From NCBI GenBank assembly GCA_040756875.1, contig JBFLYH010000003.1, positions 32,001 to 96,000 of the forward strand: DNA of 64,000 nt, read 5' to 3'. The position numbers and the translations under genes are program-made. The notes beneath the pieces were generated by a model that did no database searches, was not told the DNA's origin, and saw only the letters and a list, made by a program, of their open reading frames with translations. This DNA is from a candidate division FCPU426 bacterium. GTDB lineage: Bacteria; Oederibacteriota; JAAXVQ01; JAUVAV01. Below are positions 1-64,000 of this stretch, one piece after another. The number at the start of each line of letters is the position of its first letter. Position 1 is the first letter of the stretch.

Positions 1-660
1 GCTCCGCGGTTTGAATCCCATCCAACGGTGCCGGCCGGCCTTGCCGATGGTGATGTTTTCGTGCTCCAGGTTGCCGACCTGCCCGACCGTGGCCTGGCAA
101 TCCAGGTGGATCAGGCGCATTTCGCCCGAAGGCAGGCGGACGTGGGCATACTCGCCCTCCTTGGCCAGGAGCTGGGCATTGCTGCCGGCGGCGCGCACCA
201 GACGGGCCGGGCTGTCGAGCTTGACTTCGATGTTATGGATCAGCTCGCCCACCGGAATTTTCCGCAAGGGCAGGGTGTTTCCCAGCTGGATGTCGGCTTC
301 CGGCCCGGACAGGACCATGGTGCCGACCTTCAGGTTGTTGGGCGCCACGATATAACGTTTTTCGCCGTCCGCGTAATGCAGTAAAGCGATGCGGGCCGTG
401 CGGTTCGGGTCGTACTCGATGGAGACGACGCGGGCCGGGACGCCCGGCTTGTTCCGCATAAAGTCGATCACGCGGTACCGGCGCTTGTGGCCGCCTGACT
501 TGCGGCGGGCCGTATAGCGTCCGTAGCCGTTGTGCCCGCCGCTGCGCGGGCTGGGACGCAGCAGGGACTTCTCCGGCTGGGTGCGCGTCAGTTCCGAAAA
601 GTCGTACCCCGTCATCTGCCGGCGGCCCGGGCTCGTGGGGCGATAGGATTTAACGGGCAT
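1..660 (-). CDS. rplB: 50S ribosomal protein L2 (3' end runs off the window)
   Basis: ATG at 660 reads [17 protein letters not shown]..., with later [13 protein letters not shown] motif; follows rplW in S10 operon order; not in the ORF track because the stop lies outside the window. Confidence 0.95.
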
Positions 661-694
661 GCATGCTCTCCTTTGGCGGCTCGTTTACCGGGCT

Positions 695-982
695 TTAAAC
701 GCCCTCGTAGACCTCGATGCGGTCCCCGGCTTTGAGGGTGGCAATGGCCTTGCGCCAGTTCCGCTTCGGAGTCACGTGCGCGCCGAACCTCCGGCTCTTG
801 CCGGGCACGGTGGTGGTGTTTACGCGCAGCACGGTCACCTTGAAAATGGTCTCGATCGCTTCCTTGATCTGCAGCTTGTTCGCCCGGGCGTCGACTTCGA
901 AGGCGTAGGCGTTGATGGCTTCCTTGGCGCGGTTGGTTTTTTCGGTCAACAGCGGCCGCCGGATGATCGTATAGGGGTTCAT
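695..982 (-). CDS. rplW: 50S ribosomal protein L23
   Basis: C-terminal 95 aa of ORF 695..1507 ([15 protein letters not shown]...WRKAIATL); ATG overlaps the rplD stop. Confidence 0.95.
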   Translation of the reverse strand: MNPYTIIRRPLLTEKTNRAKEAINAYAFEVDARANKLQIKEAIETIFKVTVLRVNTTTVPGKSRRFGAHVTPKRNWRKAIATLKAGDRIEVYEGV

Positions 983-1605
983 GCGTTCAACCTCTCTTCC
1001 AGCCGGTTTACCGCGTCGCGCGTCAGCAGCAAATGATCGCAGTTCACCAAATCGTAGGTATTGATGTTTTCCGGGTTCAGGATCCTCAGGGTGCCGATGT
1101 TCCGGCCGGAACGCCGCACGGTTTCGTCGGCCTGGGCCAGCACCATGGTGGTCTTGCCCGAGAGGTTGAGTTTCTGGAGAATGCCGGCCAACAACTTGGT
1201 CTTGATCTGGGCCAGCTTCAGTTCGTCCAGCACGACCACTTCTCCGTCCGCCACTTTGGCCGAAAGCGCCGACCGCAGGGCTTGCTGGCGCTGGCGCTGG
1301 GGCAGGAGCCAGGAATAGTCGCGCGGCTTGGGACCGAACACGGTTCCGCCTTTGTACCACAGCGGGGAACGGTTGCTGCCCGCGCGCGCCCGGCCGGTGC
1401 CCTTCTGCCGCCACGGCTTGGCGCCGCCGCCGCTGACCTCGCCCCGGGTTTTGGTGGAGGAGGTGCCGCGGCGCTTGTTGGCCAGGTGGCTTTGAACCGC
1501 TTCCCACAGCAGGTGTTTGTTGACTTTCGCACCGAATACTTTTTCCGATACGGTGACCTCACCGACCGGTTGATTTTCACGATTGACGATTTTAAGTACG
1601 GGCAT
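979..1605 (-). CDS. rplD: 50S ribosomal protein L4
   Basis: [15 protein letters not shown] motif; operon position. Confidence 0.97.
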
Positions 1606-1607
1606 GG

Positions 1608-2243
1608 CTACCGCTTCCCTCCCCGCCGGCTTTCACGCACCAGCACCAGATCCCGGTTGGCGCCGGGAATGGCGCCGCGAATCAGCAGCAATTTCTGCTC
1701 CGGATCCACTTTGACCAGCTTCAGCTTCATGGCGGTCACCCGTTCGTGGCCCATGTGCCCCGGCATTCCCAGGCCCTTGAGCACGCGTGAGGGGTCCGAG
1801 GAGGCGCCGATCGAACCGGGCGCGCGGTGGAACATGGAGCCGTGCGAGTTGCGTCCTCCGGTGAAATGATGGCGTTTGACCACGCCCTGATACCCTTTGC
1901 CCTTGGAAACCCCGACCACGTCCACCCACTGGACGTCCGCCAGGACTTCCGGCCCGAAGGTCTGCCCGACCGCAAACGAATCCTTGTCCGCCAGTTCCAG
2001 CTCCCGCAGGATGCGGAACGGCTTGAGATTGCGTTTGGTGAACTGCCCCAGCCGCGGTTTGGTGATCCGCCGGGGCTTCTGCTCTTCGTAGCCCACCTGA
2101 ATGGCAGCGTAGCCGTCCTGTTCCTTGGTCTTGACCTGGACCACTGTGCACGGTCCGGCCGAAACCACGGTGACTGGAACGGCGTGGCCGTTTTCGTCGA
2201 AGATCTGGGTCATGCCGATTTTCCTGCCGAGTATGCTTTTCAT
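1608..2243 (-). CDS. rplC: 50S ribosomal protein L3
   Basis: ILGRKIGMTQIF and SKGKGYQGVVKRH motifs; ATG at 2243 preferred over TTG at 2249. Confidence 0.97.
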   Translation of the reverse strand: MKSILGRKIGMTQIFDENGHAVPVTVVSAGPCTVVQVKTKEQDGYAAIQVGYEEQKPRRITKPRLGQFTKRNLKPFRILRELELADKDSFAVGQTFGPEVLADVQWVDVVGVSKGKGYQGVVKRHHFTGGRNSHGSMFHRAPGSIGASSDPSRVLKGLGMPGHMGHERVTAMKLKLVKVDPEQKLLLIRGAIPGANRDLVLVRESRRGGKR

Positions 2244-2273
2244 AGCCAATCCTCTTTTACAGGTCCCCGGGAC

Positions 2274-2582
2274 CTATAATTTGATCTCCACGTCGACGCC
2301 GGCCGGCAAATCCATCTTCATCAGGGCGTCGATGGTTTTGGCGGTCGGATCCACGATATCCAGCAGCCGCTTGTGCGTCCGGATCTCGAATTGTTCCCGC
2401 GATTTCTTGTCCACGTGCGGACTGCGCAACACGGTCACCCGGTTGATGCGGGTCGGCAACGGTACCGGCCCGAATACGCGCGCACCGGTCCTTTTGGCAG
2501 TCTCAATGACATCGGCCGCGGAACGGTCCAACAACTTGCTGTCGTAGGCCTTCATCCGGATGCGAATTTTTTGCTGCTGCAT
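2274..2582 (-). CDS. rpsJ: 30S ribosomal protein S10
   Basis: GPVPLPT and [14 protein letters not shown] motifs. Confidence 0.98.
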
Positions 2583-2601
2583 GGTGCCCTCCGCTCTCCC
2601 G

Positions 2602-3804
<1,203 letters not shown>

Positions 3805-3821
3805 GGAGTGGTCCTCCTCGA

Positions 3822-5912
3822 TTATTTGCCTTGCATTTTTGACACGACGGCTTCCGCGATGCTTTTCGGCACCTCGGCATAATGCGCGAACTGCATGGTA
3901 AAGGTCGCCCGTCCCTGGGTCATGGACCGCAGATCCGTGGCGTAACCGAACATTTCCGCCAACGGCACATGGCCGTGGACCACGTGCGTATTGCCTTTTT
4001 TATCGAGGCCTTCGATCCGGCCGCGGCGCGAATTCAGGTTGCCGAGCACGTCGCCCATGTAATCCTCCGGCGTGACGACTTCCAGGGCGAAGATGGGCTC
4101 CAGGAGCACCGGCTGGGCCTTGCGGCAGGCTTCCTTGAAAGCCATGGAGCCCGCGATTTTAAACGCCATTTCCGAGGAATCCACCTCGTGGTAAGACCCG
4201 TCGAACAGCGTTACTTTGCAATCCACCACCGGATAGCCCGCCAGCACGCCGCTCTGCAGCGCGTCCTGGATGCCCTGGTTCACCGGCTGGATGTATTCCC
4301 GCGGAATGCTGCCGCCGCGGATGGCATCCACGAATTCGTAGCCCTTGCCGTTTTCCATCGGTTCCAGCCGGATCCACACATGGCCGTACTGGCCGCGGCC
4401 GCCGGTCTGGCGGACGAACTTCCCTTCCTGCTCGACCGACTTGGAGATGGTTTCGCGGTAGGCCACCTGGGGCTTGCCCACGTTGGCTTCCACGTTGAAT
4501 TCCCGCAACAGCCGGTCCACGATGATTTCCAAGTGCAGTTCGCCCATGCCCCAGATCAGGGTCTGGCCGGTTTCCTCGTCGGTCCGGATCTTGAAAGTCG
4601 GGTCTTCCTCCGAGAGCCGCTGCAAGGCCGTGCCCAGTTTGTCCTGGTCCGCCTTGGTCTTGGGCTCGATAGCCACGGAGATCACGGGCGCCGGGAAGGA
4701 CATGGATTCCAGCACGATGGGCTGGGACTCATCCGCCAGGCTGTCGCCGGTGGTGGTGAATTTCAACCCCACCGCGGCCACGATGTCTCCCGCGGAGGCC
4801 GACTCGATCTCTTCGCGCTTGTTCGCGTGCATGCGCATGAGGCGGCCGATGCGCTCCCGTTTCTCCCGGGTGGAATTCAGGACGTGGTCGCCGGTGCTGA
4901 TTTGCCCCGAATAGACCCGGAAATACGTCAGTTTTCCCACATACGGATCGGACATGATCTTGAACGCCAGCGCGGCAAAAGGCGCCTTGGGGTTGGCCGG
5001 CCGGTTTTCGCGCACGTCCTTGCCCGGAATCTCTCCGGAAACCGGCGGGATGTCCGTGGGCGACGGCAAATAGTCGGCCACGGCATCCAGCAGCGGCTGG
5101 ATGCCTTTGTTCTTGAAAGCCGAGCCGCACAGCACCGGCACGATCTTGCCGGCCACCACGGCTTTGCGCAGCGTCCGTTTGATTTCCACGGGTGTCACGT
5201 CCTCGCCGGCCAGGAACTTCTCCAGCAGGTGGTCGTCGAAATCCGCCAGGGCCTCGATCAACTTCTCGCGTTGGGCGCGGGCGACGAAAAATTCCGTCTC
5301 GGCAATCTGCTCGTCGATCTCGTATTCCGCGCCCAGGGTCTCATCGTTCCACACCAGCTGTTTCATCTCGATGATGTCCACCAAGCCGCGGAACCCGCTT
5401 TCGCTGCCCACCGGGATCTGGATGGGCACCGCGCGCGCCCCCAGTTTCTCGCGGATGCTCTTGACCGATTGCATGAAATCCGCGCCGATCCGGTCCATCT
5501 TGTTGATGAACGCCAGCCGCGGCACGTTGTACTTGTCCGCCTGGCGCCAGACCGTTTCGGACTGGGGTTGCACTCCGCTCACGCCGTCAAAGACCGCCAC
5601 CGCACCGTCCAACACCCGTAGCGACCGCTCGACCTCGACCGTGAAGTCCACGTGGCCGGGCGTGTCGATGATGTTGATGCGGTGATGCTTCCAGAAGCAT
5701 GTGGTTGCGGCCGAGGTGATGGTGATGCCGCGCTCCTGCTCCTGGACCATCCAATCCATCGTGGCCGTCCCCTCGTGCACTTCGCCCAGCTTGTACAGCC
5801 GGCCGGAGTAAAAGAGGACACGCTCCGTGATGGTGGTTTTTCCCGCGTCAATGTGGGCCATGATCCCGATGTTCCGGGTCTTGGCCAAATCTACAGACTG
5901 AGGCGAACTCAT
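3822..5912 (-). CDS. fusA: Elongation factor G
   Basis: [29 protein letters not shown]; 696 aa. Confidence 0.99.
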
Positions 5913-5970
5913 GTGCTTATGCTCCCGAATGCCGTCCGCGGAATGTTGACCGGGACAGCCAGCCTTCGTC

Positions 5971-6441
5971 CTACCAGCGATAATGGGCGAAGGCTTTATT
6001 GGCCTCAGCCATCTTGTGGGTATCTTCCCGTTTTTTGACTGCCGCGCCCTGGTTGGTGGCCGCTTCCATGAATTCGGCGGCCAGGCGCTCTTCCATGCTC
6101 TTGCCTTTGCGGGCGCGCGCGGCTTCCCGCAGCCAGCGGATGGCCAGGGACAGCTGGCGCTCCGGACGCACTTCCACCGGAACCTGGTAATTGGCTCCGC
6201 CCACGCGGCGCGACTTGACTTCCACCTGGGGCTTCACGTTGTCCAGCGCCTGTTTAAACGTGTTCAACGTGGGGTCCCCGGTTTTGGTTTTGATGATATT
6301 CAACGCGCCGTAAAAAATCTGTTCGGCGCGGCTCTTTTTTCCGCACTCCATGATGCAATTGATGAATTTCGTCACCACCGGACTGTTGAAACGGCCGTCC
6401 GGCTTGATTTCACGCTTGGCAGCACCCTTACGACGCGGCAT
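5971..6441 (-). CDS. rpsG: 30S ribosomal protein S7
   Basis: [15 protein letters not shown]-terminal [13 protein letters not shown]. Confidence 0.99.
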
Positions 6442-6473
6442 GAATTACCATCCTCCCTTGCGAAACGCCATGA

Positions 6474-6845
6474 CTACTTCGGCCGTTTGAGGCCGTATTT
6501 GGAGCGCCCTTGCTTGCGGTTTTGCACGCCCGCGGTATCCAAGGTGCCCCTTATAATATGGTAACGAACACCGGGCAGGTCCTTGACGCGGCCGCCGCGG
6601 ATCATCACGATCGAGTGTTCCTGCAGATTGTGCCCCTCGCCCGGTATGTAGCACGTCACTTCCATGCCGTTCACCAGGCGCACGCGGGCCACTTTTCGCA
6701 AAGCCGAATTGGGCTTTTTGGGCGTTACGGTATAGACCCTCAGGCACACTCCGCGCTTTTGGGGACAGCTGCGAAGGGCGGGAGAAGACGTTTTGCTGCG
6801 CAAGGTTTCGCGCCCTTTGCGGATCAACTGGTTGATGGTCGGCAT
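6474..6845 (-). CDS. rpsL: 30S ribosomal protein S12
   Basis: [27 protein letters not shown]. Confidence 0.99.
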
Positions 6846-6872
6846 GTGCGCCTCCCTTTCCTTTTTATCCTT

Positions 6873-6905
6873 AAAAACAAAAAAGACGGAAACATCCGTC
6901 TTTTT
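6873..6905 (-). terminator. Intrinsic terminator-like hairpin in the rpsL leader
   Basis: Minus strand AAAAAGACGGA-UGUU-UCCGUCUUUUUUGUUUUU, about 30 nt upstream of the rpsL ATG. Confidence 0.75.
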
Positions 6906-6915
6906 GGTCAGGACA

Positions 6916-7122
6916 AACCTGGGGTCCCGTTTGAGGGACCGATCCTGTAAGACCTGTACTCTGGGAAGACCTTCGCCCCGGCTTTCCGGCTAAGGGACGT
7001 GGTTTCTTCGAACGCCGTCCGTCCATGTAAAATGGACGGACGACAACCAACGCGAGCCTCCCGCGTACAAACGGATGCTGCCACCGTCTCGCCACTCACT
7101 TGCAGTGGTTATGTCTCAGGCC
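6916..7122 (-). ncRNA. Candidate structured cis-regulatory leader (attenuator) of the str/S10 operon
   Basis: Several nested complementary segments between a sigma70 promoter and a terminator; see findings. Confidence 0.6.
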
Positions 7123-7135
7123 AAAAAGAGAAATG

Positions 7136-7165
7136 AGTATATGTTATTAACTTAAAAACTGTCAA
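7136..7165 (-). promoter_or_regulatory. sigma70-type promoter upstream of the rpsL leader
   Basis: TTGACA-N18-TATACT on the minus strand in AT-rich DNA just after the rpoC stop. Confidence 0.7.
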
Positions 7166-7174
7166 GCGGTAATT

Positions 7175-11272
<4,098 letters not shown>

Positions 11273-11298
11273 TTTTTCTCCAAAGCCGCCCTCGACTC

Positions 11299-15126
<3,828 letters not shown>

Positions 15127-15212
15127 GCAGTCTCCTCCTTGCCCCACGGTCTGTAGAAAACAAACAAATAATGTAATAAAGGGTGTACGAGAAAGGGAAA
15201 AACAGAAATGTA

Positions 15213-15272
15213 AGGATAAAATATTTCGATGGCCTTTGTCAACCCTAAATTTATTTTTTTTTGCTTTTTTTA
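15213..15272 (-). promoter_or_regulatory. sigma70-type promoter with UP-like A tracts for rpoBC
   Basis: TTGACA (15237-15242)-N18-TATCCT (15213-15218), preceded by A-tracts. Confidence 0.6.
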
Positions 15273-15298
15273 TACCCGGCAGCCAGTGAGGAGGGGGC

Positions 15299-16039
15299 TC
15301 AGCCGGCCAGGACCTTCAATCCCCGGGAGCGCAGCTTCCGGGCGACCCTGGCCCAGAGGGCCCGGGACGGCGGTTTCAGGGTTTGCAGGGGGTAGGCCAG
15401 CCCCAATTCCCGCCATTTATGCACGCCCAAGCGGTGGTACCCGATCAGCTCGACCGGGGGTGTGTTTTCCAAGCTCAGCGCATAGTCCGACAATCCGTCG
15501 ATTTCTTCGGCGGAATCGTTCATTCCCGGCAGCAACACCCGTCTAAGCACCAGGCGGCCGGGAACCCGGGCCGCCTGGCGGCCGAACGCCAGCACCGGAG
15601 CCAGAGGCTGCCCGGTTAGCGAGCGGTGCAGTGCTTCTCGGCTGGCTTTAATGTCCAGCAGGACCACGTCGGTTTCAGCCAAAATCCGTTCGGCCGCGGC
15701 CGGCTTGCAGCTGCCGTTGGTATCCAGGGCGGTATTCAGTTTCAAATCATGGGCAATTTTAAACAAGCCGATCACGAAATCCGCCTGCAGGGTCGGTTCC
15801 CCGCCGGAAACAGTCACGCCGCCGCCGTGCTGGCGCAAATAGGGGGTCAACGGCTCCAGCCGGGCGCGGGCCTCGGCCAGGGTCATGCGGCCCGAAGCCC
15901 GGATGGACCACGTGTCCGGGTTCTGGCAGTACTGGCAGCGGAAGTTGCATCCGGCCAGAAAGAAGACGCAGCGCAGTCCCGGCCCGTCGCGGGTGCCGAG
16001 GGTTTCGACGGAATGCACGCGGCCAATGATGTTTTTCAT
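15299..16039 (-). CDS. pflA: Pyruvate formate-lyase activating enzyme (radical SAM)
   Basis: DGPGLR and [14 protein letters not shown] (CxxxCxxC); [10 protein letters not shown]; downstream of pflB. Confidence 0.95.
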
Positions 16040-16045
16040 GCCAGG

Positions 16046-16074
16046 CGACCTGTCCGACCGGTCCGACTTGTCCG
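16046..16074. repeat. Short 9-bp tandem repeat (KGTCCGACY) between pflB and pflA
   Basis: cgacc tgtccgacc ggtccgact tgtccg. Confidence 0.55.
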
Positions 16075-16086
16075 GTCCGTCAAAAA

Positions 16087-18315
16087 CTACATCATTTGGT
16101 GAAAAGTGCGCCGCAGGATTTCCTCCTGCTGTTCGCGTGACAGCTTGGTGAAATGCACCGCATAGCCTGAAACCCGGATGGTGAGCTGGGGATATTTTTC
16201 CGGATGGCGCATGGCGTCGCGCAGCAGCTGCCGGTCGAGGACGTTGACATTGATGTGGTGGCCGCCCTTGGTGAAATAACCGTCCAGCAAGCCGGTAAGG
16301 TTTTCCTTTTGGGCCGGCAGATCGCGCCCCAGGGCCTGCGGCACGATGGAGAAGGTGTTGGAGATGCCGTCCATGGCCGCGTAGTACGGCAGCTTGGACA
16401 TGGAATTCAAGCTCGCCAGCACGCCGTTCTTTTCACGGCCGTACATGGGATTCGCGCCCGGCGCAAACGGTTCTCCGGCCTTGCGGCCGTCCGGCGTGGC
16501 GCCGGTTTTCTTGCCATACAGCACGTTGCTGGTGATGGTCAGAATGGACAGCGTGGGCGTGGCGCGCCGGTAGACCGTGTGCTTGCGCAGCTCGGTGATG
16601 AAGGTGATAATCAAGTCCCGCGCCCGGTTGTCGGCCCGCTCGTCGTCATTGCCGAAGGCGGGGTATTCCCCCTTGATCTTGAAGGACTTGGTCAGGCCCC
16701 GGTGGTCGCGCACCGGCTGGACTTTCGCGTAGCGGATCGCGCACAGCGAGTCCACCACCACGGACAGTCCTGCCAGTCCGAACGCCATCAGGCGGTCCAC
16801 CTCGCTGTCCAGCAGGGCCATCTGGATGCTTTCGTAGTAATAACGGTCGTGGCACCAGTGGATCACGTTCATGATGTCCACGTATTTTTTCGCCAGCCAG
16901 GAAATGACGCGGATGAAGTTTTCGTACACCTGGTCGTAGTCCAGGGTCTTGCCCGTAAGCGGCGGGATGTTCGGAACCACCTGCTCCCCGTAAATTTCGT
17001 CCCGGCCCTGGTTGAGCGCCAAGAGCAGGGCTTTGGGCAGATTGCAGCGGGCGCCGAAATACTGGATTTGGCTGCCGGCCTTGAGCAGGGACACGCAGCA
17101 GGAAATCCCGTAATCATCCCCGGCCACCGGCCGCATCAGGTCGTCGTTCATGAACTGCAGCGTGCTGGTCTCGACGGCCATTTCGGCGGCAAACCGCTTC
17201 CAGGGCTCGGGCAGGCGCGGCGAATGCAGCACGGTCAGGTTCGGTTCGGGCGCGGGCCCCAGGTTGCGCAGGCTCTGGAGGAAGCGGAAATCGGTTTTAG
17301 TCACCTTGGGCCGGCCGTCGCTCCCCATGCCGCCCAACACCAGGGTCACCCAGACCGGATCGCCGGCGAACAGCTCGTCGTATTCCGGCGGCCGCAATTG
17401 GCGGATCATGCGCAGTTTGATGGTGAAATCGTCGATCAGTTCCTGCGCCTGGCTTTCGGTCAGGCGGCCGGCTGCCAAGTCCCGCTGGATGTAAATATCG
17501 AAAAAGGCGGACAAGTGGCCGATGGACATGGCAGCGCCGTCCGATTCCTTGGCCGCGGCCAGGTAGGCCAGGTAGGTCCACTGCACGGCTTCGCGCGCCG
17601 TCTCCGCGGGCCGGGACAGGTCGCAGCCGTAGCGGCGGCCGAGTTCCGCGAGCTCCTCCAGCGCCTGGATCTGGTTGGCCACTTCCTCCCGCTGCCGGAT
17701 GGTGCGGGTGTCCATGGCGTCCTCGATGCGGGCCTGGTCCGCGCGCTTCTCCTGGAGCAGACGGGCCGTGCCGTATAGGGCCGCCCGGCGGTAATCGCCG
17801 ATGATCCGTCCCCGGGCGTAGTTGTCCGGCAGGCCGGTGATGATGCCCAGACGCCGGATTTTTTTCATCTCCTCGGTGTATATGGAAAACACCGCGTCAT
17901 TGTGGGACTTGCGGTAGCGAGTGTAGGTTTCCACCACCCGGGGATTGACGGTATAGCCGTGCGCCTTGGCTGCCCGCTCGACCAGCCGGATGCCGCCGAC
18001 CGGCTTGATGGCGCGCTTGAGCGGTTCGTCGGTCTGCAAGCCCTTGATCAGCTCCTGCTTCCGGTCGATGTACCCCGCTTCGTGCGAGAGAATGCCGCCC
18101 GGAACGTCGGGATCAATGGCGCGCACTCCCCCTTTGGCGTGCTCTTCCTTCATCAGGGACTTGACTTTTCGCCAGAGGGCGAGCGTGCGCTTGGTGGCGG
18201 GTTTGAGAAACTCCGGCCCGCCTTCATAGGGCGTATAATTGTGGGAGATGAAATCCTGCAGATCGATCTTCAAAGCCCAGCGGCCACGCTGAAAGGGAAG
18301 CATTTTTTTCGCCAT
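16087..18315 (-). CDS. pflB: Formate C-acetyltransferase (pyruvate formate-lyase)
   Basis: GISCCVS active-site cysteines and RVSGYAV glycyl-radical motif; 742 aa. Confidence 0.97.
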
Positions 18316-18344
18316 GTCGCGCCTCCTCGAGAGCGAAGACGGGA

Positions 18345-18392
18345 AAGAAAAAAGCCCGGACCACCGCTCAGGAAATGAGCGGAAGCCCAGGC
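18345..18392 (-). terminator. Riboswitch expression-platform terminator
   Basis: GCCUGGGC...CCGCUCA-UUUCC-UGAGCGG...UCCGGGC followed by UUUUUUCUUU; its 5' arm overlaps the aptamer 3' end. Confidence 0.7.
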
Positions 18393-18462
18393 GTTCGGCT
18401 TGATCACCCGCTTGACAGCCGTGTTCCCAGGTGGTGCTCCACCTTCGCCAGTCGCACGGCTT
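18385..18462 (-). ncRNA. ZMP/ZTP riboswitch (pfl motif)
   Basis: AGCCGUG-CGACUGGCGAA-GGUGG..CCACC-UGGGAA-CACGGCU, linker, then GCCGAACGCCUGGGC, matching the known pfl/ZTP consensus; lies directly upstream of pflB. Confidence 0.9.
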
Positions 18463-18467
18463 GATTC

Positions 18468-18496
18468 AGGCTACAATACCCTCGTTCTTTTGTCAA
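18468..18496 (-). promoter_or_regulatory. sigma70-type promoter for riboswitch-pflB-pflA
   Basis: TTGACA-N17-TAGCCT immediately upstream of the aptamer. Confidence 0.6.
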
Positions 18497-18539
18497 GCTC
18501 TTAATCAGGAATCGTTCCGGTTTATTGTCGAGGTATGCT

Positions 18540-19283
18540 TTACTCCAAAATCAGTTCGCTTTCCTTGATCCAATTATCCCCGACCAGGCGCCACTCTTCA
18601 TTTCGCTTCTCGAAGTAGAACGTTCCCGGATACCAGCGGATCGCCTTGGGATGGTCGTCGTCGAAATGATAGCTGATAATGATGGCGAACGTGGCGGTGT
18701 TTTTCTTCCGGTTGTCGTATTTGGCCTCGGTCTTCTGCTTGTCCACTTCCATGATCAGTTCCTCGGGGAAACGCGTGGGCAGGCGGTTGCGCAGCACGTC
18801 CCGCCCCCATTCCAGTTTGTCCGCCAGGGCCTGATCGACCAGTTTCTCGAATTTTTTCTTGATCTCGTCATCGACCTTGAAGGGATCGGTTTTGGCCGCC
18901 GGCTGCGAAGCCCATTTGACCGTCTGCATGCCCAACCAGGGCATGGCGATCAACACCGCCAGCACGCTGCCGAGCATGACCCAAAAACGCGGCTGCCGCG
19001 CCAGCCGCTTGGTAATGGTGACCAGCGGCCTTTCTCCCAGCCGGATACGGGGCGCGGGCGGAAGCGGCGGCAGGATGGGCAGCGGCTTGGCCGCGACCCC
19101 TGCCGCAGCGGCATGGGCCAATTCCATTTTGGAAAGCCGGGGCGGTTCGGAGGAAACAGGCGTTGCCTGGGGTTTCGAACGGGGTTTGACCGGTTTTTTC
19201 GTCCCTTTGGCTTGGTTGCAATGGGGACAAAATTCAACCCGGTCTTGTTTGACTGGTCGGCCGCAATATCCGCAAATCCACAT
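18540..19283 (-). CDS. Hypothetical membrane protein: N-terminal zinc ribbon, Pro-rich linker, one TM helix, C-terminal domain
   Basis: CGYC...CPHC; hydrophobic FWVMLGSVLAVLIAMPWLG; candidate TTGTCA-N17-TAAAAT promoter at 19316-19344. Confidence 0.7.
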   Translation of the reverse strand: MWICGYCGRPVKQDRVEFCPHCNQAKGTKKPVKPRSKPQATPVSSEPPRLSKMELAHAAAAGVAAKPLPILPPLPPAPRIRLGERPLVTITKRLARQPRFWVMLGSVLAVLIAMPWLGMQTVKWASQPAAKTDPFKVDDEIKKKFEKLVDQALADKLEWGRDVLRNRLPTRFPEELIMEVDKQKTEAKYDNRKKNTATFAIIISYHFDDDHPKAIRWYPGTFYFEKRNEEWRLVGDNWIKESELILE

Positions 19284-19354
19284 AATCAGGGTCCCGGAAA
19301 TTAGTCTATTCTATAATTTTAGCCCAGCAATCTTGCCCTGACAAGGGGATAAAT

Positions 19355-20401
19355 TTATTCTCTTCTCCACAGCGATTGCGCCAGTTTGAGCACTTCGTCC
19401 TCGGACAAATCGTCCAGGCAGGCCCGCCTTCCGGCCCGGCAGGTTTCCGAATGGCAGGGCTGGCAGGGCTGGATGCACGTGGCCACCAGCGTGCGGGGCG
19501 TGGAAGGATTGTTGTTCACGGAATCGGTCGGCCCGTAACATATCAGCGTCGGCACGCCAAAGGCCTCGGCGAAATATTTGGGGCCTGAATCATTGCCCAG
19601 GAACAGCCGCGCTTCCCGGATCACCGCCGCCGCCTGGCGCAACGGCAATCCGGCCAGGATCAGAGCCGGTTCCCGCAGCTGGGAGGCGCATTCCTCCAGC
19701 AGCGCGGTTTCGGCGGCAGACCCGGTCAGCACCACCTGGCACCCCGTGGACTCTGCCAGGCTGCGGGCCACGCGCCCGAATTTCGCGGCTCCCCACTGTT
19801 TGAGCGGCCATCCTCCGCCCGGCGACACCGCCAGCAAGGGCCGGCCGGGAGTCCATCCTTGGCGGGCCAGTTGTTGGCGGGCGGCCGCTTCGTCGTCCGG
19901 AGCGAGGAAAAATTCCAGCGAACGGTCCTGGCCCTGCCAGCCCAGCAGTTCGGCGAACTGCAGGTTGAGGTCGACGACATAGCGGTGCTTGGCCACCACG
20001 GCCTGGGTGTAGAAATATTTCCTCCCCCGCAGGGCAAATCCCAGGCGGTGCGGAATGCCGCCCAGCACGCCCCAGGCCGCGGTCCGGGTCGTGCCGTACA
20101 GGTCTATAAAGAGTTCAAACCGCGCCTGCCGGATGCGCCGGATCATGTCCGCCTGTTGTTTGAGGGCGAACCAGGCCCCGCGGCCGCGCAGGTCCCCCGC
20201 CGGATGCAGCCATAGCTCGTCCACGCGGGGGTTGACGGACACCAAGTCCTGGTAGAGGTCATCCACGACCAGGGTGATCCCGGCGGCGGGAAACCGCTCC
20301 TTGAGCGCCCGCAACAGAGGCAGGGCGGTCATGATGTCGCCCAGGGCCCTGAGCTTGGCCACCAGTATGCGTTTCGGTTCGATCATGCGAAACCTTTCCA
20401 C
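19355..20401 (-). CDS. Glycosyltransferase family 9 (heptosyltransferase-like)
   Basis: KLRALGD, PGGGWPLKQW, GNDSGPK motifs. Confidence 0.9.
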   Translation of the reverse strand: MERFRMIEPKRILVAKLRALGDIMTALPLLRALKERFPAAGITLVVDDLYQDLVSVNPRVDELWLHPAGDLRGRGAWFALKQQADMIRRIRQARFELFIDLYGTTRTAAWGVLGGIPHRLGFALRGRKYFYTQAVVAKHRYVVDLNLQFAELLGWQGQDRSLEFFLAPDDEAAARQQLARQGWTPGRPLLAVSPGGGWPLKQWGAAKFGRVARSLAESTGCQVVLTGSAAETALLEECASQLREPALILAGLPLRQAAAVIREARLFLGNDSGPKYFAEAFGVPTLICYGPTDSVNNNPSTPRTLVATCIQPCQPCHSETCRAGRRACLDDLSEDEVLKLAQSLWRRE

Positions 20402-20413
20402 ATTCGAAAGATC

Positions 20414-20532
20414 ACCACGAAGGGCACGAAGCAGAGCTTCCCCGGCATAAAATATTTTCCGGACAGCCTTGGGTTGGTGGTTTTAACCCCGGCCTTTGCT
20501 TCCCTTCTTTCTTCCTGCGTGTCCTTCGTGGT
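20414..20532. repeat. Imperfect inverted-repeat element (ACCACGAAGGRCACG arms)
   Basis: accacgaagggcacgaag at 20414 pairs with ctgcgtgtccttcgtggt ending at 20532. Confidence 0.6.
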
Positions 20533-22720
20533 CCGCTTTTTTTCCGCTTTTGAGGATGGCAGCGAGCGCTTCCAGCACCAGCGCGGGCGTCACGTTGCGC
20601 CAGCATTGGGTGTCATCGCACGCGTCGCGGTGGCAGGGCCAGCACGACGGCGGCGCGTGCAGGGCCTTGTGGCCATTGCGCCCCGGATAAGCGAACCACA
20701 CCCTGGGGTCTCCGGGCCCGAACAAGCCGAGCGTGGGCGTGCCCACGGCCGGGCCCATGTGCATGGGAAACGCATCGTTCGAGACTACGGCCGCGCACTG
20801 TCGCCACAGGGCAGCCAGCTGGCCGGGCGTCAGCCCAACCGCGGCTTGCGAGCCTTTGCCGCCCAGGCGCTGGTAGGCCTTGAGCAACTCCCGCTCCAGG
20901 GGACCGAACACGAACACCGGCCGCAGTTTGAACCGGCCCTGCGCTTCGGCTGCCGCCTGCACAAAATTTTCCAGCGGCCAACGCTTGGCCGGATGGCTGC
21001 CGCCGGCGAAAAAGCCGACCAGCCTGCCCGGACGCAGGCCGCGCTGTTTGAGCCAGGCTTTGACCCACGCTTCATCCTGCCCGTCCACTTCCCAGCGCGG
21101 CCGCTGCGAAAGCTGCTTGAGGCCCAGCAGACGGAGCAGGTCATAATACGACTCCCAGGCCGGCCGCGGCCCGGGCCGGTCCGCATGAGTGACCGCGTCC
21201 AGCAGCCAGTCCCAGCCGCGGACCTGGGGCCCCAGCCGGAAGCGGGCTCCGCTGAACGCGGCCAGCAGCACGGTGCGGGGATTTCCGAAGAGGTCGCAGG
21301 TCGCGTCGTAATCCCCGCGCCGGATCGCGAGCAGTGTGCGCCACCAGTCAGCCAGGTCGCGCCGCGCCAGGACCAGGACCTGGCGCCAGCCGGCCTTGCC
21401 GCCGGCCGCGGCCGCGCTGGCAGGCTCGGTCAGCAGGTCGATCTCCGCGGCCGGATAGTCGCGCGCGAGCAGGCGCGGCACGCCGGAGGCGAGCAGTACG
21501 TCGCCTAAAAAGCGGGGCCGCAAAAACAGCACGCGCGGGGCAACGGGCAGCAGGCTGTCCGCGGCGCCCAGGGCCGGCAGCAGCCCGGCGAGGAAATATA
21601 CGAGGGTAATGACCTGCGAAGTCCCGAAATTGAACTCGAACAATCCGTTGACTGCAAAACCCAGAAAGGCCAGGCTGAGCCCCAGCGCGGTCCCGGCGCG
21701 CTCCGGCGCCGAGAAACGCAGGCGCCGCCAGAGGCCCAGGCCCCAGGCCAGCAGGGCGACGATCCACCACGCATACAGGCCCGCAGCGGCCAGGCCGCCG
21801 TTGATGGCCATTTGCATCAGGGTGTTGTGCACGTGCGGCGGCCGCTGCTCCAGGGCCCGGGGATCAGCCACGCTGCCGTACACTTCGGACAGATTGTCCA
21901 CGCCATACCCGAGCAGGGGGTTCCGCTGGATCAGTTTCAGGCCCGAGGCCCACATGTATTTGCGTTCCACGTTGCTGGAATGGTATTTGGAGGTGAGCGT
22001 CCACACGCGCTGAGCCACGGGCGAGCGCGGGAACAGGACCAGCCCCAGGACCGCAGCCGCCGCGGCCACGGCCACCCAGCGCCAGTCGCGGATCAACCCC
22101 AGCATTACCAGGGCCACGGCCGCGCCGATCCAGGAGGAACGGGTGTAGGTCAGGAGCAGGGCTGTCGCAAGGAGCAGCACGCAGGCCAGCCAGGCCCAAC
22201 GGTGGGGCGCGCGCGCGTACACCCAGCGGCTGGCCGCCAGAATCAGGGCCAGCATGAACATGCCCCCAGCTGCCATATAATCGCCGGAGAACGACTGGGC
22301 GCGGCCGCCGTCCAGGTGCAGCAGGTGCATGACGATCGCCCAGACAGCGCACAGCGAAGCGCCCAGCAGGAACCAGGTGGTGAGGCGCTCGGCTTTCAGG
22401 GGATGCGACACCAAGCCGGCTGTCGCGAAGAAGGCCAGCATCAGGCCGACTTTGCGCACGCCGAACAGGCTGGGGTTGAGCCGGCCGGCCAGGAAAGAGG
22501 ACAGGACCAGCACGGCGGCCAGGAGCAGCAAAGGCAGGGTCACTGGCGTGTCCGGCAGCTTCCAGCCGCGGCGCCAGGCCATGCCTAGAACCCAGGCTGC
22601 GGCCGCGAGCCAGATGAAATTCTGGAGCGAAATGCTGGCCACGGCGAACAGGGCGAAAGCGGTCAGTGACCAGCGCCCCAGCCTTTCGGCCGCCAGTTGC
22701 CGGGAGTCCGGGCGAGCCAC
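20483..22720 (-). CDS. O-antigen ligase-like membrane domain fused to a GT9 heptosyltransferase domain
   Basis: N-terminal multi-TM region with TYTRSSW, ERKYMW, NPLLGYG, HVHN; C-terminal RFLGDVLL, GGSHPAKRWP, SNDAFPMH. Confidence 0.85.
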   Translation of the reverse strand: MARPDSRQLAAERLGRWSLTAFALFAVASISLQNFIWLAAAAWVLGMAWRRGWKLPDTPVTLPLLLLAAVLVLSSFLAGRLNPSLFGVRKVGLMLAFFATAGLVSHPLKAERLTTWFLLGASLCAVWAIVMHLLHLDGGRAQSFSGDYMAAGGMFMLALILAASRWVYARAPHRWAWLACVLLLATALLLTYTRSSWIGAAVALVMLGLIRDWRWVAVAAAAAVLGLVLFPRSPVAQRVWTLTSKYHSSNVERKYMWASGLKLIQRNPLLGYGVDNLSEVYGSVADPRALEQRPPHVHNTLMQMAINGGLAAAGLYAWWIVALLAWGLGLWRRLRFSAPERAGTALGLSLAFLGFAVNGLFEFNFGTSQVITLVYFLAGLLPALGAADSLLPVAPRVLFLRPRFLGDVLLASGVPRLLARDYPAAEIDLLTEPASAAAAGGKAGWRQVLVLARRDLADWWRTLLAIRRGDYDATCDLFGNPRTVLLAAFSGARFRLGPQVRGWDWLLDAVTHADRPGPRPAWESYYDLLRLLGLKQLSQRPRWEVDGQDEAWVKAWLKQRGLRPGRLVGFFAGGSHPAKRWPLENFVQAAAEAQGRFKLRPVFVFGPLERELLKAYQRLGGKGSQAAVGLTPGQLAALWRQCAAVVSNDAFPMHMGPAVGTPTLGLFGPGDPRVWFAYPGRNGHKALHAPPSCWPCHRDACDDTQCWRNVTPALVLEALAAILKSGKKADHEGHAGRKKGSKGRG

Positions 22721-22721
22721 T

Positions 22722-23435
22722 TTAACGCCTCCTCCAGCCGCGGTACCACAGATACCAGCCGGACACCTTCCGCCTAAACGCGGCCAGGGAATCCCCGGCC
22801 TTGACGTACACGCGGCGCAGGGCCAGGAGGTCCGCGGTCACGGACGCAGTCTGCGGCGAAGTGGCGCAGGCCGTCCAGTATCCGGCCCCGGCCACCGCGT
22901 CCCTGACCCGGCGGTCCCACTCGCCAAACGGATAACTGAAAGACAGAACCGGCGCGCCCAGCATCTGTTCCAGATCCTGCCTCGAGCCTTGGATCTCCCC
23001 GGCCAGCGCCGGGTCGTCGAGCCGGGGCAAATGGGCGTGCGTGCGGCTGTGAGACCCGATCTCCCAGCCCTGGCCGGCCAGGCGACGCAACTGTCCGGCG
23101 TCCGCGCAAGGCACGCGGCCGTCGTCCCAGAAATTATTCTTGCCGACTGCGCTCGAGACCGCGAAGGCCGTGGCCGCAAACCCCACCCCGGATAAAACCG
23201 ACTGCGCCCTCTCCAGGCTTGCCTGGTAAGCGTCGTCAAACGTAATGACCACCGGCCGCTTGGGCAGCGGCGCCCCGCCCGCGCAGGCCGCGGCCACCCG
23301 GCCCAGGCTCACGCTGTGAAAGCCGCTGCCAGCCAGCCAGCGCACCTGGCGGGCAAATGCGTCCAAGGTCACACCCAACTGGTCCTGGGGCTGGTCCAGC
23401 AGCAGATGGTGGTACATTAATATTGGAAGGTTCAC
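22722..23435 (-). CDS. Polysaccharide deacetylase (CE4/NodB fold)
   Basis: PILMYH, ITFDDAY, EIGSHSRTH, FSYPFG; GTG start at 23435 with GGAG RBS overlapping the upstream stop. Confidence 0.88.
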   Translation of the reverse strand: MNLPILMYHHLLLDQPQDQLGVTLDAFARQVRWLAGSGFHSVSLGRVAAACAGGAPLPKRPVVITFDDAYQASLERAQSVLSGVGFAATAFAVSSAVGKNNFWDDGRVPCADAGQLRRLAGQGWEIGSHSRTHAHLPRLDDPALAGEIQGSRQDLEQMLGAPVLSFSYPFGEWDRRVRDAVAGAGYWTACATSPQTASVTADLLALRRVYVKAGDSLAAFRRKVSGWYLWYRGWRRR

Positions 23436-25702
23436 GGTTGCTCCTGGCTGCCCAAGGACAGCACGCTGTTCTCCGCCTGCAGCGTCCCCAGGCGGATCCG
23501 GCCCGGAAACCCCGCCAGTTTGAACAGGGGGTTGAAATCCTCCACCCACGGTTGCAGCAGCCAGCCAGGGAGGGTCAGACCCAGCCCCGCCGCGCTTTGC
23601 AGGTCAAAACGCAAGTTCTGGGAGTCCGGAAGGTGCGGGTCCGGGACGACGCTCAGACGCAGCCGGACGCTGGCCTCGGGTTTGCCCTGCCAGAGGGCGG
23701 TGACCCGGCCGGCGCTGAATTCCAGGCTCAAGCGCTGCAGATCGCCTTCAGCCTCGGCCAGGTCGTCGTTGACCGCTTCAGCCTGCAAATTGAGGCTGTG
23801 CACGGTCAGGCTGCCGACATCGTACAGCACCAGGCGGCCCTCCTGCCAGGCTTCCCAGTCGAACACCACGGGTGCGACCTCCACGTCCAGCTGTTCGCAG
23901 TGCACGCCGAAAGGTTTGTGTTTGAAATCGCCGAGCAGGGCCTGCTGGGCGCGGACGCGGACCGACTGCAGATGCCCCAACTGGGTCTCCTGCTCCGAGG
24001 CGGGCGTCACCTGGATCGTCATGGCGGCCGCGTTCTTGACGTACGCGGCCAGGAGGGCGGCCAGGCCGCTCTCCACCTGTTTCAACATCTCAGGCGCGGG
24101 CGCGGCGGCGGCCGCCACTTCCCGGCGCCGGTAAAGCAGGGCTTCGCTCTGATCGGGCAGGGGGTACCGGCCCACCAGCTCGAACCTCCGGCCGGCCGGA
24201 CTGCCGGGGTCCAGCAGCTCGCGGGTGATGGCCTGGGGCTTTTCCACGGCGAAGTCCAGGCCCAGGCTTCCGGTCTTGGTGACCGCGAAATCCGTGAACG
24301 CGGGCCAATCCGTGGCGCCGGACAGCTGGACGCGGCTGCGCCGGCCGGCCTGCGCGACCACGAACGCCACTTTGGAAAACGCCGCGTGGTCCGGAATGAC
24401 CCGCAGGATGGGCGGACGCGCCATGCCCTGGGACAGGCTTTCCACTTCGGCCAGGATCGTCTCCAGGGGCCACACGCGCGGGTCAGGCGCCAGGGATTCC
24501 ACCAGGGGCGAACCGGCGAGGCGGAAAGACAACGCCTGGTGCACCCATCCGGCGTTTTGGCCTACGTGCACGTACGCCAGCTGGAGCAATGCCAGCAGCA
24601 TCAGCACCTGGACCGTGCGGCGCCGGGCCCGGGGGCTCAGGTCCGCCAAGGCCGAAACGCCGGCCAGGCAGATCAAGGGCAGCAGGGGCAGGGTGTAGCG
24701 GTTGTCCTTATTGCGGATCAGGGTCAGCACCAGATAAGGCGCGCCCAGCCACCAGGCCCACCACAGGCCCTGGCCCCGGCCCCGGCGGATCAGTGCCCAC
24801 GCCAGGCCGGCCAGCACGGCCAGGCCCAGGGGCCAGCCCAGCTGGCGCAGCACGCTGAGCAGGTAATACCACCAGGCTGCCGGCGACAGCAAAGAGGGGT
24901 CGTTTTCAAGCACGCCGCGGGCGTGGAAATAGCCCGACGTGTTCCGCACGAGCTTCAGCAGGTGGGCGGCGTACCAGGGGCCGGCCAGAAGCGCGGCCAG
25001 GCCCAGGGCCAAAAACGCGTTCCGTAGCCACACCGAGGCCCTGATTTCGCCCCGGCTCACGGCCGTGAGGCCCGCTCCCAGCGGCGGCAGCAGCAGGAAA
25101 AAGACCGCGCTCCACTTGGTGAGCAGGGCCAGGCCGAATACCGCGCCGAATCCCAGGGACCACCTCAGCCTGGCGAAGGCTTCGCTGCGAAGGAAAAAAT
25201 AATAGCCCAGCAGCACCCAAAAGGTCAGCGGCAGGTCGAGCATGAAAAATTTCGCCTGCAGGCACACCATGGAGCCGGCTGCGAACAGGTACGCAGCCCC
25301 TGCGCCCTGCAGGCCGTCGCCCTGCCTGCGGCCCAGGAGGAATAAAAGCAGCAGAATGCCCAACACGTAGACGGTGTTGAAAAAAGCCGCGCGGTCCGGG
25401 CCCGGACCGAACAGCAAAAAAGCGGCGCCGGCCGCGGACTCGGCCAGCGGCGGGTAGAAATCCGACTGGTACAGCAGGCGCGGCAGCAAACCCGGCCCGT
25501 GGTCGTGCAGGATGCGGTAATACCCCAGGGCGCCCATGTAGTGGATGGATTCATCCCAGGCGAACGGCCGCTGGTCCGCGGTCAGCCACAAGGCCTGGCT
25601 GAGGGTCCAGGCCACGGCCAGCGCGGCCAGCCACGCCCACGGCGCCCGGCCGGCGGCCTCTGGTTGCGGCCGGGCCGGGGCGGGAATTTTCAGTTTTCGC
25701 AT
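23432..25702 (-). CDS. ArnT/PMT-like (GT39/GT83) membrane glycosyltransferase with a large C-terminal soluble extension
   Basis: WDESIH, YPPL, LALLTKW, GPWY, KDNRYTLP; multiple TM helices; ATG at 25702 inferred. Confidence 0.8.
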   Translation of the reverse strand: MRKLKIPAPARPQPEAAGRAPWAWLAALAVAWTLSQALWLTADQRPFAWDESIHYMGALGYYRILHDHGPGLLPRLLYQSDFYPPLAESAAGAAFLLFGPGPDRAAFFNTVYVLGILLLLFLLGRRQGDGLQGAGAAYLFAAGSMVCLQAKFFMLDLPLTFWVLLGYYFFLRSEAFARLRWSLGFGAVFGLALLTKWSAVFFLLLPPLGAGLTAVSRGEIRASVWLRNAFLALGLAALLAGPWYAAHLLKLVRNTSGYFHARGVLENDPSLLSPAAWWYYLLSVLRQLGWPLGLAVLAGLAWALIRRGRGQGLWWAWWLGAPYLVLTLIRNKDNRYTLPLLPLICLAGVSALADLSPRARRRTVQVLMLLALLQLAYVHVGQNAGWVHQALSFRLAGSPLVESLAPDPRVWPLETILAEVESLSQGMARPPILRVIPDHAAFSKVAFVVAQAGRRSRVQLSGATDWPAFTDFAVTKTGSLGLDFAVEKPQAITRELLDPGSPAGRRFELVGRYPLPDQSEALLYRRREVAAAAAPAPEMLKQVESGLAALLAAYVKNAAAMTIQVTPASEQETQLGHLQSVRVRAQQALLGDFKHKPFGVHCEQLDVEVAPVVFDWEAWQEGRLVLYDVGSLTVHSLNLQAEAVNDDLAEAEGDLQRLSLEFSAGRVTALWQGKPEASVRLRLSVVPDPHLPDSQNLRFDLQSAAGLGLTLPGWLLQPWVEDFNPLFKLAGFPGRIRLGTLQAENSVLSLGSQEQP

Positions 25703-25725
25703 ATCCAGCGTCAACAAGGTGTCGG

Positions 25726-26709
25726 TTATCCCTTCAGAAAATGATGCACCGCGGCCTGAAATAAATCCTCGGAACCGATGTCCGCGACCCGGCCGCTCTG
25801 CGAACGCACCACTGCGTGCTGGTCCTGGGCATAGGGATGCCATTCGGCCAGCGGTTCGTCGGTCCACAGGGTGAGGGTCTTCGCGCCCACGGCCACGGCC
25901 ACGTGCTTGGGCCCGGAATCCGCGGTCACCACGCCGGCGGAGAGGCGGAAGAGGGCGCCGGCCTGGCGCAGGCTCTGGTTGAAAATCACCGGCTCATCGT
26001 CCAGTTCGCGCTGGATGAGCCGGGCGGTTTCTTCCTCCGCCTGGCCGGCCAAAAGCACCCACGGTCCGGGAAACCGCTGCCTGGCCAGGCGCAAGAATTT
26101 CACGGCCAGGTCGAGCGGGCAGGCTTTGTGCGCTTTGCCCGCGCCCGGCGCCAGGACCCAGAAAGGCTGGTGCGGCGCCACGCCGTGGTCTTCCAGGTAT
26201 TCCTTCGCTGTGCGCAAGTCCTCGGTGGAGAGCGGGAAATCCAGGTCCGCGCCGTCGTCCGGCACGCCCAGGGCCCGGACAGCGTCCAGGTCCCGCTCGA
26301 TCGCGGATTTGGACACCTTGGGCGCCGCGATGGGGATCGTGGCGAAAAAATTCCGGCCGCTGTGGTTGTGGACCACGCGCCAGCCCGCGCCCGTGGCCAG
26401 GCCCAGCAGGGCCGTGCGCAGCGAGGCGTGCAGGGCCATCACGCCGTCGTAGTGGAAAGACCGCAGCTCGGCCATCAACCGCAGGGCGGCCGGCCAGCCT
26501 TTGTCCGCCATGACCATGACCCGGTCCACGTAGGGATTCGCGGACAGCACTTCCCTGCCCGCGGCCGAGACCAGTACGGACAATCCGGCGCGGGGATAGG
26601 CCTGGCGCAGGGCGCGCAGGGCCGGCGTGGCGAGCAATGTGTCGCCCAGTCCCCGGACCTTGATGACCAGCAGGTTGTCCGCGGCAGGCGGCAGGCGGGG
26701 GTCAGGCAT
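25726..26709 (-). CDS. Glycosyltransferase family 9
   Basis: RGLGDTLLATP, TADSGPKHVA. Confidence 0.9.
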   Translation of the reverse strand: MPDPRLPPAADNLLVIKVRGLGDTLLATPALRALRQAYPRAGLSVLVSAAGREVLSANPYVDRVMVMADKGWPAALRLMAELRSFHYDGVMALHASLRTALLGLATGAGWRVVHNHSGRNFFATIPIAAPKVSKSAIERDLDAVRALGVPDDGADLDFPLSTEDLRTAKEYLEDHGVAPHQPFWVLAPGAGKAHKACPLDLAVKFLRLARQRFPGPWVLLAGQAEEETARLIQRELDDEPVIFNQSLRQAGALFRLSAGVVTADSGPKHVAVAVGAKTLTLWTDEPLAEWHPYAQDQHAVVRSQSGRVADIGSEDLFQAAVHHFLKG

Positions 26710-27724
26710 TTTTTACGGACCCGGCTGAAAGCAGGGACAGCAGGGCCTGCTCGACTTGGTTGACCGTCAGTTTCAGCATGCAGTCCAGGTGCCCGGGCCG
26801 GCATTCGTTGCGCACGCAGGGCGCGCAGGCCACGCTGTTGTCCCGCAGAATCCGGCCGCTGGCCCCGAACGGCCCGGTGACCCGCGAGTCCGCAGCGCCT
26901 TGCAGCACCAGTACCGGTACGTTCTGAGCATAGGCCAGGTGCATGGCCCCGGAATCGTTGCTGACCAGGGCGTCAAGCCGCCGGATCACGGCCATCACCT
27001 CCCGCAGGCCGGTTTGGCCCGCCAGGTTCAGGAGCGGCGCGCCGGCCAGGCGTTCTACGGCCAGGGCCGCTTCCCGGTCGCCGGGGCTGCCGATCAGCAC
27101 CACCCGCTTTCCCTGCCTGATCAGGCGGCCGGCCAGTTCCGCGTAGCGTTCGGCCGGCCAGCGCCGGCTCAAGGCCACGGAACCCGGCGCCAGGCCGACC
27201 AAAGGTCCGGATTTCGGGCCCAGCCGTTCGTCCGCCCGCGCCAGCTCCGCGTCCGTGACTTTGAGGTCAAAGCGCCAGGACTCGCACAGGTCCGCGTCCG
27301 CCCCAGCCAGCCGGGCCAGGGCTAGATACGCCTTGGGCCTGGGCCACTGCTCCTGTTCCGTGCCCCAGGCCGCGGCCCGGGTCAACAGCCAGGCCCGAAG
27401 TTCCGTGGCATAACCCACCCGCTGCCCGCAGCCCGCCCGCCAGGCCAGCCAAGCCGAGGAAAAGGAATTCGGCAGGATCACGGCCGTGTGGTAGCGTTCG
27501 CGGCGCAGAGCGCCGAGGCTCGTGCCCCAGGGAACGATCCGCTCCACGTCCGGATGCCGTTCCCAAACCGGCGCCACCCAGGGCTTGGCCCACACGTGCA
27601 CTTGGCAATCCGGGCAACTGCCCTTCAGCGCCCGCGCCACGGGCAGGGCCATCACCGCGTCGCCCACCCAGTTGGGGCTGCGCACCAGTATTTTCACGCC
27701 CGCAGGCATGGCTTGGCCGGTCAC
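26702..27724 (-). CDS. waaF: LPS heptosyltransferase II (GT9)
   Basis: RSPNWVGDAVM, LPNSFSSA, SNDSGAMHLA typical of WaaF. Confidence 0.8.
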   Translation of the reverse strand: MTGQAMPAGVKILVRSPNWVGDAVMALPVARALKGSCPDCQVHVWAKPWVAPVWERHPDVERIVPWGTSLGALRRERYHTAVILPNSFSSAWLAWRAGCGQRVGYATELRAWLLTRAAAWGTEQEQWPRPKAYLALARLAGADADLCESWRFDLKVTDAELARADERLGPKSGPLVGLAPGSVALSRRWPAERYAELAGRLIRQGKRVVLIGSPGDREAALAVERLAGAPLLNLAGQTGLREVMAVIRRLDALVSNDSGAMHLAYAQNVPVLVLQGAADSRVTGPFGASGRILRDNSVACAPCVRNECRPGHLDCMLKLTVNQVEQALLSLLSAGSVKNA

Positions 27725-28545
27725 TGCGACACTTCCCCTTGTCGCCGGCCGCGGCCGCGGGAAAACAAGGTGGCCAGGACCGGCAGTTTCTCGCCGCGCG
27801 CCGAAAAAGTCTCCCAGGCTTTCAACTCGCTGGCGAACACGTACGCCGCCGAGAAAGCGTGGAACAGAAATCCGGCCAGGCCGTCCCTGAAGCCCGCCTT
27901 AAACACATAGGCTTTCAGCCAGCGGTGCCAGGGTTTGAGCAGCAGGTCATAGCCGCCGGGCCGCCGGCCCTGCGCCACGATCCGTTCGGCCTCGGCGTCG
28001 GTGTAGGCGTTGAACTTGCCGAAGTAATGCGCCAGGTTGCGGTAGGAAAAATGCAGCAGGTCTCCGGTCAGGTTCCCCTGGGGGCCGTCCACGGCCACGC
28101 CGCGGTGCAGGCCCACTTCCGGATACCCGCCCTTGCCCCGGCGGAAAAACCGCAGGTGCAGGTCCGGATACAGGCCGCCGTGCCTGAGCCAGCGGCCAAA
28201 ATGGTAATTGCGGATCGGGACCCAGTAGCCGTCGCAGGCGCCGGGATCGCTGTCGAGCCGCCGCAGTTCGTCCCGCAATTCGGGCGTCACCCGTTCGTCC
28301 GCGTCCACAATCAGCACCCAGTCCTGGGTCAGCTGCGCCAGCCCGAACACGCGGGCCGGCTCCGGGTACCCGTGGCGCCCGGAAAACACCGCTACCCGCG
28401 CGCCCGCGGCCCGCGCCAGTTCCACGGTCCGGTCCGTGCTCTCGTTGTCCACCACGACGATTTCGTCGCAGAACGCCAGCGAGGCCAGGCAGTCCGGCAG
28501 GTTGCGTTCCTCGTTGTAGGTGTGAACCACCGCCGAGATGGTCAT
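27721..28545 (-). CDS. Glycosyltransferase family 2 (WaaE/KdtX-like LPS beta-1,4-glucosyltransferase)
   Basis: MTISAVVHTYNEE, VDNESTDRT, VDADE, GGLYPD, GFRDGLAG; start 28545 overlaps the upstream stop. Confidence 0.88.
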   Translation of the reverse strand: MTISAVVHTYNEERNLPDCLASLAFCDEIVVVDNESTDRTVELARAAGARVAVFSGRHGYPEPARVFGLAQLTQDWVLIVDADERVTPELRDELRRLDSDPGACDGYWVPIRNYHFGRWLRHGGLYPDLHLRFFRRGKGGYPEVGLHRGVAVDGPQGNLTGDLLHFSYRNLAHYFGKFNAYTDAEAERIVAQGRRPGGYDLLLKPWHRWLKAYVFKAGFRDGLAGFLFHAFSAAYVFASELKAWETFSARGEKLPVLATLFSRGRGRRQGEVSQ

Positions 28546-29330
28546 GCCGCGGGCCGGCCCTTTTCCCGCGCCGTCTGCCGGTACAGGGCCTCGTAGGTGC
28601 GCATCATGAGGCGCCGGTCGAAATGCTGCTGCACGCGCATGCGGGCGTTCTCCCCCATTTGATGCCGTTCCAGCGGGTTGGCCAGCAGAAAAGCAACCGC
28701 GTCGGCCATGGCTTCGGGCGACTGCGGAGTCACCAGCAGTCCGGTCTCGCCGTGCACCACGATCTCCGGCACGCCGCCGGCCCGGGTGGCCACCACCGGA
28801 ATGCCGCGCGCCATGGCTTCGATCAGTACCAGGCCGAAGGGTTCGCAGTCGCTGGGCAGGACAAAAACGTCCAGAGCGGACAGAAAGCGGCCGATGTCCT
28901 CCATGAAGCCGGTGTACTTCAGGACTCCCAGGGTCCTCAGGTTGCGGCCCCGCATCCACAGGGAGGTGGCAAAGGCATTGTCCGCGGCATAGGCCTTGCC
29001 GCCCAGCAGAAACCGCGCCCAGGGATTGCGCTCGTACACCAGTTCGCAGGCCGCGATGAAATACGGGAAACCCTTGTTCGGGCGCCAGATGCCCGTGGTG
29101 CCGGCCACCGGCATGTCGATGGGAATTTCCAGGTCTTCCCGCAGGGGCGAGGGGAACTCTTTTTTAACGGCGGTTTGCGTGCCGCAGTGGATCAGGCGGC
29201 ACTGGTCCGCCGGCACGCCATAGCTTTCCACCAGCTGGCGCACGTAGTCGGAGATGCAGACGAAGCCGGCCGTGTATTTCGCCAGACTGCGCATGGCCCG
29301 GCCCACGTATCCGCCCGGACCCTGGCTCAC
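28542..29330 (-). CDS. Glycosyltransferase family 4, C-terminal part
   Basis: DVFVLPSDCEPFGLVLIEAMARG, GGVPEIV; lacks the N-terminal GT-B segment, which is in the upstream ORF. Confidence 0.75.
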   Translation of the reverse strand: MSQGPGGYVGRAMRSLAKYTAGFVCISDYVRQLVESYGVPADQCRLIHCGTQTAVKKEFPSPLREDLEIPIDMPVAGTTGIWRPNKGFPYFIAACELVYERNPWARFLLGGKAYAADNAFATSLWMRGRNLRTLGVLKYTGFMEDIGRFLSALDVFVLPSDCEPFGLVLIEAMARGIPVVATRAGGVPEIVVHGETGLLVTPQSPEAMADAVAFLLANPLERHQMGENARMRVQQHFDRRLMMRTYEALYRQTAREKGRPAA

Positions 29331-29770
29331 GGCGCCACCACCCACAGCATGGGCACCTTGGCCCAGGCGCAGGGATACGCAGCCAGTTTGGCCTCCTGCA
29401 GGCCCGAGGCCTGGACCAGCCTGGCCCGGGTTTGCTTCAATATATTATAAAAACGCCGCCAAGCCTGCAGGGCCGTCAGGATATACCGCCGCTTGCCCTT
29501 GCCAAAGGGGACCATAATCGGCTCCACCCCCTTCTGCCTGAGCAGTTCCAGGAACGGCCCGTCCTGACAGCAGACCACATGGGGCGTGAATTGCGCACGG
29601 TCCAACTCATCCAACAGGGCCAGAAGGTGAATCTGGCCTCCGCCCACGGTGCCGTGATAATTCACGTAAACGATCGGGATGGGAACTTTGGCGCCCTCAC
29701 CCACGCGTATAACCTCCGCAAACCATCCAAAGATGGCCCTCAGTTTAGCAGGCTTGACCGGGCGGTGCAA
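29327..29770 (-). CDS. Glycosyltransferase family 4, N-terminal part (split or frameshifted gene; start uncertain)
   Basis: IVYVNYHGTVGGGQIHLLALL typical of GT4 N-termini; ends TGA overlapping the GTG of the next frame. Confidence 0.65.
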   Translation of the reverse strand: MHRPVKPAKLRAIFGWFAEVIRVGEGAKVPIPIVYVNYHGTVGGGQIHLLALLDELDRAQFTPHVVCCQDGPFLELLRQKGVEPIMVPFGKGKRRYILTALQAWRRFYNILKQTRARLVQASGLQEAKLAAYPCAWAKVPMLWVVAP

Positions 29771-29901
29771 GCGGGGTTTTGCTCTGGGCCAGGATCCGGC
29801 GCACCGCTTTGAACCCAGGGCGTGGAAAAAACGGTTTTTCCCGGTCGAGATCGCGTGCCCGGGGTCTATCAGACGTCAGTTTTTCCTTCAGCCCCATTGC
29901 T

Positions 29902-29930
29902 TTGCACGCGAAGTTAACGGATAATATTAT
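29902..29930 (+). promoter_or_regulatory. Candidate sigma70 promoter for the alpha-2-macroglobulin gene
   Basis: TTGCAC-N17-TATTAT in an AT-rich divergent intergenic region. Confidence 0.4.
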
Positions 29931-29979
29931 TTCATCCTTCCTTAATTTATATATATGACCTAAACAGAAAGGATGCCTT

Positions 29980-32900
29980 ATGACCCTTCACGTTTCTTGC
30001 CGCAAAGCCTTCTTTTCATTCCTGTGGATAGGAGCCCTGATGATGACCGCCCTTCCTGCCAGCGCCGACAACTTCTCCAAACTGAAAACCCAAGCCGAAA
30101 AAGAGTACGCCGAAGGATCTTACCAACGGGCCCTGGCCCTGTACCAGCAGGCCCGGGACTGGGACCTGCCTAAAGCCGACAAGGAGTGGGTGCGTTTCCG
30201 GCTCGCGGACGCACTCTGGCGCAGCCAGGCAGCCAGCAAGCAGTCGGATTCCACGCAGCTGGAACAGGCGCGCGAAGAGCTTGAGGCCTTGCTGCAGTCC
30301 AAGCCCGACGAGGAAGACCGCGACCAGCTCTGGGCCGAGATCCAGGAATCGCTCGGCGATTATTACTGGGACCGCCAGGGCTATCAGGACTGGGGCGATG
30401 CCTGGTCCCACTACCAGCAGGCCCTGGACTGGTGGGCCGGTGCCCGGGACATCGAGCTCGCCCGCAAACGCTACCTGGCCCTGGTCTGGCGTTGCGCCCT
30501 TCCCTCCCAGCCTGAACCATATTACTACTACGGTTACTACGGCAATTACCTGCCCCTGGAAATCGTGGAAAACGTCCTGAAAATAAGCCAAACCAAGCAG
30601 GACCAGGCGCATGCCCATTACTTGCTGGCCATGACCTACCAGTATCAGGGCGGCGACTGGGAGCAGATGGAGCGGATCCCCGAGGAATTCGAGGCTGCGC
30701 TCGCAACCGGAAAAACCAGCGAATGGTACGACGACGCCCTGTTCAAGTACGCTGAATGGCTGTCCAACTACGGCCGGCGCCGCCGTTTGCCCAACGGCCA
30801 ATGGGAACAAAAGCCGGACCTGACCAAGGCCCTGGAGCTGTACCGGCGGCTGCTGAAGGAATTCAAGAAAGGCGAAACCCGCTATTACGAAGAAGCCAGG
30901 CAGCGGATCGAATCGATCACCGAGTCCACCCTGTCCGTGAGCGTGTCCAATATTTTCCTGCCCGGCTCCGAGATCCAGGCCTACCTGAACTGGCGCAACC
31001 AGAAGCGCATTGACCTGGCGATCTACGCCCTGGACCTGACCCAGGACGTGGCCTTTTCAAAAAAGCAGGAGAACGGCGACTGGCTGCAGGCCGTCAAGGT
31101 GTCGGGCCTGAAGAAAGTCAAAGCCTGGTCCAAGACCGTCGAACAGGGCGAATACCAGCCGGGCAGCGAAACCCTGCGCCTGGACAGCAAGCTCCCGGCC
31201 GGCGCCTATCTCATCGAAGCCAAGGGCAACAAGGCCAGCTCGCGCGACTTCATCCTGGTGACGGACGCCACCCTGGTGGTCAAAACTTCGGGCCGCCGGG
31301 TCCTGGCTTATTTCTGCCAGGCCGAGGACGGCTCGCCCGTGCCAAACGCCCGCGTGAAGCTGTGGCTGCGGGGTTATGAAAACGGCAAAAACACCTGGAA
31401 CGACCAGCAGAAGCAGACCGACGCCGACGGCCTGGCCATATTCGAGCTTAAACCCGGTTCGGGCAACGAGCTCTTCATCGCGGCCAGCGCCGGAGCGCAG
31501 GCCGAACAGCAGGCCTTTGCCCTGAGCTACGCGTATTACGAATCCGAAGCCCCTGAAGACTGGCGCATCTACGCCTTCACGGACCGGTCGGCCTACCGTC
31601 CGGGCGACCAGGTGCAGTGGAAAATGATCGCCCGCACCTATCAAAACGGCGGCTACACCACCCCGGCCAATTTGCAGGTGGAATACGAAGTGACCGACCC
31701 CCGCGGGGCGAAGGTCAAGGCCGGTCAAATGAAATTGAACCTGTTCGGCAGCGGCTGGGGGACCGTGGACCTCACCGAAGCCATGCCCCTGGGCGAATAC
31801 CAGATCCAATTCTACAGCCAGGGCCGCAAGCGCTCCCTGGGCGGGGCCACGCTGTTCCGCCTCGAGGAATACAAACTGCCCGAATTCAAGGTCAGCATCC
31901 AGACGCCCGAGGAACAGGGCCGCAAAAAAGCCTTCCGCCTGGGCGAGACCGTGGAGGCCGTCATTCAGGCCGATTATTACTTCGGCGGGCCGGTGGGCAA
32001 CGCCTCGGTGGAAGTGGTGGTGTACCAGAACCCGTATTACCACTGGTGGCAGCCGGATTATGAATTCCCCTGGTTTTACGCGGACATGCAGCCGCAGCGC
32101 GGTTACTGGGGCGACGGCCAGGTGGTGAAGCGCGAAATGCTCAAGACCGACGCCCAGGGACGGGCCAGCGTGTTCTTCGCCACGCCCCGCGGCGGCTCCC
32201 AGGACTTCGAGTACCGGATCGAGGCCCGCGTGACCGATTCCTCCCGCCGCGAAATCATCGGTTCGGAAAGCGTGCGCGTCACCCGGCACCGCTACGAAGT
32301 CTATCTGCGGCCCGAGCACAGCCTGTACCGGCCCCAGGACAAAATCCGCATCCTGGTCAAGGCGCTCGACGCCAACCAGAATCCCGTGGCCGTGGCCGGC
32401 CAGGTGCGCGTGACCCGTGACCGCTGGGTGGAGCTCTGGCTCAACCCCTCGGGCAAGACCGTGGCCGCGGACGCCTGGCGCAAGGAGCACCCCCGCGGCC
32501 CGGCCGCGCCCTGGACCGGAGACAAGCCCGAGCTCGGCTGGCAGGTCAAGTTCCAGGGGTATGAACACGAGGACGTGCTGACCACCAAATTGAAGACCGA
32601 CGACCAGGGCGAAGCCGAGTTGTCGTGGGTCGCCGGGCGCGAAGGGTATTACCGCGTGGCTTGGGAGAGCGAAGATGCAATACCCAGGGGCTTGCCCCTG
32701 GGTCTGCGGATGTCATCCCCCAAGTCTGACTCCAGCGATGGTCTGCAACCGCAATCGTCCGGATGGATGGCGAAGGGGGACAGCCGCTCCGGCGAACCGG
32801 TGACAGCCGAAACCACGGTGTGGGCGGCCTCGAACGCCACCACCGAACTCGGCTACCGGCACGGTGGCCTGGAGATCGTCATTGACAAGGACACCGTGCG

Positions 32901-35900
32901 GGCCGGCGAGAAGGCGCCGGTGCTGCTGACCGCGCCGTCGTCCGGCCGTTGCGTGTTGTTCTCGGTGGAAGCCGACGACCTTTATTCCTACCAGGTCGTG
33001 CGCATGCAGGGCGCGGCCAAGCTCCTGGAAGTGCCGATCGAGCCCTCCTATGTGCCCAACGTATTCCTCAGCGCCACCATGGTGAACGACCTGCAGCTGT
33101 TCCAGGACACCAAGCAGGTGGTGGTGCCGCCGGTGGAGCATTTCCTCAACCTGGAAGTGAAGCCCGACCGCGAGCAATACCAGCCCCGGACCGAAGGCAC
33201 GCTCACCCTGACCACCCGCGACCATCAGGGCAAGCCCGTGTCCGCGGAAGTGGCGCTGGCCCTGGTGGACGAGGCCGTTTCCTACATTCAAGCCGATTAC
33301 ACCGGCGACCTCCGCCAGTTCTATTTCGGCTCCAAGCGCGGGCACAGCGTGCAGACCGAAGGCACGCTCAACCAGCGCAGTTATGTGCGCCTGGCGCCCC
33401 CGCCTCCGCCGGCCGAAATGCCCGTCGGCGGCATGGAACGGGACGAAGCCGAGGAAGTCTCGGCCAGCATGGATGACCGGGCCATGGGCGCCGGCATGCG
33501 CGCCAAATCCGCGCCCGCGCCCAGCGCGCAGGCCCCCAAACGGCGCATGGCCGCGAAGGAATCCAAGCAGGAGCGCGCCTCGGTGGCCAAACCCCAGGTT
33601 ACGACCGAGGGGGCCCCGGAGCCCGAGGAGGCCGGCCAGCCGTCCGTGGTCGTGCGCCAGGATTTCCGGGCCACGGCCTTCTGGCAGCCGGACGTGCAGA
33701 CCGGACCTGACGGCCAGGCCGTGGTCAAGGTCAAGTATCCGGATTCCCTCACCACCTGGAAAGCCGTGGGCCGTGCGGTGTCGGCGGGCAGCCAGTTCGG
33801 CCAGGCTTCGGCGTCCACCCGCACCAAGATGCCCCTGATCGTGCGCCTGCAGGCGCCGCGCTTCTTCCTGACCAGCGACAAAGTCGTGGTCTCGGCCGTG
33901 GTCAACAACAACACGGACCAGGCGCTTGCCGTAACCGTGTCCCTCAAGGCCCTGGGACTGGACGTGGCCAAGGACGCGCCCGTCAAACTCAAGGTGGCGG
34001 CCAATTCCGAAGCGCGCGCGGATTGGACGGCCGCGGTCAAGAACCCGGGCGAGGCCAAGCTGACCGTGGAAGCCCGGGGCGGGGCCTTTGCCGACGCCAT
34101 GGAAAAAACCTACCCGGTGTACGAGCACGGCATCGAAAAATTCGTGGCCAAGGCCGGCCGGGTCCGCGGCCGCGAAAGCCTGGTCAAGCTGGATCTGCCC
34201 AAGGAGCGCAAAGACGAATCCACCAGCCTCACCATCCAGGTGGCGCCCAGCCTGGCCGTGGCCCTGCTGGACGCCCTGCCCTATCTCTTCGACTACCCCT
34301 ACGGCTGCACGGAACAGACCCTGAGCCGTTTCCTGCCCGCGGTGATTGTGGCCAAAACCCTGCAGGACCTGCACGTCAAGCCCCAGACCATTGCTGACAA
34401 GATGTTCGGCGGCGTGGAAAAGGCCACGGCGGATAAAACGCATTCCGCGGGCGCCAAGGATTTCAAGCTGCTGGACAAGATGGTCAAGCAGGGGCTGGAA
34501 CGCCTGTATGACTTCCAGCACAGCGACGGCGGCTGGGGCTGGTGGAAGGAAGGCTCAAGCGACGTGTACATGACCGCCTACGTGCTCTGGGGCCTGTGCC
34601 TGGCCAGCGAGGCGGGCGTGGACATCCGGTCCGCGGTGTTGGACCGCGCGGACACCTTCCTCAACCAGCGGCTGGTGGAATACGAAAACCAGCCGGACCT
34701 CCAAGCCTGGATGCTGCACGCCCAGGCCCGGCTCTTCGCGCTGTGGAAGCGGCCGAAGCTCCACGCCTATCAAACCAAGGCGTTCGACCGCGTATGGAGC
34801 CAGCGCGACAAATTGAACGCCTACACCCGCTCCCTGCTGGCCCTGGCGGCCCGTGATTTCGGCCTGCAGGACAAGGCGCAGATCCTTATCCGCAACCTGG
34901 AGAACGGCGTCATCAAAGATGACAAGCCGGACACCACGGTGCTCCACGCCGGCGGCGGCCAGGGCGAGACCCTCATGCCCACGGCGCACTGGGGCGAGGA
35001 AGGCTTCTACTGGCGCTGGTCCGAAGGCGGGATCGAGGCTACGGCTTTCGCCCTGCGCGCGCTCATGGCCGTGGACCCGAAGAACGCCTTGGTGGAGCCG
35101 GTGATGAACTGGCTGGTTAAAAACCGCCGGGGCGCGCAATGGTCCAACACGCGCGACACGGCCATCGCGGTCCTGGCGCTCACGGACTACCTGCGCGTCA
35201 GCCGCGAACTCAAGCAGGACCTGGAATTCGAGGTCCTGGTCAACGGCCGCCCGGTGGTCAGCAAGAAGCTTTCCGCCGAGGAGTCGCTGGGCGCGCCCAG
35301 CGTATTCGCGGTCAAGCGCGAGTTCCTGAAGGACGGCGCCAATGAGATCCTGTTCAGAAACAAGACCGGCCAGGGCGCCATCTATTTCTCCGCCCAGGCC
35401 TCCTTCTTCAGCCTGGAGGAGCCGATCACGCCGGTCGGCAACGAGATCTTCGCGCGGCGGCAGTACTTCAAGTTCGTGGGCCGTCCCACCCTGCTCAAGG
35501 GCTACGTGTACGACAAGGTACCCCTGGCGGACAACGAAACCGTGGAGAGCGGCCAGCGCATCGAGACCGTAGTCACGGTGGAGGCCAAGAACAACTACGA
35601 GTACCTGGTGTTCGAGGATTTGAAGCCCGCGGGCGTGGAAGCCGTGGAAGTAAAAAGCGGCCAGCCCCTGTACGCGCAGGAGATCAAGTCCGGCGCCCAG
35701 GAGCGGGTGTTCAAGGGCAAGCCCGGCAAAAAACCCAGGCTCGCGGCCGATGCCGGAGACACGACGGGCCGCACGGCCTGGGTGTACCAGGAATTGCGCG
35801 ACCGCAAGGTGGCGCTGTTCATCGACCACCTGCCCCAAGGCGTGTGGGAGATGCGCTATACCCTGCGCGCCGAAACGCCGGGCACCTACCACGCCCTGCC

Positions 35901-35991
35901 CGTGGTCGGGCACGCCATGTACGTGCCCGAGCTGCGCTGCAACGGCGCGGAAGTGCGGATCAAGGTCGAGGAGTCCTCAGCCGGAAAATAG
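29980..35991 (+). CDS. Alpha-2-macroglobulin family protein with signal peptide and N-terminal TPR-like region
   Basis: FTDRSAYRPGD (MG2), EEYKLPEF, VRQDFRATAFW, PDSLTTW, YPYGCTEQ thioester motif, QHSDGGWGWW, AMYVPE. Confidence 0.95.
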   Translation: MTLHVSCRKAFFSFLWIGALMMTALPASADNFSKLKTQAEKEYAEGSYQRALALYQQARDWDLPKADKEWVRFRLADALWRSQAASKQSDSTQLEQAREELEALLQSKPDEEDRDQLWAEIQESLGDYYWDRQGYQDWGDAWSHYQQALDWWAGARDIELARKRYLALVWRCALPSQPEPYYYYGYYGNYLPLEIVENVLKISQTKQDQAHAHYLLAMTYQYQGGDWEQMERIPEEFEAALATGKTSEWYDDALFKYAEWLSNYGRRRRLPNGQWEQKPDLTKALELYRRLLKEFKKGETRYYEEARQRIESITESTLSVSVSNIFLPGSEIQAYLNWRNQKRIDLAIYALDLTQDVAFSKKQENGDWLQAVKVSGLKKVKAWSKTVEQGEYQPGSETLRLDSKLPAGAYLIEAKGNKASSRDFILVTDATLVVKTSGRRVLAYFCQAEDGSPVPNARVKLWLRGYENGKNTWNDQQKQTDADGLAIFELKPGSGNELFIAASAGAQAEQQAFALSYAYYESEAPEDWRIYAFTDRSAYRPGDQVQWKMIARTYQNGGYTTPANLQVEYEVTDPRGAKVKAGQMKLNLFGSGWGTVDLTEAMPLGEYQIQFYSQGRKRSLGGATLFRLEEYKLPEFKVSIQTPEEQGRKKAFRLGETVEAVIQADYYFGGPVGNASVEVVVYQNPYYHWWQPDYEFPWFYADMQPQRGYWGDGQVVKREMLKTDAQGRASVFFATPRGGSQDFEYRIEARVTDSSRREIIGSESVRVTRHRYEVYLRPEHSLYRPQDKIRILVKALDANQNPVAVAGQVRVTRDRWVELWLNPSGKTVAADAWRKEHPRGPAAPWTGDKPELGWQVKFQGYEHEDVLTTKLKTDDQGEAELSWVAGREGYYRVAWESEDAIPRGLPLGLRMSSPKSDSSDGLQPQSSGWMAKGDSRSGEPVTAETTVWAASNATTELGYRHGGLEIVIDKDTVRAGEKAPVLLTAPSSGRCVLFSVEADDLYSYQVVRMQGAAKLLEVPIEPSYVPNVFLSATMVNDLQLFQDTKQVVVPPVEHFLNLEVKPDREQYQPRTEGTLTLTTRDHQGKPVSAEVALALVDEAVSYIQADYTGDLRQFYFGSKRGHSVQTEGTLNQRSYVRLAPPPPPAEMPVGGMERDEAEEVSASMDDRAMGAGMRAKSAPAPSAQAPKRRMAAKESKQERASVAKPQVTTEGAPEPEEAGQPSVVVRQDFRATAFWQPDVQTGPDGQAVVKVKYPDSLTTWKAVGRAVSAGSQFGQASASTRTKMPLIVRLQAPRFFLTSDKVVVSAVVNNNTDQALAVTVSLKALGLDVAKDAPVKLKVAANSEARADWTAAVKNPGEAKLTVEARGGAFADAMEKTYPVYEHGIEKFVAKAGRVRGRESLVKLDLPKERKDESTSLTIQVAPSLAVALLDALPYLFDYPYGCTEQTLSRFLPAVIVAKTLQDLHVKPQTIADKMFGGVEKATADKTHSAGAKDFKLLDKMVKQGLERLYDFQHSDGGWGWWKEGSSDVYMTAYVLWGLCLASEAGVDIRSAVLDRADTFLNQRLVEYENQPDLQAWMLHAQARLFALWKRPKLHAYQTKAFDRVWSQRDKLNAYTRSLLALAARDFGLQDKAQILIRNLENGVIKDDKPDTTVLHAGGGQGETLMPTAHWGEEGFYWRWSEGGIEATAFALRALMAVDPKNALVEPVMNWLVKNRRGAQWSNTRDTAIAVLALTDYLRVSRELKQDLEFEVLVNGRPVVSKKLSAEESLGAPSVFAVKREFLKDGANEILFRNKTGQGAIYFSAQASFFSLEEPITPVGNEIFARRQYFKFVGRPTLLKGYVYDKVPLADNETVESGQRIETVVTVEAKNNYEYLVFEDLKPAGVEAVEVKSGQPLYAQEIKSGAQERVFKGKPGKKPRLAADAGDTTGRTAWVYQELRDRKVALFIDHLPQGVWEMRYTLRAETPGTYHALPVVGHAMYVPELRCNGAEVRIKVEESSAGK
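32677..32790. mobile_element. Palindromic element apparently inserted in frame in the A2M gene
   Basis: Hairpin acccagggg-cttg-cccctgggt (32682-32703) then long imperfect IR gcggatgtcatccccc...gggggacagccgc (32706-32787); atypical codons. Confidence 0.55.
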
Positions 35992-36026
35992 GGTTATTCA
36001 GGACGCGGCGGGTTTCAGGCGGCTTT

Positions 36027-37115
36027 TCAGCGGCGGAGGCGGAGCGCGGCTTTCAGGACCAGGGCCCCGAGCGCGACGGCGAGCACGAATAGCTTTCTCA
36101 TGCTGCCGCGGTTCTCGGCCCAGCCCGCGCGGAAGCACTGGTAGGTTTCGCGGTATTCGTGAAAGGCGTGCAGGGCCAGCCAGGTGACCGATTGCTGGAT
36201 GGGCCAGTTGAGCGCAGGCCGGCGTTCCCGGTCAGCTGGATCCAGCCGGCGGCGCGTGGCCGCTGAAGGCCGCCCCTGCCAGGTCCGAAGCAACCGGCGG
36301 GTTTCCGCCAGAACGCGCGGGTCCTTCGCCCATCCCCGCGCCAGTTCGTCCAAACGGTTTTCGTACTGCACGTGCCAGTTGCCGTTGTACCCGGCCGCGT
36401 GGTGCGGGACGCTGGCGTCCTGCACCGCGTGCAGCACGGGCCCCAGGTGTTCGATCCGCTCCGATTGTTGCCTGAACCTTCCCCACCAATAACGGGCAAG
36501 ATTGTCCACGGGCATGAACACGCTGTAGGGCACGCCGCGTCCTTTGCGGCCCCGCCCTTCGGCCAGGGGAAACCGGGCCGCCAGCTCGGCGCGCTTGCCG
36601 GCATAGCGCCCTTGGTCCTGCGGATAGGAATACCGTTCCAGGGACGGCGAGCAGTTGCGATACCATTTGCGGCCGGGTGCGTGCACGTACATGTCGGCCA
36701 GCCAGGCGTGGATGGCCTGGTCCACCTTGAACCCGCTGAGGCGCGCGAGGAGGACCTGCCAGCGTCCGGCCACCTCGTGCGCGGCCTGGTATTGCCCCTG
36801 GTGCGCGGACCCGCGGCAGTAACTGTAGCCGTCGTAGTCGTCGAAGCGGCCGGGGCCCTTTTGGATGTCGATGAAATGGTTGAAGGCCGTGAGCGTGCGG
36901 CGATCCAGGGTCAGGTGCGGCCGGTCGTTGATTGCGCCCGCTTCCTCGCGGTGCGGATTGTCGCGGCCGAAATTCACGTCCACCAGCTCCAGGTCCTGAA
37001 AGGCGTCCGTGGCTTCGCTGGCCCGGGCCAGGCGTTCGCCGTTCTGGCGGCCCAGCCGCAGCCCGCTGGCGCGCACGGACAAGCGGGTGGCCAGCAGGTG
37101 GGACAGCTCGTTCAT
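36027..37115 (-). CDS. Zinc-dependent phospholipase C / S1-P1-like hydrolase (putative)
   Basis: NHFID, HLGPVLHAVQDASVPHH, HVQYE resemble the Zn ligands of that fold; ATG at 37115 overlaps the upstream TGA. Confidence 0.6.
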   Translation of the reverse strand: MNELSHLLATRLSVRASGLRLGRQNGERLARASEATDAFQDLELVDVNFGRDNPHREEAGAINDRPHLTLDRRTLTAFNHFIDIQKGPGRFDDYDGYSYCRGSAHQGQYQAAHEVAGRWQVLLARLSGFKVDQAIHAWLADMYVHAPGRKWYRNCSPSLERYSYPQDQGRYAGKRAELAARFPLAEGRGRKGRGVPYSVFMPVDNLARYWWGRFRQQSERIEHLGPVLHAVQDASVPHHAAGYNGNWHVQYENRLDELARGWAKDPRVLAETRRLLRTWQGRPSAATRRRLDPADRERRPALNWPIQQSVTWLALHAFHEYRETYQCFRAGWAENRGSMRKLFVLAVALGALVLKAALRLRR

Positions 37116-37882
37116 GCTCGCGGACGGTCCTGGCTGGTTTCCATTTCCCAGTGCTTGGCGTGCTTGACCAGGGTGTTGAGGGCCGAGAGGCTGCACAGGG
37201 CCAGGCCCGGAAACCCGTCCAGCCAGCCGGCTTTGAGGAAATACATCTTGCTGAAGGTCCATGGAGGATCGAAAAGCAGGCGCGCCAGGGAAAAACGTTT
37301 GCCCCGGGCCTGGCGTTCCTGGGCGGCAAGCGAAGTGTAGGTGTTCATGCGGCTGAGATAATCCCTGACCGAACGGTAGGTGAAGTGCTCGAGCGGGTGT
37401 TGCAGTCGCCCGACTGTGCCGCGAACCCGCAGGGCTTCGTGCACCTGCCGGGTCTCGAAGGCGCCGGCCCCGGCCCGGAACAGCCGCAGTTGCCAGTCCG
37501 GGTTCCAGCCGCAGTGCCGGATGCAATGCCCGAGGAAATAATTGCGCCGCGACACCTCGAAGCCCGCGAAGGGCGGGTCCAGGGCCAGCGCGCTTTTGAT
37601 CTCCCGCGCCAGGTCCGCGGTGGCGATTTCGTCCGCGTCCACGGAAAATATCCAGCCTTCCCTGACGTCCGCGATCAGGCGGTTCTTGGTCTGGCCGTAG
37701 CCTTCCCAGGCCACGCGCCGGACCTCTGCGCCCGCGGCCCGCGCTTTTTCCGCGGTATCGTCCCCTGAGCCGTTTTCAGCCACGACCACGCGGTCGCAAA
37801 AACCCAGGGCCTGGACGCAGGCGGCGATGGTCGGGCCGGCGTCGCGCGCGATGATCAGGGCGGTGAGCAGGGGTTCGGTCAT
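37112..37882 (-). CDS. Glycosyltransferase family 2 (WaaE/KdtX-like)
   Basis: WEGYGQTKN, SVDADE, GWNPDWQLRLF, GWLDGFPG. Confidence 0.88.
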   Translation of the reverse strand: MTEPLLTALIIARDAGPTIAACVQALGFCDRVVVAENGSGDDTAEKARAAGAEVRRVAWEGYGQTKNRLIADVREGWIFSVDADEIATADLAREIKSALALDPPFAGFEVSRRNYFLGHCIRHCGWNPDWQLRLFRAGAGAFETRQVHEALRVRGTVGRLQHPLEHFTYRSVRDYLSRMNTYTSLAAQERQARGKRFSLARLLFDPPWTFSKMYFLKAGWLDGFPGLALCSLSALNTLVKHAKHWEMETSQDRPRA

Positions 37883-37883
37883 G

Positions 37884-38936
37884 TCAGGCGCTGCGTTTGG
37901 ACAGCGGCTGGGTGGCCAGCAAGTCGCGGCAGGCCGCGACCGCCTGCTCCGGCGTGGTCAGGCTGAGGCAGTGGTGGTGCTGCAAGGGGCAGCGGACGCC
38001 TCCATGCAGGCTGCAGGGGCGGCAGTGCAGGTTTTGTTCCAGCACCCGGGCGCGGGGATGGGTGAGGGGCGCGAACCCGAACGCGGACACCGTGGGCCCG
38101 AACAGGGCCACGGCCGGCGCGCCGGCGGCCAGGCCCAGATGCAAGGGGCCGGAATCATTGGTCACCAGCACCTCGGCCAGGGACAGCACCGCGGCCAGGG
38201 TGGGCAGCGAAGTCAAGCCAGCCAGGGACACGGCCTTGCCACCGGTCTGTTGGGCCAGGGTCTCGCACAATTTGCGTTCCCCTGCCGAGCCGATGAACAC
38301 GGGCCTTAGGCCCAGCTCGGACTGCAGCAGGCGGGCGGTCTGTGCGAAATGCTCCTGGGGCCACTGTTTGGCCGGCCAGGCCGCGCCCGGCGCCAAGACC
38401 GCGAAGCGGTCCTGGCCCGCCAGCTTGGCGCCGCGCAGGATCTGCTCGGCCGCGGCCAGCACCCATTCGGGCAGGGCCAGGCGCGGCGGCAGCGTGGGCG
38501 CCGCGATTCCGGCCTGCCGGGCCGCGGCCGCATACCATTCCGTGACCTGCTGGCCCTGGGCGATCGACTCCCAGGCATGCCAGGGCATGCGCCGTCCGGC
38601 CGGGCGCACGAGCAGGCGCCTGGCCAGCGGGTGCTTGTTGTAACGGAGCTTGCGCCCGGCCTGCACGCGGCGGCCCAGGCGCCGGCTGCGGGGCGTGTCG
38701 TGCAGGTCCAGCACCAGCGCGTAGCGCGGTTCGAGGTCCGCGGGCGCGGACAGGACGCGGGCCGCTCCGGGCAGCAATTTGCCGAGCGCGACGTATTCAG
38801 GCTTTACGAACAGGTCCACGCGGTATCCGGCCCGTTCCATCTGCGCGAGCACGGGCTGGGTCAGCACGATGTCGCCCAGCGAACTCAGGCGGATGACCAG
38901 GGCGCGCTGCTTGGGCATGGTGGTTTGATGGTTCAC
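37884..38936 (-). CDS. Glycosyltransferase family 9 (heptosyltransferase)
   Basis: RLSSLGDIVLT, APGAAWPAKQWP, TNDSGPLH; start GTG 38936 or ATG 38918. Confidence 0.9.
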   Translation of the reverse strand: MNHQTTMPKQRALVIRLSSLGDIVLTQPVLAQMERAGYRVDLFVKPEYVALGKLLPGAARVLSAPADLEPRYALVLDLHDTPRSRRLGRRVQAGRKLRYNKHPLARRLLVRPAGRRMPWHAWESIAQGQQVTEWYAAAARQAGIAAPTLPPRLALPEWVLAAAEQILRGAKLAGQDRFAVLAPGAAWPAKQWPQEHFAQTARLLQSELGLRPVFIGSAGERKLCETLAQQTGGKAVSLAGLTSLPTLAAVLSLAEVLVTNDSGPLHLGLAAGAPAVALFGPTVSAFGFAPLTHPRARVLEQNLHCRPCSLHGGVRCPLQHHHCLSLTTPEQAVAACRDLLATQPLSKRSA

Positions 38937-39961
38937 GCGATTCCCTCCAAAGCCTGCCGCAGCCACTCCTGCCAGGAAGCGGGGGAAGGCGAAATCTCCA
39001 GGCGAACGTCCAGAATCCAGCCCGGCAGGGATGTTCCCGCGACCGCGGCCAGGCGCACCGCGTCCTTGGCCGTGGTTACGATGCGGGCGCGCAGGGCCGT
39101 GGCGTGGGCCAGCAGGCGCCGGCAATCCGCGGGCCGGAACCAATGATGATCCCGGAAGGCAAAATGCCCCGCGACCTCGGCGCGCAGGCTTTCCAATGTT
39201 TTGATAAACGCCCCGGGCCGCGCGATGCCGCTCACGGCCAGCACGCGCTCGTTGGCCAAGGCGGACAGCGGCGCTTCGGCGCCGGTGGCCAGCTCCCGCA
39301 GGCCGCTGGCCGCGTGACGCGACTGCCAGACCGGTTTCTCCGGATACCAGCGCCGCAGGTCCGCCAGCAGGGGCGCGGGATCCTGCTGGTCGCAGCGCGT
39401 GAGCAAAAGCGCGCCGGCTTCAGCCAGCGCGGCCACGGGTTCCCGCAGCCGGCCGGCGGGCAGCAGGTCGCCGCCGCCGAAAGGGTCCGTGGCGTCCAGA
39501 AGCACCAGGTCCGCGTCGCGGTGGATCTGGTCCCGCCGCTGAAAACCGTCGTCCAGCACCACGGAGCGGCAGCCCAGTTGTTCGCGGGCCATCCGGCACG
39601 AGGCCGCGCGGTCCGCGCCCACCACCACGGCCACGCCCGCCAGGCGCTGCGCGAGCAAATACGGTTCGTCGCCGGCCGCCTGCACGTTCACGACCGGGCC
39701 TTCGCCGCGCGAGACGACCAGCACCGCCTCCCGGCTCCGGCGGCCGTAGCCGCGCGACAACACCGCGGGCCGCAGGCCGCGGTCCCGCAGCCATTCCGCA
39801 ATCAGGGCCACAGCCTCGGTTTTGCCCGTGCCGCCGACCGTCAGATTGCCTACGGACACCGTGGCCAGGCCGAGGCGTGTAGCCGGCCGGCGCTTGAGCC
39901 AGGCGCGGCGCGCGGCCACGCCCAGGCCGTAGAGCCAGCTCAGCGGGCAGAGGCTTACCAT
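38933..39961 (-). CDS. lpxK: Tetraacyldisaccharide 4'-kinase
   Basis: SVGNLTVGGTGKT, LSRGYG, GDEP, LDDGFQ, LLPAGRLREP, FRDHH, TTAKDAV. Confidence 0.95.
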   Translation of the reverse strand: MVSLCPLSWLYGLGVAARRAWLKRRPATRLGLATVSVGNLTVGGTGKTEAVALIAEWLRDRGLRPAVLSRGYGRRSREAVLVVSRGEGPVVNVQAAGDEPYLLAQRLAGVAVVVGADRAASCRMAREQLGCRSVVLDDGFQRRDQIHRDADLVLLDATDPFGGGDLLPAGRLREPVAALAEAGALLLTRCDQQDPAPLLADLRRWYPEKPVWQSRHAASGLRELATGAEAPLSALANERVLAVSGIARPGAFIKTLESLRAEVAGHFAFRDHHWFRPADCRRLLAHATALRARIVTTAKDAVRLAAVAGTSLPGWILDVRLEISPSPASWQEWLRQALEGIA

Positions 39962-41361
39962 TCCGGCCAGTCTTCGGGCAGTTTTTCCACGGCCGCGGGC
40001 CGCGGCGCCTGGGCCAGCGACTCCTGCCGCCACCTGCGCACTTCCCCGGCCCACTGCTTGATCAACATGAGCTTTTGCAGCATTTCCACGGTCTCCACGG
40101 CCCCGCCCTGGGACGCAGCCACCACGTCCCTGGCTTTGCCGCCCCGGCGTTTGGCTTCCCGGGAATCGGCCAGGAGCCGGATGACCGCCTGGGCCAGGTC
40201 GCTGGCCTGGGTGACGACCTGCGCACCGCCGGCCGCGGTCAACGCGGCCACGGCCTGGCTGAAGTGTTCGGTATGCGGGCCGACCAGCACCGGCACGCCC
40301 CAGGCCGCGGGTTCGAGCGGGTTGTGGCCGCCGAACGGCATGAGGCTTCCGCCCACGAACGCCACGTTGGCCAACCCGTAGAATTTGGCGAGTTCTCCCA
40401 TGGTGTCCACCAGGATCACCGGAAAATCCAGGAGCTCCTTGGCCACCCGGGACCTGAGGGCATAAGCCAGGCGCCGCTCGCCGAGCAGGCGCTGGATTTC
40501 CTTGATCCGCTCCAGGTGGCGGACCGCCAGGATCAGCAGGGCCGAAGGCTGGGCGGCCAGCACCTGCTGGAAAGCTTCCACGACGATCGCTTCCTCGCCC
40601 GGCCGGGTGCTGCCGGCCACCCACACGGGCCGGTCCGGCGCCAGGCGCAGCTCCGCGCGCAGGGGCTCCAGGTCCGTTTCCACTGGCACGTCGAACTTGA
40701 CGTTGCCGATGACTTTGACGCGCTGCGGATTGGCGCCCAGGGCCTGGAACCGCTCCTGGTCCTTTTCGGTCTGCACGGCCAGCAGGTCGAAGCGTTCCAA
40801 CAGCCGGCGGATCAGGGGTTGGAGCCGGCGGTAGCGGCTGAAGCTGCGCTCGGACATGCGGCCGTTGATGAGCGCGAGCTGGCTGCCGTGGCGTTTGACC
40901 TGGCGCGCGAAGTTCGGCCACAATTCGGTCTCCGCGATGGCCACCAGCTGGGGCTCGGCCACGTTCAGCACGCGGCGCGCGGCCCCGTAAAAATCCAGCG
41001 GCAGCAGCAGGGTCGCGGCCGCAAAGGGGATCTGCCGCTTGGCCTGTTCCTGCCCGCTCTGGGTCATGGTGGAAACCAGCAGGCTCCACTGGGGGTTCCG
41101 GTCGTGGAGCTGGCGCGCCACCGGCGCGATGGCCGCGATCTCGCCCACGCTGGCCGCGTGCAGCCAGACTCGCGGCCTGGGCGCGGCTTGGATGGTTTCG
41201 CGCAGGGACTTGGGCAGGAACCCCAGGCGCTGGCCCAGGCCCTTGGCCAGCTTGGGGCGGACCGCAAAAGCAGCTAGCCAGACCGGCAGGCTCGCCAGAC
41301 CGATCAGGGGCAGAACCAGGTTATACAGCAGCTGCACGGGAATGCCTTTCGCGTTTTTCAT
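39955..41361 (-). CDS. waaA: 3-deoxy-D-manno-octulosonic-acid transferase
   Basis: WLHAASVGE, ETELWPN, GNVKFD, GGHNPLEPA. Confidence 0.96.
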   Translation of the reverse strand: MKNAKGIPVQLLYNLVLPLIGLASLPVWLAAFAVRPKLAKGLGQRLGFLPKSLRETIQAAPRPRVWLHAASVGEIAAIAPVARQLHDRNPQWSLLVSTMTQSGQEQAKRQIPFAAATLLLPLDFYGAARRVLNVAEPQLVAIAETELWPNFARQVKRHGSQLALINGRMSERSFSRYRRLQPLIRRLLERFDLLAVQTEKDQERFQALGANPQRVKVIGNVKFDVPVETDLEPLRAELRLAPDRPVWVAGSTRPGEEAIVVEAFQQVLAAQPSALLILAVRHLERIKEIQRLLGERRLAYALRSRVAKELLDFPVILVDTMGELAKFYGLANVAFVGGSLMPFGGHNPLEPAAWGVPVLVGPHTEHFSQAVAALTAAGGAQVVTQASDLAQAVIRLLADSREAKRRGGKARDVVAASQGGAVETVEMLQKLMLIKQWAGEVRRWRQESLAQAPRPAAVEKLPEDWPEW

Positions 41362-41365
41362 CGTG

Positions 41366-41395
41366 CGTAGGGGCGTTCACTTGACCGCCCCTACG
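41366..41395. repeat. GTAG-type REP palindrome; supplies the lpxB stop codon
   Basis: cgtaggggcg-ttcacttgac-cgcccctacg. Confidence 0.75.
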
Positions 41396-42545
41396 AGGGA
41401 TTCTTTTTCGCAGACAAAAAATCCAGGATCTCGCCGGCGGCCCGCTCCGCGACGCCCGGTCCGCCCAGATGCTTCCGCAAATCATCCCAGGCCCGGCGCT
41501 GCGCCTGGGCGGCCGCCGAATCGGTCAGGAGTCTGACCGCGGCCGCAAAGACCGCCTCAGCCGTGTATTCGTGCTGCAGGAATTCAGGGGCGACCCGCTC
41601 GCCGGCCACCAGGTTGGCCAGGCCGAAAAAATCCAGCTTAACGAAACGCCGGGCCAGCCAGTAACTGACGGACTGCATGCGGTAGACGATGAGCTGGGGC
41701 GTGCCCAGGAGCGCGGTCTCCAGGGTGGCGGTCCCCGAGGAAACGATGGCCAGGTCCGCGGCTGCCCGGGCGGCAAACGGCCGTTCGCGCACCAGCACGG
41801 CCGGGCACCTGGCCGCGGTCAGCAGGCCGGCCACGCGCGCTTCGGACACGGTCCGGGCCAGGGGCAGGATCAGACGGCAGCCGGGAAACCGCTCGGTCAG
41901 GCGCCGCCCGGCCTCGGCCATGGCCGGCAGGATGAATTCGATCTCCTGGGACCGGCTGCCCGGCAGGAGCGCGACCAGGGGGCCGGCCGCCCCGGCCAGC
42001 AGTCGCCGCCGTTCCTCCTGCGGATCGGTTTCCAGCTTGACTTGGTCCACCAGGGGGTTGCCCACGAACGCCACGGGGATCCCCGCCTCGCGGTAGATCG
42101 CCTCCTCGAACGGCAGGATGACGAGCATCCGGTCCACCAGGCGGCGCAGGGTGTTGATCCGGCCCCGGCGCCAGGCCCAGATCTGCGGGCTGATGTAATA
42201 CACCACCGGGATGCCCAGGGCCTTGGCCATGGCGCCGATGCGGAAATTCAGGTCCGGGAGGTCGATCAGCACGACCGCGTCCGGCCGCTCGCGCCGCAGG
42301 AGGTCGCGCGCGCAGCGCAGGGCCCGCAGGAAAGAACCGAGCTTGCGCAGCGCCTCGGTGATGCCGATGACCGCGTGCGACACCAGGTCGAATTCCACGC
42401 GCGCGCCGGCCTGCCGCAGCCGCTCGCCGCCCAGGGCCAGGACCTGCAGGCCGGGACGGCGTTGGCGCAGCGCGGCCACCAGGTCCGCGCCGTGCTGGTC
42501 GCCGGAAGCCTCTCCGGCCACGACCAGGATCTTGGGTTCCGCCAT
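41391..42545 (-). CDS. lpxB: Lipid-A-disaccharide synthase
   Basis: VAGEASGD, YYISPQIWAWR, ILPFE, LLPGSRSQE, SGTATLE. Confidence 0.96.
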   Translation of the reverse strand: MAEPKILVVAGEASGDQHGADLVAALRQRRPGLQVLALGGERLRQAGARVEFDLVSHAVIGITEALRKLGSFLRALRCARDLLRRERPDAVVLIDLPDLNFRIGAMAKALGIPVVYYISPQIWAWRRGRINTLRRLVDRMLVILPFEEAIYREAGIPVAFVGNPLVDQVKLETDPQEERRRLLAGAAGPLVALLPGSRSQEIEFILPAMAEAGRRLTERFPGCRLILPLARTVSEARVAGLLTAARCPAVLVRERPFAARAAADLAIVSSGTATLETALLGTPQLIVYRMQSVSYWLARRFVKLDFFGLANLVAGERVAPEFLQHEYTAEAVFAAAVRLLTDSAAAQAQRRAWDDLRKHLGGPGVAERAAGEILDFLSAKKNPS

Positions 42546-42547
42546 GG

Positions 42548-43534
42548 TCACGCCCGGGCGTAGAAATTCTGCTTGCGGATCTGGGCCGTGATGTCCAAGG
42601 CCACGGCCAGGGCCTGCCGCCCCACCTCGCCCGTCACTTCGGGAACCTGGCCCAGGCGGACCGAATCTACGAACGCGCTCAGTTCCAGCATCAGCGGTTC
42701 CCGCTTGCCAAAGGTCAGCCGCTCGCGTTCGATCAGATGCATCAGGTTCTGGTCGTTGGGCGCGGCCCCGGGCTTCAGGCGGTAAATCGTCATCTCCTGT
42801 TTTTGGTAATCCAGGCTGATGTAGCTCCCCGGCGAGAAGATCCTGATCTTGCGCTGGGCTTCCAAAGTCACCCTCGAGGCCGTGACATTGGCCACGCAGC
42901 CGTTGGCGAAAGTCAGACGGGCGTTGGCGATGTCCTCGTAATCCGAAAGGATCTGCACGCCCGTGCCTTCCACCCGCGCGACCGGCGAGTTGACGAGGTG
43001 CAGCAGGATGTCCAGGTCGTGGATCATCAGGTCCAGGGTGACCCCGATGTCCGTGTTGCGCTGGGAGAACGGCCCCAGCCGGTGGACTTCGACGAACCCC
43101 GGCGCAGTCAGGAAGCGCTTCAATTCCTGAAAGGCCTCGTTGAAGCGCTCGATGTGCCCGATCTGGAACACGCTCCCGCTTTGCTGGGCCAGGGCGACCA
43201 GCTCGTCCGCCTCCTCCAGGGTCCGGGTCATGGGTTTTTCCAGCAGCACGTGCACGCCCTGCTGCAGAAAGGGGCGCGTCACGGAAAAATGGAGCCACGT
43301 GGGGACCACGATGGAGACCAGGTCCACCTGGCCGAGCAGGGCCTGGGGGTCGGTGTACGCCTGGCAGTGGTGGCGCTTGGCCACTTCCTTGGCCCGCTGT
43401 TCGTTCGCATCCACCACGCCGACCAGGGAAACGCCCGGAATTTGCGTGTATACACGGGCATGATGCTGGCCGAGACTGCCCACGCCCACTACGCCCGCGC
43501 GCAACGGCTTGGCGCCCGCGCTTGCATCTGACAT
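42548..43534 (-). CDS. Gfo/Idh/MocA oxidoreductase, GnnA-like (UDP-GlcNAc 3-dehydrogenase candidate)
   Basis: GVGSLG, EKP, GHIERFN, DLMIHDLD; directly upstream of lpxB. Confidence 0.8.
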   Translation of the reverse strand: MSDASAGAKPLRAGVVGVGSLGQHHARVYTQIPGVSLVGVVDANEQRAKEVAKRHHCQAYTDPQALLGQVDLVSIVVPTWLHFSVTRPFLQQGVHVLLEKPMTRTLEEADELVALAQQSGSVFQIGHIERFNEAFQELKRFLTAPGFVEVHRLGPFSQRNTDIGVTLDLMIHDLDILLHLVNSPVARVEGTGVQILSDYEDIANARLTFANGCVANVTASRVTLEAQRKIRIFSPGSYISLDYQKQEMTIYRLKPGAAPNDQNLMHLIERERLTFGKREPLMLELSAFVDSVRLGQVPEVTGEVGRQALAVALDITAQIRKQNFYARA

Positions 43535-43568
43535 GTTGGCATTACCTCCTTGCGGTTCGGGGAAAACG

Positions 43569-43597
43569 ATTATCCGACCCGCGTTTGGCCCTGTCAA
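43569..43597 (-). promoter_or_regulatory. Candidate sigma70 promoter for the lipid A/LPS operon
   Basis: TTGACA-N17-GATAAT. Confidence 0.55.
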
Positions 43598-43606
43598 GCC
43601 CTTCGG

Positions 43607-44893
43607 TCAGGCGCTCTCCGGCGATTCCTGGCGCCATTCCCGCTGCCATTGCCGCACTTTTTGCAGGAATTTGGGCGGCAGTTCGATCCGCAGGGTGATG
43701 ACCTTGGGCCCGTAAGTCTCCGAAAGCACGCGCCCGCGCTTGAGCAGCTGGGCCCTGGCCTCCGCGCGGTGGTAAGGCAGGCGCAGGGTCACGGCCTGCC
43801 AGTCCGAGGCCAGGCGGGCGGCCACGGCCCGGCGCAATTCGTCCAGGCCTTCTCCGGTCAGGGCCGACACCTGCAGGGCCTCCGGGAACTGGTAGCGCAG
43901 ACGCCGCTGCAGCCCCGCGCTGAATTTGTCTCGTTTGTTGAAGACCAGGATATTGGGCTTGGCGCCGGCCTCCAATTCCTCCAGCACCTGGTCCACGGTG
44001 CGGGCCTGGGCCTCCCAGTCCGGATGCGACCCGTCCACCACGTGCAGCAGCAGGTCCGCGAACTTCACTTCTTCCAGCGTGCCGCGGAACGCGGCCACGA
44101 GGTGGTGCGGCAGCCGCCGGATGAAGCCTACGGTGTCCGTTAAAAGCGCCTCCTGGGAAGGCGGCAGCACCAGCCGCCGCGTGGACAAATCCAGGGTCGC
44201 GAACAGCTTGTCCTCCACGAACGCCTGACTGCCGGTCAGGGCCCGCAGCAGGGCGGATTTGCCCGCGTTGGTATAGCCCACCAGGGAGACCAGGGGCAGG
44301 GGCACGGTCCCCCGGTCCTGGCGGTGCAACTGCCGGGTCCGGCGCAGGGCTTCCAACTGCCGGCGAAGCACGGCGATGCGGTCGCGGACGCGGCGGCGGT
44401 CGTATTCCAGCTTGGTTTCGCCCGGGCCGCGGGTCGCGCCGCGCGTGGCAATGCCTCCGCCGCCCAGCCGCGACATCTCCAGCCCCTTGCCGATGAGCCT
44501 CGGCAGCAGGTAGGTCAATTGCGCCAGTTCGACCTGGATCTTGCCCTCGTGGGACTTGGCGCGCCGCGCGAAAATGTCCAGAATCAGCTGGGTGCGGTCC
44601 ATCACAGCCAGGCCTATGGCCCGCTCCAGGTTGCGCTGCTGCATGGGTTTCAGTTCGTGATCCACGACCAGCAGCGTGGCCTGGTGATCAGCGGCCAGTT
44701 TCTTCAGCTCCTGCGCCTGCCCCGGCCCCAGGAACAGGGCCGCGTCCGGGTGCGGCCGGGTGAAGGCGTGCGACCCCACCACGGCCATGCCCGCGGTCTC
44801 GGCCAGACGGTGCAATTCCAGCAGGGACTCGCGGGAATCCGCGGGGCCTTCCATGTAGGACAAACTGGTGAGAAAGCTGCGCTCGGCGATCAT
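43607..44893 (-). CDS. hflX: GTPase HflX
   Basis: GPGETKLE, GYTNAGKS, LFATLD, DTVGF, NKRD. Confidence 0.96.
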   Translation of the reverse strand: MIAERSFLTSLSYMEGPADSRESLLELHRLAETAGMAVVGSHAFTRPHPDAALFLGPGQAQELKKLAADHQATLLVVDHELKPMQQRNLERAIGLAVMDRTQLILDIFARRAKSHEGKIQVELAQLTYLLPRLIGKGLEMSRLGGGGIATRGATRGPGETKLEYDRRRVRDRIAVLRRQLEALRRTRQLHRQDRGTVPLPLVSLVGYTNAGKSALLRALTGSQAFVEDKLFATLDLSTRRLVLPPSQEALLTDTVGFIRRLPHHLVAAFRGTLEEVKFADLLLHVVDGSHPDWEAQARTVDQVLEELEAGAKPNILVFNKRDKFSAGLQRRLRYQFPEALQVSALTGEGLDELRRAVAARLASDWQAVTLRLPYHRAEARAQLLKRGRVLSETYGPKVITLRIELPPKFLQKVRQWQREWRQESPESA

Positions 44894-44956
44894 GGATTGG
44901 GATGATTATACCGGAAATTGCCAGCCCCTGGCACAGGCATTTTATATATAGGAAAG

Positions 44957-44986
44957 CGCGGGGGCGTTCACATGAACGCCCCCGCG
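44957..44986. repeat. REP-like perfect palindrome, same family as 41366-41395
   Basis: cgcgggggcgttca-ca-tgaacgcccccgcg in the hflX/FN3 divergent region. Confidence 0.7.
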
Positions 44987-45051
44987 AAAAGATGGACCCG
45001 CAGCCCAAGCGTATGGTACGATGCCTGAAAAACCCACGAGGTGCCAATCCC

Positions 45052-47577
45052 ATGCGATTTTCACGGCCTTTTTCCACTCTGGCCTTGCTGGCCGCCCTGC
45101 CCTGGCTGGCAGGCGCCGCTGCCCCGGCTGCGGCCCCCAAACCCCTGCAGGTCAAGCTGTCCGGCGCCCAGGAAACCAGCCTGCAAGCCCAGTGGACCGC
45201 TGTTTCCGGCGCCACGGGTTACGAACTGTCCTGGGGACTGGGGCCGGACGCCTCGCAAGCCGGCCAGGCCAGCCTTACGGAAACCAAGAACCGGATCAAG
45301 GACCTTCTGCCCGGCACAGTGTACTACTTCAAAGTCCGCGCCCTGACGGGTAAAACCACCGGGGACTGGAGCCCGGCGGCCTCATTGTCCACGGCCATGC
45401 CCAAACTCGACCCGCCGGTTCCCGGCGAAGTGCTCGATGCCCGGGCCGAACTCGCGCTCAAGCATCCTTTCCCCAGCCTGGACCAGCGCTGGTTTGAAGT
45501 CAGCTATGGCACGGACCGCCAGGCCGCGAACGTCGGCGTGGAAAAAACCCGCACCGCGTCCGCGCACCTGGGCAAGCTCAAACCCGACACCGCGTATTGG
45601 GTCAAAGTCCGCGTCTGCAACGCTTCCGCCAACGGCCCGTGGAGCGACGCCGTTTCCCTGACCACCCTGCCCTATTCCCCGGGCCAAGCTCCCGAGGGCC
45701 TGGCGGTGAAGAACCTGGCTCCGGGTCGGGTGGAGGCCACTTGGCAGCGCGTGGCTGCCGCGGAAAAATACGAAGTGGGGTTCGCCCTCGACGCCTCGCT
45801 CATGGACCGGAAGTCCTCGGTCACCAACGCCACCCGCGCGGAACTGACGCTCGCGCCCAACACCCGCTATTTCTTCAAAGTCCGCTCCCTGATCGAAGAC
45901 CGGCCGAGCTATTGGTCCGTGGAAGCCGAACTGTTGTCCCTGCCCGACACGCCGCGGGAATTGAAGCTGGACAACCGCAGCCAGCAGCAAATCATCATCA
46001 GCTGGCGGCCCGGGACAGGTTCGGACGAGACGCAGCTGTATGAAGTGGCCTGGGACGGCGGCCTGAAAGGCTCCACGCTCACCGCCATGACCAACCTTTC
46101 CCTGGAGGGGTTGCCGGCCGGGCGTTCCTTCTCCTTCAGGGTCCGCAGCCGCAACGACAGCGGCGCGAGTCCTTGGAGCCAGACCTTGAACGTTTCGACC
46201 CAGTCCCTGCCGCCTGCCGTGACCGGCGTCCGCATTGAACGGACCGAAAAGGAGCAGGCCCAGGTCACCTGGTCCCAGCAGGGCGGGGCCCGGGCCTACG
46301 AAGTGTCCTACGGTTCGGACCCCGAGGCTGAAAACCGGGGATTTTTCGAAACGCCCCGGCCTCCCGCGCTGCTGCGCGACCTGCTGCCGGGCGTGACCTA
46401 TCAGGCCAAGGTGCGTCCGATCCTGATTGACCAAACCCCGGGCGCGTGGTCCCAGCCCGTCACGTTCGCGACCCTGGGCGTTCCCTCGGACGTGGAAGGG
46501 TTTCTGTTGGCCGGCCAAGCCGGCCGCGAAGCGAACTTCACCTGGCAATCCGGCGGGGTGGAAGCTTACGAATTGGAAATCCGCATGCCCTCGGACATGT
46601 CCCTGGGGCGGATCATCAAGGCGGCCAAGCCTCCGGCCAAAGTGAGCGGGTTGGAGCCCAACCACGAATACCGCGCCGCCATTCGCGCCTGCCAGGGCGA
46701 CAGCGCCGGCCCCTGGTCTGAACCCGTGTCCTTCACCACCCTGCCCCAGCAGGCGCCGGCCCGGGTCAGCGTCAGCGGCGTTACGGCTGCCGAGGCCACA
46801 GTGACCTGGGAGCGCCTTCCCGGCCCGGTGGCTGCGACCTACAACGTACGCTGGGCTGCCGCCGGCCAGGAATGGCAGCAACGGACTTCCCTTTCCAGCC
46901 TGGCCGCCACCTTGTCGCCCCTGGACCCCAACCTGACTTACCGGGTTGAAGTGCAGGCCCAAAACGCGGGCGGCGCCGGCCCCTGGAGCCCGGAGACGAC
47001 CTTTCGCACGCCCAATGCCCCGCCCCAGTACCCGCCCGAGCGGCTGCGCGTGGACCAGGTGACAGACCTGTCGGCGCGCGTCTCCTGGCGGCCTGTTCCC
47101 GGCGCCCAGGGTTACCACCTGGGCCTCGGCCTGACCAGCGATGTCAGCGACCGCCCGCAGGTCGTCTCGGGCGAGACGCATCAAACTCTGCGCAACCTCG
47201 TCCCCGAGACCAATTACTACGTCAAGGTCCGCGCTTACAACGCCACGGGCGAAGGTCCCTGGACCGAAGCGCTATGGTTTTCCACGCCGCCCTCGCCGCC
47301 CATTACCGCGCCCACCCAGTCGGCCATCGGCAACGTCAAGACGCGCTCCCTGGTGCTGTCCTGGGACGCGGATCCCAAGGCCCTGCGTTATGAAGTGAGC
47401 ATCGGCACGGACGCCCTGGGCGAGGACCAGGGCCCGCCGCAAGTCAGCCATGATGCCACCTTTACGTTCGTCAACCTCCAGCCCAACACCACTTACCGGG
47501 CCAAAGTCCGCCTGGTCAACAGCGGCGGGCAAGGGCCGTGGAGCCAAGTCCGCATCGCCACCACCCTGCCGGAGTGA
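45052..47577 (+). CDS. Secreted protein of about nine tandem fibronectin type III domains
   Basis: Signal peptide MRFSRPFSTLALLAALPWLAGA; repeated L.P.T.Y..KVRA.N..G.GPWS units. Confidence 0.88.
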   Translation: MRFSRPFSTLALLAALPWLAGAAAPAAAPKPLQVKLSGAQETSLQAQWTAVSGATGYELSWGLGPDASQAGQASLTETKNRIKDLLPGTVYYFKVRALTGKTTGDWSPAASLSTAMPKLDPPVPGEVLDARAELALKHPFPSLDQRWFEVSYGTDRQAANVGVEKTRTASAHLGKLKPDTAYWVKVRVCNASANGPWSDAVSLTTLPYSPGQAPEGLAVKNLAPGRVEATWQRVAAAEKYEVGFALDASLMDRKSSVTNATRAELTLAPNTRYFFKVRSLIEDRPSYWSVEAELLSLPDTPRELKLDNRSQQQIIISWRPGTGSDETQLYEVAWDGGLKGSTLTAMTNLSLEGLPAGRSFSFRVRSRNDSGASPWSQTLNVSTQSLPPAVTGVRIERTEKEQAQVTWSQQGGARAYEVSYGSDPEAENRGFFETPRPPALLRDLLPGVTYQAKVRPILIDQTPGAWSQPVTFATLGVPSDVEGFLLAGQAGREANFTWQSGGVEAYELEIRMPSDMSLGRIIKAAKPPAKVSGLEPNHEYRAAIRACQGDSAGPWSEPVSFTTLPQQAPARVSVSGVTAAEATVTWERLPGPVAATYNVRWAAAGQEWQQRTSLSSLAATLSPLDPNLTYRVEVQAQNAGGAGPWSPETTFRTPNAPPQYPPERLRVDQVTDLSARVSWRPVPGAQGYHLGLGLTSDVSDRPQVVSGETHQTLRNLVPETNYYVKVRAYNATGEGPWTEALWFSTPPSPPITAPTQSAIGNVKTRSLVLSWDADPKALRYEVSIGTDALGEDQGPPQVSHDATFTFVNLQPNTTYRAKVRLVNSGGQGPWSQVRIATTLPE

Positions 47578-47588
47578 GACTGCGAATA

Positions 47589-47730
47589 TGGAGCCCCCCG
47601 GGCATAGCCCGGGGTCCCAGTGAGAACCTCGCATCGCCGGCTCATTAGGCAGGCGACATCCCTGCAACGCTTAAATCGCATTTATCCCTAGGCAAACCCG
47701 GTTTTTTTTGCGTTGCAGGGATAAAAAAAA
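47589..47730. repeat. Dispersed structured element family B, copy 1
   Basis: Shares tggagccccccgg, ccggcYcattMggcaggcgacatc, cctgcaacgc and gcgttgcagggWtaaaaaaaa with 62595-62751. Confidence 0.8.
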
Positions 47731-47762
47731 GCCCCGCACCCTCATGGGTGCGGGGCTTTTTT
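47723..47762. terminator. Bidirectional intrinsic terminator
   Basis: A8-gccccgcaccc-tcat-gggtgcggggc-T6 between convergent genes. Confidence 0.85.
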
Positions 47763-47778
47763 CTCCCCCCCCGTGCTT

Positions 47779-48339
47779 TTACTCGGTCTTATATTTCCGC
47801 CAGCTATCCTTCAGCTTGGCCAGCGCGGCCTGGATTTCCGACCCTTTGGCGGTCTTGCCGCCCGCGCCCTTTTTGGCGGCTTCCATGGCGTCCTCCACCA
47901 GCTTCCGGTTTCGGACCACTTCCTCCCGCCACTGCGAGCTAAGCGTGTTGAACAAATCCACCATGGAAGTGAACTCATCCGAACGCCGCAACTCGATGTG
48001 CTGGGTCAAATCGCCCTCCCGCAGGGCCTTCAGGGTCTGTTCGAAGCGGTACATCGGTCCGGCAATAGTATGCGAGATGAACACGGACAGCAGCGCCGCG
48101 ACCAGCAGGAAAAGGAACAGCAGGAAGACCAGCGTGCGGTTGACGGAAAAAAACAGGGGCGCAAATTGCGAAGCCACGGGCGGGATGTTGTAGAACTGGT
48201 CCATGATCCGCACCCAGGTGGTGTAGTACGCGGTGAAGGCCACGAACAGGGCCATGATCAGGATTCCAAACAGGGTGCGGATGATGAACCGCAGCTGGAA
48301 ATCCTTGTTGATGAGAAAATTCCGCCGACGCCATTTCAT
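47779..48339 (-). CDS. Small two-TM HAMP-domain protein
   Basis: RRNFLINKDFQLRF, two TM helices, SHTIAGPMYRFE...GDLT...LRRSDE HAMP-like motif. Confidence 0.8.
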   Translation of the reverse strand: MKWRRRNFLINKDFQLRFIIRTLFGILIMALFVAFTAYYTTWVRIMDQFYNIPPVASQFAPLFFSVNRTLVFLLFLFLLVAALLSVFISHTIAGPMYRFEQTLKALREGDLTQHIELRRSDEFTSMVDLFNTLSSQWREEVVRNRKLVEDAMEAAKKGAGGKTAKGSEIQAALAKLKDSWRKYKTE

Positions 48340-48387
48340 GGCGCCACCTCCTCGCTAGGAGCCTGAGCACATAGCCGCTCGGGCTCT

Positions 48388-48467
48388 AGAGCAATTGAGC
48401 AAATTGAACAACTTGAGCAAATCAAGGCTCGATTGCGGTCAATTTGCTCCGCTTGCTCCATTCAATT
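48388..48467. repeat. 9-bp tandem repeats (TGAGCAAAT-like) with downstream inverted copies
   Basis: tgagcaaat tgaacaact tgagcaaat ... atttgctcc gcttgctcc. Confidence 0.55.
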
Positions 48468-48897
48468 AATAGGCCGAATACGCCACCCCGCGCGTATCCT
48501 GGCCGATGGAATTGATGTAAATCTGCCCGGTTTCGTAGTTGTAATACCAGCCGCGGCCGAACCCTCGCGGCGAGTCAGTGCCGTAAGTCACTTCACCGCC
48601 CGCGGGCGAAGCCGCGCCCGCGCGCGGGTGCAGGGTCGCCACGGCCGGAAGTCCGGACAGGTACCGTCCGAACGGCGACTGCGGGCTCAATTCCCGGGGA
48701 TGAACGCCGTTGTGGTCCTGGTAATATAGCAACAGCGCCTGGCGGATGTGGTGCAGGTTGCCGACCGTGGTCCCTTCCCGGGTCTTCTCCAGCAGGAAGC
48801 TGAAGCGTACTCCCACCATCAGAATCAGCAGCAGGAGCAGCGCTCCGGGAATGACGTAATCCTTGAGCAGAATCCGCTGTCGGGTCGGCAAGGTCAT
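48466..48897 (-). CDS. Type II secretion pseudopilin (GspG)-like protein
   Basis: N-terminal hydrophobic helix then KTREGTTVGNLHHIRQALLLYYQDHNGVHP; GWYY near the C-terminus. Confidence 0.6.
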   Translation of the reverse strand: MTLPTRQRILLKDYVIPGALLLLLILMVGVRFSFLLEKTREGTTVGNLHHIRQALLLYYQDHNGVHPRELSPQSPFGRYLSGLPAVATLHPRAGAASPAGGEVTYGTDSPRGFGRGWYYNYETGQIYINSIGQDTRGVAYSAY

Positions 48898-48900
48898 GAA

Positions 48901-49749
48901 TCAGGCCTCCTTATGGCCGCGGCGGGGAGCGAGCGCGTCCCGCAGGGTTTTGATCAGGCTGGCGTGCAGTCGGCCGTTGCTGGCCAGGAAAGTGCCGCCG
49001 TAAAGGTTGTGCGGCTTGCCGGCCAGGTCGGTCAGGCGTCCGCCGGCTTCGGCGATCATGACCGACGCAGCCGCCACGTCCCAGGGCTTCAGTTTGTACT
49101 CCCAAAACCCGTCGAACCGGCCGGCGGCCACGTCGCACAGGTCCAGGGAGGCGGAACCGGCGCGCCGGACCGCCTGGCAGTGCTGGGACAGGTACTGGAA
49201 TTCGACGAAATTGTTGCGGGTGCTGATGCGCAAATCGTAGGGAAAGCCGGTGGCCAGCAGGGCGTGGCGGAGCGTGGCGGTCCGCGAAACCTTCAGGCGG
49301 CGGCCGTTGCGCCAGGCGCCTTGCCCCAGGCGGCCGATGAACAGCTCGTCGAGCATGGGGTTGTACACCGCGCCCAGGCGCACGCGGCCGTCCCATTCGA
49401 CGCCCGCGGACACCGCGAAATGCGGAAATCCGTGCGCGTAATTGGTCGTGCCGTCCAGGGGATCGACGATCCAGCGGACCCGGCCCCGCGGAGCCGGCGA
49501 CGAGGGAAACCCGCGGCCCGAGGCTTCGACCAGTTCTTCGGACACCAGTTCATGGCCCGGAAAATGGCGGCGCAAGGCCTGCACAAACAAGGCCTCGACC
49601 GCGTGGTCCATTTCGGTCACCAGGTCGACTTCGCTTTTGAAACGGATGTGGTGGGTTTTTCCCAGGCCGCGGCGCAGTCGTTCTCCGGCGGACAATACGA
49701 TTTGTCTGAGTAATCCCTGTATGCGAGTCAGTTGATGGGGAAGGCTCAA
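48901..49749 (-). CDS. suhB: Inositol monophosphatase family protein
   Basis: DLVTEMD, WIVDPLDGTTNY, ATGFPY, RRAGSA, KPWDVAA. Confidence 0.88.
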   Translation of the reverse strand: MSLPHQLTRIQGLLRQIVLSAGERLRRGLGKTHHIRFKSEVDLVTEMDHAVEALFVQALRRHFPGHELVSEELVEASGRGFPSSPAPRGRVRWIVDPLDGTTNYAHGFPHFAVSAGVEWDGRVRLGAVYNPMLDELFIGRLGQGAWRNGRRLKVSRTATLRHALLATGFPYDLRISTRNNFVEFQYLSQHCQAVRRAGSASLDLCDVAAGRFDGFWEYKLKPWDVAAASVMIAEAGGRLTDLAGKPHNLYGGTFLASNGRLHASLIKTLRDALAPRRGHKEA

Positions 49750-49789
49750 AGGCGCATTAGTCTCCGTTTATGCTAAGGAAAACAAAGCA

Positions 49790-49966
49790 TTACGATATGT
49801 CTACACAGCGTTTGGCGTATGGTGAATTAATATTATAACCCGTCGTTTTAAGACCTTTAATACGTAATTCCCCAAGTATTTTCAGAACATCATTTAATTG
49901 TGCACGATCAATTTTAATGTTCTTTTTTAAAATCGTCTTTTTATTAATACTATGTATCTTTTTCAT
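49790..49966 (-). CDS. Small basic hypothetical protein (58 aa) coupled to the upstream protease
   Basis: ATGA overlap with the protease stop; MKKIHSINKKTILKKNIKIDRAQLNDVLKILGELRIKGLKTTGYNINSPYAKRCVDIS; not in the ORF track (shorter than any ORF it lists). Confidence 0.65.
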   Translation of the reverse strand: MKKIHSINKKTILKKNIKIDRAQLNDVLKILGELRIKGLKTTGYNINSPYAKRCVDIS

Positions 49967-50865
49967 CTTAAAGACACCCCCGAATACTTATTATATGCAT
50001 GCAAAACAATATCGTGACCCCTCCTCTGCGCATAATCAGAAATCAATTTATAATAATGTTTAATCTCACTGTCAAATTCGTTATCTTGACCAAAATCTTC
50101 AATTTTTAGCTTTATATCCCTTACTAATATTTCCATCGTAATTCCACAACTATGTGAATGCCATCTATCGGTGTCGTTTAATTTTCTTGCTATCTCTGCC
50201 GCTCTCGAAGCTTTCATTTTTGGTGTCACATTCTTTCTTCTACCAGAAGTAGTCGCCCAATTTTTAAACTTGTATTTTACCAACCACTCTTTAAGGAGAC
50301 TAATCGACAATTCTCTTTCCTGTTCAAAACGATATAATTCGGCAGGATCAAATTTTTCTGTTAAAAAAACCATTTCTGCAGTGGTTAATTTTCCTTTTCT
50401 TGATTTTTCAATTAATCTTTCGTATTGAATTAAATAACCTAGCGCCGGAACGAGCCCTTTTACAGAAGGGCGGTCTATTTGTGGGTCAATTGGCCCTAAT
50501 ACTGAATAATAATTCATATAAATAGTATCGCCAGACATCACTAAAATTGTACCCGCAGACATAGCATAATTCGGCACAATAAATTCAACTGTTTGATAAT
50601 AATGCCTAGTTACTTCTGCAATTCTTTTTGCAACTTCAATATACCCCCCCTGAGTTTCCAAGATAAAAATCAGTTTTGATTTCTTATCTTTTTTCGACTC
50701 AATAGCTTCTTTAATCAGATCATCAATAGGAGTCATTATTGGTCCCATGAAAAATAACAAATCTCCATCGAGTCTTTTTTCTAATGGTTTTGATCTTTCA
50801 TCAAGTAATTCCTCTAGGATTTCATTAGAACTATGTCTTATAACTTTAGTTGAGGAATCACCCAT
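49963..50865 (-). CDS. SDH-triad ClpP/crotonase-fold serine protease (SDH_sah-like)
   Basis: LETQGG, VPNYAMSAGT (Ser), LGPIDPQ (Asp), WHSHS (His); strongly AT-rich. Confidence 0.85.
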   Translation of the reverse strand: MGDSSTKVIRHSSNEILEELLDERSKPLEKRLDGDLLFFMGPIMTPIDDLIKEAIESKKDKKSKLIFILETQGGYIEVAKRIAEVTRHYYQTVEFIVPNYAMSAGTILVMSGDTIYMNYYSVLGPIDPQIDRPSVKGLVPALGYLIQYERLIEKSRKGKLTTAEMVFLTEKFDPAELYRFEQERELSISLLKEWLVKYKFKNWATTSGRRKNVTPKMKASRAAEIARKLNDTDRWHSHSCGITMEILVRDIKLKIEDFGQDNEFDSEIKHYYKLISDYAQRRGHDIVLHAYNKYSGVSLR

Positions 50866-50904
50866 AATTACACCAACTTTAATTATTTTTAATTTCTTTC
50901 TCCA

Positions 50905-51013
50905 AGGTGTCCGAGATAAGCGTTTGCGAAAAGGACTGGTATTTTTAAGTTTTCGCGAGCCGAGGCCGCTTTCCCCGAAGCGGACGTCTTTCGAAGCTAT
51001 ACCTCGAACACCT
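50905..51013. mobile_element. MITE-like structured element family A, copy 1
   Basis: Termini aggtgtccgag/ctcgaacacct; shares agcgtttgcgaaaaggactggt and gccgaggccgc with 57326-57444. Confidence 0.75.
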
Positions 51014-51117
51014 AAAATCAGGACTTTTTTTAGAGGTTTCAGATTATTACTGAGATAAATAAATTATGGCATATTTATAGCAAAATGTATAGTCTTCGAA
51101 GTGTAAACCTTAAGCTC

Positions 51118-52605
51118 TCAGTTGGCGGAGGGAAACAGGGTGAAGCGGAGGTTGAAATAGCCGAGAAAAGCCCAGCCCTGGTCCCAGTGCAGGTAGGCGA
51201 CGTCGAAGTTGAACAGCCGGTCCACGTGCATGTTGACCAGCACCGGGTGCTGCTGGGACCGGAGTTCGGCGTCCGTGGGATACAGGATCTCCCACGCCAG
51301 GTTGACGCGGCGGGCCAGGGGCAGGTCCATGCCGAAGTAAAACATGTTGCGGGTGCGCACGGTGTCGCCGTAGCGCAGGTACTTGGACAGGTACAGCAGC
51401 GGGTCGCCGAGCGAGCCGAACACGTATCCGCTGTGCAGCCCCAGGTCGCCTAATGAGCGGCTGATGACCGCGTAGCCGCCCCAGACGTAATCCAGTTCCG
51501 ACTTGTTGGAAAAAGTGAAGCTGCCGGAGGTCTGGCTCTGCTGGCCGGCGAAGAGCTGGAGCGAGGCTTTGCCGCCCACGGCTGCGGTCAGGGGCCAGTT
51601 CTTCTCGGACACCGGCGTGTACTTGGCGTCCGCGGACAGGAGCCACAAGCTGATGGGATCCAGGTACAGCGGCAGGGGCGACAATTCCTTGGCCTGCTCG
51701 CCGTAGAGCGTGCCGATGTAGTAGGTGAACATCATGTCGCCGGTCAGGCCCGTGTCCAGCCAGTCCACGCCCCGGTAGGCGGTGGACATGAGGATCAGAC
51801 CGTTGCGGCTGCGCGGCCGCGCCCGGGCGCTTACCTCGGCGCTGGCCGGGCCGGTCTGCCCGCGCGCATCCACGGCCAAAACTTCGTACAGGTAGTTCCG
51901 GCGCGGATCGCCGGTCTCGTCATAATATTCTTCCTTGGCGACCGGGGCCGGGGTCAGAAGCACGGCCGTTTCGCCCGGCCCGGTTTTCCGCCGCACCAGA
52001 TAAGCGGTCACCTCGTAGGAGGTGCGGGTGGGTTTTTTCCACTTCAGTTGCACGCGCTCCTCCTGGTTGCTGGCCGACACTTCGGGCGCCAGCGGCGGCA
52101 CGGCGGGCAGCAGGCGGGCGAGAATCGTGGCCGAGGAAACCAGGGTGTCGCCGCTGCCGCTGACTGCGGTGACTTGGTACGTATACCAGGTGCCGGCCGT
52201 GGCGCTGAGGTCCTGATAACTGGCCGTGGTCAGGGCCTGGGACGTCATGGGCTCCAGCGCGCGGCCGGCCTCGGCCCGGGAAACCAGGTATCCGGCCAGG
52301 GCCACGGCGGTCTGAGTGGTGGACCAGGAAAGGGTGATCGTTTCGGAGGTGGCCGTGGCGGTCAAGCCCAGGGGGTCGACGACAGCGGAAGTCCATTCCC
52401 CGCCCGAGGCCTGCGCGGCCGTCGTGGAGCCCGCGGCGTCGGCCTGCAAACCGGCGGACCGGGCCGTGGCTGTGGCGCTGCCGGCTTCAGAGGACTGGCC
52501 GGCCAGCGCGCGCAGGGCCCGCTCCAGGGGCGTAAGGGTTTTGGCGCCCATGCCCAGGCCGGCCGCCAGCAACAGGCCGCAGGCAGCGAGGATGCGCGCG
52601 CGCAC
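51118..52605 (-). CDS. Secreted protein with two FN3-like domains and a putative outer-membrane beta-barrel C-terminus
   Basis: Signal peptide; ITLSW..GYLVSR and VQLKW..AYLVRR FN3-like units; alternating aromatic strands at the C-terminus. Confidence 0.65.
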   Translation of the reverse strand: MRARILAACGLLLAAGLGMGAKTLTPLERALRALAGQSSEAGSATATARSAGLQADAAGSTTAAQASGGEWTSAVVDPLGLTATATSETITLSWSTTQTAVALAGYLVSRAEAGRALEPMTSQALTTASYQDLSATAGTWYTYQVTAVSGSGDTLVSSATILARLLPAVPPLAPEVSASNQEERVQLKWKKPTRTSYEVTAYLVRRKTGPGETAVLLTPAPVAKEEYYDETGDPRRNYLYEVLAVDARGQTGPASAEVSARARPRSRNGLILMSTAYRGVDWLDTGLTGDMMFTYYIGTLYGEQAKELSPLPLYLDPISLWLLSADAKYTPVSEKNWPLTAAVGGKASLQLFAGQQSQTSGSFTFSNKSELDYVWGGYAVISRSLGDLGLHSGYVFGSLGDPLLYLSKYLRYGDTVRTRNMFYFGMDLPLARRVNLAWEILYPTDAELRSQQHPVLVNMHVDRLFNFDVAYLHWDQGWAFLGYFNLRFTLFPSAN

Positions 52606-52609
52606 GGCG

Positions 52610-53194
52610 TCAGCCCTTCCGGCGCGCGGGCCGGAACTTGAGAAAATTGGCGAGCAGCGCTTTGCCGGCCACGGTCAGGATGGACTCCGGGTGAAATTGC
52701 ACGCCCTCGGTCGGGAAGTGCTTATGCCGCAGTCCCATGATTTCACCGGCCTGCGTCTTGGCCGTGACGACCAGGCAGTCCGGCAGGTTGCGGGGCGACA
52801 CCAGCAGCGAATGATAGCGGGTGGCGGTCAGCGGGTTGGGCAGGCCCTTGAACACGCCGCGGTTGTCGTGGCGGACCTCCGACGTCTTGCCGTGCATGAG
52901 CCGGCTGGCGCGCACCACGCGCCCGCCGAAAGCCTCGCCGATGGCCTGGTGCCCGAGGCACACGCCCAGGATGGGCAGGCGCGGGGCGAAGGTCCGGATC
53001 GCGGCCACCGAAATGCCGGCTTCGCGGGGCGTGCAGGGCCCGGGCGAAATCACCAGGTGGTCCGGCCGCAGGCGCGCGATGCCCGGCAGATCGATCCGGT
53101 CGTTGCGGACCACGCGCAGGCGCTGTCCCAGTTCGCCCAGATACTGGACCAGGTTATACGTGAAAGAATCGTAATTGTCGATGACCAGGATCAT
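52610..53194 (-). CDS. trpG: Anthranilate synthase component II / glutamine amidotransferase
   Basis: [33 protein letters not shown]. Confidence 0.9.
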
Positions 53195-54699
53195 GCCTTG
53201 CGCCTCCTCGCCGCGCCCAGGGGCCAGCCCTGGCTGGCCAGCTCCAAGGCCCGCTTGAGCGCCCGCATCTTGTTCTCGGTCTCCAGGTATTCCCTATCGG
53301 GCTTGGAATCAGCCACGATGCCGGCCGCGGCCTGCAGGTGATAGGTCCCCCGCGAATAGAGGATGGTGCGGATGGTGATGCCCGTGTCCAGGTCCCCGGA
53401 GTAATCGAAGTAGCCCACCGCGCCCGCGTACGGGCCCCGCCGCTCGGTTTCGAGTTCCTCGATGATTTCCATGGCCCGGATCTTGGGCGCGCCGGTCACG
53501 GTGCCGGCCGGAAACGCGGCCTGCAGGGCGTCGCACTGGTCCTGGCCGGCCTGCAGTTTCCCCTCCACGTGGGACACGATGTGCATCACGTGGGAATAGC
53601 GCTCGATGACCATCAGCTCCGGGACCCGCACGCTGCCGAAGCGGCTGACGCGCCCCACGTCGTTCCGCCCCAGGTCCACCAGCATGATGTGCTCGGCCCT
53701 CTCCTTGGGGTCGGCCAGCAGCTTGGCCTCCAGGCGCTGGTCCTGGGTGGCCGTGGCGCCCCGCCGGACCGTGCCGGCGATGGGCCGGGTGGCGACCATC
53801 GCTCCGGTCTTGCGGAGCAGCAATTCGGGCGAGGAGCCCAGGAGCTCGCACTCCGGAAAGCGCAGGTAGAACATGTACGGCGAGGGATTGATGGTGCGCA
53901 GGGCCCGGTAGACGGAGAACGGCGGCACGGGCACCTCGGCGCTCAGCCGCCGCGAAATCTGCACCTGGATGATGTCGCCGGCCCGGATGTACGCTTTGGC
54001 CTTGCGCACCTGGTCCAGGAACTGGGCCCGCGTCACGTTGGAACGCAGGCGCGGCGCGGGCAGCGACGGCGCTTTGCCTTCGGCGCGCGGCAGGGGCTGG
54101 CGCAGCTTCCGGCTCAGGTTGCGGATCGCGGCCACGGCGCGCTGGTAGGCCCGGGCCGGATCGCCGGTCACGTGGGCGTTGCTCACCACTTTGATCACGT
54201 GCTGCACGTGGTCGAACACCAGCAGGTTTTCCGTGAACACCAGCAGCGCATCAGGAAGCCCGAGAGGGTCCGGGTTCCGGGTGGGCAGCTTTTCGAAATA
54301 ACGCGCCAGATCGTAGCTGAGGTAGCCCACGGCCCCGCCGTGGAACGGCGGCAGGCCGGGCGTGGCCACGTGCCGGTAGCGTTTCAGGAGCTGCCGGACC
54401 ACGTCCAGGGGGTTGCCGCCGTGAGGCAGCATGCGGACCTTGCCGGCCACATGGTGCTCCACCACGCCGCCCCGCACGGCCACCCACTCCGCGGGGTCCG
54501 CGCCCAAAAAGGAATACCGTCCGACCTGGTCGCCGCCTTCCACGCTCTCGAGCAAAAAGGCCCGGGACGCCCGGTCGGCGATCTTCAGGAAGGCCGACAC
54601 CGGCGTCTCCACGTCCGCGGGCAGCTCGGCGTAAACCGGAATCAGGTTGCCCCGGCGGCTGCGGCGCTTGAATTCGTCCCAGCTGGGATAAAAGTTCAT
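53191..54699 (-). CDS. trpE: Anthranilate synthase component I
   Basis: [46 protein letters not shown]. Confidence 0.92.
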
Positions 54700-54725
54700 G
54701 ATGCCCTCACGCGATCATCCGCTTT

Positions 54726-55112
54726 TCAATGGGAGGAGTACTTGTCCCCCGGTTCGAACACCTTCTCGCCGTCCACGATCAGGCTGCCGTCTTCGGCCAC
54801 GCGGCGGAAAAAGCAGGAGCGGTAGCCCTCGTGGCAGGCGCCGCCCACCTGCTCCACCTTCATGAGCACGGCGTCCTGGTCGCAGTCCACGTGCAGGCTT
54901 TTGACCCGCTGCACATGGCCCGAGGTCTCGCCTTTTTTCCATAGTTTATTGCGGGAGCGGCTGTAATAGTGGGCCACTCCGGTTTCCAAGGTCAGGCGCA
55001 GGGCTTCGTCGTTCATAAAGGCCTGCATCAGGACCTCCTGGGTGGCCGCGTCCTGGACAATGGCCACCAACAGGCCCTGGGAATTGAATTTCATACCGTT
55101 GGGAACGGGCAT
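54726..55112 (-). CDS. hisI: Phosphoribosyl-AMP cyclohydrolase
   Basis: YSRSRNKLWKKGETSGH, DCDQD, ACHEGYRSCF. Confidence 0.96.
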   Translation of the reverse strand: MPVPNGMKFNSQGLLVAIVQDAATQEVLMQAFMNDEALRLTLETGVAHYYSRSRNKLWKKGETSGHVQRVKSLHVDCDQDAVLMKVEQVGGACHEGYRSCFFRRVAEDGSLIVDGEKVFEPGDKYSSH

Positions 55113-55158
55113 GCGACTTCCTCCTTTTTCTTTTCCTGATTTTCCGCGAAACGCGTCC

Positions 55159-55938
55159 CTATTTTGCGCCGTGCGTCAGCCGCACCGGCACGCCGCGCCG
55201 GGCCAGATACCGCTTGGCCTGGCTGATCGTGTACTTGCCGTAGTGAAAAATGCTGGCCGCCAGCACCGCGTCGGCCCAGCCCTGGTCCAGCACTTCGGCC
55301 AGGTGCTTGAGCTGCCCGGCCCCGCCGCTGGCGATCACGGGCACGCTCACGGCCTGCGAAACGGTCCGGGTCAGTTCCACGTCGTACCCGTTCTGCGTGC
55401 CGTCGCAATCCATGGAGGTGAGCAGGATTTCGCCCGCGCCCAGGGCCACGCCGCGCCTGGCCCACTTGACCGCGTCCAGGCCCGTGGGCGTGCGGCCGCC
55501 GTGGATGAAGACCTCCCACAGGGACTGGCGCCCGGGCCGACGCCGGGCGTCGATGGCCAGCACGATCGTGCTGCGCCCGAACACCTCGGACGCCTGCCGC
55601 AGCAGCTCCGGCCGCTGGACCGCCGTGGTGTTGATGGATACCTTGTCCGCACCGGCCCGCAGCAGGTCCCGGATGTCCTGGATGCTGCGGATGCCCCCGC
55701 CCACGGTCAGCGGCATGAACACCTGCTCCGCGCAGCGCTCCACCACGCGCAGCATGGTGCGCCGGCTCTCCACGCTGGCGGTGATGTCGAGAAACACCAG
55801 CTCGTCCGCGCCGGCGCGGTCGTACACCTTGGCTTGCGCCACCGGATCGCCGGCGTCGCGCAGGTGCACGAAATTCACGCCCTTCACCACCCGGCCGTCC
55901 TTGACGTCCAGGCAGGGGATGATGCGTTTGGCCAGCAC
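55159..55938 (-). CDS. hisF: Imidazole glycerol phosphate synthase cyclase subunit
   Basis: [34 protein letters not shown]. Confidence 0.97.
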
Positions 55939-55947
55939 CGTGCCTCC

Positions 55948-56673
55948 TTAGGCCGCGGCGGCCGCGACCGCGTCCTTCAGGTCCAGGGCGCCGGTGTAGA
56001 GCGCCTTGCCGATGATGCAGCCGCTGACGCCGTATTTTTCGAGGTTCTTCAGATGCTTGATGTCCTTGACCGAGGCCACGCCGCCCGAGGCGATGATCGG
56101 AATGTTCACCGCGCAGGCCATGGCCTTGATGCCCTTGAAATTGGGGCCGGACAGCAGGCCGTCGCGCTTGACGTCCGTGAAGATGAGGTGCCTCACCCCC
56201 GCTTTTTCCAGTTCCTGGGCGAACTCGATCGCGGACTTGTCCGTCACGTCCTTCCAGCCGCGGATGGCGACCTTGCCGTCGCGGCTGTCCACGCCCACCA
56301 CGATGCGCGCGGCGCCGAAACGCTTCAGGGCCTTGGTGAGGAAATCCAGGGAGAGCGCGTTCGTGCCCAGGATGACGCGGCGGATGCCGTTGTCCAGCAC
56401 TTCCTTGATCAGGTCCAGGTCGCGGATCCCGCCGCCGAACTGGATCGGAATGCGGACGGCCTTGGCGATCTGGTAGACGTATTTCAGGTTCTTCGGCGTG
56501 CCGGTCAGGGCGCCGTCCAGGTCCACGACGTGCAGGTATTTGGCCCCCTTGAGCTGCCACAGCTTGGCCATGGAGCTGGGTTCCTTGGAATACACGGTTT
56601 CATCGCGGACGTCGCCGCGCACCAGCCGCACGCAGCGGCCTTTGCGCAAATCAATGGCAGGATAAATCATCAT
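55948..56673 (-). CDS. hisA: ProFAR isomerase
   Basis: YPAIDL..GRCVRL, LHVVDLDGA, GGGIR, IASGG, GKALY. Confidence 0.96.
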   Translation of the reverse strand: MMIYPAIDLRKGRCVRLVRGDVRDETVYSKEPSSMAKLWQLKGAKYLHVVDLDGALTGTPKNLKYVYQIAKAVRIPIQFGGGIRDLDLIKEVLDNGIRRVILGTNALSLDFLTKALKRFGAARIVVGVDSRDGKVAIRGWKDVTDKSAIEFAQELEKAGVRHLIFTDVKRDGLLSGPNFKGIKAMACAVNIPIIASGGVASVKDIKHLKNLEKYGVSGCIIGKALYTGALDLKDAVAAAAA

Positions 56674-56679
56674 GGTCCT

Positions 56680-57294
56680 TCACCCCTTGCGCTGCAACCA
56701 GCGCGCCAGATTACGGTAAACCTGCAGGCCCAGGTCCTGGCTCTTCTCCGGGTGGAACTGGGTGGCCAGGATGTTGTCTTTGCCGACCGCGGCCGCGACC
56801 TCGATGCCGTAGGCCGTGGTCGCCAGCGTCAACTGCGGGTCCGCGGGCTCGCAGTAAAACGAATGCACGAAATACATGTAAGAGCCGTCCGGAATGCCGC
56901 GCAGCAGGGGGTGGCGCCGCTTGACCGAAAGGCTGTTCCACCCCATGTGCGGCACTTTGTATTTCTTGGGGAACGGCCGCACGCGCCCCGGAAAAATGCC
57001 CAGGCCCGCGTGCCGGCCGAACTCCTCGGAGGTCTCGAACAGCAGCTGCATGCCCAGGCACACGCCCAGGAGCGGCTTGCCGTTGAAGGCCGCCTCCTTC
57101 AGGACGCCGATCAGCCGCTGCCGCGACAGGTTCTGCATGGCGTGCCCGAACGCGCCCACGCCGGGCAGTATGATCGCCCGGCTGCGGCGCAGGTCCCGCG
57201 CCTGCGACGTGATCCGCGACGGCAGTCCGGCCCGGGTGCAGGCTTTCTGCACCGAGTGCAGGTTTCCCATGCGGTAATCGACGATAGCCACCAT
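56680..57294 (-). CDS. hisH: Imidazole glycerol phosphate synthase glutaminase subunit
   Basis: PGVGAF, GVCLGMQ, PHMGWN, YFVHSF, QFHPEKS. Confidence 0.96.
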   Translation of the reverse strand: MVAIVDYRMGNLHSVQKACTRAGLPSRITSQARDLRRSRAIILPGVGAFGHAMQNLSRQRLIGVLKEAAFNGKPLLGVCLGMQLLFETSEEFGRHAGLGIFPGRVRPFPKKYKVPHMGWNSLSVKRRHPLLRGIPDGSYMYFVHSFYCEPADPQLTLATTAYGIEVAAAVGKDNILATQFHPEKSQDLGLQVYRNLARWLQRKG

Positions 57295-57325
57295 AACCGG
57301 TCGTCCTTCTGTGATCTTTTCAGCG

Positions 57326-57444
57326 GGGTGTTCGAGGTATTGCTGAGAAAGCGTTTGCGAAAAGGACTGGTCCTGCCGCCTTTTCGCAAGCCGAGGCCGC
57401 CCTCCTGATGGCGGCCGTCTTTCGAAGCAATGCCTCGAACATCT
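57326..57444. mobile_element. MITE-like structured element family A, copy 2 (between hisB and hisH)
   Basis: 19-bp imperfect terminal inverted repeats gggtgttcgaggtattgct/agcaatgcctcgaacatct; two internal hairpins. Confidence 0.8.
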
Positions 57445-57454
57445 ATTCCATCCG

Positions 57455-58048
57455 CTACAGCCGGCCTTTGGTGCTGGGGACGCCCTGTTGGCGGGAATCC
57501 CGTTCCAGAGCCTGCCGGAGCGCCCGTCCCAGGCCTTTGAAGGCCGCTTCCACGACGTGGTGCGTGTTGCCGCCGGCCAGCTGCGCCAAGTGCAGCGTCA
57601 GGCCGGCTTGATTGCTCAGGGCGCGGAAAAACTCCGTCGCCAGTTCCGTGTCAAAGGTCCCCAGCCGGCGCTGACGCAGCTTCAACCCGAAATTCAGAAA
57701 CGGCCGGCCCGACAGGTCGACGGCCACGGCCACCAGCGACTCGTCCATGGGAATCATGGCCCAGCCGTAGCGCCTGAGGCCGCGCTTGTCGCCCCAGGCT
57801 TTGGCCAGCGCCTGCCCCAGGGTCAGGCCCACGTCCTCGACCAGATGGTGCTGATCCACCTTCAAATCTCCCTTGGCCCGGATGTCCAAATCCACCAGGC
57901 TGTGGCCGGCCAACAGCGTCAGCATGTGCTCCAGGAAGGGAATGCCCAGGTCCAGGCGGGCCCGGCCGCTGCCATCCAGGTTCACGGACAGCGAAATGTC
58001 GGTCTCCTTGGTTTGGCGCCGTATGCGGGCAATGCGTGATTTGGGCAT
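57455..58048 (-). CDS. hisB: Imidazoleglycerol-phosphate dehydratase
   Basis: RQTKET, FLEHML, DQHHLVED, PMDE, NTHHVVEAAFK. Confidence 0.96.
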   Translation of the reverse strand: MPKSRIARIRRQTKETDISLSVNLDGSGRARLDLGIPFLEHMLTLLAGHSLVDLDIRAKGDLKVDQHHLVEDVGLTLGQALAKAWGDKRGLRRYGWAMIPMDESLVAVAVDLSGRPFLNFGLKLRQRRLGTFDTELATEFFRALSNQAGLTLHLAQLAGGNTHHVVEAAFKGLGRALRQALERDSRQQGVPSTKGRL

Positions 58049-58060
58049 GGGGATCCCTCC

Positions 58061-59242
58061 CTATCCTTTTCCGAGGGCCAGCGCAAGCTGCCTCAGCAAA
58101 TTATCGTTCTCCGGCGGACGGCCGATCGTGATCCGCAGGCACTGGGCCAGCGCCGGATCGCCGGCAAAGCCCCGCACCGCGATGTCCCGTTCGGCCAGCC
58201 GCGCCTTGATCCGCAGCGCGCGGGGCATTCTCACCAGCAGAAAATTGGCCTGGCTGGGGAAAACCTCCACGCCGCCAAGGCCGGCTAGGGCCCGGCTGAC
58301 GCGCTCCCGTTCCGAAACGATCAGGCGCGCCTGGCTTTGCCAGGCATCCGGGTGCTCCAGCGCGACCTCGGCCGCAGTTTGGGCGAAGGCGTCGAGGTTG
58401 AACGGCAGCCGCACGCGGTTGACCATTTCGACCAGCTCCGGCCGCGCGATCAGGTAGCCCACGCGCAGCCCGGCCAGGGACCAGGCTTTGGAAAAAGTCC
58501 CCAGTACAACCAGGTGCGGATGGGCTTTAAGCCGGGGCACCAGGCTGCCGGAATCGGAACCCGCGAACAGGCGGTAGGCTTCGTCCACCACCACCAGCCG
58601 GTCCGTGGCTTCCAGAATCCGTTCGATCTGCGCCAGGGGCGCGCTGCGCCCCGTGGGGTTGTTCGGCGTGGCCAGAAACAGCAGGCGGGCCCGGGGATGC
58701 CGCAAGGCTTCGAGCACGGCCGGCAGGTCGAGCGACCAATCCGGCCGCAGGGGCACTGCCGCGGCTTCGCCGCCCAGCGCGCGGCTGAGCGCCGCGTACA
58801 TGCTGAACGTGGGCGTGGGCACGACGGCCCGCGTGCCCGGGCCGCCGAAGCAGACCAGCAGGTCGCGGATCAGCTCATCCGAGCCGTTGCCCATGAGCAC
58901 CTGTTCCGGCGCGACCCCTTCCTGCGCGGCCAGGGCCTGCCGCAGAGTCCGGCATTCCGGATCAGGATAGCGGTTCCATTCCCGCTTGGAAAAACGCTCC
59001 GCCACTTCCCGCTTGAGCGCAACCGGAAAATCAAACGCGCTCTCGTTGGCGTCCAGGCGCACGGCCGGCCCGGCCGGTTCGGGCTGGTAGGCCGCGAGCC
59101 GGCTCACGTGCGGCCTCACCCAGGACGTCCAGGGGGAGGGGGGCGCCGTGCGGGTTTTCCGCGCCGAAGGCGCCCGGCGGGAGCGGGCCTTTTTTACCGG
59201 TTTGCGCCCGAGCGGAACCACGATCGCGGGCACTGGGTTCAC
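58061..59242 (-). CDS. hisC: Histidinol-phosphate aminotransferase
   Basis: LDANE, NRYPD, GNGSDE, PNNPTG, VDEAY, TFSKAWSLAGLRVGY. Confidence 0.94.
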   Translation of the reverse strand: MNPVPAIVVPLGRKPVKKARSRRAPSARKTRTAPPSPWTSWVRPHVSRLAAYQPEPAGPAVRLDANESAFDFPVALKREVAERFSKREWNRYPDPECRTLRQALAAQEGVAPEQVLMGNGSDELIRDLLVCFGGPGTRAVVPTPTFSMYAALSRALGGEAAAVPLRPDWSLDLPAVLEALRHPRARLLFLATPNNPTGRSAPLAQIERILEATDRLVVVDEAYRLFAGSDSGSLVPRLKAHPHLVVLGTFSKAWSLAGLRVGYLIARPELVEMVNRVRLPFNLDAFAQTAAEVALEHPDAWQSQARLIVSERERVSRALAGLGGVEVFPSQANFLLVRMPRALRIKARLAERDIAVRGFAGDPALAQCLRITIGRPPENDNLLRQLALALGKG

Positions 59243-60579
59243 GCTTTCCGGCCGCGCAGGCGCGCGATCATGGAGGCGGCGTGCGCACGCAAACCCTCGG
59301 CCTCGGCCAGGACCACGGCCGGCGGCCCTTCCCGTTTAACACCCTGGGAAGTAAACTCCACCACGCTGGTGTGGCGTTCAAAATCGCGCACGGACAGGGC
59401 CGACGACCACCGCGCCGTGCCGTTGGTCGGCAGCACGTGGTTCGACCCCGCGATGTAGTCACCCAAAGCCTGGGCGGTCATGGGGCCCAGGAACGCCGCG
59501 CCCACCCGGCGGATGCGCGCCAGCCACTGCCGCGGCTGCCGCGTCTGCAGGGAAAGGTGCTCGGGCGCGTATTCTTCGGCTAAGGCCGCGGCTTCGCGCA
59601 GGTCCCTGGTCTTGATCCCCGCGACCATCAGGCCGGCCGGATTGAGCCCGGGGAACGCGGCGGCGATGCACCGGATCTCCGTTGCCACGGCCGCGAGCAG
59701 CTGCCGCGAAGGCGTCAAGAGCAGCGCGACCGCGCCTGACCCGTGCTCAGCCTGGGCAAGCAGGTCCCAGGCCAGCTGGTCGGGCCGGGCCGAATCGTCG
59801 GCCAGAATCAGAATCTCGCTGGGACCGGCCAGGCTGTCGATGCCCACCTGCCCCACCACCTGGCGCTTGGCCTCGGTGCCGAACACGTTGGCTGGCCCCA
59901 CGATTTTGTCCACGGCCGGTACGGTTTCCGTGCCGTAGGCGAACGCAGCCACGGCCACCGCGCCGCCCAGGCGGTAGACCACGTCCACGCCGGCCAGATC
60001 AGCCGCATACAGCAAAGCCGGCAGCACGCGGCCGCCGCGGCCCGGCGGCGTGGCGAGAAGGACCTCCCGCACGCCGGCCACGCGGGCCGGCAGCGCGTTC
60101 ATCAGCACGGTGGACACCAAGGGCGCCATGCCGCCGGGTACGTAGACGCCCACGCGGTCCAGGGGCAGGCGGCGCTCGGAAACGCGCGCGCCCGGCCGCG
60201 CCACCCGGCCGGGCCGGGACTGCTGGCTGCGGTGAAAGGCGCGGATGTGGCCGGCAGCCGTGGCCAGGGCCTGCCGCAGGGCTCTGGGCACGAGCTTGGC
60301 TGCGGCCCGGCGTTCGGATTCGGAAACTTTCAGCGCCGCCCGGGCCGGCTGCCAGCCGTCGAGCAGGCGTTCATACTTCAGGACCGCGCGGTCGCCCTGG
60401 CTCCGGACCGCCGTGATAATCCCGGCCACGGCCTCGCGGGCCGACATCGGCCGCCCGAACGCGCGCAGCGTGCGTTCGTCGCGGCGCACAGCCAGCGGGT
60501 CCGCCAAAGCGGACTGCCGGAGCACAAGTTGCCGCCACTGTTTTTTGCCCGCGGGGGTCGCAAGGTCGATTCGGCGCAT
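59239..60579 (-). CDS. hisD: Histidinol dehydrogenase
   Basis: GVYVPGG, AGPSE, QAEH, APEHL, GDYIAGSNHVLPT; start 60579 or 60591. Confidence 0.95.
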   Translation of the reverse strand: MRRIDLATPAGKKQWRQLVLRQSALADPLAVRRDERTLRAFGRPMSAREAVAGIITAVRSQGDRAVLKYERLLDGWQPARAALKVSESERRAAAKLVPRALRQALATAAGHIRAFHRSQQSRPGRVARPGARVSERRLPLDRVGVYVPGGMAPLVSTVLMNALPARVAGVREVLLATPPGRGGRVLPALLYAADLAGVDVVYRLGGAVAVAAFAYGTETVPAVDKIVGPANVFGTEAKRQVVGQVGIDSLAGPSEILILADDSARPDQLAWDLLAQAEHGSGAVALLLTPSRQLLAAVATEIRCIAAAFPGLNPAGLMVAGIKTRDLREAAALAEEYAPEHLSLQTRQPRQWLARIRRVGAAFLGPMTAQALGDYIAGSNHVLPTNGTARWSSALSVRDFERHTSVVEFTSQGVKREGPPAVVLAEAEGLRAHAASMIARLRGRKA

Positions 60580-60615
60580 GTTCGGGGACACTCCGTGGAT
60601 AAGAAAGAAAGGAGT

Positions 60616-60644
60616 ACTATAGCATCCGTCACGCGGAGGGGCAA
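60616..60644 (-). promoter_or_regulatory. Candidate sigma70 promoter of the his-trp operon
   Basis: TTGCCC-N17-TATAGT with extended -10 TG. Confidence 0.5.
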
Positions 60645-60706
60645 GGTTTTTCCCGCCGGGAAAAAGACTGTTTTATCCGGGTTTTAAATGCAAACCGGCG
60701 GGCCTG

Positions 60707-61225
60707 CTAGCGGTGCGGCGCGGACTTTTTCCAGTCGGCTTCGAACTGCTCCAGCGCCTGCCGGACCATTGCCGGCTCCTGCAGGTCGAGCATGGCTTCG
60801 TGGTGCAGGGTCAGGCCCCAGTGCGTCCAATTGGCGCTGCCCAGGAGCAGCCGCTTTTGGTCCAGGACGCCCAGCTTCATGTGCATCAGCTGGTCCGGAT
60901 GCGTCAGGGGGTACCAGCGCACTTCCACGCCGGCCTTGGACAGTTGTTCCGCGCCGCGCCGGTTCTGTCGGCCACTCGGGCACAGGATGACCCGCACCTT
61001 GACCCCGCGCTGCGCGGCCTGCTGCAGGGTTTCGATTACTCCCCAGTCGGTCAGAAGATAGACTTCTACGGCGATGTCAGTACGGCTGTCCGCCACGGCG
61101 GTCATGACCAGATCGCGCAACCCCGGGTCGAACTGCAGCCTGGCCCCGCTGTCGGCGCTGGCCGCGGTGCACATGAGAACCGCCAGTGCAGCGGCCCAGC
61201 CCAGTCGGAGCGCGGCCCGTTTCAT
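60707..61225 (-). CDS. Secreted single-HKD phospholipase D/Nuc-like protein
   Basis: Signal peptide [32 protein letters not shown]...GSANW; ATG overlaps the murA stop. Confidence 0.85.
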   Translation of the reverse strand: MKRAALRLGWAAALAVLMCTAASADSGARLQFDPGLRDLVMTAVADSRTDIAVEVYLLTDWGVIETLQQAAQRGVKVRVILCPSGRQNRRGAEQLSKAGVEVRWYPLTHPDQLMHMKLGVLDQKRLLLGSANWTHWGLTLHHEAMLDLQEPAMVRQALEQFEADWKKSAPHR

Positions 61226-62484
61226 GCCTTGACGCGCTGTATGGAGGCGCCCAGGGCGGCGAGCTTGCGCTCTAAATGTTCGTACCCCCGGTCCAGATGA
61301 TAAATGCGCGACACCTGGGTCTCGCCCTCGGCTACCAGCGCGGCCAGGATCAAGGCCGCCGAGGCGCGGAGGTCCGAGGCCATCACCTGGGCGCCGGACA
61401 GCGGCCGGCCTCCCCGGATCAGGGCATTGCTGCCCTCGATCTGGATGTCCGCGCCCATGCGGTTCAGTTCCGCCACGTGCATGAAACGGTTCTCCCACAC
61501 GGTTTCCGTGACCACGGACCGGCCGGGAGCCAGGCACATCAGGGCCATCCACTGGGCCTGCAGGTCCGTGGGAAAGCCGGGATAAGGCAGGGTCACGACA
61601 TCCACGGGCCGCAGGGGGGCCTGGCGCGGCGCCAGCCGCAGGACAGTCTCCCCTTCGTGGCGCCATTCCACGCCCGCCTCCTGAAGCTTGCTCTCCAGCG
61701 CCGCCAGATGGCTCGCGGGATACCCTTCCAGCGTCACTTCCCCGCCGGTCATGGCGCCGGCCAGGGCGAGGGTGCCGGCTTCGATCCGGTCCGGGATCAC
61801 GGTCAGGGTCGCGGTCCCCAGTTGTGTTACGCCCTCCACCACGATCCGGCTGCTGCCCGCCCCCTGGATGCGCGCGCCCAGGGCGTTCAAACCATCGGCC
61901 AGATGCATGATTTCCGGCTCGCAGGCCGCGTGTTCCAGAACCGTCCGGCCCTTGGCCAGAACCGCGGCCAATAAGATCGTCACCGTGGCGCCCACGCTGG
62001 CCACATCCAGGTAAATCTCCCCGCCCTTCAGGCCTTGGGGCGCGGCCGCCCGGATGTAGCCGTGCTCCAGCTGCACGCGCGCGCCGAGCGCTTCCAGGCC
62101 CTTGAGGTGCTGGTCAATGGGGCGCAGCCCGATGGCGCACCCTCCGGGTTGGGCCACTTCCGCCTCGCCGAAGCGGCTCAAAAGCGGCGCCAGCACGTAG
62201 ATCGAAGCACGCATGGTGCTGACCAGCTCGTAGGGTGCCCGCCGGTTGGCCAGCTTGGCTGGATCCAGCACCAGGGCATGGTCTTCACGCCGGACGGAAA
62301 CGCCCATCAGCTCCAGCATTTGCGCCATGGTGCGGATGTCCTGCACATCCGGCACGTTCTGCAGGCGGCAAGCCCCTCCGGCGAGCATGCAGGCGGCCAT
62401 GAGCGGCAGGCAGGCGTTTTTAGATCCGCCCACCCGGACCGAACCGGCCAGAGGCCGCCCGCCTTGAATGATGATTTTGTCCAT
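61222..62484 (-). CDS. murA: UDP-N-acetylglucosamine 1-carboxyvinyltransferase
   Basis: [17 protein letters not shown] (catalytic Cys), [21 protein letters not shown]. Confidence 0.98.
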
Positions 62485-62533
62485 ATGGATGTTCCTTTTT
62501 AAAAAGGATGCCCCCCGCCAATAACGCTGACGC

Positions 62534-62563
62534 AGTATAGCATTCCAGGCTAGGGGGATGCAA
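62534..62563 (-). promoter_or_regulatory. Candidate sigma70 promoter for murA
   Basis: TTGCAT-N18-TATACT with extended -10 TG. Confidence 0.5.
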
Positions 62564-62594
62564 GCAGAGGGCCGGCGGAAGTGCAGACAGGCCG

Positions 62595-62751
62595 TGGAGC
62601 CCCCCGGCGATCCCTGCAGGGACCGAAGGCCGGGGCACCACTAAAAAATCTTGCGTCTCCGGCCCATTCGGCAGGCGACATCCTGCAACGCCGCTGGGGC
62701 CTTCATCCCCAGGCGTGCCCGGGTCTTTCGGCGTTGCAGGGTTAAAAAAAA
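62595..62751. repeat. Dispersed structured element family B, copy 2
   Basis: Same conserved blocks and hairpins as 47589-47730. Confidence 0.8.
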
Positions 62752-62781
62752 CCCTGCCCGCGGAAATCTCCGCGGGCAGGG
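62744..62781 (-). terminator. Intrinsic terminator after the YD-repeat gene
   Basis: ccctgcccgcgg-agattt-ccgcgggcaggg followed by a U8 tract on the minus strand. Confidence 0.8.
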
Positions 62782-62814
62782 CGAACTGACCCAGCGCGAT
62801 GGTCCGGCGGCTGC

Positions 62815-64000
62815 CTAGGGCTTCAAGGGCGCGAACGCCGGCGACTGGTTCATCAAACGCATCCCCTCCAGGCGCTGTTCTTCGAACGGGTCCTTGCCCA
62901 GCAACTCGAACTTGAAGGCCGCCTCGGACAGCGTGCCTTCCTCGGCCATCTTGATCACGCGGGAAGCGTGCTTGCCCGTGGCCGTGATCAGACGGCCGTC
63001 CCCGTTGTACTTCATGTAGGTCTTGGCGCCGTCCGTGTCCGTGACTTCCTGGGTCACGGCCAGCACCTTGCCGTCGTCGTCTGACAGGTAGTTGTACTTC
63101 ACCACGCTGCCGGACGCGGTCTTCTTGCTGATCAGCTTCCCGTTCTGGTAGTTGCGCGATTCCAGGAACCCGCCGCTTGGCCCATACACCGTGGCCGTGT
63201 AGGCGTTCGCGGACTTGTCGCCGTACTGGTACACGGTCTTCTGGTTGGCCTGCGTAAACTGCAGCAACTGGCCGTCGGCGTCGTATTCCAGGGTGACGGT
63301 CCCGGCGGCCGTGCGTTCGGTCAGGGTCATCCGGCCGTCGGCCCCGTAATCGAACACCCGCGAGCGGCCGTCCACGTTCTCGGATTTCAGCTGTCCGCTG
63401 TTGTCGTAGAAACGGACGCACAGCGTGCGGTCGGCATACTTGATGGTCTGCGTGAACCCTTGCGCTTCGTAGGTGAAATCGTGGGTCAAGCCGCGGTCGT
63501 CCACGGCCTGCACCACGCGGCCCTGGTCGTCCCGCTTGATCTCCGCGGCCTGCTTCACGTTCTTGTCCACCATCAGGGCGATATCCGCCTGCGGAGAGAC
63601 CGCCGGCGCGCCCGCAAGCGTGGCGCGGGTTTCCTCGACCGCGGGCGCCCCTGTCACAGGGGCCAGCAGCCGTTTGAGCAGCGACGCGTCAAGCAAGCCG
63701 CCGAAAACCTTGTTATAGGCATCGGAGGCAGTCTGCGCCACGGTGCCGGGCACCGAACTGCCCAGCGCTTTGCCGATCGTGCCGGTGCCGATCACCTGGG
63801 TGGCGCCCGCGGCCTGGACGCCCTCCCGTGCTTTGCCGCTCCCGGCTTGCGTGCCGGCCGTCAGGCCGCCGGCCAAGCTCACGCCGCCGGCCTTGTTGCC
63901 CCAGGAGGTGTGGTACTTCCGCAGGTTGGTGGCCGCCGCCGTGGCCAGCCCCTCCTGCCCAAACGGCGAGGCATTGACCGTCACCACCGTGCTCTGCAGC
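62815..64000 (-). CDS. YD/RHS-repeat-containing protein (5' end probably beyond the window)
   Basis: YDNSGQL, YGADGR, YDADGQL, YNGDGRL repeats after an Ala/Gly-rich region; frame is open to the window edge. Confidence 0.65.
   Translation of the reverse strand, partial: LQSTVVTVNASPFGQEGLATAAATNLRKYHTSWGNKAGGVSLAGGLTAGTQAGSGKAREGVQAAGATQVIGTGTIGKALGSSVPGTVAQTASDAYNKVFGGLLDASLLKRLLAPVTGAPAVEETRATLAGAPAVSPQADIALMVDKNVKQAAEIKRDDQGRVVQAVDDRGLTHDFTYEAQGFTQTIKYADRTLCVRFYDNSGQLKSENVDGRSRVFDYGADGRMTLTERTAAGTVTLEYDADGQLLQFTQANQKTVYQYGDKSANAYTATVYGPSGGFLESRNYQNGKLISKKTASGSVVKYNYLSDDDGKVLAVTQEVTDTDGAKTYMKYNGDGRLITATGKHASRVIKMAEEGTLSEAAFKFELLGKDPFEEQRLEGMRLMNQSPAFAPLKP

Follow-up and report, generated by a model that had tools for sequence, protein, structure and literature searches.

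A conserved structured leader with a terminator and a proposed antiterminator precedes the rpsL-rpsG-fusA-tuf-rpsJ-rplC-rplD operon of a candidate division FCPU426 bacterium

The window analyzed here, a stretch of 64,000 nucleotides from a contig (JBFLYH010000003.1) of a candidate division FCPU426 bacterium, carries on its minus strand rpoC and, after a gap of 329 nt from the rpoC stop to the rpsL start, a run of genes of the translation apparatus. NCBIfam models, each scoring above its curated cut-off, name the flanking and downstream open reading frames as beta', S12, S7, EF-G, EF-Tu, S10, L3 and L4. The spacers that follow rpsL measure, in order, 32, 58, 17, 19, 24 and 2 nt, and because the genes lie so close together (2-58 nt) we take rpsL-rpsG-fusA-tuf-rpsJ-rplC-rplD to be a single long operon that continues beyond the edge of the window. 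Within it, rpsJ has no leader of its own and begins 19 nt past tuf, and the 32-nt spacer between rpsL and rpsG offers no extended structured spacer of the sort found in an E. coli-type S7 operator. The gap between rpoC and rpsL holds the leader studied here, which is the 5' UTR of this ribosomal protein operon; its features are collected in Table 1.

Table 1. Features of the rpoC-rpsL gap and its borders, in the direction of transcription. Positions are those of the window; w/ joins the two strands of a helix.
Feature	Position	Strand	Details
rpoC ORF	7175..11302	minus	beta' by NCBIfam; stop codon 7177-7175
Sigma-70-type promoter	7136..7165	minus	-35 TTGACA 7165-7160, 18-nt spacer, -10 TATACT 7141-7136; 11/12 matches
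Variable 5' segment	7080..7130	minus	from the putative transcription start to the conserved core
P1 5' strand, proposed antiterminator	7069..7079	minus	AGCAUCCGUUU; core CAUCCGU 7077-7071, near-invariant
Domain P2/P3/P4/P5 ("sensor domain")	6956..7068	minus	RNAalifold consensus on structure-blind MAFFT alignment
P2	7068-7065 w/ 6959-6956	minus	GUAC w/ GUAC; 98.4% paired, 1 compensatory pair
P3	7062-7057 w/ 6968-6963	minus	GGGAGG w/ CUUCCC; 100% paired, one-sided changes only
P4, long hairpin	7014..7044	minus	GUCGUCCGUCCAU, loop UUUAC, AUGGACGGACGGC
Purine-rich junction strand	7001..7009	minus	GAAGAAACC; J4/5 and first three nt of P5
P5	6969..7003	minus	ACC-A-CGUCCC ... GGGGCG-AA-GGU; conserved 1x2 internal loop, variable tip
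P6, composite hairpin	6909..6947	minus	CAGGA 6947-6943 w/ UCCUG 6913-6909; inner GGUCCC-UCAAAC-GGGACC 6940-6923
P1 3' strand, proposed	6901-6891	minus	AGACGGAUGUU; doubles as terminator 5' arm and loop (ACGGAUG)
Intrinsic terminator	6873..6905	minus	A-tract 6905-6901; GACGGA 6900-6895 w/ UCCGUC 6890-6885; loop UGUU 6894-6891
Spacer, Shine-Dalgarno sequence and start codon	6843..6872	minus	GGGAGG 6856-6851; rpsL start 6845-6843
rpsL ORF	6474..6845	minus	TIGR00981, 227.8 bits; start codon ATG 6845-6843

A preliminary description of the locus had placed a promoter of the form TTGACA-N18-TATACT and a terminator at the two ends of the leader, and both are there. The promoter begins 10 nt past the rpoC stop codon and is the sole promoter-like site that a consensus scan returns in positions 6400-7600; positions 1-16000 contain only one other, upstream of rpoB. 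TTGACA-17/18-TATA[AC]T recurs in all 16 of the related leaders described below, and transcription would start at about 7129. At the far end, the terminator as scanned (6905..6880, AAAAAGACGGA-UGUU-UCCGUCUUUUU followed by a U-run) is the one minus-strand terminator-like site in the same scan. It lies 33 nt ahead of rpsL, the distance to the start codon being 23-93 nt in the 14 leaders measured, and its U-tract (6884-6873) is broken by one G. Eleven pairs make up its stem; they are 99.4% paired, compensatory changes affect two of them (A-U has become G-C in G007 and G009), and the terminator sequence is near-invariant across two families. Between terminator and start codon (6843..6872) there is no room for a separate rpsL promoter, and the consensus scan gives no match there. 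Since rpsL lacks a promoter of its own and the genes are tightly spaced, the essential genes of the operon must be transcribed through the terminator.

The segment between the putative transcription start and the conserved core is the variable part of the leader. Its extreme 5' end is the pyrimidine-rich CUCUUUUU; further on, CCACU and AGUGG (7108-7092) form a hairpin specific to the genus. The segment is nearly missing from G002, G008 and G010, three relatives with the core about 11 nt past the putative start. By eye, a loosely conserved CUCYUU-type pyrimidine motif can be made out at the start of most leaders, within ~12 nt. In the host genome, GGUCUUUGAAAAC and CGUUCUUUGAC are boxA-like sequences of the rRNA leader and spacer; to the eye, the 5' CUCUUUUUGG of the leader resembles these rRNA-leader motifs, but the spacing differs.

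A BLAST-type search of 60 relatives returned patches of similarity in 10 of 10 family genomes, 4 of 4 sister-family genomes and the same-genus genome, together with two weak matches elsewhere that cover the terminator only; tblastn located the patches just upstream of rpsL in all 15 genomes of the two families. Alignment of these upstream regions resolves them into conserved blocks separated by variable stretches, namely the promoter, CAUCCGU-(N)-GUAC-NN-GGGAGG, GAAGAAACC-N-CG, CG-AA-GGUCUUCCC-ANA-GUAC and the near-invariant AAAAAGACGGAUGUUUCCGUCUUUUUU. A covariance model built from 15 leader sequences finds exactly one copy per genome, at 142-170 bits, in every one of the 15 genomes of the order (the order being the whole class in the genome collection used), and its best score among the remaining 84 genomes of the phylum is 38.2 bits. 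One of the weak matches lies beside rpsL (G018, 26.7 bits); it stems from the terminator alone, and the core is absent. Among metagenome contigs, a stricter pattern scan gave five loci, of which one is new: L184, an AT-rich sequence before rpsL that scores 126.6 bits. L185 and L188 score as G003 and G011 do and thus are apparently identical sequences, and L186 and L187 were discarded as chance matches inside apparent coding sequence. With a loose pattern of 18 specified bases, none among the 80 matches listed on genome contigs fits the model.

The alignment used below contains the 15 class genomes and L184, with L185 to L188 left out. Conservation in related rpsL upstream regions, which the preliminary description had named as a check on its reading, therefore extends to 15 of 15 class genomes and one metagenome contig. 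The element is directly 5' of rpsL and on the same strand in 16 of 16 cases, and nothing metabolic would be under its control. The 3' end of rpoC is found upstream at only 10 of the 16 loci, so that the leader follows rpsL and not rpoC.

The leader is also structured, as had been predicted. The 258-nt RNA from 7130 to 6873 has a minimum free energy of -107.7 kcal/mol, compared with -84.7 +/- 5.1 kcal/mol for 200 shuffled sequences (z = -4.5), none of which folds as stably. RNAalifold, applied to a structure-blind MAFFT alignment, predicts P2, P3, P5 and the terminator with eight compensatory pairs, and gives P5 the consensus ACC-N-CGNNNN with NNNNCG-NN-GGU. In the 16-sequence alignment, which was fitted to the covariance model and so leans towards the structure, the same four helices comprise 30 pairs that are 99.4% paired, against 46-56% in partner-slid controls. 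Seven of the 30 carry compensatory changes (four in P5, one in P2 and two in the terminator), a level of support reached by 0 of 500 shuffles; the MAFFT/RNAalifold result is independent of the model. P5 contributes most of this signal: its nine pairs are 99.3% paired, four have compensatory changes, and the same is seen in the structure-blind alignment.

In this fold, P3, P4 and P5 meet in a three-way junction whose purine-rich joining strand is invariant; the junction stacks beneath P2, and P6 and the terminator come next. P4 is located between P3 and the GAAGAA strand, and P6 between P2 and the terminator; both positions hold a hairpin in 16 of 16 sequences, of unrelated sequence and length, with energies of -8.3 to -26.8 kcal/mol for the stable hairpin at P4 and -3.3 to -19.9 kcal/mol at P6. 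The joining strand reads GAAGA[A/U]ACC in all 16. Around 46 alignment columns are invariant in 15 sequences and are concentrated in and around the junction, and the conserved positions are largely within helices (P3, terminator) and less in loops.

Comparison across the 16 sequences separates the stems that had been drawn for the host RNA into two groups. GUAC/GUAC (P2), GGGAGG/CUUCCC (P3) and the hairpin at 7044-7014 (P4) are supported; CCGG-AAAG-CCGG is the host version of the tip inside the covarying P5, and GGUCCC-UCAAAC-GGGACC is the tip of P6, the outer stem of which was deduced in the host by comparison with the same-genus relative. GGCCUG/CAGGUU, UGGUU/AACCA and AUCCGU/ACAGGAU, the last a partner for the 5' strand of P1, are complementary in the host genome and are not conserved in the alignment; the conserved fold instead pairs ACC with GGU and CAGGA with UCCUG, and in the minimum free energy structure of the host it is CAGGUC that pairs with GGCCUG. 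A GAAGA/UCUUC pairing in place of P3 is improbable, as it appears in the minimum free energy structure of one of the 16 sequences and is energetically worse in 13; the columns concerned are all invariant, so that covariation is uninformative on this pairing.

Beyond these helices, a pairing between the 5' strand at 7079-7069 and the terminator 5' arm and loop at 6901-6891 had been put forward as an 11-bp antiterminator. The complementarity is present in the host (nine Watson-Crick and two G-U pairs) and among its relatives, where 91.2% of cells pair compared with 43-50% when one strand is slid, the 16 sequences being kin and not independent. Moreover, when about 150 windows are ranked as duplex partners for the 5' strand, the terminator arm comes first in 15 of the 16. 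Covariation does not add to this: compensatory changes occur in 0 of the 11 pairs, all changes being one-sided and mostly transitions to G-U, and with both strands conserved a shuffle control tells nothing. There are exceptions. Of the 12 sequences with a letter in both columns of the outermost pair (U 7071 with A 6900), 5 have lost it; a change from A-U to G-C in the terminator stem of G007 and G009 is accompanied in the 5' strand by a non-complementary A. G013 carries a G-G mismatch inside P1, and its terminator arm is the third-best partner.

Because the 5' segment is complementary to both the 5' arm and the loop of the terminator, P1 and the terminator are mutually exclusive. We found no RNA anti-antiterminator in the leader that would hide the 5' strand. 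Folding the full leader in both conformations, as had been suggested, favours the terminator state over the P1 state by 2-14 kcal/mol in 14 of 16 sequences, the other two giving about equal energies; the terminator state is thus the thermodynamic default, and a factor or the kinetics should decide the outcome. Across the two families the sequences of the 5' strand and of both terminator arms are frozen, while P4 and P6 have fully diverged. From the pattern of sequence conservation, the constancy of the 5' strand may reflect its two partners together with direct recognition by a factor.

Two published rpsL leaders are held in Rfam, as rpsL_psuedo and rpsL_ricks. Neither these nor any other family of Rfam 15 matches the leader at gathering score, and at E <= 10 the region 6780-7260 yields five noise matches, mostly on the terminator, and nothing credible, which agrees with the earlier impression that the TPP, SAM, T-box, c-di-GMP, 6S and SRP consensus sequences are not matched. 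As a positive control, the same scan recovers a ZTP riboswitch at 18378-18465, the only Rfam match in the window at gathering thresholds. Known riboswitch classes, SRP, T-box and all other Rfam families are accordingly without a match in the leader, and so is 6S RNA (RF00013), which this genome encodes at G000:C1:1490424-1490602 (66.8 bits). A leader-peptide attenuator was rejected: in the 6 of 16 leaders examined, the reading frames after the SD-like GGGAGG are not conserved (59 versus 20 codons within the genus, one leader without a frame and two with a single codon), and the variation of P4 in length and sequence counts against it as well. Mimicry of rRNA received no support from a k-mer comparison, in which the leader and the 16S and 23S rRNA of the same genome have about as many 7- and 8-mers in common as chance gives. 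The loose resemblance to 16S rRNA that had been read as a hint of S7 autoregulation is not conserved: CGGUGGCAGCAU occurs in the host genome only and the same-genus relative already differs. We found no earlier description of the motif in the article texts searched, PMC7247131 and PMC11109978 among them. The kind of attenuator is already in print, in the account of rpsL leaders in PMC2965389, and the present architecture is outside all catalogued Rfam families.

We consider it fairly probable that the leader is a clade-specific, cis-acting transcription attenuator of the rpsL-rpsG-fusA-tuf-rpsJ-rplC-rplD operon, with feedback likely provided by a ribosomal protein encoded in that operon; the switching itself, its direction and its effector we only infer. 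Transcription would begin at the leader's own strong promoter, and the RNA would fold into P2 and the P3/P4/P5 three-way junction and then P6 before the polymerase reaches the terminator, about 30 nt before rpsL. If CAUCCGU paired with ACGGAUG, P1 would close the whole domain and with it a second three-way junction (P1/P2/P6), the terminator would be blocked, and the polymerase would read through; if the 5' strand were held elsewhere, the terminator would form and the operon would be off. The 3' strand of P1 would leave the polymerase ahead of the terminator 3' arm, so that the outcome would turn on the availability of the 5' strand at that point. A trans-acting factor may read the invariant junction core and the 5' strand and so set the choice.

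By precedent in other bacteria, the likeliest such factor would be a ribosomal protein of the operon (S7, L4 or S10), giving negative feedback. L4 is a candidate because it regulates the S10 leader of E. coli. S7 is one because, according to PMC10931766, it exerts the feedback control on the str operon in E. coli, and S10 with NusB because boxA is reported upstream of rpsJ-containing operons in some Gammaproteobacteria, as stated in PMC5725501 for those operons. A protein that merely stabilized the domain including P1 would activate and not repress, which is a poor fit with feedback. The invariant junction and the frozen terminator offer clear targets for protein-RNA binding studies. If the model is true, a single RNA of ~250 nt gates, at the level of transcription, at least nine essential genes of translation in an uncultured lineage: those for S12, S7, EF-G, EF-Tu, S10, L3 and L4, and further genes past the window edge.

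The aptamer-like complexity of the domain, with two nested three-way junctions and ~46 invariant columns around the junction, would also suit a metabolite or alarmone riboswitch, in which a small molecule reporting translational capacity (a nucleotide, alarmone, polyamine or ion) binds the junction core, stabilizes P1 and brings about ligand-dependent read-through. This would be an ON switch with the P1 3' strand as the terminator 5' arm, and the terminator state as default in 14 of 16 sequences is what a ligand-activated ON switch leads one to expect. However, no known riboswitch class matches, much of the conservation is inside helices (P3, terminator) and not in loops, all 16 examples control a ribosomal protein operon and nothing metabolic, and the distribution is confined to one small class among the phylum genomes searched. 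The element would also count as a "ribosomal leader candidate" in the sense defined in the relevant part of PMC11109978, which reports an rpsJ motif in Peptostreptococcaceae. We therefore regard a riboswitch as unlikely. It is somewhat less likely still that the leader senses translational capacity directly, in place of acting as a classical ribosomal protein operator. This could take the form of a small-molecule or alarmone riboswitch over the main ribosomal protein and elongation factor operon, or else of a sensor of free 30S subunits. In the latter form the invariant P3 would be an SD/anti-SD look-alike, as its GGGAGG is identical to the rpsL Shine-Dalgarno sequence and pairs with CUUCCC; an idle 30S subunit would take GGGAGG, P3 and P2 would unzip, the 5' strand would leave P1, and the terminator would form. 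A conserved CCUCC/GGAGG helix is also present in the unrelated leader of a sister family.

With about the same low probability as a capacity sensor, the choice at the terminator may be left to elongation factors or polymerase kinetics, with no dedicated ligand for the junction: NusA or NusG at the hairpin, NusB/S10 on the boxA-like 5' stretch, or sensing of NTPs or growth rate. S10 (NusE) is encoded in the operon, the boxA elements of gammaproteobacterial rpsJ operons mentioned above are a precedent, and the short leaders of sister families carry a clearer boxA-like element that is complementary to their own terminator. The CUCYUU-type 5' motif of the present leaders resembles GGUCUUUGAAAAC and CGUUCUUUGAC by eye without matching them; it is loosely conserved, with a spacing that differs from the rRNA motifs, and such a mechanism would leave a conserved, covarying domain of ~110 nt unexplained. 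Finally, the strong promoter and good terminator could belong to an independent gene for a trans-acting small RNA that merely sits between rpoC and rpsL, and terminated transcripts of ~250 nt would accumulate in any case. This is very improbable, given that rpsL has no other promoter and starts 33 nt past the terminator, that the element accompanies rpsL in 16 of 16 cases, including those that lack an adjacent rpoC, and that the RNA is not 6S RNA and matches no small RNA in Rfam.

An attenuator under ribosomal protein control would have counterparts, though no expected homologues, among known leaders. The S10 leader of E. coli, controlled by L4, and the L20 (infC) and L10 (rplJ) leaders of B. 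subtilis are structured 5' leaders like the present one, and in these a ribosomal protein decides between termination and read-through, as is only proposed here. In the S10 leader the terminator hairpin is itself part of the recognized structure, and similar recognition would explain why the terminator described here is conserved in sequence. In ON-type terminator riboswitches such as the pbuE adenine riboswitch, the 3' strand of P1 is the terminator 5' arm and a stable P1 leads to read-through. The 3' strand of the domain-closing P1 proposed here doubles as the terminator 5' arm in the same manner; unlike pbuE, the leader has no purine-riboswitch match, and its P1 spans ~190 nt and includes the terminator loop.

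The closest comparison is with the rpsL-leader attenuators themselves, which Naville and Gautheret (2010; PMC2965389) describe as a widespread and structurally diverse "multiform" class with alternative antiterminators, following the earlier prediction of rpsL attenuators in 24 species by Merino and Yanofsky. As that paper presents them in its passages on rpsL, these leaders are poorly understood, share no feature between clades and have no experimentally proven effector, S7 being the suspected partner. The present leader is like them in its place directly 5' of rpsL and the str operon, in a terminator shortly before the start codon, in its predicted alternative antiterminator and in its clade-specific structure (PMC2965389, same passages). 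It is unlike them in having no Rfam match at E <= 10, rpsL_psuedo and rpsL_ricks included, and, going by the text and legends of the published cases, in being much larger, with six helices and two nested three-way junctions. It is a well-defined and unusually elaborate addition to a poorly understood group. The E. coli S7 (uS7) operator concerns the same operon; it lies in the rpsL-rpsG spacer, and the account of this operon in PMC10931766 presents it as the one case of feedback on rpsL, rpsG and fusA known from experiment. According to that account it acts on coupled translation, whereas the present case has a 5' leader with a terminator and a spacer of only 32 nt.

In 20 genomes from other families of the phylum, the region ahead of rpsL likewise has a promoter-like site, and most of these regions contain a leader that ends in a U-tailed terminator and is unrelated in sequence to the present one; none of the 10 such loci scanned against Rfam gave a match. 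A second conserved leader with a near-invariant terminator is found in 13 of 13 genomes of two families. By eye, 10 of the 13 have a GUGAGC box upstream that is complementary to the terminator loop, and one of these ten shows a compensatory GCGAGC/GCUCGC pair. Further families have short leaders with a boxA-like element that is complementary, again by eye, to the terminator 5' arm and loop. These partly independent cases of an upstream box that pairs with the terminator arm or loop lend some support to the attenuator logic. Three unrelated leader architectures thus occupy the same site within one phylum, each with its own promoter and terminator, and to judge from their sequences the sensor domain appears to have been replaced repeatedly while the attenuator logic was kept. 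The rpsL site of this phylum is a compact system in which to study the turnover of regulatory RNAs.

Most of the rpsL upstream regions of 20 genomes from other families of the phylum contain leaders of other designs. In two of these families, 13 loci share a conserved rpsL leader of a second type, unrelated to the main leader (the structured RNA and proposed attenuator of the host's class), which combines a TTGACC promoter with a CCUCC/GGAGG helix and a terminator of near-invariant sequence. This terminator, GGCAAAGGCGG-AGCUCA-CUGUCUUUGCC, is present at all 13 loci and lies 27-92 nt before rpsL. Its loop is complementary to an upstream GUGAGC box in ten of the 13, and one compensatory pair is found among these ten; an Rfam scan of five of the 13 loci returned no match. 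In further families, short leaders stand at six loci. Their TTGACA promoter is strong, and it is joined by a boxA-like element of the GCUCUUUUUAAC type; as read by eye, the pyrimidine run of this element complements both the 5' arm and the loop of the next terminator. These short leaders could be Nus-factor or S10-linked attenuators. With their 3' ends set at the first residue of the rpsL alignment, all 20 upstream sequences (L199-L218) end in TTG, whereas the host's class has ATG at this position.

Positions of leader elements and other sites, in the window and at rpsL loci of other families
Feature	Position	Strand	Loci or remarks
Pyrimidine-rich CUCYUU-type motif	window 7121-7130	(-)	directly after the inferred start
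Promoter-like site TTGACA-18-TATCCT	window 15213-15242	(-)	immediately 5' of the rpoB start region
ZMP/ZTP riboswitch aptamer	window 18378-18465	(-)	59.3 bits; gathering score 39
Second rpsL leader	~250 nt upstream of rpsL		L199-L203, L205-L207, L209, L210, L212, L216, L218
Short rpsL leaders, ~100 nt	upstream of rpsL		L204, L211, L213, L214, L215, L217

Among the main leaders, the CUCYUU-type motif falls in the first ~12 transcribed nucleotides of most of the 16, and it loosely resembles the rRNA-leader motifs GGUCUUUGAAAAC and CGUUCUUUGAC of the host genome. In most relatives, the stretch from the leader terminator to the rpsL Shine-Dalgarno sequence holds a second hairpin, GC-rich but lacking a U-tract (for example at loci L003, L004, L005 and L018). 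This hairpin could serve in processing or stabilization; it is missing from the window, from the related genomes G003 and G005, and from the metagenome contig L184.

A likeness to 23S rRNA was also seen. At about positions 2170-2195, the host 23S rRNA (L220) has CAGAGTAC followed 16 nt later by AGACGGA, the same order as CAGAGUAC and AGACGGA in the main leader. Each of these matches is at chance level when taken singly; as a pair, they might hint that the leader mimics a 23S site.

Elsewhere in the window, the site upstream of rpoB is the sole promoter-like site in 16 kb besides the promoter of the main leader, and rpoB, too, may be preceded by a separate leader. The ZMP/ZTP aptamer scored above its gathering score.
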